A stretch of 64,000 nt of DNA from Botryllus schlosseri (lineage: Eukaryota), in contig CM119371.1 in NCBI GenBank assembly GCA_051294905.1, positions 41,232,001 through 41,296,000 of the forward strand, read 5' to 3'. The notes below the pieces were generated by a model. That model did not search any database, was not told the DNA's origin, and saw only the letters and a program-made list of their open reading frames with translations. Positions 1 through 64,000 of this stretch are shown here, one piece after another. Both the position numbers and the translations under genes were made by a program. Position 1 is the first letter of the stretch. Each line of letters begins with the position of its first letter.

Positions 1-504
1 AGTTAACCGATCACAAAGTGGGAAAAATTAACCGGTTTTTGAGAATTCTACTCCGGTTTTGCAAGTTGCTAATTTCTGAAAAAGTATCCTCTTTTCAGAT
101 TTCCAAAATATGGTAAGGCGATCATATAGACACATTTAACCTAGATATAAAATACTTCGGAGCAATGAAATTCAATGCATAAGAACGTCTACAGCAGATA
201 ATGTAAGTCTCAATCGTCTACAGATTTTTGAAAAACTAAAAACTGAGCAGAATGCTAAGCAAGTAATCTCGCGTTTAGGACTGCTCGTTGTAACCAAACC
301 CACGGATCAGTGCCCTATTGCCATTATTGGTATGTAAACCCGTCTCTCCAAACATATTAATTTGTATCCGACGCGTACATGAAAAGGAGAATACATAATA
401 GGCTATAAATCAACACTAAACAGGTATTTATTTCCTGATGGGATGTGACAACGACCAAGTCACGTGTTCATAAAATCTAGACAGGTTTCATAAATGTCAT
501 TTCA

Positions 505-755
505 CAAATGAATGATACAATTCATGCTACAATTTTCATCATTTTAATGCACAAGACTGCGATACAATGAAAGATAGGAAGGCGTCGAAACGACTTGGAG
601 TAGTCTTTGAAATCAGACACCCACCTGGCCTAGACGATGTAAAAAGGAGGCATGCACACTGAATGACAAGTAAAAAAAAGATAATAGAAAAGGACAGGTC
701 ACAAAAAAGGTGGCGTGTATCGAAAGGTGAGATCGATGTCAGGTCGTGGACCTGT
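505..755 (-). repeat. Dispersed non-LTR/SINE-like 3' repeat (other copies 15386-15955 and 50095-50350)
   Basis: Reverse complement matches ttcattcagtgtgcatgcctc...ggtgtctgattt...gtatcgcagtcttgtg...aaatgatgaaa in the other two copies. The 50095 copy ends in short (attg)n-like repeats. Confidence 0.7.
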
Positions 756-966
756 ATACTAGAGGATTAAGAAGTAGTTATTCAGTAGAAATTGTCAGTA
801 TTTCAACTTGAATTCTCCATAAATAAAGCGTCATACTTGACTGAATGTTTCGAAAATAAGACAGGTGGTTGGCCAGACGGGAGACTAATTTCCAGAACAG
901 TAGCTTCCCTTCCTTCCATTACCCACAGATGATTGCTTTGAGCATATTTTTACACAAATCCCCATA

Positions 967-1995
967 TCATTGAGTCATATTAGCCAAATGAATTTTCATG
1001 TGGGTGTTGAAGTTACTGCTTTGGGTAAATGTCTTGCCACAAATATAGCATTCATAGTTTTTTATGCCAGCATGCGATTTCATATGGCTTCCAAGGGAAC
1101 TGCTATAGGCAAATTTCTTCCCACAGACTTCACAATTGTAGTTTTTTGTGCCTCTATGTACAGTCATATGCACCTTCAAGTGCGATTTCAATTTAAATTT
1201 ACCATGACAAATGTCACACGTAAAATCTTTAACAGAGCTATGGATTTTCATATGAGTTTCAAGATGAACCTTTTGAGTAAATTCCTTTGCGCAAATCTCG
1301 CATGCATGGTTTTTTACATTTGCATGTACAATATCCATATGGTGCTTAACGGATTTTTTCTGCATCAATTCCTTCCCACAGATATCACACTTATAATATT
1401 TATGCCCATCGGCAGCATGCACACGCATATGGTGCTTCAAGCCAGACTTTAGAGGAAACTTTTTCTCACAGATGCCACATTTGTAATTTTCTGTGTCAGT
1501 AGGTCTATGTTGAAGCATGTGTGTCTTTAGACAGTATTTCCGAGAAAACTCCATCCCACAAACTTCGCACTGAAGATCTTTGATGCCAGAATGTACAATA
1601 TCCATATGCCTCCGCAAGCTTGGCTTATGAGCATATTCGTTTCCGCAAACATCACATTTATGATGTATGGCGCGAACATGAGTTTTCATGTGAGTGACGA
1701 CGCCCTCACGAGTGAATTTCTTTCCACAAATCTCACATTCATGATTTCGGATAGTAACAACAGCATGATTCGCTTCATGTCTCTTCAAGTCCAATCCTCG
1801 TTTAAAGCCTTTCCCACAAATACCACATTTATGTGTTTTACGCCCCGTATGGCAAATCATGTGAATATCGCGGTTACCCTTTTGCGTGAAAGTCTTCCCA
1901 CAAATTTCGCATTCATGATTTTTCACACCATAATGCATATTCATATGGTGCTTGATGGAGTTCGTCACTAATTCTTTGCCACATATCTCGCACAT
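967..1995 (-). CDS. C2H2 zinc-finger protein, 12 tandem fingers, single ORF (342 aa)
   Basis: Twelve CxxC-x11/12-Hxxx(x)H motifs (e.g. CEICGKTFTQKGNRDIHMICH, CEVCGKKFAYSSSLGSHMKSH). Linkers deviate from TGEKP. No effector domain is visible and an in-frame stop lies ~9 codons upstream of the ATG, so an upstream exon cannot be excluded. Confidence 0.9.
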   Translation of the reverse strand: MCEICGKELVTNSIKHHMNMHYGVKNHECEICGKTFTQKGNRDIHMICHTGRKTHKCGICGKGFKRGLDLKRHEANHAVVTIRNHECEICGKKFTREGVVTHMKTHVRAIHHKCDVCGNEYAHKPSLRRHMDIVHSGIKDLQCEVCGMEFSRKYCLKTHMLQHRPTDTENYKCGICEKKFPLKSGLKHHMRVHAADGHKYYKCDICGKELMQKKSVKHHMDIVHANVKNHACEICAKEFTQKVHLETHMKIHSSVKDFTCDICHGKFKLKSHLKVHMTVHRGTKNYNCEVCGKKFAYSSSLGSHMKSHAGIKNYECYICGKTFTQSSNFNTHMKIHLANMTQ

Positions 1996-2669
1996 TTCGT
2001 TGTAACTTCGAACAATAGTAAGTTACCAAATTACTGGTATTCAGTCTGTCAGTACTGGTGTTTCTAAAATATTGGATCAGAAACAGTGTAAAGCAGGGAA
2101 AATTACTGTATTATGAATGCGAAGCATAGAGTATCACCCAGTTTACAAGTCGAGTCAATATTCACTGGAGCCGAGTATAATCCATTTTCCATATTTCTGA
2201 AAAGAACTCAAGTCGAGTACCATATTTACAATCCTGCCATGACGGCAATTGAAACAAATCTTACATAAAACCATGCATGAAGCAATTGCCAGTTGAGCTC
2301 CCCGCTGGGCCACAATCCAAAAGCACGCACCATATTAGAGATTAGCCTTGCTTGGGTTTATCAGATTTTGATATCCAGAAATGAGGAACCTTTTCAAAAA
2401 TTCTGAAAGCTGGTGATTTTGGAAACTCTTTTTTACCCGTAGCAGTATTGTGTTGACTAAAAAAAGGTCATCGCTTAGGCTCTATTCCTGAATCACCCGC
2501 GATAATATGTGTTGACTAAAAGAAAAATATGTCATCACTTGGACAGAACTCTGATGCTCGCTGCATCGGGATCGAGTTTTTGATCGTGTCTTGATGCTTT
2601 TTCTAGTAAAAGAGGACAAATTTCTAAAAATGAGGACATTTAAAGGCGTCTTCCGAGGGCACTTTCAAT

Positions 2670-2698
2670 CAGGGATATCTTGAAACTAGATATCCCTG
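2670..2698. mobile_element. 29-bp palindromic hAT-like mini-insertion
   Basis: cagggatatct-tgaaact-agatatccctg flanked by ctttcaat / ctttgaac (6/8 duplication). Same termini as 63334-63355. Confidence 0.6.
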
Positions 2699-3404
2699 CT
2701 TTGAACTTATAGTAAAAAAAAACTCCTGGTGCTTCTTCGATAGGACTGTGATATTTCTCGGTCCAAGTCCGACCCTGAAAATTTTCAAGTCAGTCCTACT
2801 CCATCCTGATCTAAAAATATTTTCAAAATCTAAAGTCCCAATCTAGGCTATAACTAAAAAAACAGAAAAACATGTAACAGAGAATAATTAGGCTCTCTGA
2901 AATATAACTCTGGTCTGTGACAAGATGTATAATTCCAATATTTGCCTACACTCGAAACTACAGTGGGCCTGCATGACACAGCAACTTTCATTTCACATTT
3001 TAGCAACACGAATGTAAATAACTAGAGTAGCAAGATGGCTATCAATACCTTAATAATTACATCATGATGAGTAATGAGCATGTACAATGACATCAGGGTT
3101 GATCATAATATGTTTTTCATAAATTTGACTGGCTAGTTGATAAAATTGTTCGGTCGGTTTGAACAAACGCTGAACATCAAATTGGATTCAATTCCAGCCT
3201 GTAGAAGCGTAGAAGTTATTACAACTGGAGAATTTTCAATATACTAAGAAGTATACACATTTTTTCAAATTATTCTGGCTGCCCGTCACTATGAAGTATT
3301 GTAAGAAAATGGTGCATTACAAATTTGACTAAATTCCAAACCAACATGGTATTTACTGTGGGAAATTCTTTCATCAATAATTATAGAGCTGCAAGACCAT
3401 CTTT

Positions 3405-3590
3405 GAAGAGCTTCTTGGAGGTACAGAACTTGAATATACAATTGAATAGTATATTAATATTGAAATGAACGCTAATATTTTCGGCAGAAACTCGTCAGGG
3501 GTTATCGTCCGCAACTAGCAGAGAATTGGATAGAACATTATATATTAACAATCGTATCACAAAATATGACAGCCAAAAATATGTCATTCA
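3405..3590 (-). mobile_element. Solo Penelope terminal repeat (pLTR) with hammerhead core
   Basis: Matches 43915-44077. Minus strand reads gcggacgataaccc-CTGACGA-gtttctgcc-GAAA-atat-TA-gcgttc. Confidence 0.8.
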
Positions 3591-4451
3591 AAAATATCCG
3601 GGTTCATTCCAATATGAACATACCATTCAACACTATTTTTCTAACCTAAAATTTTCCACTTCAATGAATACACCTACACCGGTTGGAATTCAACCAGTAC
3701 CGGTAGCATCTTTAGCCAGTAAATTTGAAAAAATAAGTTATTTCTATCCAACCCTAATGTACCTATGCAATACTATAATATATTCACTTTCAGGGGTCAA
3801 TACACAACAAACCTGCCATAGTAGTTTGTTCCATGAGCACATAAAATATTATAGACGAAAGAACCAGCCAAATCAAAATATATAGGTGAGCAACTATTAC
3901 TGCGGCGGACATTAACGATCAACTTGAATCAACGTCAATTGGCAACACTGGGAACAATTCTCGGCGCTTCTTCGATATACGCCCGAGATCGAAACAGTGT
4001 TTCACGTAACACCACCAAGTGCTTCCCATGAGCACAATACAATTTTATAATCGTCAAAATAATTTTTTTTTTGCTTTTGAAGAGACAGATATTAGGGTTG
4101 GAGGTGGGTTGGGGTCATATTTGGGGATAGGTTATCCCAAGATTACGGTTGGGGGAGGGGGTATTAGGGAAGAGGAAGGAGCGATATTAGGGTTGAGGTC
4201 AAAGTTGGGGTTCGGGTATCCCAAGATTAGGGTTGGGGCGGGGTATAAGAGTTGGATGTGGGTTAGGGTCAAATTTGAGGTTGGGGTATCTGAAGATTCA
4301 GGTTGGGGAAGGGGGATATTAAGGTTGGGGGAGGGGGGTCTTAGAGTTGGATGTGGGTCAGGGTCAAAGTTGAGGTCATGGTTTCGCAATATTACAGTTG
4401 GGGGAGGGGGTTGGATGTGGGTTAGGGATACCCTAACCTAAACTTTGACCC

Positions 4452-6500
4452 TAAACCGGGTAAATCGGTTTTGGGCGACATAATATAACATTAGGGCCTA
4501 ACTGTCGCAATAGGCGTCGTAAACATATACATATCGAGGTAGTTTCTAAACATATACGTGCTGTAAAATCTTTATCATGTTTTTCGTTCGTGACGTAATG
4601 GAATAGATTATGCGTCACCGATAGATTTATCCGATCCATGACATTTACATAGGAATATGTAAAGGACGAATTAATACTTTATAGTCCGGGTACAAGCCTG
4701 TGTCTATCGCTCGCAACGGCGCTACGTCATAAGCGCTTGCATTAGGCGGTATTCCATATCCCTTTTTAATATGTTCGATCGATACATACAACGTCATAGC
4801 TATCTAAGCTTTTGTTCATGCCGTCACTTAATACATCATGAAGAAAATGGACGCCGGTTCGGTGCAATACATACATATAAATATACGTGAGACGGTCTCT
4901 TGCGTTGAAGTGGAAAACATGAAAATGTCGATTTCCACACGCACAAGTCCGAGTACGATTATTGAGATGTTACTCGAGAATGCATTACGTAATATAAGTT
5001 TCGGGTAGACGTTCTTACTCAACCGTGCTAATGCGTGCGGTTTACATACCCACGCATTAATTTTTTTCGTCATTTTCGATGCGTGACGTCGCTAAATACC
5101 TCATATCATGTCGACCGGCAGTATTTAGTTCATTATCGGGTGCCAATCAATGTCATGTCGACCGGTATCTGTTCACAATTGGTCGACATGTATTATCAAG
5201 GCGACCAGCGTTCCATACGAGGGTTGGATCTGTGATCGCGCTACTATCAGCCGTGTGAACTTGTACCTACCGATCCATCTGTCTTCCGGATCACTAGTCC
5301 GGAACAATCCGGTTTTTTTCGACATACTATAATATTGGGGCATAACCGTTCGCAATAATCATTGTAACATATAGATCTTGATATACATGTTAAACATATA
5401 TGTGCGTTCAAATAATTCTTACGTTTTTAATCGTGACGTCATGTAACGCGTTATGCGTAACCGATCTAACTATTGGGTCCACTACATATATAGACGACAC
5501 TTTAACCCTGTCTCTTATAGTAGATATGGCAGAAAACCCGTGATAAATGGCGGATTCAAACTGTCGAGTCCGAGTCTCTGACCATTACATGAAACGGCGT
5601 GACGTCCTAACCGCCGCCTACTTTACGCAGTATCCATTTTAAGGTGTACGGTAAGCATATTATACACGCTTGATATTTATCTTAACTTTAGTTCGTGACG
5701 TCACTGAATACATTATGATTAAGAGGTATGCCGGTTCGGTCCTATACATATACATATAAATATGCACGAGGCGATCTCTTATATGTGGAGTTTGGAAAAA
5801 AACACGAAAACTGCCATTCCACACGCACGAGTCCGAATACGAGGCTGGATCTCATTATGTTACCTTAGAATGAAATACGTAATATCAATTTTCGGCCTGC
5901 GTTCTCACTCGTCTGTGTCAATGTGTGCGGTATACATAATACATACATACATTTGTACGCATAATATGTATCATAATTGGTAGTCGTGACATCACTGAAT
6001 ACATGCTGCGGATCAGGAATACCGATTCGGTTTAATACGTATATAGAAATATACTCAAGTCACTCTCTAATGTGGAGTATGTTTCATAAAAACTATCAGA
6101 TGGTGATTTTCAAAGGGCCGAGTCTGATTTTGATTTCGCGTATCTCTCCGTTATCTGAGATGGGATTACGGCCTCCTAACCCTTCGCAATAAGCTTTATT
6201 ACATATCCATTGTAATGTGTACGGTACACATATAAAAGCATGATATTTATCATAATGTGTATTAGCGACGGCACGGACTACATTAAACGGAACCGGGATA
6301 CCGATTCGGCCAAATACATACGCATATATCGATGAAATATTGCGGTATCTTACGTGGAGTATGGTTGTAATAAAATGAAAGCGATCGGTATTCAAACGGC
6401 CGAGCCAGAGTATGTGTCTCTGTGTGCGACGTGAGGCGGCATTATGGCATACCCGTTCGCATCATGTCTTATTATAGATCCATGTTAAGGTGCATGATGA
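4452..6500 (+). repeat. Degenerate ~250-290-bp satellite-like units, left arm of the foldback
   Basis: Recurring gtgacgtcactgaatacat...ccgattcggt...gtggagt...ccgagtccgag motifs near 4590, 4820, 5083, 5433, 5695, 5985 and 6265. 4452-5330 is repeated directly at about 8925-9890. Confidence 0.75.
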
Positions 6501-7185
6501 ACGTATATCTATCGAATCAGCCAACACAATTATCATTGGACCTTATTTACTATCATATTTAACGACATTATATATGAGGTGTCGATTAAAAATCAGTTCC
6601 GACTCTACTATCGTATCGAACATGCATGCTTATACCCAAATATTCGGGACACCTATCGAACAGCATCATCAGTGTTTCTTGTGACGACTACACGCGTTAT
6701 AACGAATAGTATCCATATTATTTTATCATGTCGGCCGATATATTAAATTAACATTATAGCGGCCACATTAAGTATATTGTCACGACGTTGTTCAACACCC
6801 GGATATCATAGTATGGTTCGAGTTGTTGGCGTCAAACCTATTGTTAATGCCAGCTTATTTCAATTGCACCATACCTCTTTCTAAAACGTATTGTGGGTAA
6901 AAATCCAAATTAGCATTGGTCACCATTTAGCAGCATTTAGTAACGGGCGACATTAAACATTATACCGACAGGTGTTATTCATTCATAATCGGGCGACATC
7001 TACTAGTATGTCAATGAGTGCTATATATTAGCATTGCATCGACCAACTTAATCTGATTGTACCGACGGCAAACCAAAAAGTGATATGTTATCAGATTTCA
7101 AGCACTAGTCGGCAGTCGTTTTGCCGATGTCATCAGTTTTCATGCGTAATGGAACGATTTAGTGCATCACCATGGTGATCGCGAG

Positions 7186-7700
7186 TAGGGCTGGGCACAA
7201 TGATTCGAGTACTCGAATCTGAATCGAGTATTAATTTTAATGATTCGAGTCGAGTACTAAAACACGATTTTCCGAGTACTGAAATTATACGCTCCTCGCC
7301 ATTGAAAGGTAATTTGTCAAAGAGAATTGTATTTTCAATACTAATTTTTGCTATTGATGCCTTGAAACCTTGATTGGCCGCATCGTAGCATACGGTACAT
7401 ATAGTACAAAGCTACGAACGCTACTGGAAATAGCACATTTCCAAAGTCATGATCTTCCCACAGCATTTGTCACCAATTGCAATGAAATCGTTGTCGTCTA
7501 CAAATACCGAGGTATGTTTAATGTAATGGATAACAGGCATTTTATGTTTTGTGGTCGCATAACAGATATGTATTTGAAATTTGATATATTACATTCTGTT
7601 GTGACGTCAGAATGAGTGATACTCGATTACTCGACTCGACTCGAAGCATTTTACGTGATGTAGAATCGAATCACTCAGGTACTCGATTTTGCCCAGCCCT
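7186..7700. mobile_element. hAT-type MITE nested in the foldback
   Basis: TIR tagggctgggca / gcccagccct, 8-bp TSD atcgcgag, subterminal actcga/tcgagt repeats. Confidence 0.85.
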
Positions 7701-10079
7701 ATCGCGAGTTAACGCAGCATTGGGTACCATTTATCAACATGCGAACGCCTTTATAGATTGCATAGGTGGTGACTGATCTTAGCATTGGACGACATTTAAC
7801 ACCATATCGATAGCCGGTACAAATTTGAAGTATGTCGGCAAATCAGATTAATTTCTACTGGGTTATTCACACATTTTATAACTAACGATCGGATTCCACC
7901 ATACCGGCTACCTTCTCTTGAGAGTAGTAATCCGTATCAAATGTACAATACCGAACTATACCAAAAGCATGCTGTTAGACATTCAAATGAGCATTTAACA
8001 TCATTTGCTATCCTGTCGCAAGACGTTATAAATTGTGGGTCGATGGAGATTAAATTAAGATTCGGTCGACATCTATTATCATGTCGACCAGCAGTGTATA
8101 TTTCATATTCGGGCGACAATCAATGTTATGTCGACCGATGTTAGTTCACAATTGGGCGACATATATTATCATGTCGACCAGCATTATATATTATCATTAT
8201 ATCAATAATAGTGTTCCTATCATCCGTGTTAAATTAGACCATACCGATTTATAGGTATGCAAGTAGCATTTGTTACCATTGAACATGATCTATTATCGGG
8301 CGACATCTACTATCATGCCGACCACTGTTACATATTATCAAACAACGGTCGCAATCGGCTCATTTTCAAAATGACATTGAACCAAATTATAACATAACAT
8401 ATATATTTCGAGGTAGCATAAACATATGCGCGCAGTAAATTCATTATTATTTTTTCTTCAGTGACGTAATGGAATACATTATGCGTCACTTATAGATTTA
8501 TTCCATCCATTACATGAACATGGGAATATTTAACCCCGTCTCCTATACTAAACCTGGTGGAAACTCAAAACGTGCTAATGCGGGCGATGTTGTACATACA
8601 CACACATAAGTTTTATCATCATTTTTATGCACGACGTCACTGAATACCTAATATCATGTCGACCAGCAGCATTTAGTTCATTATCGGGCGCCAATAAATG
8701 TTATGTCGACCGGTGTCTGTTCACAATTGGTCAACATGTATTATCAAGGCGACCATCGTTACATACGAGGGGTGGATCTATGATCGCGCTACTATCATCC
8801 TTGTGAACTTGAACCTACCGATTCATATATATTCCGGATCCCTAGTCCGGAACAAGCCGTTTTTTATGCGACATAATATAACATTACGGCCTAACAGTTC
8901 GCAATAAGAGTTGTAACATATAGATAAACCGGGTAAATCGGTTTTGGGTGACATAATATAACATTAGGGCCTAACCGTTCGCAATAGGCGTCGTAACATA
9001 CATAAATATAGGTAGCTACTAAACATATACGCGCAGTGATATCATTACAATTGTTTCGTTCGTGACGTAATGGAATAAATTATGTGTCACCGATAGATTT
9101 ATCCGATCCATCACATGTGGATAGGAATATTTAACCGCGCCTCCTATATTAAACCTGGTTTAAAGGGTGTAAATGACGAATTCAAACTTTCGAGTCCGAG
9201 TCCAAGTCCGTGTCTATCGCTCGAAACGGCGTTACGTCATACGCGCTTGCATTAGGTGGTATTCCATATCCATTTTAATATGTACCATCGATATATACAG
9301 CGTCATATTTATCTAAGCTTTTCTTCATGCCTTCACTGAATACATCATGAAGATAATGGACGCTTGTTCGGTGCAATACATACATATAGATATACATGAG
9401 GCGGTCTCTTACGTTGAAGTGGGAAAACATGAAAATGGTGATTTCCAAACGCAAGTCCGAGTCCGAGTCTTCAGGTGTTACCCGAGAAGGCATTGCGTAA
9501 CATAAGTTTGCGGTCGGTGTTCTTGCTCAACCGTGCTAATGCGTGCCGTGTGCAATCTGTGCATAACCACACATAATTGTTATCATCATTTCTATGCGTG
9601 ACATCACTGAATACCTAATATCATGTGATTTGACATCATTTACTATCCTGTCGCAAAACGTTATAAATTGTGGGGAGATGGAGATTAAACTATGAATCGG
9701 TCGACATCTAATATCAGGTCGTCATTATCCGGCGCCAATTGATGTTATCTAGCCGGTGTCTGTTCACAATTGGTCGACATGTATCATCAAGGCGACCCGC
9801 GTTACATACGAGGGGTGGATCTCTAATCGCGCTACTATCATACGTGTGAGCTTGTACCCTACTGATTTATATGTAGTCCGGATCAAGCCGTTATATGTCA
9901 CTGGCAATTTTTGTAGTATTCGCAATAAGCATGACAAGGACAGGAATAAATTATGCTCAATTCCTGTTGGATGAGCAATATATATATGTGATTAAAAGTG
10001 GTTATTATTGTACATTTGTTATTTGTGATATCGTGTGACTGCATTACGTCACGATGACACTGCGTTACAGTCAACAATG

Positions 10080-10578
10080 AATAATGAAGTTATATTGCAG
10101 GGTGGTGGAAGGGAGGAGGCGGGAAATATAATTAACTTGCATTATGTCACGCTTGGTAGTGGCATGCAATGTGATTGGGGCGCCCTGGCGCTGCGCTCCG
10201 CTCGCGCCATGGCTCGTCCGCTTGTCGTATCTCAGCTTTCGTGGCATATATCTAATGAGTAATGCAGCTACAATGAATTGCTTATATATTCCCATAAACG
10301 AATACCTAAGTAATGCAGCAATACTGCAATATTGCACAGATGTTGTAACCCGTCCGACATCCAACAACAAATTGGGCAGCATTTCTGTCCTGCTGGTCAT
10401 ACTCACAGTAGACATTAGAAGAATGGTGACATACGACGAGCGGACGAGCCATGGCGCGAGCGGAGCGCAGCGCCAGGGCGCCCCAATCACATTGCATGCC
10501 ACTACCAAGCGTGACATGCTATTTTACCGTATTTCCCACCGCCTCCCTTCCACCACCCTGCAATATAACTTCATTATT
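10080..10578. repeat. GC-rich long inverted repeat (MITE-like) at the strand switch of the foldback
   Basis: 10144-10230 and 10431-10517 are reverse complements with one mismatch. The outer ~45 bp are also inverted, around a ~200-bp AT-rich spacer. Confidence 0.9.
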
Positions 10579-10619
10579 ACCTATCATTTACGGTGACGGT
10601 GCGATCGATGTTTTTATTG

Positions 10620-12400
10620 TAGATAGGCAATGACGGGCGCCTTCCCTCTTGTGCAGTATGTTTCAATGACATCAGGAATCAAAATTATGACAAATATCAT
10701 GCATGTGTCTGTCTACCGCATACCGTGACACGGATTCGGAAAAACGCCTATTGCAAAAGGTCGGGCCGTATTGCTGATTCAAGTAACAGACATAGACTAG
10801 GGACTCCAACTATGACTCGTACGTCTGAACATCTACATTTTTATTTTGTTTGCAATCCTACTCCACCTAAGATACATGAGTATAGTCATAAATATGTATT
10901 ATACATGTACTAATATTATGATAAATAGCATGCGTTTATATGTTTACCGCACACCTTAACATGGATATGTAATAAATGAATAGGCAGTAATGCCGTATTA
11001 GGAAACAGGAAGCGAGACAGACTCAACCGTTTAAAAACTGCTATTATTCATTTTGTTTCACCCATACTCCGTATAACACTGTATCAAGTATATTTATATA
11101 TTACACCGAATCGTTACATCTGATACGCAGTATATATATCGTGATGTAAGGAATAAAAAGAATGATAAATATCCTGCGCGTTTATGTTAACCGGACACCT
11201 TAACACGGATTTGTGAGAACGCCTATCGCGAATTTTAGTTCGTATCGCTGTCACACGTAACAGATAGAGACTCGGACTCGGTCTCGAATGGTTGAAAGTT
11301 ACATTTCATTTTTTCAAACATACTCCACCTAAGACACAGTATCAAGTATGTCTATATAAATGTGTTGAACCGAATCGGTATCCCTCTTCCACATACAGGA
11401 TTTCGTGACGTCACGAATATACAATTATGAATCATAGCGTGCGTGTCTTTGTTCACTGGACACCCTAACGCATATTTCTAATAACGTAAACAGCAAACGG
11501 CTCGTCAGTAATGCCGTCTCAGGTAACAGAGATAGACTCGGACTCGGGTTGCGCCGCGTGAAAATTTATATTTGTTTCTGTTCTTCCACCATATTCAACG
11601 TAAGAGACAGCGCTGCCTATGTGTATGTATAGGCATTGGACCGAATCGGTAACCCTTATACGCATACTATATTCTGTTAGGTCAAGAATAAAAAGTTATG
11701 GTCAGTATCCTACGTGTGTATGTTTACATCATACATTATTCCGATTTTGTACGAAGCATAATGCAAACGTATGCCGTAATGTCGTCTCATGTAACACACA
11801 GACTCTCGGATTCATACTCGGACTCGGCTGTTCGAAACCCGCTGTCTTTCATTTGTTTTAACCATACTCCACATCATATAATGTAATAAGTACGTTTATG
11901 TGTATTCGTTCACCGAATCGATCCATGGGCCGCATAATCTACTATGTGACGTCACGAGTACTGATTATGAATAATTATGACATCAATAATACCTCCCCTT
12001 TATTGTCACAGTGCGTTGGTATCGATTTTGTATGAAGCATAATGCAGACACATGCCGTAATGTCGTCTCATGTAACACACAGACTCTCGGACTTTATTGT
12101 CACAGTGCGTTGGTATCGATTTTGTATGAAGCATAATGCAAACGTATGCCGTAATGTCGTCTCACGTAACACACAGACTCTCGGACTCATACTTGGACTC
12201 GGCCGTTCGAAAATCGCTATCTTTCATTTGTTTTAACCATACTCCACATCATAGAATATAATAAGTACATTTATGTATATTTTTTAACCGAATCGGACCA
12301 TGTGCCGCATAATCCACTATGTGACGTCGCGAATAAAAGTATGAATAATTACGACATCATTCATACCTTCCATTTAACGTGACGGTATGTCAATCGTTTC
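10620..12400 (-). repeat. Right-arm satellite-like units in inverted orientation, including a ~93-bp tandem duplication at 11999-12186
   Basis: actcggactcgg...actccac...accgaatcgg...gtgacgtcac motifs are reverse complements of the left-arm units. Confidence 0.75.
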
Positions 12401-13470
12401 TCGCGCATAGTAGTATTGGCGGGTGAGAAATATAACACGTGCTCTAAACACAAACTAAATTGTCGCCCTTAGAGCCATAAGGCTAGCATGGGGAATCTTT
12501 TCATGCTCTAAATGTTTCCCGGTTTTCTCTAAATGTTCCGTTTGGATTTAGAGGAATATAACATCAAATGTAGAATCTCAGGTATATCGGGCGACATTAA
12601 TAGCCCCAACCGGGCAGGACCGGGACCCCAACCTTAACCCTAACCCACATCCAACCTTAATACCCCATTCCCCAACCCTAATATCCCCCTCTCCCCCAAC
12701 CCTAATTTTGGGTTAACCTAACCACAACTTTGACCCTAACTCACATCCAACCCTAATATCCCTCCTTCCTCTTCCCTAATACCCCCTCCCTCAACCGTAA
12801 TCTTGGGATACCCTTACTCCAACTTTGACCCTAACCCACATCCAACACCAATATCTCCATTCCCCCAACCCTAATATCCGTCTATTCAAATGCAAAAAAA
12901 ATATTTTGACGTTAATAAAATTTTATCGTGTTCATGGGGAAACATTTACAGGTGTCATGGGGAACATTGTTTTGATCTCGGGCGTATATCGAAGAAGCGC
13001 CCAATTTACCTCTCCCTCCGCCCGCACTGAGCTATATAAAAATAAACCCGCACTTCTGGTTGCGAAATCAGCGTGCCCGAGTCCGGATTTTGGCATGCTC
13101 AAAGTCCAAGTATAGATAACTAACCTAACTAACTTCCATAGGTTAGTTATCCATAGTCCAAATCCAATCTTATTTTTCAAAATCACAATTCAGTCTGATC
13201 GGGATCCAACGAAAATAATCCATAATCCTGTGCAATCCAATGCTCATCTTTGGTAGACACTGAACAATGTTCACCACGATCACCATTATGTGCTTCTCAT
13301 GAACACGTCAACATTTATAAACCTCCAAATAATTTGTTTTTCGCCTTAGGATTAGGGGTATTGGGGCTGGGAAGAGGGGTATTAGGGTTGGGCTTGGGGG
13401 ATATTAGATTTGGGGTGGGGAATGGGTATAGAGGGTTGGGATAAGGATATCCCAAGATTATGCTTGGGGG

Positions 13471-13655
13471 CAATGTTCCCTCTAAGCTGCGCACGTGCGC
13501 AGTGCTGACACGGTCTCTGCACATAGAAAATCTAAGTTGCGCACAAAAAACCAGAAATGATGACCATTTTTTAGTCGTTACGCACTGTTGTCCAAGGGAC
13601 TGCGCAGTGAGTTTGTGAGTGTGCGCAGACTTGTCAAAAATTAGAGGGAACATTG
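13471..13655. mobile_element. 185-bp hAT-type MITE
   Basis: Perfect TIR caatgttccctctaa / ttagagggaacattg; TSD cttggggg / cttgggga. Confidence 0.85.
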
Positions 13656-13943
13656 CTTGGGGATGACATATATCAAGGTTGAGAGTATCGTGTCCCTCAC
13701 CGGCTCACCATAAAAGAAACCCTAATTTTGGGATACCCTTATATCTTCGACCCTAATACCCCCCTACAAAACTAATATATCCCACCTCCACCAACCCTAA
13801 TATCCCATAACCTTAACCCCAAATCACCTCCAACACAAAAATCCCCAGCCCAACCCTAATATCTCTCCCAAGGCATAAAACAATCTATTTTGACGTTTAT
13901 AAATTGCGAAATGTTCATGAGAAACATTTATTGGTGATCACGG

Positions 13944-14804
13944 CAGTGTTGGGATCAAGTCACTACCTTCGAGTCACGAGTCATTGCACATTTTGACTCG
14001 AGTCAAGTCAAGTCACTCGATTATTGGAGGTGACTCGAGTCAAGTCAAGTCACGAGTCAAGTCACCATTCAAGTCAAAGTTGCCTTTTCGAAGTAGGGGG
14101 CATGATGATAACGTCATCACATTTAGCTAGCTGTCTGAAATACAGATTGAGTGGTCATTGATTTGTAACCAATGAATGAATATAGAGTTAAATATAGGCC
14201 TATACACGTAAGAAGGCTCTGTATCGTTCACATATACGTAGAACTGCAAAACCACAGTTTATAGTTACCAGTCAAAATCGAGAATAGATACGAAATGATA
14301 GGATACAATACATTACCCATTTACAAATCGATATGATACAATTCGAGCCTCCGCCAATGGTCGACGGACTGTGTAAACTAGGCTATATTCGAATTAAATT
14401 TCAATAAAACAAGAAGTTTGGTTAAAACAAATACAGAGATTAATTACTTTACTTTACTATACTATACTAGTTTACGACAGCCTCGATCACTTCGTTTGCG
14501 GTCAATTATTTGTGACGGAACAATGGAGGCTCAGTAAAACGCACGATCATCAAATGATTGGTCGCTCTCACGGTTACACTACAATCTCTATAGTTACACC
14601 AGCGTTTCGCGAACAATTCAAACATATGCAAGATTCAGTGATTTTTATCGAGACCGATGACTTAAAATTGACTCGTGAATTTTGCTCCGAGTCACGAGTC
14701 AATCCATAATTCTGATACGCCGAGTGAAGTGGAGTTATTTTAGCAAAGTGACTCGAGTCAAGTCAGGTCAATCGAAAAAGGTGACTCGAGTCATCCCAAC
14801 ACTG
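13944..14804. mobile_element. hAT-type MITE (CAGTGTTGGGAT family)
   Basis: TIR cagtgttgggat / atcccaacactg, perfect 8-bp TSD gatcacgg, gactcgagtc subterminal arrays. Second copy at 48296-50514. Confidence 0.9.
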
Positions 14805-15583
14805 GATCACGGTGAACATTGTTCGATATATGCCCTATTCTATACTGCCCTTAACCGAAGAGTATCGACTCAACGGGCAATCATCACTACTCTTAAGCAT
14901 GCAAACTCGAGCATTGTCAGCTCTCCTGTATAGTACCATGACTAACCAACAGTTGAATTCCTAGTCGTGGCTATTTGGTCTCCAACCCCAGGAAAACTCT
15001 CAACCATTTGTAGACGGATAACCAAACGGCGTACCGTGCGGGCCGCAGGAGAGGTGGAACTTGCAATGCAATACTATAAGCCGCGGGACAGGTGGAAGTT
15101 CTAACACTAAAGCGCGGATCAAACCTAAACGACGGAAAGCAGAACAGTGGATTGTGGAACTTGTAATACTAAACAACGGAACTATGAACAGAGCGGACCG
15201 AGAAACATGCGGAACCCGCAATGTTAAACGGCGAAATTGGGGACAACCACAAAATGCACAGTGAAAACGTCGGCCTATGTAGCGACTACAAGGCTAATAC
15301 ATTACGATGGATTACTCGTGCACAAAATGAACTGCATCAACACTTAACAGAGTTTAAAAGAACAATACTAGTCAGCCGTCTAGTTTACCGGACCTCAACC
15401 TGACATATCGATCTCGCCTTCAGAGGCCCATGCCACCTCTGTTTGTCGCCTGTCCTCTTATATCAATCTTCTTCTGCTTTTCATTCAGTGTGCATGCCTC
15501 CTTTTTTACATCATCTAGGCCACGAGGGTGTCTGATTTCGAACACTACTCCAAAAGTCGATTCGGCAACTTCCTATCTTTCAT

Positions 15584-15891
15584 TGTAATGGTTAAGCGTC
15601 CGGCTTCTTGATCGGTAGGTCGTGGGTTCGATTCCCGGCCGGGTCAGACCAAAGACCTGATTAGTAACACTGGTATCCATGGCTTCCCTGCTTGGCGCTC
15701 ATGCATTACCGGGATAGCATGGAGGGGTGGTGCATGACTTGGAAAGTCGTAAAGGCTATATCTGCACTTCCTTGTCCAGCGGCATATGCACTCATGGTAT
15801 GCATATGCGCAGATCGTGTGTATGTATATCATGAGTCGGTGTATATGCCGCAAAAACATCAAGGACAAAAATAAACTACGTCCTTTCCTTA
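15584..15891 (+). mobile_element. tRNA-derived SINE with a conserved core (MetaSINE-like), inserted in an older repeat
   Basis: Partial A box tgtaatggttaagcg, B box gggttcgattccc, then ggccgggtcagaccaaagac...ggcttccctgcttggcgctca. The host repeat is split at cattgta / tcgcag relative to the copy at 50095-50350. Confidence 0.75.
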
Positions 15892-16647
15892 GTATCGCAG
15901 TCTTTGTGGTGTATTGAAATGATGAAATTGTTAGCAATAAATTGAATTGAACCATTAAAATAAGTTTTTCATGTGTATAAATTCAAATCACATATATCAG
16001 TATCAGCATCGGTATCAGTTTATTATTATTTTCATCGTTTTTAAACACCAAATGAGCGTGTATCTTATGTGTTTCCTCCAGAGACCTCTTGAGACTAGGT
16101 TAGGGTTCCGGGGAATACCGTTATGAGCCACACTGTACAAATGCAAAGGAAATGGCACTAATCTTCTAATAGAATGTTCGAACACGAGGAATGTAGGTAT
16201 ACTTGCTAATTGCTAATAAAACCGAAGTTGAAACAAGTATGCTCGGGCATGACTTAACTTGACGGTATGTCTATGAAGTCGCTACTAACCGATGAGCGAG
16301 ATTGTTCTGCTCTGGTGGAAATTGCCATATATACCGGTATTGAAGTTAAAAGTTTAAAAAATTGCCAAATTCCCTGGCAGCTATGTGGGGTTTGCGTTGG
16401 CAATGAACCATTGGCACCTGAGCTCCGAAAATACGGTGCTATCATCACGCCCGCCGCCACAAAGAATAGGATCAATAAACTGTCCGGTGTCCGCTGGTCT
16501 GGTCTTTTCGACTTTGGATAACTAACATACGGAGTGTAATTTCTCCATCCTCTAGTCTGTTCATTACATTTACATTATTCATACAGACCCCTACAATCTA
16601 TATTATTATATCGCATTGTACATCATTTTTTAAACAGGGACGAAAGC

Positions 16648-17657
16648 GATTACCAGAGAACCCGGCCCTTGGAGAACCCGGCCCTACCAACTCGGCCCTC
16701 GGAGAACCCGGCCCTTGGAGAACCCGGCCCTCGAGAAATTTTGTATATCAAGCACGCGTGGTCTACTTGTTGTGGTATTCACGGTGTTTTTCGACTACTC
16801 TGGACCTCGGAGAATGCGGCCCTCGAACAATTTTGAATTAAAAATGCATTAAATGTGTACCCGGCCCTCGGGAAATTTTGTATTCACCGGCAATCCTAAT
16901 ATCCTAACCCTAATATCCCACCTCCGGCAACCCTAATATCCCACCCCGGCAACCCTAATATCCCACTTTCGGCAACCCTAATATCCCACCCCGGCAACCC
17001 TAATATCCCACCTCCACCAACCCTAATATCCCACCTCCGGCAACCCAAATATCCCACCTCCACCAACCCTAGTATCCCACCTCCGGCAACCCTAATACCC
17101 CACCTCCGGCAACCCTAATATCCCACCCCCGGCAACCCTAATATCCTAACCCTAACCCTAATATCCTACCCCAACCCTAATATCCCCCCTCCCCCAACCC
17201 TAATATCCCACCTCAGGCAACCCTAATATCCCACCTCCACTAACCCTAATATCCCACCTCTGGCAACCCTAATATCCCACCTCCGGCAACCCTAATATCC
17301 CACCTCCCCCAACCCTAATATCCTCCTCCCCCAACCCTAATATCCCACCTCCGGCAACCCTAATATCCCACCTCCACCAACCCTAATATCCCACCTCCGG
17401 CAACCCTAATATCCCACCTCAACCAGCCCTAATATCCCACCTCTGGCAACCCTAATATCCCACGCCGTGACTGCGTGACCTACGCATGCCCTGAGCTCCT
17501 TACAAGACCGACAAATCAGTTGATAATAACATTATTACTTTATTAATTCATATTAATACTTGTGAATACACCGAGGGCCGGGTTCTCCAAGGGCCGGGTT
17601 CTCCGAGGGCCGAGTTGGTGGGGCCGGGTTCTCCAAGGGCCGGGTTCTCCGGCAACC
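16648..17657. mobile_element. Non-autonomous TIR element (GGTTGCC-end family) with internal minisatellite
   Basis: Inverted arrays of ggagaacccggccct / agggccgggttctcc at both ends. No clear TSD. Confidence 0.8.
16890..17462 (+). repeat. ~23-bp minisatellite (ggcaaccctaatatcccacctcc)n containing the CCCTAA hexamer
   Basis: About 24 tandem variants, directly visible. Confidence 0.95.
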
Positions 17658-18022
17658 GTTGAGTTGCGATGGTCAATTGACCAATGTAGCATATATAATG
17701 TAGAGCAAATACATCCCCGATCTGATGTTGCTATATATTTTACATCCACCTTGTACGATTGTAGATATGTAGTAACTTCTTATGTAGGGTGCGTGTAGAC
17801 AACTGAATCAACTATAATCGTTTGTGTTTATATAGGCTATCTGCGAATCTGATGACTCCAAACTGGTCAGCGCCTCACTCGTCTTCGAGGGTATAAAACT
17901 ATAAACGCGTATGGTTGATTGTTTCCTGCTTCACTAAGATGGTACTGGTAATACACACCACACCATAACAATCTTCTTCGTTCTTCAGTGTATAAAGCAT
18001 AAAATATTACCAGGTTACAATT

Positions 18023-19636
18023 ATGAAAATGCATTTGCGCACTGCGCAAGGAATATTACTCCTCTATGCCTGCATGTTTTCATTAACACAGGCTGATTTC
18101 GGATATATCACAATGATAAACGACATCGATAATGCATCCTTACAAGTCTGTTCCCAATTCAACCCCAGTTTCGCCCCCTATCCAGAGACTTTGAATCCGG
18201 ACTCTAAAGGAATACGGGTCGTCGACATTTACCCAGACCCCGGCTGCGATCCCCCAGAAAACCCAGACATATACAAAGGAAAGATTGTGTTCATGAAAAG
18301 AGAGAACTGTACGTTTGCACGAAGAGCTAAAATAGTTCAAGATGCGGAAGGTAAAGGCATTGTCGTAGTTAGCGAAAAGGGATCCGTTAGCCCAGGTGCT
18401 GACACCACGGAATACCATGAAATCAACATCACCGTGTCAGTTATCGGGAATCATTCTTACAACAGCCTATCCGCGGAAATGCATAAGTATGGTGAAGACA
18501 AAGTGTCGCTAATGCTACATGCCCCGGAAGTTCAATCTTGGAATGTAGACATGTTTGTAATGTGGGCCATCGCGGTCCTAGCCTGCGGTACAGGCGCGTG
18601 GGCTCAAGGTAGCGCTTACGCGGAGCAATTATCTCGTATGATGGCGTCTCGATCTACCGGAAGCTCTCCAAACACTAAAGAGAACAAAAAGAAAGTGCCT
18701 CAAATCACGTTGGTGCACGCTGTCATCTTTTTTGCCATGAGCTCCGTATCTATACTGTTGATGTATTACTTCTACAAGTATATGGTGTACGTGATCATCT
18801 CCATCTTTTGCTTGGCGTCTTGTATCGCGATGTTTGATTTGTTGGACGGAAAATTCAACAAGTCTCCTTGCTTTGCGCGTTATCGCCTCCCGAAATTACC
18901 GTGTATGAAGTCTAGGATACCGTTTTTGAGCGTTGTATTATTCTCGATTTGTGCCGCCATATCTATCTTTTGGGTAATTAACCGCAAAGCTTCCTACGCA
19001 TGGATTTTACAGGATATTCTAGGATTCGCGTTTTGCGTGCATATGATCAAACAATTACGATTGCCGAGTTTCAAGATCAGCGCAGCCATTCTGATTCTGT
19101 TCTTCATATATGACATATTCTATGTGTTTATCACCCCGTTTCTCACTAAAAACCATGAAAGCATCATGGTTAACATAGCTACTGGTTCAGGCGGGTCGTC
19201 TTCTGAGGAATTACCGATGTTATTCAAACTTCCAAGGTTAGGACATTATGCTTTTCGGGAATGTGTCACTATCACCTCTTATTCCATGTTAGGGTTCGGA
19301 GATGTGATCCTTCCTGGGTTACACGTTGGATATTGTGCAAATTGGGATTGTCGCATCAGCATTAATACTGTCCGTAGACACACATACTACATAGCTGCCA
19401 TTATAGGTTATGGTTTAGGACTGATCCTGACTTACGTAGGCATGTTTTTAATGTCTACCGGGCAACCTGCGTTGCTGTATTTGACACCTTGCTGCTTGTT
19501 AAGTACCTTAATCGTGGCTCTAAAACGAAAGGAATTACCTGCTATCTGGAAAGGTAAGGTAAAGCGGCGTGTTGAAGTCACTACCCCTGAAGAAGAATCA
19601 GAGTCGTTAATGTCGAATGGGGACCATGATCTTTAA
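18023..19636 (+). CDS. SPPL2: Signal peptide peptidase-like 2 family aspartyl intramembrane protease, intronless (537 aa)
   Basis: N-terminal signal peptide, PA domain (KIVFMKRENCTFARRAKIVQDAEGKGIVVVS), multiple TM segments, catalytic YD (IYDIFYVF) and GxGD (LGFGD), and QPALLYL motif. Confidence 0.95.
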   Translation: MKMHLRTAQGILLLYACMFSLTQADFGYITMINDIDNASLQVCSQFNPSFAPYPETLNPDSKGIRVVDIYPDPGCDPPENPDIYKGKIVFMKRENCTFARRAKIVQDAEGKGIVVVSEKGSVSPGADTTEYHEINITVSVIGNHSYNSLSAEMHKYGEDKVSLMLHAPEVQSWNVDMFVMWAIAVLACGTGAWAQGSAYAEQLSRMMASRSTGSSPNTKENKKKVPQITLVHAVIFFAMSSVSILLMYYFYKYMVYVIISIFCLASCIAMFDLLDGKFNKSPCFARYRLPKLPCMKSRIPFLSVVLFSICAAISIFWVINRKASYAWILQDILGFAFCVHMIKQLRLPSFKISAAILILFFIYDIFYVFITPFLTKNHESIMVNIATGSGGSSSEELPMLFKLPRLGHYAFRECVTITSYSMLGFGDVILPGLHVGYCANWDCRISINTVRRHTYYIAAIIGYGLGLILTYVGMFLMSTGQPALLYLTPCCLLSTLIVALKRKELPAIWKGKVKRRVEVTTPEEESESLMSNGDHDL

Positions 19637-21979
19637 GACTGGCTGTGTGGCAGTGTCGTGCAGTATTTTTTGCAAACGTTGCTATTTTGATTAACCAGCG
19701 GACTTGTAAAACGTGTACCTACGACTGTGATTGCTCTTGTGTCGAATTCACTATCTCTCAGGGGTCTAACATGCGAGGAAAATACTTCCTCTTGTATTTT
19801 TTGTATAATCAATTCACTGCTAGTTATATCATCATTATGTCCTGACGATGAAATCATACACCAACATTCACTAGTAAGGCAAGCGCGCACCTTGTACTAT
19901 GGTGATTTGTGATGTCGTTACCAGAGAAGAAAAACTTTCGTTCATAACTTGAGTGAAGGAACCAGCCAATTCCATTCCTCAAAGTCAACCAAAACTTGCT
20001 AGTGGAAATGTTGTAGTCTAAGTCTGTGTGAACAGCAGCTGCACATTAGTCGTAAACACCCTAATCTGAAAGATTTCTCACTACTTCGCAGCAAATTGTC
20101 GAGATTTGGTGTCCTCAACCTTGAGTGTGTGATACTTCTTTGCGTTATCAATATCAATATTTGTGTGGTGCAATTTTCTTGATATGTGCAAGAGTCCGCT
20201 ATTGTCCAATATGCTCACAACTGTAATCGCTTATACTGATTATTACCTGACTAATTTTGCGATTGTTCATTTATAGCAAATATCAAGACTATATGCCAGA
20301 TCTGCTCTTGAACTGTATTTTTTGTGAAACTATGTCTTCTGTTTTAAAGTGGTAGTGAATATTGCATACTGCTGGTAAAAGTACGATATCTTCCCTTGTG
20401 TCTGGAGATTTAGATGTTGCAACATTTCCACTGTCGTTTGTGCAGGATAGTTGTCCCGAATAAGTTGCGAATGTGACATTATCCGTGTGACTGTGTGCTT
20501 TGTCTTATTTCTTGTGTTTTTATTCACAAATACGTACTTTCTTGTCTTGATATGTTTGACGAGCTTTTAAAGAATGAGATCGCTACGTAGACAGTATTGT
20601 GAGGATATTGTCAGTTTTGAGTCATAGGTTTTTGCAAAGGTGTTATGTGATTTTCCTTGATGCTTATCAAGAAGAAGTCAGTGATGCTACTGGAAGCTAC
20701 CAGTAGAGATTACTGAGATAGGCCATGTCTAACTCAAAAGGGCCTGTGTTACTTGCCATGCATGCAATTTATCCCTCGAATATAACATAGGCAAGGAATT
20801 ACTGTTACTGTGATTTTGTCCTGGAAAATGCATTTATTTTGTCTTACTACTTGTAATTTTCCCACAGAAATATTATAGTAGTGGTCTTCAGCCATAAATA
20901 GCAGTGACCCGCACTGCAACCAAGCAATTGGAATGATTTCTCTTTCTCCAAATTTAACGACAGATTTGCTTTTAATATATATTCAGAGCATTGTCAAATG
21001 GTGGGCAGCTAGGAATTAATGCCAAACAAACTGTGTGGTCTCTTACCTCATGTTCCATGTATCGGCTGCTGATCGTAACCCAAGCCCTAATCAAACCATT
21101 AACCTATAAGAGACAATAACCAACTGATATCGCGGTCATATTGCAAAATATAGACTTCATTTATTAAGACATTCTACAGAATAACAGTACAAAAGCAAAA
21201 CAGCTACCTGTATTAAATATGAAGCGAGTATGCAATCACAGTTGCCAACACTCCAGAAAACAGGACACTGCTATATGACTAAATGGATGTCAAGTGACAA
21301 TAGCATTATTGGAATTACTACAGCACAGCACAAACACTGGCAAATTTTAGCACCAAATTCAGTAAAAGAGCATACCGTTTGAGAAATCCAAACTTAGAGA
21401 TTAGAGGTAAGGATAGCAATGTGTTCTTATTCGTGCTAGCTCAGAGTGAATGTATAAGTTGTTCAAGTGCTAGAAACCAAATTACTTACAGTGCGCTTAC
21501 AATTTGACAAAGCCTGTAGTAAGCGATGTGCAAAAATGCCTGCGAAAAATTATGGATTTCGGAATGGCATATCTGAGATGGTTGTTTCAAAATATACCTT
21601 CCCTTTCTGCCATGCAGGAATCCTACCAGCCCCAGAAATTCTAATCCTGGCTGATCACAACGTATCAGGATCGAAAATTTCAGTTTGCAGAATTTGATAG
21701 AAATGTTATCAACTGGTCGACGCGACTGATGGGGCATACCTTGTGCAGTGGGCATGTTACATAAAAATATAATATCGTACTTTTTCGCACTTAAAAAAAG
21801 AAGTTAAACATAGAAACAAACAAATGTTTACAGCTCTCATCATTAACTATTCTTCCATCAGCATAAATATATCACCCCAAATATGAACGTTTCAAGACTT
21901 GCTTCTCCATGTTTAAGTCAATGTTTTTGCAACATACCAAATGAAGTATATTAGTATAATAGTACAATGAGCTCCAGTG

Positions 21980-22190
21980 CTCTCTTTGCCCCAATTATTT
22001 GAAATTTCATGCAGATGACGTCATATTTTGTGATACGATTGTTGATATACAATGTTCTTTCCACTTCTCTACTAGTTGCTGATGATTACCCCTGACGAGT
22101 GTCAGCCAAAAATATTCGAATTCATCTCAATATCAATATAGCCTACTATCCGAGTGTATATTGAATTTCCGCACCTTCAAGAAGCTACGT
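21980..22190 (+). mobile_element. Solo Penelope pLTR, hammerhead core mutated (GAAA>AAAA), downstream of the NICN1 stop
   Basis: gctgatgattacccctgacgagtgtcagccaaaaatattcg within a match to the reverse complement of 43915-44077. Confidence 0.8.
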
Positions 22191-22328
22191 TAAGTATATT
22201 CGGACATAGATCTGACAGCTCACAAAATAGGCCTGGGCGTGGTGAGAACAGGGGTTGTTCGGGGTGATGTCCCAAGGCGTCTGATCCACTGGTTATTATC
22301 AACACTGCTATGGTCATTGGTCAGGTAC

Positions 22329-25300
22329 TCAATTCTGAGCATATGACAGCAAATTGATTTCATAACACCCGTCGATATCAAATCGGCCGACTGTCACAGA
22401 GGTCGCCCCTGCGGAAGATTTGTCCGTCAGACGCCAAAGTTCATGCAGCGACGATGATAACTGGCCCGGGTCGGGCAGGCCTGCGCGTCTAATTTCCTCT
22501 TTCAGCTTACGTTCGTCTTCGTCCACCCCAAGACGCAGGGAGTCTGACTGCAACAGCCACCTGGAAAGCATATATCAGTCGAATGTTCTGCCGATCAGGT
22601 TTGCCAGAACCAGAGGTAGTCAGCTGGCCCCGACGTGTTTTTCCGAAAAATTTTGCTTCACTTTTCAAAACTGAATAACACGGTCTTAATGGGATGCGAA
22701 ACCCACTAGTAATATATCGTTGGATTCAGAATGTCAACACCTGTCCAACTACGCCACGAAGCTAGACAAGAACAGGTCAACTGAACGTGTATATAATCAA
22801 GAAGACAAGATAACCTTGTAGTAAAAATGTACAAGGTTTGGTTACTTACCGAGTCCACAACGTATACCTAGTGCGAATAAGTAGCCTATGTGCTATTCAC
22901 TGCGACAGCGATGTTTTCTTTCAAACAAACTATGAGTGACTGCTTTTACTCAATTATTTCCAGGCAAGTTTCCTGTTGATCCGCCAAATATATGTCTCAA
23001 TTACAACATACAAGACGTTGGACGGTCGTCCATTAATTGGAAAATGAAACATCAAATTTTCAATTGATTAAAAAGTATGGAACGTATATTTCTGCATGGC
23101 CGTGAAAACTATAAGGTGAGATTGACTTGCGACTTGGAGCCTTCTGACTTGGTTACAACCCTGAGAGCCACTGAGCTAGATTTTTGAATTATGGGGTTAT
23201 CGGTGAAGGTGTTAGTTATCGGTTTTATTAATATCAGCTCAAAAATTCGATATCAGTCGAGCTCTAATCGAGTACGCTAGATGCTAGGCACAGCATCAAT
23301 CGTTACCACATTATGTTTACCTAGGCATTGTGACAGACAACTCCTCCACCGTTGCGGGAGGGTATAGCTTGACTTCCTTCACGCCAAACGCATGCCAGCA
23401 AGGAGACGGTTGCATCATTACCAATCGCAGAAGCGTTACATTGTCCAGCTTGCATTTAAAATCCGCTGCGGTCAGCACAAACTTCGACTGTGTGATAAGA
23501 ACATGTTGAGTAGAGGCATATCTCGAGATTGTAGAGGTATATATATATATTATACTATAATTCTCTCTGATAAATTCACTCTTAGTGGCAATAACCGCAT
23601 AATTTAGTTACCTGAAAAATGCTCTCACTAAATGTCTAGAGTCATTGGAATTAATGCTCGACCCGAGTAATTCATTGTGCCCACTGACACTGACCCAAAT
23701 TGTGATTGATGATTGTGACGTGAGCTACGAAGATACCATGGTGCACTCATAAATTAGCTGCTCTGCGACATGTGGTATCCACATCACGGGGGAATTTTTT
23801 TACCTAAATAATTTTGGCATTTTTTTACCGTAAAAACTTGATTTTGACCCAACGTATGCAAATTAGATGTTTTCCCACATAATGTTATAAATGTACTACT
23901 TATCATTTCTGGTTCGAAGTGTCAGTCCTTAAAAAGTAGTTAGGCCTGAAAAAACTTTTTTGACTAGAAAACTCACAAATTTCTTCATGAAAAAACTTCA
24001 TTTTAATGAAATCTGGCCCTATGAATTCCGGTAGTTACATCACTTAAGAAAGAATTGAAATTTGTTGTAGTACAAAGAAAGATACTTTTCTACATTCCTG
24101 GGTAGACAGTGTCTGTCCATACTAAGTAGCTAGCCAAGAATGGAGAAAAAACGTTCAACAGCAGCATTTGTTGGCTGACAAACCATGTTGCCTCATTTTG
24201 ACAATGGTGTCTGCATCAAAAGTTTTTATCATGTGCTTCTTAATATAAGAACCATGCAATGCCCAAGCAGTCTTGCTTCAGTTAGGATATTGCGGTACGT
24301 TGAGTGTAACACTATGTCAATCTATTTGTTTCATTTGAATGTTTATGATTCACAATGAGCAGACAATGGGCCATCTACAACAGCAGGCCTATAAAGTAGG
24401 CTACAAGCTGTAAAATATCAAATGATAAGTTCCCTCCTGGTAGTGCAAAATCTACGATGCGAACGAAATGCAGGTTGTAAAAAATATTTGACATCGCTTA
24501 CAATTTTGACATTTTTTGACCTAACCCTATAATTTTGACCTAATTTTGACTTTTTTGAAAGTGTCAAAAAAAAATGCCCGAGCCATCAAATTTTAAAATA
24601 TTACTTCCATCTTAATTCATAGATATCCGAGCATTTCCCAAGCAGACCTCGTCAGCTGTGGACCCAAATATTAGCGCTGCTTCCCGAAATTTCATAACTA
24701 CATAATATTTACTTATAACATTACCTGTCCTTTGTTTTCTATGTGTGGGTTTGGCATCAGAATTTTCCTTTTTAAAACCTTCTTCCATGACGTCTTTCCG
24801 TTGGCGTCTTTGATCTGAACATATGAAAAGTATTGCAAGCGACGGTCTAGTTTCAAGTTTTCCTGAAAATGCTACAGGGGAGCTGTATTGTGTGGAACGA
24901 GACAAGCTTTTTGTACAGCAGGCTTGTTAAAAGATAACTTTGTTTCCCGGGTTCCAGGGATTTGCACATTAAAATTTGGCTCGATTTCAACGTAAGAGAT
25001 AAAATTTTGAATGCATCATAGGAAAATTGAAAATACATATAACATTTTACTGCCAACCCCTTGAAATTGTTGAGTTGTCTACAAAAACGTTGCAAATTTG
25101 ACGCAATCCCAACCTGTAGAAGTGAACTTATTTCAGTTTTTCATTAATAATTCCGCATTACGCACTGTGTCCAGACTATTTTTGCAAATCCAAAATTTCA
25201 AACTGTAATAACTTGGCTTCTACCGGTTCGAAATGAGGAAAATTGTTATGCATTGATCTTTTCGTCAACTTGGCTATTTCATATGGTTTACAGCAGGGGT

Positions 25301-28300
25301 CGCCAACTCAAAGCGGGTCGCGGGCCACTTTTTAAATTTCGTAGCGGCCGCGGCCCGCATAAATTCAATATCGATATAAAGTGGGCAACCACCTTTTAAA
25401 ACTGTACGTAAGTACAACGCTGTTCTGCCTAAGATATGGGCAGTGGGTATAGTGACCACAAAAAAGTAATATTTTATTAAAGGAATAAAAATACAACAGA
25501 GGATCACTGTCATCAATTTCATTTTATTGTAAACTCCGAGCTGTGCACGATACCTAGAAACGCTTTTTAGGACTAGCGACATACGTAACTAGCTGAAAGA
25601 CCATCCCCACTTAAAGCTTAATCTTGTGGGTAAGCCCCAAGCCAGTGGTTCTCGAAACTTTTTAGACATGCCCCCCTATATGATACTGAAAAATTTCGCG
25701 GCCCCTTATCGTCATATAACAAAATGAATATATCGTCATATCACAAAATGAATACATCGTCATATCACAAAATGCATACATAATGTTGGCTATCCGAACA
25801 GATAGTTTGATGGTATGGAAGGTTATGAATGTTGATGAGAGAATTCTATAATATGAATTCCGTATTATATTCAGAGCACTAGCTATAGCTATGAATTCGA
25901 GGAAATCGCGCCGAGCCCATAAAAACTTTCAGTTGAACGCAGCTCCACGGCCCCTTCAGATGCTTTCAAGCCCTCATATGGGGGACTTACCCTCAGTTTT
26001 AGAACCACTGCCCAAAGCAGTTTTCTAAGTGTCTCGGTATTGGAAGTGTTATGGCCATTGCACGTCAATTACAGAAATTCAAAATATTTTCTCAAGGTTT
26101 CTTCCGAAATCACAAATCATGTCGCGGGCCGCGGTGGCCTCTGATTTAGAGTAAGTATGTCCATGCCCACATCTATTAATTGGAATCGAACTAAATTTGG
26201 TGTAGGCCACAGCGTTTTTTATGTAACATCACAATTTGATCAGTGAATCCGCGGAATCCAGAAAAAAAGTTATTCATGAACAACTCTGCTGTATACTAGA
26301 GGTGCTCAAAAATGACTTTTCTTCTCAAATTGCACTGGCTACTTGATAAAATTGTGAGGTTACCGAATTGAAGCCTCCACACCAAATTTGGTCCAATTCA
26401 GCCAGTAGCCACACTACTACAGCACTGGTTGCCAGTGAACTCGGCACCTGGTGAACTCGGCACCTTCAACTCGGCACTTGGTGAACTCGGCACTTCGTTT
26501 GACCGTAGATGCTGTGCGATCTCTATTGTTTCAAGTTTATGACAATACAATGTTCCCCATGACACCAATAAATGTTTCCCATGAACACATCGAAACTTAT
26601 GAAGGCCAAAATAATCAGTTTTTGCCTTCAAAGAAACGGATATTATAAATTAAATATCGCCCTTCAACTATATTTTGTTAGCAGGATGTTTCCCTAATGT
26701 CACCCTTCACCTTGCTCCTTATAAATTAAATATCGCCCTTTACCTATATTTTTTTAACAGGATGTTTCCCTAATGTCACCCTTCGACCTGCTCCTGACCA
26801 GCTACCTGTGACAAAATCACACCTTCCTATAAGTAATCAGCTAATACAAAATCAGTATTGTTGTGTTGTATTGAACTTATAAAATCTCTAATAAACCTTA
26901 CAGCTGAACTTATCAATAACTAATCAACTAATAAATAAAATATGTGAGCCGTTAACTCTTGAAAAGAGGCACCCGAAAAGTCTTCGAGTTCAATAAATAT
27001 TATTTTACAATGGATATTGTATTGAAAGCTATAAATAAAATACATATATTTTGCACGATTCTTGCATCTCCAAAGAATTGAGGCATGTTTTTTTTTTCAT
27101 CTTCCTGGTGAAGAACGATCGACTTTAGTCGTCAAACAGCATATCCCATCCTCTTTGCGATACACCCTCCAATATTTTATTAGTTGACTCGTCCGAGCAT
27201 GACATTTCAGAGTTGACCTGAGCAGCGGACACATCGGATAACGACGACTCAATGAGATCATCTTCCTGCAAACAAAATTTTAAGTTAAAATCTGATCACT
27301 CATATCGAATTAATTAGCACTATTCGACTTACCTGGTTGTTAAGATCGGCTACCGGTAGCGGACCCACTTCAATATCAACGGCATCTTCCTGCAAACAAA
27401 ATTTAGTTAAGATCTGATAGCTCACATCGAATTAATTAGCAATATTCGACTTACCTGGTTGTAAAGATCGACTACCAGTAGCGGCCCCACTTCAATCTCA
27501 ACGCATATGTCCAATTGTCCATGTCCATTGTCCATCGATTATATCAATCATTCCCTCTATCCGTCAAATTAGCAATACATGTACCGAGTAGACCAACACC
27601 GACATACGGCATTGTTGCGTCACAATACAAGCGCCGATTTCACCAGGTGCCGAGTTCACCAGGTGCCGAGTTCACTGGCAACCACAGCACTACTACAGCA
27701 TCGTTTCTATAGACAACCTAACTTCATGGGGTGAATAGAAAATTTTGAATTTTTTTTATTCATCGTAATATATTAAATAAAAACCTTTTTTCCCCGTATC
27801 AATGCGGCTACTGGTTGGAATTGAACGAAATTTCGTGTGCAGGCTTCAATTCGGTAACCTAACAATTTAATCAAGTAGCCAGTAGAATTTGAGAGAAAAA
27901 ATCATTTTTGAACACCCCTACTGTACACTGTGATCACTGCAAAGGCATTTGCTATTCTCGCGCTTATGGGAACGAAGTGATATTTCGCTATTTCTTTTTA
28001 TTCTCAAAATTTTTGTGATTCAGTGATTCTAATCCTAATCTACTTAAGAAAAGATGATAATTTAGTTTAAGTTGATAATTAAGTTTACCCGACCCTGATG
28101 CACAACACTAAAAGTTAATGACCGCTGATTTGCATTCTAGCAGTGTCGCAAGAAACCTGCTCACCTTGCAAGCCACCGTCAAAGACGCCGTGTAATTGTT
28201 CCGAAACGAGACAGAACCGATATTGGCCGTCCCAGTGCTCGGGAAAGAGACGTCCGTAACGATACATCCAGAGTGAAATTGAGAGTTCCCAATCGTGAGG

Positions 28301-28344
28301 GTCTGGGGCGCTTTTAAAGTGCACACTATCGGTTTTTGATCCAT
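22329..28344 (-). CDS. NICN1: Nicolin-1 homologue; exons 28344-28165, 24814-24725, 23487-23321, 22560-22329
   Basis: GT-AG sites give one continuous frame: MDQKPIVCTLK...FRNNYTASLTVACK / IKDANGKTSWKKVLKRKILMPNPHIENKGQ / SKFVL...LRLVMMQPSPCWHAF...TMPR / WLL...GLPDP...GRFDIDGCYEINLLSYAQN. This is colinear with vertebrate NICN1 motifs as recalled (FKNYYTA, LMPDPH, LRQPSPLW, GRFDVDGCYDLNLLSY). Confidence 0.93.
23788..24580 (-). mobile_element. Decayed hAT element fragment in NICN1 intron 2
   Basis: 23790-24190 is the reverse complement of about 34920-35370 and encodes a CQPTNAAVER-type transposase C-terminus. Boundaries approximate. Confidence 0.65.
25643..26010. mobile_element. hAT/Charlie-type MITE nested in an older hAT fragment starting at ~25294
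   Basis: TIR cagtggttct / agaaccactg; TSD ccccaagc / cccaaagc; internal 23-bp tandem repeat at 25710-25780. Confidence 0.8.
26297..27920. mobile_element. Long-TIR palindromic hAT-type element, interrupted by a Mutator-like insertion
   Basis: Ends tagaggtgctcaaaaatga / tcatttttgaacaccccta, arms >100 bp, TSD ctgtatac / ctgtacac. Same family as 30383-30854 and 37921-38560. Confidence 0.8.
26427..27683 (-). mobile_element. Mutator-like (MULE) deletion derivative with a spliced FLYWCH-type remnant
   Basis: Perfect TIR ggttgccagtgaactcggcacctggtgaactcggcacc and TSD acagcact. Minus-strand exons give ...EDAVDIEVGPLPVADLNNQ / EDDLIE...GVSQRGWDMLFDD* and, after a frameshift, ILWRCKNRAK. Confidence 0.75.
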
Positions 28345-28379
28345 GTTTTAATGAGAGACTATTTTTCCAGGAATATAAA

Positions 28380-28900
28380 AAAATTCACAATCTGTATGAA
28401 TTTCAGACACGAAATTTTTTAATTTTCAAATTTATTTTTCAAATTTTTTTCAAAATCCAAAAACTTGTAATTACGAATCTGTGTCAATCTTCAAACTGTA
28501 TTTTTCGGTTATCTCTCAAATTTTATCAAGAATCCAAAAACTGAAAAACTTCCAATCTGTGTCAATCTCAGGAACGATTTGGTTCGATTTTTTATTTATT
28601 TCTAAAATTTTTATCAAGAATCCAAAAACTGCAAAAAATGCCAATCTGTGTCAATCTCAAACACGATTTGTTTCAACCTATGTCGCGAGTTTAATTTATT
28701 GTTGTTTAGATATTCTTCAATTTTACTCAAAACCCCTAAAACTTGAAATTACCAATCTATGTCACTTTCAGACACGATTTTTTATATATTTGTTCCAATT
28801 TTATCCTGAATGCAAAAAATTGAAATTACCAAGCTGCGTCAATCTACAAGGAGTGAAAAATTCTTTTTTTTATCAATTTTTCATTCAAATTTGTATTCAA
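28380..28900 (+). repeat. Degenerate ~60-80-bp tandem repeat between two genes
   Basis: Recurring aatctgtgtcaatct...acacgattt...tcaagaatccaaaaact. Confidence 0.75.
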
Positions 28901-28908
28901 AAATAGCC

Positions 28909-31900
28909 CTAGTACCTCCTCATTTGCCGTGAGCTAGACTGAAACAAGTCCGGCCTGGGGCTTGTGGTCGGGTGCCTCGTCACTGGTTGCGCGGGGCCTT
29001 GATTTTGTGAAAGGGGCGCCAAGGGCAATTGCGAAGTTTGCCCCGGATACTGTCTCGGATAGCGTCCGTACCGATCTCTGCCGCTGGCGTACCCTTGCTG
29101 AAACTCCGTTGGGGGGTAGGGATACTCTGGGTTTCGATCGTAAGGAGGGTAAGGGTATCCGCCTCTCGCGAATTGATTGCCCTCGCGACAGTTGATAGTA
29201 CAGCACAGGCAAGATATTTCGCCGCAGTCCGGCGTCTGGCAGCTTACGGCGGGGCACGTACAGAAACCGCTGAGACAGTCCGTGCAGCCACTGCAGTCCA
29301 CACACTGACAAAATGTAAACTCACTTAAAGTGATGAAAATTTTCGTGAAATTATGATATGATTTGGTGGTTATGCATGCATGGGAATTTACTCTTAAATT
29401 ACTCTTGATGCGAAAGCTTATATTTCCATTAGAAGAGCTTCTTGGAGTCACAGAACTCCAATATACAAATGAATAGTATATTCATATTGAAACCAGCATA
29501 TTTCCAGCTGACACTCGTCAGGGGTAATCGTCAGCAACTAGTACCCTTGGCACTCAAGTTGGTGTCAACAGAAGGAATTAATGTACCATCTAAAATTAAT
29601 ACATTGAGCTTAAGCTCTCTCTACCCCCATTATCCGAAATTTCATGCCGGTGACGTCATATTTTGTGATACGATTGTTGGTATACAATGTTCTCTCCAAT
29701 TCTCTATTAGTCGCTGACGATTACCTCTGACGAGCGTCAGCTACTATTCAATTGTATATTTCAATACCTTGAAAAAAATCCAACTTTCAATATTCGATTC
29801 GAATCATTACAATTGATACTAGACTTGGATTTGAGTTATGCACAGGCCTACGATGAAACTCATGCCGATAAAATAATAAAATTAGTGATGGAAATGAATA
29901 TCGTTCGACTGCTGCAAGTGATAATGCAACAGAAAGGTATGCAATACGACTAGCATGGCTGTCTGCTGATAGAAAGTGCCGATGTTGGGTGAAATGAGTC
30001 CGGAATCACACGTTTTTTCCCATTCGAAACAATTTTGCATGCCGTCTGTGAAATTTACGCACCAAAGATGAATTTTGAAAATTAATAGACTTTACTGCTA
30101 AGTTGCCCATCAAGTTGTTGCAGAGATTATACAGTAAACCGTACCGAACAACTTAGTAACCGTCGATTCGAAAATAGTTACCTTTCTGATATGCGCTAAC
30201 AGACTCGGATAACTAGGTAATTTCAATTAGTCTAATTCGAGCCAGTGATTTAATGCTAATCACATGATTTGTGAAATGTTTCCATGCTCTAATTTTAATC
30301 AAATTTTAATTAATGCTTTTCCTGAACATAAAACAAGAGTACTGTATACGGTAGTTCGAAACCAGCCAAGCTTGCTGTACAGTAGGGCTGTTCATAAACA
30401 ATTTTTTCTTTCAAATTTCACAGGCTACGTGATAAAATTATCATGTTGGCTAAAACAGCGCTACACACCAAATTTGGTTCAATCCCAACCAGTAGAAGTG
30501 AGGTTATTGCAGTAAAAAAATTTGGATTCGAATAAAATAGTATTTACGGTGACTACGGTAACTCTTTCATTATTGATTATAAAATCATGGAATCAGAAAT
30601 TTTTCTACTGCAATAACTTCGCTTCTAGTGGTTGGAATTGACCGAGTTTGGTGTGCATCATCTCTACTGACAGCCCAACAATTTTATGAATTTTATCTTT
30701 TATATAAAAAATCCAATACATTCGACTGCAAGAACCTCGCTTCTACTGGTTGGGATTGAGCCAAATTTGGTGTGTAGCACTGTTTTAGCCAACATAATAA
30801 TTTTATCGCATAGCCAGTGAAATCTGGGGAAAAAGTTTTTTTTTATCAGCCCTACTGTACAGACACTTGCCATTCTCGTGCATATGATACCGAACTCTGA
30901 ATTGATATGAAATAAGCCTGATTTTTGTTGATTTTCTTCCGGGTTGGGAATTTAGGGGCTAATTCTCTTTTCAAGTTTTTCTGCTAATTCCGTCATTCTA
31001 ATTCATATCTAATTTGATTCACAGGATTCGCAAATACGTGGAAATTGAATAGAACTCCTAATTAAAGTTCATTTTTGTATCAATCAATGTCTTCACATCA
31101 AGCTTGCCTCATTTAGCACTGTACAGCTCTCTTGTAGCATTTTCAGCAAAACCGGTAATCAGGACGGAATTAAAATCGGAGCATAGAAATATTTCGTAAA
31201 TTAGATCATTAAATTAGCTTCGATCTGTCCAATTAGACATTCAGAATAACCTGGTTGCTCAAGTCGTACAGTGAAAGACCTCAGTAAGTGGCAGCCTCTA
31301 GTATTCATACACGTATATTGTAGTACATGTTTCGATTCAGATTGAAAACACGGAATCAGCCATTTTTTCCCAACACCGGCACATAACATAACATCTACCA
31401 CATGGGGCGCATGCACGAAATCATTACTACCGCTAGAATTACCACGATCCAAGACCAGACTTTAACCCTTTGTGGACTGAATATATTCTCTATGGTTGGA
31501 AAAATTATTTCTATGCGTAACTTTAATTGTTTCACCTAAACTTAAACATTGGTCAACAAAATTTAAATTTTTCTTTTATTATTTATTATTTTGAATGTTT
31601 GTCGCAAATTTGCGACATCAGGCTTTCGCGACAAAAATCGAAACCAAACACGTCAATTATGACAATTGAAATTACTGGTCAAAATTAGCAAAGCAGTTAT
31701 AGTTTTTGTTCAGGCACAGCTGTACATGACATTTGACACATTTTATAGCAGGTTGTTCTTCATAGGTATGTCACTTGCATCTCTGCCTGGTGTCCATGGA
31801 AGGGGTGTGACCCACTTGGTCACGTTGGGGTGGGCTTTGTTGGTCCTCTTTTCCTTTTTTATCATACTCCTGTTGGATACAGAGAGATGCCCTCCATCTT

Positions 31901-34900
31901 TTCCCCCTGTCACTAATTTTCCGTACTTTACCAGGTATTCTGCATATAATTTGGAGCAAGCAGACATTTTTGCATCTGTTTCGGAAATTGCACAAAAACA
32001 CAGTTCCGTCTGTACATCAATCAACTATTGGCGACAGCAAGATCAACCAAATGATGTACAATTACATGTATAGTATGTTTTTGAGCGGATACATGTTCTG
32101 TAATAAGCCAAATAGGCATCCAGAAGATCAACGTCCCCCATAAATGAATTGTACTGTTCGGCAATAAATGGATAGTCGACCTGTGAGCGTTACTTCGTTT
32201 CCGGTCCCATCTTTCAATTTTACTTCGTTTCCGGTCCCATCTTTCAATTTTACTAACAAGATTTGCTTTGACAAAGGTACTGGCAAGTATAACACTGCGA
32301 TTGTCATACCACTTTACTGCCGAAATACTAACGCCGTTCCGAGAAACCTCCTTTACTTCAAATCTCACTCTCCTTGTCCTGAAGTCTGTGCCATTACTGA
32401 ATTGACAGCCACACAGTATGTTTGATCGCACAGTTCCTACTGCAAAAAATCACATGTGAGATGAACTATGAGCAAGAAAGATTTGATCTGCTTCCATCGA
32501 TCTCGGGACATGATGTCCGAAACTTTATCATATCTAGTATCATTGGCCCATTACCTATAGGATCTTGGCATTTTCACGATAGAAATATGCATGCAACATC
32601 CTAAGTCTTTTTCAATATCATCTCCAGTCATATGTATTGCCTTCGTTGGATTAGTTTGAACGGCAAATAAATTCCTTTCATTAACAATCCAGTCCAGCAA
32701 TTCCGCTCCAACAAAATATTCGAAATATGTGTGCGGAGAAGAAATAGAGTACAGTCACTGTCAAGCAATTCTGCCTTCCATATAGGAAAATAGTAGCCAG
32801 GGATCTTTCCACCTTGAATTGTTTTCCATATAGGTTTTCGTTTCGATTCATGCGGTGTACATGCAATTGACCCGGTGTTTTCCCTTTCTCTACTTTTGAA
32901 AACACGATTGAGGAATCTTCATCTGATTCATCGGGAGAAGAGGATTCATCCGAACTCATTTATCACATAGCAGCAGAAGTTGCTGCAGTAGAACATTCTT
33001 CATCGTCAGAATCACTGCCACCATCTTTACTGCCTTTCCAGTTTACCGTCACTTGATGAGTGATTTTTCCCCATAACAACATCTGGTATCCATTTTTGCA
33101 ACAGCAATTTCTGATTGAAATTATTGAGAATATTTGTTACCTTTTTAGCACTATTCTAGAAGTTAGTTTACATATTCGTTGTCATTATGTGATGTATCAA
33201 GGCATGCACTTTCTTGACTCGTGAAGTTGGTGAATCTGTTCCCCTCTTTTCTCACGTAAATACCCATTCCATATGGGAATATTTCAGTAGTAGGAATGTT
33301 GTCAGAATTTACCAACAAAGGGCTAATGATGCAAATTCGCATCACTCCCCATTTTCAACTTTGCCGAGAAGAATTACACATTATTGATCCAAAACACTTC
33401 TGGCTATGTGATTTATGGTGTAAAGAATCCTATACATATTTTTCTGAACGAATATACTCTCCAAATCATTCGACCGCGGAGCAACAAAGAACGTGGGTCC
33501 ACTGACTTCACTCAGACATGCCAATGCAATAAACAACGTCCGGGACACCCACCTTTCACTCCAAACACTCTATTTCAAAAGGCGCCAAAGGAAAGTTCGG
33601 AATGTGTACTTTCTGCGACGGTCGTCGTGGCCGTGTTAAGTATGCGTGAACTCAGCACAAAATGATGTAATTCGGTATGTACCGAATTTGTTACGCTCGT
33701 CCACAAAGGGTTAAAATCTTGGGCACACACAGCGGACAAAACTAACGTGAGTGCGTGCTCGGCAATTAGGCAGTGCGTCGTGGAGGAAGTGATAAATTAC
33801 AACAATTTACGAACCGGCTACCGGATCTGGTCAAGTACGGCAGCCGCACCAGATCAACCCTCCACACCGAAAGCCTGACGAGAAAAACTATTCAAAACCT
33901 TCAAAGTACAAGACTACATCAAACAGCCCAGAGTTTCTGTAGACTCACGGCTGGTGATCACAGTAAGTCTTGTGTCCGCACGTTTTTTGGTCACCAGTAA
34001 GTGTCCTTTTTAGTCAAGAGATAATCCAATCAGAATGTCAAGCAGAAAAGAGTATAAAAATGCATTTTAGGCGCTACAAATTACATTAAAAAGTTCATCG
34101 CTTGTTAGTATTTAGAAATCTTGACATCATATATTTACACTACTGACGTCACACTAGTCACAGAATGCATATTTACTTACTAGGCTGAGTCTGAGTCAAA
34201 TTATAAAAGATTGACTCGCGACTCGGAACCTCGCGACTTGAAAGGCTGTGAACCACGATAGGCGGTATCGCCGCCTAAGAAATATGTAGTACGACGCTAG
34301 TACGTTACTGGAAATGTCATATCTGTTAAGTCATCGTCAACTCACAGCATTGTCACAAAGGTATGCTCGAAAAAATGCCGAATCATCCTTAACGTGACGT
34401 CGAACTGGTATTATATTCTTTCTGGCCGCTTAAAAGGTACATAATTTGAACTTTCAATGACATTCATACTCTTGTGACGCCGTCATGATTGATACTCGTA
34501 CTCGAACTCAGACTCGGGACTCAATTTCGCACAGCTCTAGTGATGGACAATGCATCCACAAAATGTCTGCATTTTTGTAGCAAATAAATAGGGCGAATTT
34601 TGTTGACATGTTAAAATTGTAGCGTTAGGTCGAAATTGTTTACAAAGTAAAAATTTTTTGGACTTATACATTTCGTTTGTATCGTAGATTTTGCAGGGTC
34701 CGTGAACTTATCATTTGATATTTTACAGCTTGTAGCCTACTTTACAGGCCTGGTGTTAACGTGGTGTTACGCTCAACGTAACGCAATATCCTAACTGAAG
34801 AAAGACTTCCTGGGCATTGCATGGTTCTCACGTCAAGAAGCGCATGATGAAAAATTGTGAGGCTGACAACATTGTCAGATTGAAGCAACACGGTTTGTCA

Positions 34901-37900
34901 CCAGCAGTGAACGCACAGCTTCAGTGTTGTCAGCCAACAGCTGCTGCTGTTGAACGTTTTTCTTCATTCTCGGCAAGCTACTTAGTGAGGACAGACACTT
35001 TCTACCCGAGAATGTAGAAAAGAATCTCTCGTTGTACTACAACATATTTTATTCATTTTTACCATAATGCGTAATTTAACTACTGGAAATCTTCATAGGG
35101 CCAGATTTCGTTAAAATATTACTTTTTTCATGTAAAAATTTGTCTGTTTTTGAGCCAAAAACGTTTTTTCAGGGCAAACTACTTCGTTAGGACAGCCAGT
35201 TCCAACCAGAAATGAAGATAAGTGGCTAAAATTGTAACAGTATGTTGGAAAACACCTAATTTGCATACGTTAGTTCAAAATTTGGTCAAAATTCAGAATG
35301 TTTAGGTAAAAAAAAGTCAAAATTTTGATTTTTTAGGTCAAAATTTTCCATTTTTCAAGTAAAAAAATATCGCCCTACAGATAAGACTTCAAGACCTGCC
35401 ATGATCTAGTAAGGAAAAGAATACAAAGGACAAATCCATTCGTAAATTCGCGAAGAAAGCTCTAATACAGTCACACTTCACACACTACCATAGACAGACA
35501 CTACAAATCTACAGGCTACCGTTAGCGGAACCATCGTGTAGCGAAACTAATCCACTAATCACTACACTCTGCAACCTTACTGTTCACCTTATGACAACTG
35601 AATCTCGCAACAGAGACAGTTGATTCGAGTGCAATCTGGCCCTTGACAGGCGCACGCGCATTCGATGCAGCCCTGGAATCGTGGAGCGGTTTAAAACAAG
35701 GTGATACCCAACATATCAGGGTCGGATCAAGACTGTGTTGACATTGATGCGTTATTTTCAAGTTTCACCCATTCAGAATGTAGATAAAAATATCATAATG
35801 ATGTCAATGTAGCTAAAGTTTGATATTTTCGAATGGGCGCTTTAAATATGATGTCGTATATATTCAGAATAGGCCTTTCAAAATAAATACACTATGAATA
35901 CTAAATATTGATGGCAGCTAAATTTTGGTAATTTCAAAGTTACACTGCGATTTGAATATGATGTGATATCACATTCAGAATAAAATATATATAGCACAGT
36001 GTCCACTAAATATTGACTTTAATGCGGTTAAAGATTTATATTTTCAATGGGGTGCTTTAAATATGATGTGGTCTGACATTCAGAAGATCAATATAGACAT
36101 CTAACTATAAATATGACTACTAAATCTTGTTGTTAATGCAGCTAAAGTTTGATATCTTTAAAGGGGCAATGCATCTAAATAGGACGTGATCTCAAATCAA
36201 GGTTGGAATGCGACCCATTTTCCACAGAAAGTCACCGTATTCGAACTGCAGCTAACTGATTTTCTGTGGCATCAAGGTCCGTCTTATGTCATCGCTTCTT
36301 AACCCTTCGCGGAATTTTTCCGGCACACACTTATTCATTGTTGCATTTTCTCAACGAGATCAAGCACCAGGCAGAGAATGAATTTATGTTCTGAAGGAAC
36401 TGTGGTTCAGTTACGAAAAGTAGGGCGGGCCTGCACGTTTGGTACCGACACTCAACGACAAAGTTAAGCCTGGTATATTTGTGTGTGAGCTATTGATTGA
36501 ATGCATGGAATTATCGATGAGATTTTAATTGATTTTCGACCCTGCTTAATCGATATTCAATTTGCTGGAAATTGTCCATAATCTTAACCCAATCATATGT
36601 AGTAAACCTCCGTGTGCATTCACAATCAGATTTATGAGATCTAGGCAGATGCACGATGAATTATCTTATCAGTATTTTATTGAGTTGCTATGACAACCAT
36701 CAAAACATCTGTCATAGAATTCACTATGGGTTAAGCTAAAACAAAAATTTGAACCATCTAGAAAAAATTATTTTACTCGTAGGCTACTGCATATCAAAGA
36801 TCTGCTTCAATAAACTGGGTTTCATATCCTCCTAATTGCGAATATTAGGTATCTAGATTGATGTACATAAATATATAATAGGGATAAAGTGTCTTCTAAC
36901 CATAAAGACAAATTTTAACCCCAGTATAAAATTCAAAGCCACCCTAAAACACCTTACTCATTCGGTTTACAACTAATAACATGATCACTACAATTGAAAT
37001 TAATTTCGTTCAAACACCCAGACAGCGGCATTGTCAAAAATAGTAGGCTTGGAATGACGAACTATTTCATTGCGCAACGGCAGAATAACTTTACTCGTGA
37101 AATTTATAAGGCATGGCGGAAATACTACTCTATTGCAAGTAACACCCACCATCCCACCTGAAATATCGGTCAAAAATTGAAATTTATGAAGAATTAATCA
37201 CAATCAAATCGACCTTTTTATTATAATCGAAAATGAGTGGTAACTTACACCGGATGGTTCTCCCGTGCAGCACGCGCACGTCAGACAGTCTCCCAAGTCG
37301 GTGCGCTGTAAAATATTATTAGATTGTAAATATATAATATTATTATAAATATAGCATAAAAAAGAATTCATGGTCTTAGTGAAAATGCAACAGGGCTGCA
37401 TAGTGCAAAACAAGCCAGGCTTTCTGTACAGACATTTGCAATCCTTATGCTTATGAGGATGAATTCTGATATGATATAAACTGAGCTAAAGTTTTCTCGA
37501 ATTCACTAATTATAATTTTAATCCAATTTGGAAAAAGCTGTGTACGTTATCTATAATTACAATTCTAATCTTACTGTAATTATCTATGTATAATGCGCAA
37601 AATTTTACCGATTTTCTGCCCTAAAATAAGGGGTGCGTATTATGCATAGGTGCAACAAGCCTTGAAAAAAATCTCCCTCGATAAAAAACTTGAAATCACG
37701 CCTTTCTCCATGTTTTTTCCAATCGCGCATCACTTCCAGCCATCGTGCCCAGTAATTCGTATTATCAGTGTAACGCGCCGCCAATTAGCGAGACGCGTGT
37801 TTCCAACTAACCAGAGTCGTCTGCACAGCACGCGATCTCATGCTGAGTTAGTTTGCCTTTGGACGCGAGCGAAATCAGCTCATTGATTGCGTTCATTGCG

Positions 37901-40900
37901 TCAACGACAGGCCTGAACAATAGGCGTCTTCAAAAATAACTTTAATTCTCAAATCGTACTGGCTACTTCATAAAATTGTTAGGTTACCTAATTTAAGCCT
38001 ACACACCAAATTTGGCTCAATTCCAACCAGTAGCCGCATTGCTACAGGAGAAGAAAGTTTATATTTATTATATAAAAATAAATAACAGTTTGAAAACTTT
38101 CTGTTCACCCCATGAAAGTGTTAGGTTGCCTATAGAAACGATGTTCAACAAATTTGGTTCAATTCCAACCAGTGTAAGCGGAGTTATTGCCGTCTAAAAA
38201 TTTGGATTATAAATATAATAGTATTTACGGTGACCCATACTTCAATTATTTATTATAGTGGTGCCCACCGTAAATACTATATTATTCAAATCCAGATTTT
38301 TAGACGGCAATAACTCCGCTTACACTGGTTGGAATTGAACCAAATTTATTAAACATCTTTTCTATAGACAACCTAACTCTTTCCTGGGGTGAACAGAAAA
38401 TTTTTCGTTATTTATTTTTATATAATAAATAGAAACTTTCTTCTCTCGTAGCAATGCGGCTACTGGTTGGAATTGAGCCAAATTTGGTGTGTAGGCTTAA
38501 ATTAGGTAACCTAGCAATTTTATCAAGTAGGAGAATGAAAGTAATTTTTGAAGACCCCTACTGAACAAATTTTGCATATACGAAACGCCATGTGCGCTAG
38601 ATATAATCGCTCGCGTAATCATTCACATCTTTAACAGGTCTGGTGCGCACGACATAACCGTCGGCCTGAGCAATTGCATCTGTAATAGGCCTCGTGAGCA
38701 TGATGTGCCTGGCCTGAACTATCGCGTCGCCGGCCTCCCAGGCTTTGGCTGCTATCTATTATCGTTAAGAGACAATGCCATTAATTGTATAATGATAAGC
38801 GATGGTTATGTCATCATTGTTCATTAGTGACATCGTAAAACAGAATGACATCGTACACTAAAACACAACTATTCATGTACTGCGAATGCAGGGTGCGTAC
38901 TATACATGCGTGCAGGCTTTTTTCCAGAATTTGCATGCCATTTTAAGGGTGCGTATTATACATGGGGGGCGTACTATACTTGGAAAATTACGGTATTTGG
39001 AAAAGCTGTGTAGCTGTAATTTGGAAAAGCTGTTACTGACCACCTTTTATACAGACTTCAACATAAGAACTCTGACCGAGCCTATTACCTTTCTAGGCCC
39101 GCAAATCGAGTCACAACAGCTCGTGGTACCAGGTACGCTACAGTTGCACGCTTGAGCCACTTCAAGACAACAGTCGCAGCAATTGTTTGATTCGTCTGCT
39201 TTTCCGCAGGGATTACAGTCGGTACAGTTTCCGCTTGCCTGTTGAAAGATGAATGAATATTTTGTTACTAGGGACTTTAACTTATAGTCATGTTTAGAGT
39301 TAAGGTGTTGCTGTAGTTGAGGTTGTCAAAGTAGTCAGTGGTAATCATCAGCAACAACTAGTGAACACGTTATATAATACTCACCACGCAGCACTGCCTT
39401 ACAAAAATGATTATAACAAATAAGATAAGGTAGCAGCAGATACAGATCACGATAATGGCCGGGGTTTCCAAAGTCGAAGACGTAGTTGTCGATTCATTTA
39501 CAAGTGTAGGCTGAAATAAAATAAGACAGGATTATCATGGATGGATGATTCTGTGCAACATTACACAAGACTGGATTTAAAATTATTATTTTTCAAACTT
39601 AATTGGATAATTGATAAATTGTTAGGTTGCCTACAATAGCGGTGCACGTCAAATTTGGTTCTCTTTCAACCTGTAGGAGCAGAGCAATAATAGTAAAAAA
39701 ATTGGATTTAAAAAAAAAAATTAAATTGAATAGGAAGTTCTTACCTCCACGACGTTCTTCATAAAATAAAACATTACTTTTTATTTCTAATTTTTATTGG
39801 CTACTCATGATATTACCACGTTGTCAGTGTAAAAATGACGCATACCGTAACACATTTGGCTCCATTCCAACCCATTGAAGTTGGGTTATTGAATTGGCAA
39901 AAAATACTTTTTACGGTAACAAATTCTATCATGTAGCTAATCAAATAACTTCCCTTCCGTGGGTCGGAATTTAGTGAAATTTCGTATGCATCGTTTTTTT
40001 TAGACGACGAAACAATTTCATGAGTTGGCAGTATAGTTTAAAGGTAACTATATTTGTATTTAATAAATGCGAAATTTTCTCAGTAGAATCAAAGTAGCTC
40101 ATGTCCATTTACGCACTTTGAGAAAATCAAGTTTTGGAAAATTTCATTTTCTTTCGATTATATCTTGGCGCCATGGTTATGTTTGTCACATTGTTTCAAA
40201 CACGACACAACATCAGGCCTGCCGAGAGAGGAATATTTCCATCGCATGCAATTCAATGGAGAAAAAGGTACCGTAATTCCACCTTGCATTGCAATTACTC
40301 ATATCATTTGGTTCATTTCAAACATTTTGACTTTTAGTAGGCAACATTTCTGAACTTCTGCGTTATTACTAGGGTCATTTTTATTGACCTCAAAAAATCA
40401 ATAATATGACTTTATTTTTTGGAAAATATGACTTTATGTGAAAATCGTGTATTTTTACATGCGAACAATGTCGCTCACGGAATTAAAGACTAAAACATAC
40501 TCAATATAACAGTAATACACATTCATTATTATTTTAAACAGCTGTTGTAGTACAGTTTCATGTAGTGCGGAATGTTAGAGTCTTTGAAGTTATGATTTGG
40601 ACGTAAAATGACTTTGGTAAGGAAAATGCGCGCTCCACAGACGCTGATGTGGGTTGACACTTCTGCAGTTTTGCATAAAGCGCTGGTGAAATGTGTTGTC
40701 TTTGTAGCTCCATAATTTGTTTCACATCGTTTTGTCCAATAGCTTCTCAATGTAATTTCTGAGCTCAAGCGGATATTTTCCGAAATCAAGAGCATTTAGA
40801 TCAGCACGGGTCTCTTTGATGGTGTACGAACAACTTTCCATTTTGAATATTAAGTTTGAAATATTGTTGTAGTGGAGACATATTTCTGTTAACTGACTAG

Positions 40901-43082
40901 TCGTTGACTGAATTTCGACGCTCTTTACAATAACTCCTTCCTATACATCGAGTATTTCTTACTAACTTGTTGAGATACTGAGCAGCATTCAACCAGCTAA
41001 CCCAGTGGTTCTCAACCGGTGTGCCGCGGCACACTAGTGTGCCAATTGGACTGCTCAGGTGTGCCGCGAGCAAATGTGGTAAACTATGTCGAAGTATAAG
41101 AAAAATCCAAATTTTGAGTGTGTCATTGCTGGTTTTTCTATTGAATTTACCCGATCAAGACACACGATGCACAATACGATGCAGTAACAGATATAAGGAT
41201 GTCGAGGCGACCGTATCTCAATCTGACATCCCCATTAGGTCATGGATTGGGTCTTTCTCTGGGCTTCATATTGTAAAGACGCTTTGAGCACAGCAACGTA
41301 TAGGGCGGAGAATCTAATACATCTGCGATTCTTCGTAACTTGCTACTGCACTGCCATGAATCAAACTGGGGCCTCCACCGTCAATGGGGGTGATACGCTA
41401 GTTTGCCCACGCATAGTAGCATTTAGAACGGTGATAACTAAACTCGGGCAATTGTACCGTGATATTGAGGTGTGGCTGAAGGTGTTCACCTTATACTTGT
41501 CACCCCAATCAGAACCGGATGCAGAACAGGGACATGACGCAGGTTGATGACCTTTTTCTGTTTCTATTTGTAGTCGTATTCTTGCCATGTCTTTGTAATC
41601 GATGATCATTTTACACCATACCGATATTACTTATTTTGATTCCTGAGATGCCAACCTATAGCACGGCGCCCAATTTTTGTAAGACACTGCTTTTACGGAT
41701 CGGAGGACGAGTAGCAGCCTACATAAACCTCCAACACCTAGGAAGGCATTCTCACAATCGAGAAATGAACTCATTTGGAAGTGATGTTCACGTTTACAAA
41801 TTAGAATTACCAACATAGCCATTCACATTGCGATTGTTAGGTAGCGTGCTTGCACTGGAGGTAAAATGTAGGCTCAGGGCGCAAAGTTATGTTGCAGGCG
41901 ACAAATTCGAGAATTGAGAATAAAGTTAATAAAATTATATCAGTTACCAATTTCTCATCGCGGAGGTTTATTATTCCGGTTTGTTGGAACTGCAATACAA
42001 CTGCGGGTGGCTGCCAGCAACACTATTGAGGTATACTATCCCCACAGGTGCCATTACACGATCTGCGTGGAAATGCGTTTGGCATAATACACTTCTACGC
42101 CTCTGTATCGGTTAGTGGCGATCGCGACTGGACTCTTCAATGCGACGGTTAATTACATCGACAATGCGTTAGTGGGCAGACTTTATTGTCAAGCCAATCT
42201 CATGAAATTAAGCTCAACCTGAAGTTGAAACGAGATCCCAGCAGGCCAGTTATGTGGTAAGCGGGTAATTCAAAAACCTCACACGGAAGCGGAGAAAGTT
42301 ATTCTTCCGGCCTGCAATAAAATTGTAAAGAAATGTTTGGGAAGAATTGTAAACGATTCCCATGTCTAATGATACCATTCGCATACGTATTTGTGAGATG
42401 TCCGCTGAGATAAAAGAAAACTCAAGCAGAGATAAGCCTACTTGAGTGCTCCGAAAAGTAGTAGTACTTCGTCAGTGCCCACTGCCCGCCTCTGTGGTTG
42501 CTGCTATACGCATTCTGGTAGTTTGCCTGTGCCGTAAGCCAAAATAATTCAGAACCACTGTGCTAGTGTGCCGCGAAGTATTTTTCGTTTTCAAAGTGTG
42601 CCGCGAGGTCAAAAAGGTTGAGAACCACTGAGCTAACCCAACGAGTAACTGCCTTACTTTCTTAGTGCTTAATTGCTTCACCGCTTAAATTGTTATTTTT
42701 TATTCAAACTATACATACAATGATATGACTTTATAACTCAAAAATATGACTACCGGTATATGTAACTTGAAAAGCTGATTTATGACCTAACCAGGAAATA
42801 TGACTTTATAACTTTCTTAATATACCTAATCGGGATGCGGTTTTCGCGTTGAAGTACTTTCATGACTTACTGATGCATAGAAAAAAATATGACTTTAATG
42901 ACCCTAGTTATTACTAGCTTCTCTAGGCCATACATATTCCTGAACTTCTACATCATAAGGCCATATTTCAATCACTTCTGTGCACAGTGTGTGAAGTTGA
43001 GAAACTCTCAGAAAGCCGGCATAGGTCCAATGGATAGAGCTGGCATTCTCTTGAAAAGCAGAAAGACAAAACTTACCGCCAT
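28909..43082 (-). CDS. Uncharacterised single-pass membrane protein with a Cys-rich cytoplasmic domain (~244 aa); exons 43082-43077, 39510-39385, 39238-39089, 37305-37249, 29304-28909
   Basis: All introns are GT-AG and phase 0. Product: MA / PTLVNESTTTSSTLETPAIIVICICCYLILFVIIIFVRQCCV / ASGNCTDCNPCGKADESNNCCDCCLEVAQACNCSVPGTTSCCDSICGPRK / RTDLGDCLTCACCTGEPSG / CVDCSGCTDC...CQTPDCGEISCLCCTINC followed by a Pro/Tyr/Gln-rich tail. The first (2-codon) exon is the least certain. Confidence 0.82.
29432..29775. mobile_element. Inverted pair of Penelope pLTR fragments (29432-29545 minus; 29610-29775 plus)
   Basis: Both match the 43915-44077 repeat in opposite orientations; hammerhead cores are degenerate. 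Confidence 0.75.
30383..30854. mobile_element. Palindromic hAT-type MITE
   Basis: Ends tagggctg / cagcccta with long internal inverted arms; perfect TSD ctgtacag. Confidence 0.85.
31466..33710 (-). mobile_element. piggyBac transposon with a decayed transposase
   Basis: TTAA on both sides; TIR ccctttgtggac / gtccacaaaggg. Broken minus-strand frames include an acidic N-terminus (SSDESSSPDESDED), VKWYDNRSVILASTF...RWDRK, and a Cys-rich C-terminal remnant. A ~30-bp tandem duplication lies at 32190-32250. Confidence 0.92.
34590..35398 (+). mobile_element. Decayed hAT element fragment (transposase C-terminus)
   Basis: LQCCQPTAAAVER, then after a frameshift LGKLLSEDRHFLPENVEK..LYYN, resembling the hAT C-terminal dimerisation motif. 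Boundaries approximate. Confidence 0.65.
35770..36190 (+). repeat. Degenerate ~100-bp tandem repeat, about 4 units
   Basis: attcagaa recurs near 35771, 35862, 35973 and 36078 with gcagctaaagtttgatat...taaatatgatgt motifs. Confidence 0.7.
37574..38993. mobile_element. Tc1/mariner-superfamily (Tc2/pogo-like) non-autonomous element
   Basis: TA-flanked ends ctgtaattatctatgtataatgcgc / gcgtactatacttggaaaattacgg, with repeated gggtgcgtattata motifs. Confidence 0.65.
37921..38560. mobile_element. 640-bp near-complete palindrome, hAT-type element
   Basis: Arms of ~310 bp inverted around ~38240-38260; ends taggcgtcttcaaaaat / atttttgaagaccccta; perfect TSD ctgaacaa. Confidence 0.92.
40370..42906 (-). 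mobile_element. hAT element with transposase remnant, carrying a nested Charlie-type hAT
   Basis: TIR tagggtcatt / aatgacccta, perfect TSD gttattac, subterminal atatgacttta repeats. The minus strand encodes ISPALYAKLQKCQPTSASVERAFS. Confidence 0.88.
41003..42630 (+). mobile_element. hAT Charlie/Buster-type deletion derivative
   Basis: TIR cagtggttctcaacc / ggttgagaaccactg, perfect TSD agctaacc. Remnant KPHTEAEKVILPACNKIVK...IPMSNDTIRIRICEMS at 42270-42420. Confidence 0.9.
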
Positions 43083-43914
43083 TGAGTTAATGCCTCATTG
43101 TCCAAGGCATGTAGTTTTTCCAAATCCTTCACGAATAGATTTAACTAAATAGCTTAAATCCCTGAAAATGAGATAGAACGTGTTAGCAGGATTACTCGAA
43201 CTCTGCAGTATCTATTGCACGACACATGATGATACTTTATCTTAATTCAAATTCTACTTTGTGCTTCAAATTTTTGGTGACTCTACTCAAGTCATTTTTT
43301 TAATTTGGAAAAACGATTTGTGTCAATTTGTGTATTGACCCGCCTTGCACTCAGATGACTCCCTAGACAAATCGGGCCAGAAACTGTTTTACATACGTTT
43401 GAAAGAAGCTGTTAAGGGTAAAGGTAGTAGAGTACTCAATTTTGGTACTCTAGTAGTATAGAAGTAGAAGTACTGTAGCGATTTCACATTAAGTAAAAAA
43501 GTAAGTATTCTAGGCATAGCTTAGAATAAAAATCGGAAAACTGCAAAGTATAGAAGTAGGAAGTAGGCGAGTACGAAAAACCTACTTGAGTACGGTACTT
43601 CTAAAAAGTAGAAGTACTTCTTTACTGACCATCTGGTTGAGAGTGAGACAAATGAGTGTATTATAAATGCGTGACACCCACTGATCATCCGCATTGCAGA
43701 ATGAAAGCAAACTTTATTTATTTATTAACTATACTATTAAATGACTTCACTTGCTCGCTACAGATCTTAGAATAGTCAGAATAAAATAAAATGAATACAT
43801 TGAATAGAAGAGACAACAAAATTTCGGATTGAAGTAACCGAATTCGACACACTTCATTGACTTCGGCCGTAACCAAAACAAGTCACGTGATGAGATCACG
43901 GATATCAAAATTCA

Positions 43915-45146
43915 ATTAAATAGTATATTCATATTGAAATGAACCCGAATATTTTCGGCTGACACTCGTCAGGGGTAATCGTCAGCAACTAGTAGAGAAT
44001 TGGAAAGAACATTGAATATCAACAATCGTATCACAAAATATGACGTCACCAGCATGAAATTTCGAATGAGAGAACGTTCAATGTACTATTTTTAGGTGAT
44101 ACACGAACTCCTTTTGTTGACAGAGTTTTGGTTGGTGTATTTTGATAAAAGTTGATTCCAAGGCACACAAATGGAATTGTGAACGACCTCGACCTACGAT
44201 TCGAAATCGGTCGTCTCGATAATTATTCGCACAAATCGGATTATCCAACAGATGTTTGCCGATGGCAGAATTAATGGCCTTTGATCGATCAGCATCAATC
44301 TTAAGTGGATGAGTTAAGGGTGCGCTTTTCACATCGCGTGACGCACGTGTTCTGATAAATCTGGGGACATGTTGGTTTATGCGGTCCTGCAGACGTCTTG
44401 ACGTTCTTCCCACGTAGCCACAATCACAGTGGCACCTATATTCGTACACTACATTACTTTGTTGAAGTGCAGGAAGCACGTCTTTGCGTGTTGAAGGGAG
44501 CAGTTGTGTTGTTGTAAAAATCACATTGGTTTTGACTGTATCGTAACATTTACCGACAGCAGAAATCAATTGTTTTTCAAAGCGGGTGGAAATGGGGCCA
44601 ATCCAAGGTAGATGGATATAAACATCTTTTATTGTTCGTGCGGTGGGCTCTGCTCGTTTTTCTGCGTTGAATTGCGTTAATTTCCTCTCCATGCCGCGGC
44701 TGATGACGTGTTCAGGGTAACCGTTATCAAGTAAGATTTTTCGGATGTAGTCAAGTTCTAAACTCAGTTTGTTACCCGAACATATCATCAACGCTCTATG
44801 CACGAGTGTGCCTATGAGGTTAATTTTTCTGCGCCGAGGACTAAATGAATTCCAGCGGAGGTATTGGCCTGTGAATGTCGGTTTCCTGAAAACAGACGTT
44901 TCAAATTTGTTGGTATTGCGCTTTTCAACTAATACGCCCAGAAATGATAACGAGTTATTGCGTTCTTTTTCTATTGTGAATTGCAAGGCCGGGTGAAGCG
45001 AGTTTAAGCGAATGAGAAATTGGTCACACTCCGATTCATTCCTGAAAATGACAAATGTATCATCTACGTATCGGCGGTACAATAGTGGTTTGGCGGACTC
45101 ACGCTGGGACAGAAGCTCGCCCTCGTAATACCCTACGAAAATGTTG
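43915..45146 (-). mobile_element. 5'-truncated Penelope-like retroelement (RT C-terminus + GIY-YIG endonuclease + pLTR)
   Basis: Uninterrupted frame NIFVGYYE...YRRYVDDTF (RT active site), thumb region TSVFRKPTFTGQYL, GIY-YIG VVYEYRCHCDCGYVGRTSRRLQDRINQH. Stop at 44078 is followed by the hammerhead-bearing repeat. Confidence 0.95.
43941..43986 (-). ncRNA. Minimal type I hammerhead ribozyme (intact core)
   Basis: RNA GCUGACGAUUACCC-CUGACGA-GUGUCAGCC-GAAA-AUAU-UC-GGGUUC: conserved CUGANGA, GAAA and UH; stem I ACCC/GGGU; palindromic AAUAUU stem III. Confidence 0.85.
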
Positions 45147-45317
45147 GGTGAGTGGATTCGTATTCATATTTTATCCAATGATACATATATTGTTGATTTA
45201 TCTCAAATCCATGGCCTGATATGTTCTCTGTCCGCTAAATTTTGCACAGCGAGGACTAGCACGTACCTGACCTTTTGTTTTCAATCATCTGCTTTTTCAT
45301 GTTGGGTGTTTCTTCCT

Positions 45318-45690
45318 GGGGAGATAGCGTAGTATGGTGACGATATGCGCCCGGGTGGCCTGGGCTCGATTCCGCATCGTAGGTTATCTGGGCTTCTCTT
45401 CCCCTGCGTCGCTGTTCTTACGATGAAAGAACGCATTCATAAGGAATGGAAAGAGCAAGAAAGAGCCGCAGAATGGAGATTACCATCGAAAAGAATTGTG
45501 ACATCGGGCACTAGGCCGGGGTGGATGCCAGATTAAGAGACCGCAACCATGGTCGTTCGGCATCTGCCTATCTGTATCTGACTAGTCACCTCAAATACCC
45601 AGGCAACATTTTACCTTGCTACGATATCGCTATACTTCTACTTGAACAGACACTTACGACACGTCACTTCTACTTCTACCACAATAAATG
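45318..45690 (+). mobile_element. Probable tRNA-derived SINE; related fragments at 46080-46210 and 55255-55350
   Basis: A-box-like tagcgtagtatgg and B-box-like gggctcgattcc. The body aaagagcaagaaa...ggtggatgccagatt recurs at 46115-46208. Confidence 0.5.
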
Positions 45691-46264
45691 ACTACTTATA
45701 TGCTTCATTTGTTATGATCGTAATGATGCGTTGTCCACGTCCAACATACGCGTTGTGTGTGAGGAATACAAAATATAGAGTTGTAATCGTGAATACTTTG
45801 AATTAGGTTCCTGATACCGATTGGCATTTTGGTCTCGACAAATATACATGGGTTAACGAGTTATAGAGCCGCTGCACTAAGCCAACCTACATTCCTCGCT
45901 AAATATAGCGAGAGATGTAAAGATATTATATTTTCACCCCGCATATTTACATCAAAAAACTTTGAAAGGCTGGAATCTATCGTATTAGAAGTTATACATA
46001 GCAGTGTGAACAGGACATATATATTGCATTTTATTCTTTACTCGTTATAACTCGCGTACAATGATTTGGAGTTGGCGTTATGAAGAACGTAGGCCTACTC
46101 AAAAAGAAGCAAAGAGAAAGAGCAAGAAAAGCGTCTAAAGGACCGCCGAATAAAGATAAGATAAACTGTGAATTCGGGTAGTATGCCGAGGTGGATGCCA
46201 GATTGAGAGATAAGTTGTAAAATTATGCAATAATTGTGTAAATACTTTCCAAAAAACATATGTT

Positions 46265-46510
46265 GTATGAGCCTACGGACAATTAGCACCGGATATAGCC
46301 GACCTATATCGATATGGGATTTTTGGAACCCTCAAAATAGTCGGTTCAGCAACAATAGTACAGATATTTCGTCAAAGGAGCTATATTTGCCCTATATTTT
46401 CAATTGTCCATGTCAATCCACTCTGACGTCACAATTGAATATTCGTGACCTCGTGGCATAAAAAAACAGTAAATAACATGTTTTATACATGTTTGTTTTA
46501 AATTGATTTT
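46265..46510 (+). repeat. Dispersed repeat, second copy at about 54765-55020
   Basis: Shared tagccgac.tatatcgatatgggat..ttggaaccctcaaaa...ccctatattttcaattgtc.atgtcaatccact.tgacgtcacaat. Confidence 0.8.
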
Positions 46511-46981
46511 TGTTTTAAATGCAACCCTAGTGAAAGCGAATGATATCCACCGAGCGGTTATACTGTGGCTTATGAACATTGAACAAACAACATGTTCGAC
46601 ATTGGCGGTCTTGACAGACCATTTACTGGTGAGTGTTGTTATAAAACTTAAAAATTCTCAACTTCTGATAAATATTTGCTGACTATTACAAACCTTTATC
46701 ATTCACTATAAGCCTTACATTGAGGGCCTAATCTGCCGCACAGGCTTTATATTTGAAATGCCTGATGTAGGGCAGGCTGCATGTTACAGTTGCAAAGACA
46801 TATCAGACTGTTTTCATCAATTTATTTTACAATAAAAATCTGTAGATAGCGCAAATAAAAAGACAATAGACAATATTACAAAATAGACTATCACTGTCGG
46901 CGCTCCAATTGAATAATTGTATTTTTCCATAATCATGTAGCCTACGCGATATACACGTAACCCACTCCGAAACAAAGGTGA

Positions 46982-49900
46982 TTAACAGCTTCCTCCGTAT
47001 CCTCGGTGATTCAATTCTCTTGCCAGCTGGCACATGGCGCAAGGAGTACAACAGGTCACGACACAGCAGTCATCGCATATAGAGCCCTGGATATAGAACA
47101 ACACGATTGTATTCGGCACAAATCATCCTAAAACGCCGTGTATCAATAAAGAGTCGAACAGGGATTGGTACGCGCAGTACACACACTAAGGAGATGCCTA
47201 ATTAGCGAGAAACGACTCATTGTATAGCCAAGGCCTACTCAGCAAAGTTGGACATCCAGAAAATGATCAGATTTTCCAAATTGATTAAGAAATAGAACTG
47301 ATAGCTACTTAGTTTTATCCAAGTTACCTTATGATAGAGGAGGTCAGTAACGAAATACTTCTTCTTGTCGAAGTAGCCTACTTCAGGTAAATTTTTCCTA
47401 CTTGAACTATTTACTCAAGTGTTTATGATTTCAAACTACTTCTACTTCATACTGTTCAGTTTTTCAGGCAAAACTAGGCCTAGAATACTTACTTTTGAGT
47501 AGAAATTGAGACAGTTAGCCTACTTCTACTTAACTGAGTAACGACAACTAGTACTTTTACCTCCTTTGTATTAGAATTAGAATTCCACGAAAAGTTAGAA
47601 ACTGAATTAAATTACATCTCAGAAAGAAACACTACAAAATAAAGCTCAGTTCATATCCAATCAGAGTACATTCTTGTATGCATGAGAATGAAAAATGTCT
47701 GTACACCAAGCTTGGCTCGTTTCGCACGATACAGTTCTGATGTAGCATGTTCAGAAAAACCAGAAATTAGATATTAGAATTAAAATCAGATCATAGAAAC
47801 ATTTCACAAATTAGATTAGAATTATATTACCTACATTTCTTTCTATAGCGAGTCCAGTCAACTGCTTTGTTATCTAGCCTAGCTATCTAGTTGGCCAAGT
47901 TAGCTGCTCAATATATGAATACAAATTTATGACGTTTCTTCTGCCCTCCAGAAGTAGCATAAATTACTTTGACTACCTCTGGCGATTTGTAACGTACCTC
48001 AATTCCATGTTTGGCTCTGAAGTGCGACCTCATGGCAAGATGGCCCCCAGGAACGCAGCCGCCACCGTACCCACTGCACCCGACGCAGCAATTCTCGCCC
48101 ATCCTGTCGGCCAAGCATCCGTAGTAAAAGTTTCCGAGCCAAAACACGCAACAACCTGCAATTAGCAGCGGCTTCACATTACACGAATGCTTGCATTCGC
48201 ATGCGATATATTATGCGTTTCTGTATAAAGCAAATTGAAATGAACCCGAATATTTTCGACTGACACTCGTCATGGGTAATCGTCAGCAACTATAGCAGTG
48301 TTGGGATGACTCGAGTCAACTTTTTCGTATGACTCGACTTGACTCGAGTCACTTTGCAAAAAGGACTTGACTTGACTTGACTCGGCGCTTCAGAAATGTG
48401 GACTGACTCGTGAATCGGAGCAAAATTTACGAGTCAATTTCAAGCCATTAAGTAAACGGTGTCGAATAAATCACCCTATCGTATGTATGTTCGGATTGTT
48501 CGCGATACGCAGGTGTTACTAGTGAGAGCAACCATGCAATCATTCACTGATTGTACGTTTCACTGATCCTCCATTGTTACATCATAAATAAATTGACCGA
48601 AGACGAAACGATCACAGCTTACTTTGTCGCACTAGAAATGCCACTCCTGGGTTTTTCCACCCAGATCTGGGTTTTTCGAGCATGACTTGGGTTTCTGTGC
48701 TTGAAATCTGTTTTTTTTTCAACATCATGTCAGGTCAATTTTACGGCGCAAAATTGATTATTAGATTAGTAAGATCTTCTAATGTCGACGGATTCCACTG
48801 TGATTGAAACGGCAGAGTCCAAAGAGACCCATTTACTATTAAAATGAGAGGTCTTGGCGTGATGCGATAGAGCTTCATTGAATAGTGACTACTAGGTCGC
48901 TGAAAGTCATGTTCACAGGGCAACTCTGATTTAGGACTTGAATGCTACCGGTAGCGCTGCAACAAATTCGTTTTCTGTCAGTAAATAGTATGTAACTGCT
49001 GTAAAGTATGCAATTTATTCACATGGAAAGACCAATTGTTGATCTAACTAATTTACCATGTTGACATCAGAGTATATTCACTTTCAACAGGGACACTCAA
49101 AAAGAGACAGTTTGGGCAACGGGGCAAGTTATTCAGAGTGAGAGGGGTTGTTTAATGCAAACGTACTCCTAATTTCATGATTTGGCAGTTTCTTTTCGAC
49201 TAAACATCCCAGATAAAAGTGTTTGTCCCAGGTTTAATGAATCGAAAGCTATTTTCGATATATCTGGTCAGCTCGCAGTCACTAGAATTACCCTACAATC
49301 ATCCTCACGATAGCTGGGGATTAGCATTGTTACTAACATTACGAATATATAATACACCACGTATTGACCCCCCATACCGAATGCCTGGTAGCAATGTGTC
49401 GAGAGGAAAACATCATATTTCGATGGATTTGCTCATTTATCTGAGCAACATGCATATTATAGTATGGAAATGAACCGTTGGGATTTCAATATCAAGGGCT
49501 AAAACTTTTTCTATGTCCTTAAAACTGTCATTGATGACTCTCAGTCACTGTTTTACAGCTATATCATAGAAATTTGAGTGAAATAGAGGATCTGGGTTTT
49601 TCTGTTTTTTTTGAACGTCCAAATCTGGGTTTTTCTAAAATATCTCAGTGGCATCTCTGTGTCGCGGTAGCAGTAGATTAATCTAATAGCAGCGTATCTT
49701 AGGCTGTTCATCAGTGGTTACATTGCGCAGTGCTCACCTTAACCAACCCTCTTGTATGATTTAAATCGAACGAATATAATTTATGCGTTTATATTCTCAC
49801 CGATGTGTAGATGGGTAGAGGCTTCGTAGTTCGTGTTCGATCCTCTATATTGGCTGATAATAGCAGATTGTAGCATGTAGCTATACACTTACTCGCGTAT

Positions 49901-52900
49901 TTTATTAGCAGTTCTACGTGTGCGTGAACACCTTTTGCATGTATATTTAACTTTATTTTATTTATTTCATTCAAGAGAAATGGCCAGTTAATCTGTCCTT
50001 CACCTAGTCAGCAAAATGTAATGACTTTGCATCATCCCTCATACTTCGACAATTCAATTTGACTTGAATCGTGACTTGACTAGCCAGCCTTCAGGATTAC
50101 CGGACCACGACCTAACATCGACCTCGCCCTCCGCCACATGCCACTTCTTTTTGTCGCTTGCGTCTTATATTCTCTGCATTACTTTTCATTCAGTGTGCAC
50201 GCCTCTTCTTTACTTCGCCTAGGCTAAGGTGGGTGTCTGATCTTAAAGACTACTTCAAGTTGTTTCGACACTTTCCTATCTTTTTTATTGTATCGCAGTC
50301 TTGTGATGTTTTGAAATGATGAAAATATTAATAAAACTGATTGACTGATTGACTGACTTGACTCGACTTGACTCAAGTCACCTCCAAAAATCGAGTGACT
50401 TGACTTGACCCGAGTCACCTTTGAAAATCGATTGACTTGACTTGACTCGAGTCAAAATGTGCAATGACTCGAAATGACTCGTGACTCGAGGGTAGTGACT
50501 TGATCCCAACACTGGCAACTAGTAAACAATTGTGAAGAACATCGTAAATCAACAATCGTATCATCAAATATGACGTCACTGATATGAAATTTAGAATAAT
50601 CGGAGTGAAGAAATCTATTGAAGATGGTACCCGCAGGGTTGTAATGACTCGAGTCATGACTCGACTCGAGTCACGATTTTTTGATGACTCGACTTGACTC
50701 GAGTCAATTTCTCAAAATATGGAAATGACTCGACTCGACTCGAGTCAATCTGTGTATTGACTCGACTTGGACTCGAGTCACTGCGCATGACTCGAAGCAA
50801 GTCATATGACTCGAGACTCAGCCGACCAAGACCGACATTTCATTGTAATTTCGAAGAACAGTAAAGTAACCACCCTATTGGGATTACGTCTATTGGTACT
50901 GGTACTTGAAAATGCGACCAGAAACTGTTAAAAGTGAGGAAAATTCGTATATTATAAATGCGAACCATTCGATATCACCAAACAGAGTTATAAGAGTGGG
51001 TTTAACCAGACTTTAACTGGAAACTTAGCAGTCAACGCAATGACTTGGACTCGGACTCGAATCATAATACCATGACTCGGACTCGGACCTTTGCTCGATG
51101 ACTTGGACTCGGACTTGACTTGGTGGTGAATTGAGAATGACTCGACTTGACTCGAGTCAAAATCATAAAAGTGGTAATGACTTGTGACTCGAAGCTTTGT
51201 GACTTGGTTACAACCCTGGGTACCCAAACTCATAGACTTGATTGGCGTCGTGTTTGTGCGGAAAATTATGGAGACGACAGATTTCGCGTTGTCGGGAGAG
51301 GCCGTTCACACTTTAATTTGGGTGCCTTATAGTCGCCTTTTATCAATATACGCCGATCAAGTCAGTGTCAATAGAAGGAGTTCGTGTACCATTTAAAACA
51401 TTGAGTTTTAAGCGATCTCTTCGCCCTGATTATTCGAAATTTCATGCCGGTTGCGTCACATTCTGTGATACGATTGTTGATATCCAATGTTCGTTCCAAT
51501 TCTCTACTAGTTGCTGACGATTACCCCTGACGAGTGTCAGCCGCAAATATTCGGGTTCATTTCAATATGAATATATTATCCAATTGTATATTGAAGTTCT
51601 GTACCTTCAAAAAGCCATTTAAAGCAGAGTTGGACGAATCGAAAATTTTCAGCTTTTTGAAACTAGTTTAGATTAGAATTACAGCTACTAAATTCGCAAA
51701 AACTTGGAAATTAAATCGAATTCCGAGTTAGCAAGAAATACAAAAAGCAGGGTTGTAATGAACCGAGTCCGACTCGAGTTACGATTTTCTAATGACTAGA
51801 CTTGAGTCGAGTCATTTTCTCAAAATACAGAAATGACTCGACTCGACTCGACTCGAGTCAATCTGTGTATTGACTCGACTTGGACCCGAGTCATTGCGCA
51901 TGACTCGAACCAAGTCATATGACTCGAAACACAGACGGCCAAGACCGATATTTCGTTGTAATTTCGAAGAATAGTAGAGCAACCACCGTATTGGGATTTT
52001 GTCTATTGGTACTAGTACTTGAAAATGCGACCATGCAGAAACTGCTAAAAGTGAGGAAAATTAGTATATCATAAATGCGAATCATTCAATATCACCAAAC
52101 AGAGTTATAAAAAAGCGAGTTTAACAGGATTTTAACTGGAAACTGAGCAGTCAACACATTGACTTGGACTCGGACTCGAGTCATAATACTATGACTCGGA
52201 CTCGACCCTCTGCTCGATGACTTGGACTCGGACTTGACTCAGTGGTGAGTTGAAATTGAAAATGACTCGACTTGAGTCGAGTCAAAACTATAAAAGTGAG
52301 ATTGAATTGTGACTCGGAGCCGTGTGACTTGGTTACAACCCTGACAAAAACTATGAAGTTTAGTTCATATCAAATTAGAACTCTTTCATTAGGATAAGCA
52401 CGGGGATGGAAGATGTCTGTACATCAAGTGTGACTCGTTTCGCACTACACAGTTCTACTGTTGCATTCATAGGCGCCGACTTTATTTTTTTTTACGAGGT
52501 GGCGAGGTCTTGTGACGTCATAATTGTTCCACATCGATGACGCCATCGTCGCACTAAAACGCACTTTACTACATGCCGCTGGTGTACATGCAGCGTTTAA
52601 CCACTCGTGTGACTTTTTAAAACCTGTCCTGCACTCAATAATATCAAACCATGCAGTCAAGTTATTATGGTGAATCTTAAAACGGTACGATCATTCGAAA
52701 GTGTGACTGCGCTACCAGTCCATCGGACTGAATGCATCGAACAAAAATCCGAATTTACGTCACTGAAAATGTGCAGGCACACACCAACACACGTTCCAAT
52801 TTCGCGCTCCGATTACAGACTATCACGAAGCTAGCTAGCTCAAGAATGGAACGAATATGGACGCACATAATTTAGATTTTAGAAAAGCTGAACGTCTATT

Positions 52901-54075
52901 TTCGCGCCTGGTCGGGACAAGAGATCTAGGATGGTGCTTCTCAGCACACGCTAGGCGCGTAGTCAGTCGAAATATTAGTGGGTTTGGATCTTTTTCAAAT
53001 TTAAACAGCTTCTTTGAGGTACAGAACTTCAATATACAATTGAATAGTATATTCATATTGAAATGAACCCGAATATTTTCGGCTGACACTCGTCAGGGGT
53101 AATCGTCAGCAACTAGTGGAGAATTTGAAAGAACAGCGTATATCAACAATCGTAACACAAAATATGACGTCACCAGCATGAAATGTCGAATACGAGAGCG
53201 TTCAATGTACTATTTTTAGATGATACACGAACTCTTTTTGTTGGCACAGCCTTGGCTGGTGTATTTTGATAAAAGTCGACTCCAAGGCACACAAATGAAA
53301 GTGTGAGCGACCCTTTCCCAGTATGCGAAATCTGTCGTCTCGATAATTTTTCGCACAGGCGGGATTATCCAACAAGTGTTTGCCAATTGCAGAATTTATG
53401 GCCTTTGATTGTTCCGCATCAATCTTGAGCGGGTGAGTTAAGGGTGAGCTTTTCACCGAGCGTGTTCTAATGAATCTAGGGACATGCTAATTTATGCGTT
53501 CCTGCAAGCGCTTTGACGTTCTTCCCACGTAGCCACAATCACAGTGACACTTAAATTCGTCAACTACATTGCTTTGCTGAAGTGCAGGTAGCACGTCTTT
53601 ACGTGTTGCAGGGAGCAGTTGCGTTGTCGTGAAAATCACGTTGGTCTTCACTGTGTCGTAACACTTATTGACCGCTGAAATCAATTGCTTTTCAAAGCGG
53701 GTGGAAATAGGCCCTATCCAAGGTAAATGGATGTAAACATCTTTGGTTGTTCGTTCGGTAGGCTCTGTTGAATTTTCTGCGCATAACTGGTCAAGGTCAA
53801 CCTGTGTCAAATTCCAAGCCTTATGTTCAGATATCAGAGATGCATAGAACTTCTAGAACTTCAAAATATCATAGCTAGAAATACCCACAAATTCTCAGAT
53901 CCGCGAAGCAGTCACACAGCGACGAGCTCCAGTGTTGTTCCGAAACATGTGGCTGATTTATAATCACCGTCGTGTTAACTGGCTGGGATAGACCCGGCTG
54001 CGCTGTCACAACTCCGTATTGCTGCGTGTCGTACGGACTTGGGTGGGCACTTGGGTACGGAGGTGCGGACTCCAT
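46982..54075 (-). CDS. PLAC8/cornifelin-family Cys-rich protein; exons 54075-53889, 48155-47998, 47086-46982
   Basis: Splice phases are consistent: MESAPPYP...VVTAQP...WSSSLCDCFADLRIC / CCVFW...ADRMGENCCVGC...AMRSHFRAKHGIE / GSICDDCCVVTCCTPCAMCQLARELNHRGYGGSC*. These are hallmark PLAC8 motifs (W..GL.DC..D, R.+.GI.GSIC.DC, C..CQ.ARE). Confidence 0.93.
48296..50514. mobile_element. hAT-type MITE (CAGTGTTGGGAT family) splitting a Penelope pLTR and carrying two further insertions
   Basis: TIR cagtgttgggat / atcccaacactg. pLTR halves lie at 48235-48295 and 50515-50610, with flanks gcaactatag / gcaactag. Nested 48633-49659 (tagaaatgccact / agtggcatctctg; flanks tgtcgcac / tgtcgcgg) and 50095-50350. 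Confidence 0.85.
50634..51218 (+). mobile_element. hAT-type MITE (CAGGGTTGTAA family), copy 1
   Basis: TIR cagggttgtaa / ttacaaccctg; TSD ggtacccg / ggtaccca; gactc arrays. Confidence 0.9.
51230..51615 (+). mobile_element. Penelope 3' fragment plus pLTR (hammerhead GAAA>GCAA)
   Basis: CAENYGDDRFRVVGRGRSHFNLGAL matches the 44078 ORF C-terminus; pLTR follows. Confidence 0.85.
51748..52343 (+). mobile_element. hAT-type MITE (CAGGGTTGTAA family), copy 2
   Basis: Colinear with 50634-51218 but has its own TSD acaaaaag / acaaaaac. Confidence 0.9.
53005..53780 (-). mobile_element. 5'-truncated Penelope copy (GIY-YIG region, disrupted) plus pLTR, in PLAC8-like intron 1
   Basis: Peptides nearly identical to the 44078 ORF (KDVYIHLPWIGPISTRFEKQ, CHCDCGYVGRT), with a premature stop and frameshift near 53460-53490. 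Confidence 0.92.
53065..53110 (-). ncRNA. Minimal hammerhead ribozyme (intact core), sense to the host intron
   Basis: Identical to 43941-43986. Confidence 0.83.
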
Positions 54076-56297
54076 TGGAGATACTTTCTGATCCTGAAAA
54101 TAGAAGGGCGTTCGCTCTGGAATCAAGTAAAGCCACGATATGCATATTTAGATTTTTTGTGTATGGTAAGTTCGGTCAACTCAGCTTAATTTGCGCAGTT
54201 TGGTTACGCTCGCTTCGCTTTTGGCCGAATTACGCGGAGAAACGGCTTTGTCCGAGTTTAACGGAAAATCAATTGTTCGCTTCATGTTCGTACTTGAAGA
54301 CACACGCCGATTTTAAAATATGGTACTGTTGCGTGATGATTTAACTGTTTTATAGCCTACTGCAGTATTTGGCACATATCGCGTATAACGCACATTACTT
54401 CCAATTTTAAGTCAGTTGTATGGTAGCCTACATTATTTTCGATACCAAACCATTCAACAAATAATGCATACTGTATTACTGTGTAACACAGGAAGTGAGA
54501 GGCACAGTTGGTTATACACTGCAGTCACGACAGGAATGGAAGTGGGCTCGAATCCTGGTTCTGACCATCTTCTACGTGTCGGAGGTTTCTTTGGGCTCGA
54601 CTAACTTCCGAACTGTCAAGGAAGCGCTCTTCGCTTTTCATCGTTTACTTTAGTGAGCAATTACATTTTTTCTGCTAAAACGAACGTAATTGTATCGCAG
54701 TAAAATCGACTATGAAGCGGATACGGCATTGTATGCATTCATTGTCGACATAGTTACGGCTAGGGTTGCGGACAATTACCATGCACCCGCTTTAGCCGAC
54801 GTATATCGATATGGGATGGTTGGAACCCTCAAAAGGGTCAGTTCAACAGCAAAAGTGCAGTACTGTATTTACCCTATATTTTCAATTGTCAATGTCAATC
54901 CACTATGACGTCACAATGGAATATTCATGACGTCATGGCTTACAAAAAACACAACAAGAAACAATAATAAACATTTCTTGAACAAGGGCCTTGTTGTAAA
55001 CATGTTTGATTTATATTGATTTAAAAAAATTAACCCGAGTGTTTTACGTGCAGTTTTTACTTTTGTTCCATTCCTGGGCATTTTGATCGGATAAAGCGGT
55101 TTTTCGGGTTATCCCGTGTCCGAATTAGGTGGAGTCGACTGTATATAGCTACTATACATTTTGGGCAGTTGGCGTATTGTCCAGTTAACCACCATCGACT
55201 CTGCACAGCTCGATTCGAATCTGGGCATTAGCTCATTCTGGGGTGCAAGGAAATACAAAGAAATACCAGGAAATAAAAATGAGCAGGGAAAAGCGTCTGA
55301 AAAACAGCTGCAAACATCAAGACCAAACACTGTTACATCTGGCGAGGTGGGTGAAAGAATAATTGCACCATATACTTAGTCGTTTCACCATCCATATCTC
55401 TGTTCACTTTGTTCAGTGTTCCCGCATTGCATTGTGTCTTTAGTGAATAAAAATACTATAACCGCCTATTATATATTATTATACACGCGCAGTGTTTCCC
55501 CAAATCTTTGTGATATTTATTGACTCAGGGCGTTTGGGTTTCGTGATTCGGATTTCCAATTACATAACCCATCATCACTACGGATTCCTGCCTTTTAGAT
55601 ATGTTGCCTGATAAGTTTGATTAAGTAATGTGTATATTGGCTACTAGTATACTTACAGTCATTTTTTTTCAAAAGTAAACAGAGAATGTAGGCGAAGGGA
55701 GTTGTCCGCTGTAAGGTCGTATTATTATAGATATCTGTAAAACATGTTTTGTCTATTAAACATATCTTCTTATTGCAATATTCGCAATTGTGGCACAAAG
55801 TCGGTGCTGTTATAAAATATCGCAAACTCAAGCTATGTTGCGAACAGCCTTCATGGGCTTCTGGTTTTATTACGTTTGCTTACGTTATGAATATATGAGT
55901 TCTATAACCAGAATTGCTGACCTGATAACTATTGTATAACATATAAAACTATGTAAGCAATTTGACCACTATATTGATTAGGGATTATGGCTTCATTTGA
56001 CGCTCGGTCTATTAACCTGCATATACGAATATCAAATCAATAATTTTTATATCGAATCGTATCGTATCCTATCATCTCAATGGCTCTCACACACATTTTA
56101 AGTCTCTCAATATAATAAATAGGGGTGGCCAATTTGCTTCGAGAACTCGCATCATCCTAAACGAGTAGGCCTATTTAATTGTACCGGTTCTTGTCGGGAG
56201 AGTCTTCGTGAACAAAAATTATCTTGCCACTGCTGGAGCTTCAAAATCTCAATCGGTGCTTCAACGACATCCAAAACTTGTAGCATAACTTTTATTA

Positions 56298-56470
56298 AAC
56301 AATTGAATAATATATTGATATTGAAATATACCCGAATACTTTCGGCTGACACTATAGTCAGAGTTAATCGTCAGCAACTAAGGACATCAATTCTCTGATA
56401 ATTCCCACTGACTAGTGTCAGCCAAAAAATGCGTGTTTATTCGTATATCAGTTTGAATATATTATTCAAT
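56298..56470. mobile_element. Inverted pair of degenerate pLTR fragments
   Basis: cccgaatactttcggctgacact...aatcgtcagcaacta followed by agtgtcagccaaaa...gaatatattattcaat. Confidence 0.6.
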
Positions 56471-56733
56471 CAGACGTATATATATAGACCAAATTTATGA
56501 AGTAACATATGACAGCAAACAAAAGTGAATATCCTAATATATGTTTTAAAAATGCTCCTTCAACATGTAGATTTTCATTCTGTGCGTTTGAAAGGCTAAC
56601 GTATAGGACCAAGAAAACTACAATTTTATTACTAGCACTATTAGCGTCTCGAAAGCACTCTCGTTGAGAACGCGTCGACGCGAAAGGCAGAGTTACGCTG
56701 ATATTTTCCTGAACTGGAAATGGATGTTGCATT

Positions 56734-57474
56734 CAGGGCTTTGGAGTCGGTAAATTTTACCACCTACTCCAACTCCGACTCCGACTCCACAAATTTTCAA
56801 TGGACCGACTCTGACTCCGACTCCGACTCCAACCCCGACTGCAACAGTATTACCAATTTACTTCAAAAATTATATGATTTCCAGGAGAGGTACCGATACT
56901 AAATGCAAGAAATGTGATAATAAATCATGCGAAGTACTAAGAAAAATTTCAACTCAAATATATCTGCTACGGAATATTCTACTTTATGGTCAATTGGTCA
57001 TATACGAAGATCTGTGACGAATGTGACTGGGCCCTGGTTACGCCAATGCGTCAAAACTGATGTTTTGGTCATCATCAAATTTCGCGGTCAGGCGAATCAA
57101 ATTTTGGTTGGCCTAGCAATTTTACCTGATGTTATATATATCTAATTTCGAGCATTACCTCGCAGGCCACACAAAACCTTCTCGCGATCTATATTTGTCA
57201 TGCACATTTGTCATGATTGATGGTACATAAAAATCCTATTATAGTTATCATTAGTAATTTAAAGATACCTTTGAAGGCAATTGTTTTCATTATAAAGAAG
57301 TTGGAGTCGGAGTCGGAGTCGAAGTCAGGGTCATTTTCACAAACTCCGACTCCGACTCTAGTCAGTATTTTTTTCACGACTCCAACTCCAGCCACTACAG
57401 TTTTTACGTCTCCGACTCCATCAAGCGAAAATTAGCCAAACTCAGACTCCGACTCCTCCGACTCCGCAGCCCTG
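56734..57474. mobile_element. hAT-type MITE with ccgact/ggagtc arrays
   Basis: Ends cagggctttggagtcgg / ccgactccgcagccctg; perfect TSD gttgcatt. Confidence 0.9.
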
Positions 57475-58419
57475 GTTGCATTACATTTCTTCACACAACA
57501 AAACGCTAGAATCACGATTCACGCCAAACGACGACACTAAATTATTTTTAAATTGCAGAAGTAGGACTAGAACTACTCATTTTTCAAAATACGCAACTAG
57601 AACTACTAAAAAACCTTTTTGAGTTGACCATGTACGAACTAGATTGATAGTTCGTACGAATCTGCCCGCAATACTCCATTTTCCTGTCTTATTTCTAGAC
57701 AGGCTCCTCCTAATTGCTGAACGGCGGTTACAAATAAGACCGTGTGAAGTGATATTGCAGCTAAAGGCTCGTAGGGTCGGCGGGAGAATTCCATATCAAA
57801 AAGTCGCCCTCTCTTTCAATCCGACGGCAAGTTTCAACAAGGCACGAAATCTAACGCCATACGTCATTCACTGACTTCCCGGTTTCTTCACGCTAACAAC
57901 TCGCTCAGCGTCAGTTGGTTTAGAATTTCTCCTCCCTTTATATGCGAAATAATGTCATCGCTTTCATGCTACATCGGTAAAACCTAATTGTCTCCAACAG
58001 TCGACTATCGGTCACGACTCATGACATTGTTCAGTATAGGAAGGTCGGGGCATCGAAATTTTAATTTGACCTCGCATTTTCGAATACATCTCATACTGAT
58101 AATAATCTGAAATGCAGGTGATTGCTCCGAAGTTGCAACACGGGAATTGCGCTTGGACGCATTCTGTGAGTCAGCTTGCAGGAAATACTCTTCAATATCG
58201 TATATTCTATCGAATCGGCTACGACTAACGTTTAAGATGAAGGTGCCTATAAAATAGAATAATCTGCGAGATACGCGCCTCTTCACGTATTATAGTATCA
58301 GACGTGCTCATATGATAGGGATTTATTATTATGGCATCGCTTCACCATGTTACGATTCAGCACATACAGACACATCACGTATGGATATGCTTTATATATA
58401 TTTGAATAATATCGGTTAT

Positions 58420-58662
58420 TTAAAGAGCTTCTTGGAGGAACAGAACTTCAATATACAATTGAAATGTATATTCATTATTCATATTGAAATGAACCCGAAT
58501 ATTTTCAGCTGACACTCGTCAGGGGTAATCGTCAGCAACTAGTAGAGAATTGGAAAGAACATTGTATATCAACAATCGTATCACGAAATATGACGTCTCC
58601 AGCACGCAATGAGATCTCAAATAAGAGAGCGTTCAATGTATCATTTTAGGATGGTATACGAA
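58420..58662 (-). mobile_element. Penelope pLTR with a near-intact hammerhead (58491-58536)
   Basis: CUGACGA-GUGUCAGCU-GAAA-AUAU-UC-GGGUUC (G-U at the base of stem II). Includes the last codons of the Penelope ORF. Confidence 0.85.
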
Positions 58663-61299
58663 CAGTAGAGACTCGAATCGTGAATATCATTAAACTTTCA
58701 CAGTACCGCCCAGCTGAAAACATCTTATATCTGCTCTGATCTTTTCTAAAACATTCGAATCACCACTTTGATGTACGATCTGTGAATCCTTACAGGAGAT
58801 TTGATTCTCAACCGCCGTCGACGCGTATTTTATGTCAAGTACCATGGTTACCATGGCATTTTCGATTCGCGTTATCTCGATGATTGTATTGTTTGTAGTA
58901 GCTTGGTTTTAGTCCATTGTATTCAAGAATTCCAATACGGCAGTCCACGTTAGGCCAAATTTATATCCATTCAAATCTACAAATAAATATTGGATGGCAC
59001 AAAAAATTGGAAATCACCATCCATTGAAGGTGATTTATTTACCTCAGCGGTGACCAAGTCGCGACCCACGAGATTACTTTATGCTGCCCCGCATAGGGTT
59101 AGACGAAATCGAGTACCTGATTGGTTCGATTACTAATAGAGTATCAGGTTTCGAGTTGAATATTCGAGTATGGCTCATTACAGTAGGTACAATGACTATA
59201 GTATACTAGATTCGGATATCGGATTTGAGTGCTCGAATCGCTGTAGGCCTGCCGGTATAGTTAGTATCGTAGGCCCCGGTATATCTATGAAATTCCAGTA
59301 TAGTTCGCAATTTACGACGCGCTCCTTTATTGTATTGTCCAAGAAAATCAAGCGCTCCATGGAGAACAGGACAATCCGATTTAAAGTACTGTGTCCCTGA
59401 TGTCTGCTGTTGAACTATTATTGTCCGACAGCAATGATATGATCGCCCGCGATGCGATTCATTTATACAGAGACGTCAAACGTACAGTGAAAAACGTGAA
59501 CTGAAATTGTCATAGTCGCGGAAGACGACAAAACCTTCTCCGCATATGACCAAAGTTGTTGCATTGATGGTGTTTCAAATACTATGTTCAACTACACCAT
59601 ACCGATATTCTTAATTATGATTCCAGATCTGATAACTTGTAGGGTAGGCTGGGTAGGCACGGCCCACTTTCGATTTAGGCCTTTGTAATACATCGCTTAC
59701 GCGGATCATGTGGCGAGGAGACATACGACCAAAGCAAATCACGCCTAAAACAAAGCGTGTCTCGCCTGTAACAGCATTTGCAATCAAACTTTATCAAATA
59801 AGATCATAGCATTCTTTGTTAGATTTCTATTTACATAATAAACGTACCCAGTAACATTACAAGCTAGCAATGGCAGAAGATTGTAGATTGATAGGTTGTT
59901 AGTTCGGTACGCTCTATGCGTGGAATTCATTATTACTGTCACCAAGTATATATGATTTTACCGATGTAGTCAAGCTCCAAATTCAGTAGTTAGTTACCCG
60001 AAGACATCATCAATGCTTTATGCACCCTCGTGCATAACGAGGTTGATTTTATAGCGCCGAGAGAAGTGGTTCTCAACCGGGAGTCTGCGAAGCATTGCAG
60101 GGGGTCCGCGAAACATCTATATATGCAAAATGTTTGAATTTGTATTTCTTTAAATTACGGAAATCACGGGGCAGTTTTGCTTCGTAAGTGCAAGGAGGAT
60201 TCAGGAGTCATATCAACAGAATGGCATTCTGATTCTGAGTGTGAAGCAGCTAACTGTACAAACTCATTTAAATTACCAAACTGCTAATAGCCTACAGACA
60301 CAAACATGTTGCTGTTTAGAGGTGTGTTGTTGGGGAATGTGGAAAACAAATGGCGATGTTAGGGCCATCAGACAATCAGGGTGACGTCAACATGTTTGCA
60401 AAATTCCATTTTCTTCTGTAACCATTAATCCGGAATAACTTCAAGATGAGCTGCTGGATAGAAATGACTAGACAGGACGTACTATGTATATTGGAATGCA
60501 TTTTTGAATTTTGGTGACATATATATGTTGTGATCATACCCTAAGGCGTGGTCGGAAGCGTTACGCGTTATTATCACATTTGCCACCATCTAGCTTTGTG
60601 AAAATAGATTTTCGACACTCGTTCATATCAACTCGAAAGTGCGGATTTTCATAACACGATGACCTATTTCAAGAAATGCATCTACATAATTCGCTTTGAA
60701 ATATCAAAAGTCTCCTCAATTTCTATATAAATAGTATGATGTTATTTATGAAAAGACATTTTGTTGCTGGATATAGCCTTATTAGCCTTCAGTTAATATT
60801 CGCACAAGGCAGATGAGGGCTGGACGATAATTGAGCTAGATTTGAACTATAACCGTGGCCCAAAATGACCGACGCATGCTGACCAAACCTTTGATATCGA
60901 TAAGTCCGAACAGTCATGTCCTTGCAATCGCAGCCCCGCTGTACAAATGCGACCCGCGCAGACAAACGATGGCGTCCCGCGCATAACGTGAATCTGGAAT
61001 CTTGTGCGTCTCGCGATAGGAGTTTTACCTTTGATTTGGCCTGGTGCGTGTAAGCGATTCCAATTTCCTTCCAGTAGCCACAATCATTACCCGAGTTCCC
61101 GAAATAACAACATGCCGCAGAAAGTAATCAATAACAATATGCTGCCCGAGTTTAACGCACGAAAATGGAGCGAACAGTCTTAATCGTGTGTCATGAGCGT
61201 GGTTTAAGATGGTGCCGCATTGTCGATGTAATTTATAGGGATGGTGTGGCCAAGCACGAAGTCTCCAAGGCCTAGCACGATCACCCCAAACTAATGCGG

Positions 61300-61670
61300 A
61301 GGCTTAGAGGCGTATACAAGGATACCAAACGCATTTCCACGCGGATAGTGTAGCACGCGTGAGGAATGAGGATAGCAATACCCCAATAGTTCTACTGGCA
61401 GGGGCAGCCACCCGCAGTTCAATTACAGTTCCAACAAACCGGGCTGATAACCTTAGCGGCGGGGAAATTTGTTAACTGATATAATTAGATCAACTTTACT
61501 TCTCAATTCTCAAATTCGTCGCCGATAACATAACGTTGCGCTCCGAGCCTACATTTTACTGGCAACGCTGACACGCTGCCTAACAATCGCAATGGGGATG
61601 GCTATTGTTTGTAATTCAAATTTGAAAACATGAACATCAATTCTAAAGTAGTTGATTTCCCGGTGGTGAT
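61300..61670 (-). repeat. Dispersed repeat, reverse complement of about 41755-42110
   Basis: Shared gcagccacccgcagtt...cagttccaacaaaccgg...ttctcaattctc...gagcctacattttac...cctaacaatcgcaatg. Confidence 0.8.
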
Positions 61671-62819
61671 TAGGAAGACGATGAGGATTTGAAAATTACA
61701 TTGTCATACAGGCGCCGCCATGTCTGTTCACCTCTGCGTTCAATCAACGCAATGTTCAGAACTGAATTCAACCTTCATGGCGGCTATATATATTGCCGGC
61801 TGAAGCGAATTCGCGAGTGATAATTGCGGGCTTGACAGCAACTCTTATTTGTCATAAGTACAAACTTCGCATCGAGCCCGTTTTGATTATTGATCTTTTG
61901 CTATAGACTAGAATTATTTTGCGTATAATTTAAAAAAATTCGGATAAATCTCTCGCGGCACAAACTGGATGCGGAAATCATGAACTTTCGTACTCAAAAT
62001 CAAAGGGAATGGTTTGATTACTTCGATTTCCTATAATAGCCTGCATGGCTTGTTCGGAAACGAGAAAACCTTCCTATGGCTTTATATCATGCAGTGTAGA
62101 GAGATCTCATATGTCTGAGCGTTAAATGTATAAACCTGCTGTCGATATAAGTACTATGCCATAAAATAATATATTAGCAGCTACGAGTTTATTGGAAGTC
62201 GATTCACGGCTGTAGATAAACTAACGATGTGGATGTACAAGCACTACGTCGCGGCGGTACTAACATTGCCTTTGCTGGGCGCATTCGGTGAGTGGATTCA
62301 ATTAGAATATTCAACTATTTATAGTGGATTATGCAAATTATACGCTGCAAATGCCTTGGGGAAGGCGGTAAATATGTGTATTTACCAGACTTTGAGATAC
62401 CTATCTAGTCGCGAAAGAGACGATTTCGCAAATAGAGTAGGAGACGGCCAGCTTACGGATACGAAATTTATATGGTACGTCGCATTGTCCGAATTTAGGC
62501 ATAAATGTGGCAGACATCCGTACCTAGTATTTCTAGCAAATTCATGTAAACTATGAAGATATATATAGTCTTGAATCTTGATAATCTACACCAGAGCTCT
62601 TCCGTCGTGTGCACGGGCATGGGGCACCCTGAGGGTGCATCAAAATGTCCTGGATAACCATTAACCACCAGTTCAATCAAAGTACACAAGGGTGCAACAA
62701 GAATTTGTCGAGGATGTGGGACATACGGCCAGATACCTCAATCCTGAATTTGGGGCCAGGGGCAACGATCAACGATTCGTAAATAGATGATGCCCCGCCA
62801 AACGGCATGGTTTTCGGTA

Positions 62820-62846
62820 TTATTATTATTATTATTATTATTATTA
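62820..62846. repeat. (TTA)n microsatellite
   Basis: About 9 perfect units. Confidence 0.9.
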
Positions 62847-62899
62847 AAACAAGCCAATCGGGGCACAGAACTTCAGAAAAACGCGAAACAATAACTTAT

Positions 62900-64000
62900 T
62901 ATTGTTAATGTATTCGCTAAAAGCTTTTCGACTGGCTCCCATCACTAATAGGGTGAATCAAATTCGAAATGTAAGAACTGTTTTGTCCGTATGACGTAAT
63001 AACAACAATAACAAACAACTAGTAGACAGGTTAGATACGCTAGTAACGATACAAACTAACGTTAACGAGCACATATTCGGCTATAAATAACCGAAAACAA
63101 CAACACAGAACGTGAATGAAATATTCCGAGAGTGTAAATGCGTTCCTGGCTTTCGCAGCTTTATGATCGTATAATCCAGGGCCTTCAAATGAAAAAGATA
63201 ACGGCCACGAGCAACTGTCGAAAATTGACTGTCATTGTACTGATTAGCACATTCTGGATGGGATAAGAGATGCTGTCCCATAGCCGAATTACAAGCAATG
63301 ACTTGATCATAATCACGCAGTGTATGTAAACAGTAGGGATATCTAGATATCCCTGGTAAACAGACTGCGATGATGGAGTTGGAGAATTATTAGTTATTCT
63401 AATTTGCCGTGGGACATGCTGGTGAATTCATTGGTGCAAGCGTGGAAACGTGCGACCTACATACCGACTATCACATCGGCACGTGTATTCATAGATTATG
63501 TGGCGTTGATTTGTCGCGGGTAGCACATCCTTTTGCGTTACAGGCATCAGAGATTTCGTCGCGAAGATTATCTGCGGTTCTACTTGAGAAAAACAATGCC
63601 TTTGACGCTACTACTAAGACAAACCACCAGAGAATCCTGTGCACCAGAGTTCTTATCTAATTAACTTTGCGTTTTACTGGGCAAAAAGAATCCCACAAGA
63701 TTTATTGCCCACTGAACGTAGGCTTACGGTAAACCGACGTACCAAAATTAGCACCGGTCTTTTCAACAAAAACATCAAGGAATGCTAATAAATTGTTAAC
63801 CTCACTTTTCAATGTGAATTTCCGTGACGGGTGAAGACCAATCACCGCTTGCAGCAAAGGATTCGCCAACATTTCCCACGGCAAATAAGAATAACTAATG
63901 TTTCTCCAACTCCATTATCGCAGTCTGTTGGCACATTGCGTGGTTATGATCAAGTTACTGCTTGTAACTCGGTTATTGGTCAGCATCTCTTATCCCATCC
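62900..64000 (-). mobile_element. Decayed Penelope element of a second subfamily, joined to an inverted copy of its own 3' part
   Basis: Minus strand: LHP...FLDVFVEK...TSVYRKPTFSGQ, IIYEYTCRCDSRYVGRT, GQHLLSHPECANQY. From ~63845 the plus strand repeats RLQQRIRQHFPRQIRITN...IGQHLLSH. Confidence 0.88.
63334..63355. mobile_element. 22-bp palindromic mini-insertion with 8-bp TSD
   Basis: gtaaacag-tagggatatctagatatccctg-gtaaacag; absent from the inverted paralogous segment near 63925. Confidence 0.8.

Follow-up and report, generated by a model that had tools for sequence, protein, structure and literature searches.

The minus strand of the Botryllus schlosseri DNA analyzed here (a 64-kb window, i.e., the whole stretch of 64,000 nucleotides) carries at positions 43986 to 43941 a motif that we interpret, with a probability of roughly 55%, as a minimal type-I hammerhead of a young Penelope/Poseidon-type element, in which a pseudoknot stands in place of the hairpin helix II. 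The following sections describe its parts and its carrier, its copies and their covariation, its likeness to known hammerheads, and the evidence on cleavage. All positions of the motif and its copies refer to the minus strand.

Architecture and genomic carrier of the motif

Direct reading confirmed, letter for letter, the hammerhead-type string given in the first-pass annotation, including all core bases, a stem II of one pair, and the palindrome AAUAUU. The motif begins with the 6-mer GCUGAC (43981 to 43986), a single-stranded leader that forms the 5′ strand of the pseudoknot and lies 4 nt 5′ of helix I. The intervening linker GAUU (43977 to 43980) connects helix I with the far end of the pseudoknot helix; of the 83 distinct rows among the matches listed, 69 have G at its first position and 78 have U at its third. 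Helix I opens with its 5′ strand ACCC (43973 to 43976), which pairs with GGGU (43943 to 43946) over 4 bp and is followed by the core box CUGACGA (C3 to A9; 43966 to 43972). The segment from 43965 to 43957 comprises G10.1 (43965), a linker base U (43964), the 3′ strand of the pseudoknot GUCAGC (43963 to 43958), which pairs with the leader, and C11.1 (43957). G10.1:C11.1 closes a 7-nt loop and is the only pair of stem II; with only 9 nt between A9 and G12, a hairpin helix II of approximately 6 to 8 bp is absent, and the partner strand is located upstream. The second core box, GAAA (G12 to A15.1; 43953 to 43956), leads into the remnant of helix III, the palindrome AAUAUU (43948 to 43953) with A15.1 and U16.1 flanking AUAU, and then to C17 at 43947. 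By the hammerhead rule, the scissile bond is presumably located 3′ of C17, that is, between 43947 and 43946.

All hammerhead core boxes are thus present at 43941 to 43986, and the motif combines the features that define the class, namely, the CUGANGA and GAAA boxes, the A15.1:U16.1 pair, and a non-G residue at H17, with the block order C-G-S of an ordinary type-I hammerhead. Two of these positions were left free by the search pattern: of the 83 distinct rows among the matches listed, 74 have U at position 16.1 and 78 have a base other than G at position 17. A perfect palindrome, AAUAUU or AAGCUU, is retained in 53 of the 83.

The carrier is a young and very abundant retrotransposon, probably of the Penelope/Poseidon type. 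An 848-residue reading frame matched RVT_1 (E value of 7.8e-9; 36 bits versus a cut-off of 29.6), and the YVDD and DKG motifs can be read in the reverse transcriptase frame. The match to the Pfam GIY-YIG domain was weak (E value of 0.077; 13.7 bits versus a cut-off of 22.6); candidate GIY-YIG motifs of the CCHH type without a CX2-5CxxC linker were recognized by eye from the published description, according to which the Penelope/Poseidon type with a C-terminal endonuclease (EN+) has two core cysteines in GIY-YIG (CCHH) and lacks that linker (PMC8557442). The open frame upstream of the motif (44078 to 45163, minus strand) has its stop codon ending at 44078, 91 nt ahead of the first G of the motif (43986), in accordance with the earlier estimate of about 90 nt. 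The earlier placement of the motif in the terminal repeat of a Penelope-like element (PLE) likewise holds, the type-I order, the 4-bp helix I, and the palindromic helix III all being features of PLE minimal hammerheads.

In tandem copies, the motif is followed by the ATG that opens the PLE frame (43930 to 43932, minus strand), 15 nt past the predicted cut; at this particular copy, the next unit is represented by no more than a short tail. In the tandem array L067, with a unit of 2,692 bp, the predicted cut falls at 4842|4843 and is followed by the first ATG at 4857, and other families have an ATG at a similar short distance. Inverted copy pairs are also present, as is typical of PLE partial tandems and inverted, 5′-truncated copies.

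Abundance and covariation

An anchor search recovered seven copies of the motif within the 64-kb window. The copy at 53065 to 53110 is identical over 46 nt. The copy at 3467 to 3512 has diverged but, as the first-pass annotation had stated, reads GCGGAC and UUCUGC in the two pseudoknot strands and can still form 5 of 6 pairs; it also retains 3 of 4 helix I pairs and has A at H17. In the copy at 58491 to 58536, C11.1 is changed to U, giving a G:U closing pair. The remaining copies are decayed, with A in place of the core-box C3 (48242 to 48287), with a core-box insertion and GAAAG (56328 to 56375), or with an altered GAAA region and no 3′ strand of helix I (29494 to 29535). A relaxed pattern gave 10 overlapping matches at five places of the window, compared with 0.92 expected from shuffles.

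On the scale of the 495-Mb genome, the abundance of the motif is far above chance. The pattern CUGANGA-G-N7-C-GAAA-N4-UH matched 8,197 times (4,134 plus 4,063), versus 5 (2 plus 3) for a reversed-pattern control, and the exact 44-nt motif of the window occurs in 2,539 copies, versus none in the control. When the spacer between the boxes was set to N10-20, 781 matches were obtained versus 313 in the control; since most of these are noise, hairpin-type motifs closed by a G...C pair appear to be uncommon in this genome.

Covariation was analyzed on all 100 places listed for a pattern in which both core boxes and the G/C pair were the only fixed elements. Flanks of this 35-place pattern were fetched for the 3′ half, and 101 instances were aligned with the window copy, yielding 84 distinct rows. 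Among these listed matches, 85.5% of the cells of the pseudoknot helix are paired, and four of its six pairs are changed on both sides; pair 1, for example, is AU in 33, GC in 29, and UA in 1 row, and pair 5 is AU in 52, GC in 14, and CG in 3. Helix I is paired in 80.9% of its cells, with all four pairs changed on both sides. Two-sided changes are also seen in the palindrome of helix III and hence in all three helices, the pseudoknot counted as helix II. Over the complete structure of 14 pairs, 85.7% of the cells pair, versus 20 to 37% with slid partners. The covariation score was 0.379 in the listed matches, versus 0.180 in shuffles, and none of 500 shuffles reached the observed value.

The compensatory changes are seen in combinations of the 6-mer and loop II such as GCUGAC/GUCAGC, ACUAAC/GUUAGU, ACUGGC/GCCAGU, and UCUGGC/GCCAGA. 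Metagenome DNA contributed a further family, UCUGAC/GUCAGA, as well as a single copy whose pseudoknot (UGACGC/GCGUCA) is unrelated and whose linker measures 5 nt. The PLE proteins of the covarying lineages are just 58% and 57% identical, and compensatory changes and pairing counts across such lineages argue that the pseudoknot is real. As the covarying families are few and related, the number of independent compensatory events is perhaps six to eight rather than dozens. The 6-bp pairing of loop II with the upstream GCUGAC, which the first-pass annotation would have considered refuted had mutation of the pseudoknot been without effect and covariation across copies absent, is therefore borne out by compensatory covariation across families, and we hold it very probable that a hammerhead-shaped fold is real and under selection.

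Relation to known hammerheads

The Rfam scan of the whole window returned nothing at gathering score, and around the site no hammerhead family was found at an E value of up to 10, the matches being chance ones to CRISPR-DR53, RNA-OUT, NsiR8, and sR55. The best Rfam hammerhead scores, obtained elsewhere, were 20 bits for RAGATH-1 (RF03152), with 56.3 needed, and 18.5 bits for Hammerhead_1 (RF00163), with 34 needed. The comparison with Rfam hammerhead models that had been proposed as a check thus gave no model at threshold.

The closest relative in design is the PK or RAGATH-1 hammerhead (RF03152), the crystal structure of which was reported by Zhan et al. in 2024 (PMC11300833). The two have in common the type-I order, CUGANGA, G, a 7-nt loop, C, and GAAA, as well as a 6-bp pseudoknot between the loop and sequence 5′ of helix I that replaces helix II; the G:C-closed 7-nt loop II and the replacing pseudoknot of approximately 6 bp are thus found in our motif as well. 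In RF03152, however, the partner strand lies in the hairpin loop of a helix IV, from which an A-rich linker, engaged in a triplex in the minor groove, leads to helix I, and helix III forms a long hairpin (PMC11300833), whereas in our motif a simple 5′ 6-mer located 4 nt from helix I serves as the partner, helix III consists of one pair plus a palindrome, and the carrier is an animal retrotransposon. Inspection of the family representatives by eye revealed no conserved upstream helix IV hairpin.

With the published PLE minimal hammerheads, the motif shares the location in a PLE terminal repeat, type I, a helix I of 4 to 5 bp, a conserved G10.1:C11.1, and a helix III of 1 to 2 bp with a palindromic loop that has been read as dimer action (PMC4209133). 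Those ribozymes have, after an unpaired base, a hairpin helix II of 6 to 8 bp and reportedly make no tertiary contacts between helices I and II; they are described as minimal and poorly active, with poor cleavage in vitro and of unknown role (PMC4209133). A hairpin stem II is likewise listed for each of the 38 entries consulted in the canonical-motif table by Craig et al. (2021). Our motif, by contrast, lacks both the loop and the 5′ strand of helix II and draws on an upstream strand for the pairing.

A stem II of one pair continued by a 6-bp pseudoknot to the helix I side was also described in 2011 for a type II hammerhead and validated by disruption and compensation (PMC3088659). There, the connectivity is mirrored, a 3′ tail after G10.1 pairing with loop I, and helix III is full (PMC3088659), whereas here loop II beside C11.1 pairs with the 5′ leader upstream of helix I. 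The non-circularly permuted SGC, CSG, and GCS hammerheads of Eckert et al. (2023) resemble the motif in their pseudoknotted core helices and short linker between helices I and II, but these types permute three intact blocks (PMC10085705); our motif keeps the C-G-S order, its one relocated element being the distal 5′ strand of helix II, now upstream, and therefore falls outside that group.

A pseudoknot in place of helix II is consequently not a novel idea, being already the defining feature of the RAGATH-1/PK hammerhead, and a one-pair stem II held by a pseudoknot had been put to the test in 2011. The novelty lies in the host, a PLE, in the use of a single-stranded 5′ partner only 4 nt away from helix I, and in a helix III of the dimer type. 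Our literature search, which left most subscription journals outside its reach, retrieved no description of a pseudoknotted helix II in PLE hammerheads. We tentatively suggest, at less than even odds, that animal PLEs hold an undescribed hammerhead class in which helix II is made trans-like by a 5′ leader, so that a 4-nt linker clamps helices I and II covalently. If so, the predominant hammerhead of the genome (about 8,200 copies) would be this compact build of approximately 44 nt, and one PLE lineage would use the PK solution known from phage hammerheads in a smaller form. The build escapes Rfam and would be expected to escape hairpin-based stem/loop descriptors, so that counts of eukaryotic hammerheads made by either route would likely miss thousands of copies; it could also explain some of the "core only" hammerhead remnants in PLEs that seemingly lack a ribozyme. 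The clamp might speed these minimal ribozymes relative to the poorly active hairpin-type PLE hammerheads. For assays, the motif is a candidate natural ribozyme of approximately 44 nt whose tertiary clamp is a simple, designable helix.

Predicted folding, cleavage, and alternative interpretations

In the proposed active fold, the last six bases of loop II would pair with the 6-mer of the single-stranded leader. The resulting 7-bp stack (G10.1:C11.1 plus the pseudoknot), for which we infer a coaxial geometry, would replace helix II and at the same time tether helices I and II via the 4-nt linker, a task accomplished in ordinary hammerheads by loop-loop contacts. Helix III would consist of A15.1:U16.1 around the 4-nt palindrome; because this amounts to just one pair and a palindrome, the active fold should need either a second copy, forming a double hammerhead, or a protein helper. 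Predicted self-duplex energies are −0.2 kcal/mol for AAUAUU and −4.3 kcal/mol for AAGCUU. Cuts at two neighboring tandem copies would yield unit-length RNA with a 14-nt leader, given the location of the predicted cut 15 nt 5′ of the ATG in tandem arrays. By analogy with known hammerheads, the motif is somewhat more probably than not capable of site-specific self-cleavage, i.e., catalytically competent under some condition; that it acts as a dimer, which derives from the same analogy, we would place slightly below an even chance.

The double hammerhead was not recovered in unconstrained minimum-energy folds of the dimer, which say little because the folding program cannot model pseudoknots. The nested minimum-energy fold of family A is a competing inactive one, in which loop II pairs with the core (CUGAC/GUCAG) and CCGAA with UUCGG. 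The local hairpin between core CUGAN and loop II pairs in 83.3% of its cells, but its covariation is not beyond that of shuffles; it was therefore rejected as a selected helix and is possibly an inactive conformer.

Reads of four raw RNA runs of the species were aligned to a tandem junction. In none of the four did molecule starts or ends pile up at the predicted cut; read depth instead peaks (about 195 to 630) in the bin that holds it, and 63 to 96% of the aligned reads continue into unlike sequence, indicating that most motif-bearing transcripts are uncut read-through of scattered copies. Loose read ends cluster 66 to 76 nt beyond the cut (4908 to 4918 on L067), from which it follows that genomic copies carry sequence past the ribozyme and that their templates were uncut there. 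Of the first-pass proposal, the fold of a minimal type-I hammerhead in a PLE therefore stands, whereas cleavage after C43947 as a dimer is based on analogy, with no RNA ends at the site in these runs.

These data raise the question of whether the pseudoknotted hammerhead fold is kept with negligible cleavage in vivo and does another job in the element cycle, such as template recognition by the reverse transcriptase/endonuclease close to the internal site at which reverse transcription begins, or aid to translation of the frame 15 nt on. In addition to the RNA reads lacking ends at the cut and the uncut templates implied by the loose ends, the poor cleavage of PLE minimal hammerheads in vitro (PMC4209133) speaks for this reading, as does the Anolis PLE, for which it is reported that hammerhead mutants had no effect on insertion in vitro, that no RNA-seq ends were found at the cut site, and that reverse transcription begins internally, downstream of the hammerhead (PMC11167929). 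Both our read data and the Anolis study weigh against efficient cutting of most transcripts. On the other hand, most bulk reads derive from solitary copies, for which no cutting would be expected, and U16.1 and H17, which matter for catalysis only, are preserved in rows found without any demand from the pattern. Moreover, lineages with flanks too diverged to align still share identical core boxes (the search patterns demanded the CUGANGA box, the conservation of which in pattern-found sets is thus by construction), and a purely structural role would not obviously require these boxes. We therefore regard retention of the fold with negligible cleavage as unlikely, if a serious contender, and favor the minimal hammerhead with a pseudoknotted helix II; the position 15 nt 5′ of the start codon and the 66- to 76-nt extension bear on the role of PLE hammerheads.

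A further reading places the pairing of the 6-mer with loop II outside the active ribozyme, as an alternative hairpin whose loop would sequester the core together with the 5′ strand of helix I, either as a folding switch or as a stable 3′ untranslated region hairpin. Folded as a plain hairpin, this helix has a predicted energy of −4.0 to −8.7 kcal/mol, four of seven family representatives contain it in their nested minimum-energy fold, and covariation is blind to whether a helix is on or off the pathway. We nevertheless judge it improbable: the same topology and spacing occur in the active, crystallized PK hammerhead, a 6-bp pseudoknot with a one-pair stem II was required for activity of the type II hammerhead (PMC3088659), and a motif deprived of this helix would have no helix II. 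Least probable of all is a chance resemblance, i.e., a repeat that happens to hold both boxes and has no selected RNA structure. This is contradicted by the reversed-pattern control (5 versus 8,197) and by the covariation counts, with compensatory changes in three separate helices across PLE lineages 57 to 58% identical in protein. Box matches alone do occur, since 3 of the 101 instances among the listed matches (L069, L075, and L139) belong to an unrelated repeat that has the boxes without the helices.

Motif copies and covariation of the pseudoknot

The presence of the motif in the window was confirmed. The minus strand at window positions 43986-43941 reads, as the first-pass annotation had described, GCUGAC, GAUU, ACCC, CUGACGA, G, UGUCAGC, C, GAAA, AUAU, UC, and GGGU. 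Helix I is formed by ACCC and GGGU, and a G and a C close the 7-nt loop. AUAU lies between the last A of GAAA and the U preceding C17, after which the cut is predicted, and thereby completes the palindrome AAUAUU, while the last six bases of loop II are perfectly complementary to the upstream GCUGAC. The upstream open frame terminates at 44078, leaving 91 nt to the motif, in line with the gap of about 90 nt noted earlier. An anchor search located seven copies in the window, every one on the minus strand. Besides the copy under study, these are 53110-53065, with the same sequence; 3512-3467, with an intact core and with GCGGAC and UUCUGC, which as claimed allow five of six pseudoknot pairs; 58536-58491, in which C11.1 is replaced by U; and 48287-48242, 56375-56328, and 29535-29494, all with damaged cores.

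The search pattern used to assess covariation left every position free except a pyrimidine anchor, CUGADGA, G, C, and GAAA; it gave 655+628 matches versus 2+6 for the control. To avoid picking examples, all 100 places listed among these matches were taken with their flanks, yielding 101 instances (one extra within a fetched stretch), which were aligned with the window copy. The G:C pair and A15.1 are pattern-fixed and hence invariant by construction; the sample also took in decayed copies, as well as an unrelated repeat in three instances, and fully intact rows number only 38 of 101. The proposed pseudoknot, for which covariation across genomic copies had been suggested as the check, held up well: in 84 distinct rows, 85.5% of its cells are paired and four of six pairs change on both sides, compared with 80.9% and four of four for helix I and 86.9% and two of two for the two inner palindrome pairs. 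Pair 1 of the pseudoknot occurs as AU (33), GC (29), GU (7), and UA (1), and pair 5 as AU (52), GC (14), GU (9), and CG (3). For the whole structure of 14 pairs, 85.7% of cells are paired, a value that falls to 20-37% when the 3′ partners are slid by 1 to 3 columns; its covariation score of 0.379 versus 0.180 in shuffles is reached by none of 500 shuffles, although the independent events are few because the families are related. Fully complementary pseudoknots include GCUGAC/GUCAGC, ACUAAC/GUUAGU, ACUGGC/GCCAGU, ACUGAC/GUCAGU, UCUGGC/GCCAGA, GCUGGC/GCCAGC, and ACUGGU/ACCAGU. Metagenome DNA carries UCUGAC/GUCAGA in about 90 of 108 readable matches, and one copy there has UGACGC/GCGUCA with a 5-nt linker. 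As judged from these compensatory changes, the predicted pseudoknot is real and under selection. The pattern-free positions behave as hammerhead rules demand: U16.1 is U in 74 and H17 is non-G in 78 of 83 distinct rows, and free variation is seen at base 7 of the first box and at the base following G10.1.

Relation to known hammerheads

No Rfam hammerhead model reached threshold on the window motif, but the best partial match is informative: the RAGATH-1 consensus (RF03152) has the identical CUGAUGA-G-N7-C-GAAA spacing. Zhan et al. 2024 (PMC11300833) describe this PK hammerhead as a fast ribozyme of solved structure in which a 6-bp pseudoknot serves as helix II; the 7-nt loop pairs there with that of an additional hairpin, which lies upstream of helix I. 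Perreault et al. 2011 (PMC3088659) used disruption and rescue to test a type II hammerhead whose stem II has a single pair and which carries a 6-bp pseudoknot, and they estimated some stem I-II pseudoknot for about 40% of hammerheads. Given these precedents, the central idea of the first-pass annotation is established chemistry. The window motif differs from these in that a plain 6-mer positioned four bases from helix I serves as partner strand, with no helix IV seen by eye and no A-rich triplex linker, in that helix III is a one-pair palindrome as typical of minimal hammerheads of Penelope-like elements (PLEs), and in that an animal retrotransposon is the host. The PLE hammerheads published so far have a hairpin helix II of 6 to 8 bp and are said to be without helix I-II contacts (PMC4209133), and each of the 38 rows read in the table of canonical motifs by Craig et al. 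2021 (PMC8557442) gives a hairpin stem II. Nor is the motif one of the permuted types of Eckert et al. 2023 (PMC10085705), because its block order is that of ordinary type I. Membership in the hammerhead class is well supported by sequence rules and covariation; judged by the defining features of each group, the motif belongs neither to the standard PLE minimal hammerheads nor to RAGATH-1 but combines both.

Two further hammerhead-like arrangements were encountered. Another repeat family (L276-L281; 13 of 100 rows listed for a pattern with 10-20-nt spacing) shows CUGAUGA-G, an 11-nt spacer with ACCAGU, and C-GAAA. Some 30 nt upstream it carries ACUGGU, and its UUACG/CGUAA might pair as helix I; this family may represent a second pseudoknotted hammerhead-like build. 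In addition, at least five Naiad consensus 3′ ends in File_S5 of PMC8557442, three of them beside the headers Naiad-2_Nbra, Naiad-3_Nbra, and Naiad_Hcon, contain by eye every hammerhead element in permuted order: helix I 5′ strand, CUGANGA, and helix II 5′ strand; then helix III 3′ strand, UC, and helix I 3′ strand; then helix II 3′ strand, GAAA, and helix III 5′ strand. This order corresponds to "type CSG" of Eckert et al. 2023, for which that paper names metagenomes as the only source (PMC10085705). Craig et al. concluded that canonical hammerheads are absent from Naiads (PMC8557442); we suspect that the permuted motifs are among their "HHR_half_core" cases. A literature search found no published link between Naiad and permuted hammerheads.

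Carrier element and genomic distribution

The open frame at 44078-45163 encodes 361 residues, including the YVDD motif of reverse transcriptase as well as a GIY-YIG-like C-terminal stretch containing cysteines, for which the Pfam match is sub-threshold (E 0.077). Scoring of 113 of 8,992 candidates showed many genomic copies at 95-99% identity, whose open frames reach up to 860 residues. A full frame of 848 residues matches RVT_1 above the cut-off and shows by eye a DKG motif but no CX2-5CxxC linker; judged by motifs against the clade descriptions of Craig et al. 2021 (PMC8557442), the carrier is consistent with a Penelope/Poseidon-type element of the C-terminal EN+ group. In a head-to-tail array with a 2692-bp unit, located on a stretch of contig 16 (L067), the frame stop lies at L067:4711, the hammerhead core at L067:4817-4842, and the first ATG of the next unit at L067:4857, 15 nt past the predicted cut. 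The window copy represents the 3′ terminus of an insertion truncated at its 5′ side. Inverted copy pairs separated by 100-700 bp, with ribozyme ends on opposite strands, are numerous (e.g., G000:C14:1201871-1202218 and C6:1961346-1961683) and represent the head-to-head arrangement described for PLEs.

Across the 495.5 Mb searched (219 contigs), CUGANGA-G-N7-C-GAAA-N4-UH gave 4134+4063 matches versus 2+3 for the reversed-pattern control, and the exact 44-nt window motif 1311+1228 versus 0. Boxes 10-20 nt apart gave 781 matches versus 313, so hammerhead-like motifs in this genome are mainly of the 7-nt loop form. The matches listed include several families differing in loop, helix I, and palindrome. 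Two of them (B and D) adjoin PLE frames with 58% and 57% identity to that of the window's family, and their untranslated flanks are no longer alignable with it; the build is therefore common to well-separated PLE lineages. In the window's family, CUGAUGA is frequent in old and CUGACGA in young copies among the rows of listed matches. This C-to-T change affects a CpG, in keeping with decay driven by methylation, and hits the sole core position free to vary.

Folding, RNA reads, and possible function

Loop II can alternatively pair with the core (CUGAC with GUCAG). This local hairpin has 83.3% of cells paired, yet shows no covariation beyond shuffles (0.052 versus 0.060), because the core is invariant, and it is predicted to be weaker than the pseudoknot helix alone in all seven representatives (family A, that of the window: −5.4 versus −7.4 kcal/mol). 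The nested minimum-energy fold of the window's family combines it with a CCGAA/UUCGG hairpin masking the cut site; the core-loop hairpin is likely an inactive conformer, especially in this family. In the pseudoknotted fold, the single base from G10.1 to the 5′ end of the loop strand must cross six pairs, as does the classical short loop 1 over the deep groove of an H-type pseudoknot, and the 4-nt linker must join the far ends of side-by-side helices of 7 and 4 bp; both spans look feasible from this inferred geometry. Action as a dimer, as put forward previously, is an idea based on the literature (PMC4209133) and on the palindrome, which 53 of 83 distinct rows retain. The 6-bp palindrome duplex of the window's family is all A-U with a predicted −0.2 kcal/mol, and its dimer would need a helper or high local concentration.

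Four RNA runs with the same species label (3-6% of each read) were mapped on L067:3800-5900. Depth is 100-630 at L067:4723-4935, nearly zero downstream, and mostly below 30 in the upstream frame; both orientations are present, and 63-96% of the mapped reads continue into unlike sequence. No position on L067:3800-5900 qualified as a site where many molecules start or stop. The 3′ loose ends gather at L067:4908-4918, 66-76 nt past the predicted cut, which is where genomic copies end. The read-through and the lack of an end pile-up indicate that most motif RNA is uncut read-through of scattered short copies. This agrees with the Anolis PLE, for which Frangieh et al. 2024 (PMC11167929) describe no RNA-seq ends at the cut site, normal insertion by catalytic mutants, and an internal reverse transcription start downstream of the hammerhead; the 3′ limit in Botryllus recalls that start and the PLE "tail" described there. 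Depth over about 220 nt around the ribozyme (L067:4715-4935) is 10-100 times that of the frame, with 5′ loose ends at L067:4715-4774, which suggests very many solo copies of about 140-200 nt embedded in other transcripts. In two single-cell runs (12 and 3 reads), reads at L067:4730-4821 jump back by 92 nt, with 22 intervening letters of other sequence; the probable source is a variant copy in the genome that carries a local duplication immediately upstream of the ribozyme.

Cuts at two neighboring tandem copies would free a 2692-nt unit beginning 14 nt before the ATG and finishing just past the ribozyme. In the family representatives compared, a short distance (for family A, 15 nt) separates the predicted cut from the ATG of the PLE frame, with CAAUAUGAA as conserved context; the cut-to-ATG region is at window positions 43930-43946, with its counterpart at L067:4843-4857. 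Given this short distance, the ribozyme would set the 5′ end of the coding RNA, a role that, if true, is like that of HDV-like ribozymes of some non-LTR elements.

Elsewhere, the window contains a tandem array of family D1 at 16902-17506 (23-nt period, at least 16 copies), four G-rich GGGTTGGGG-like repeats of about 81 nt at 4081-4410, and near these, at 4582-9858, several further dispersed repeat families (D8-D13, D17). Open frames of 537 and 342 residues lie at 18023-19636 (plus strand) and 967-1995 (minus strand), respectively.
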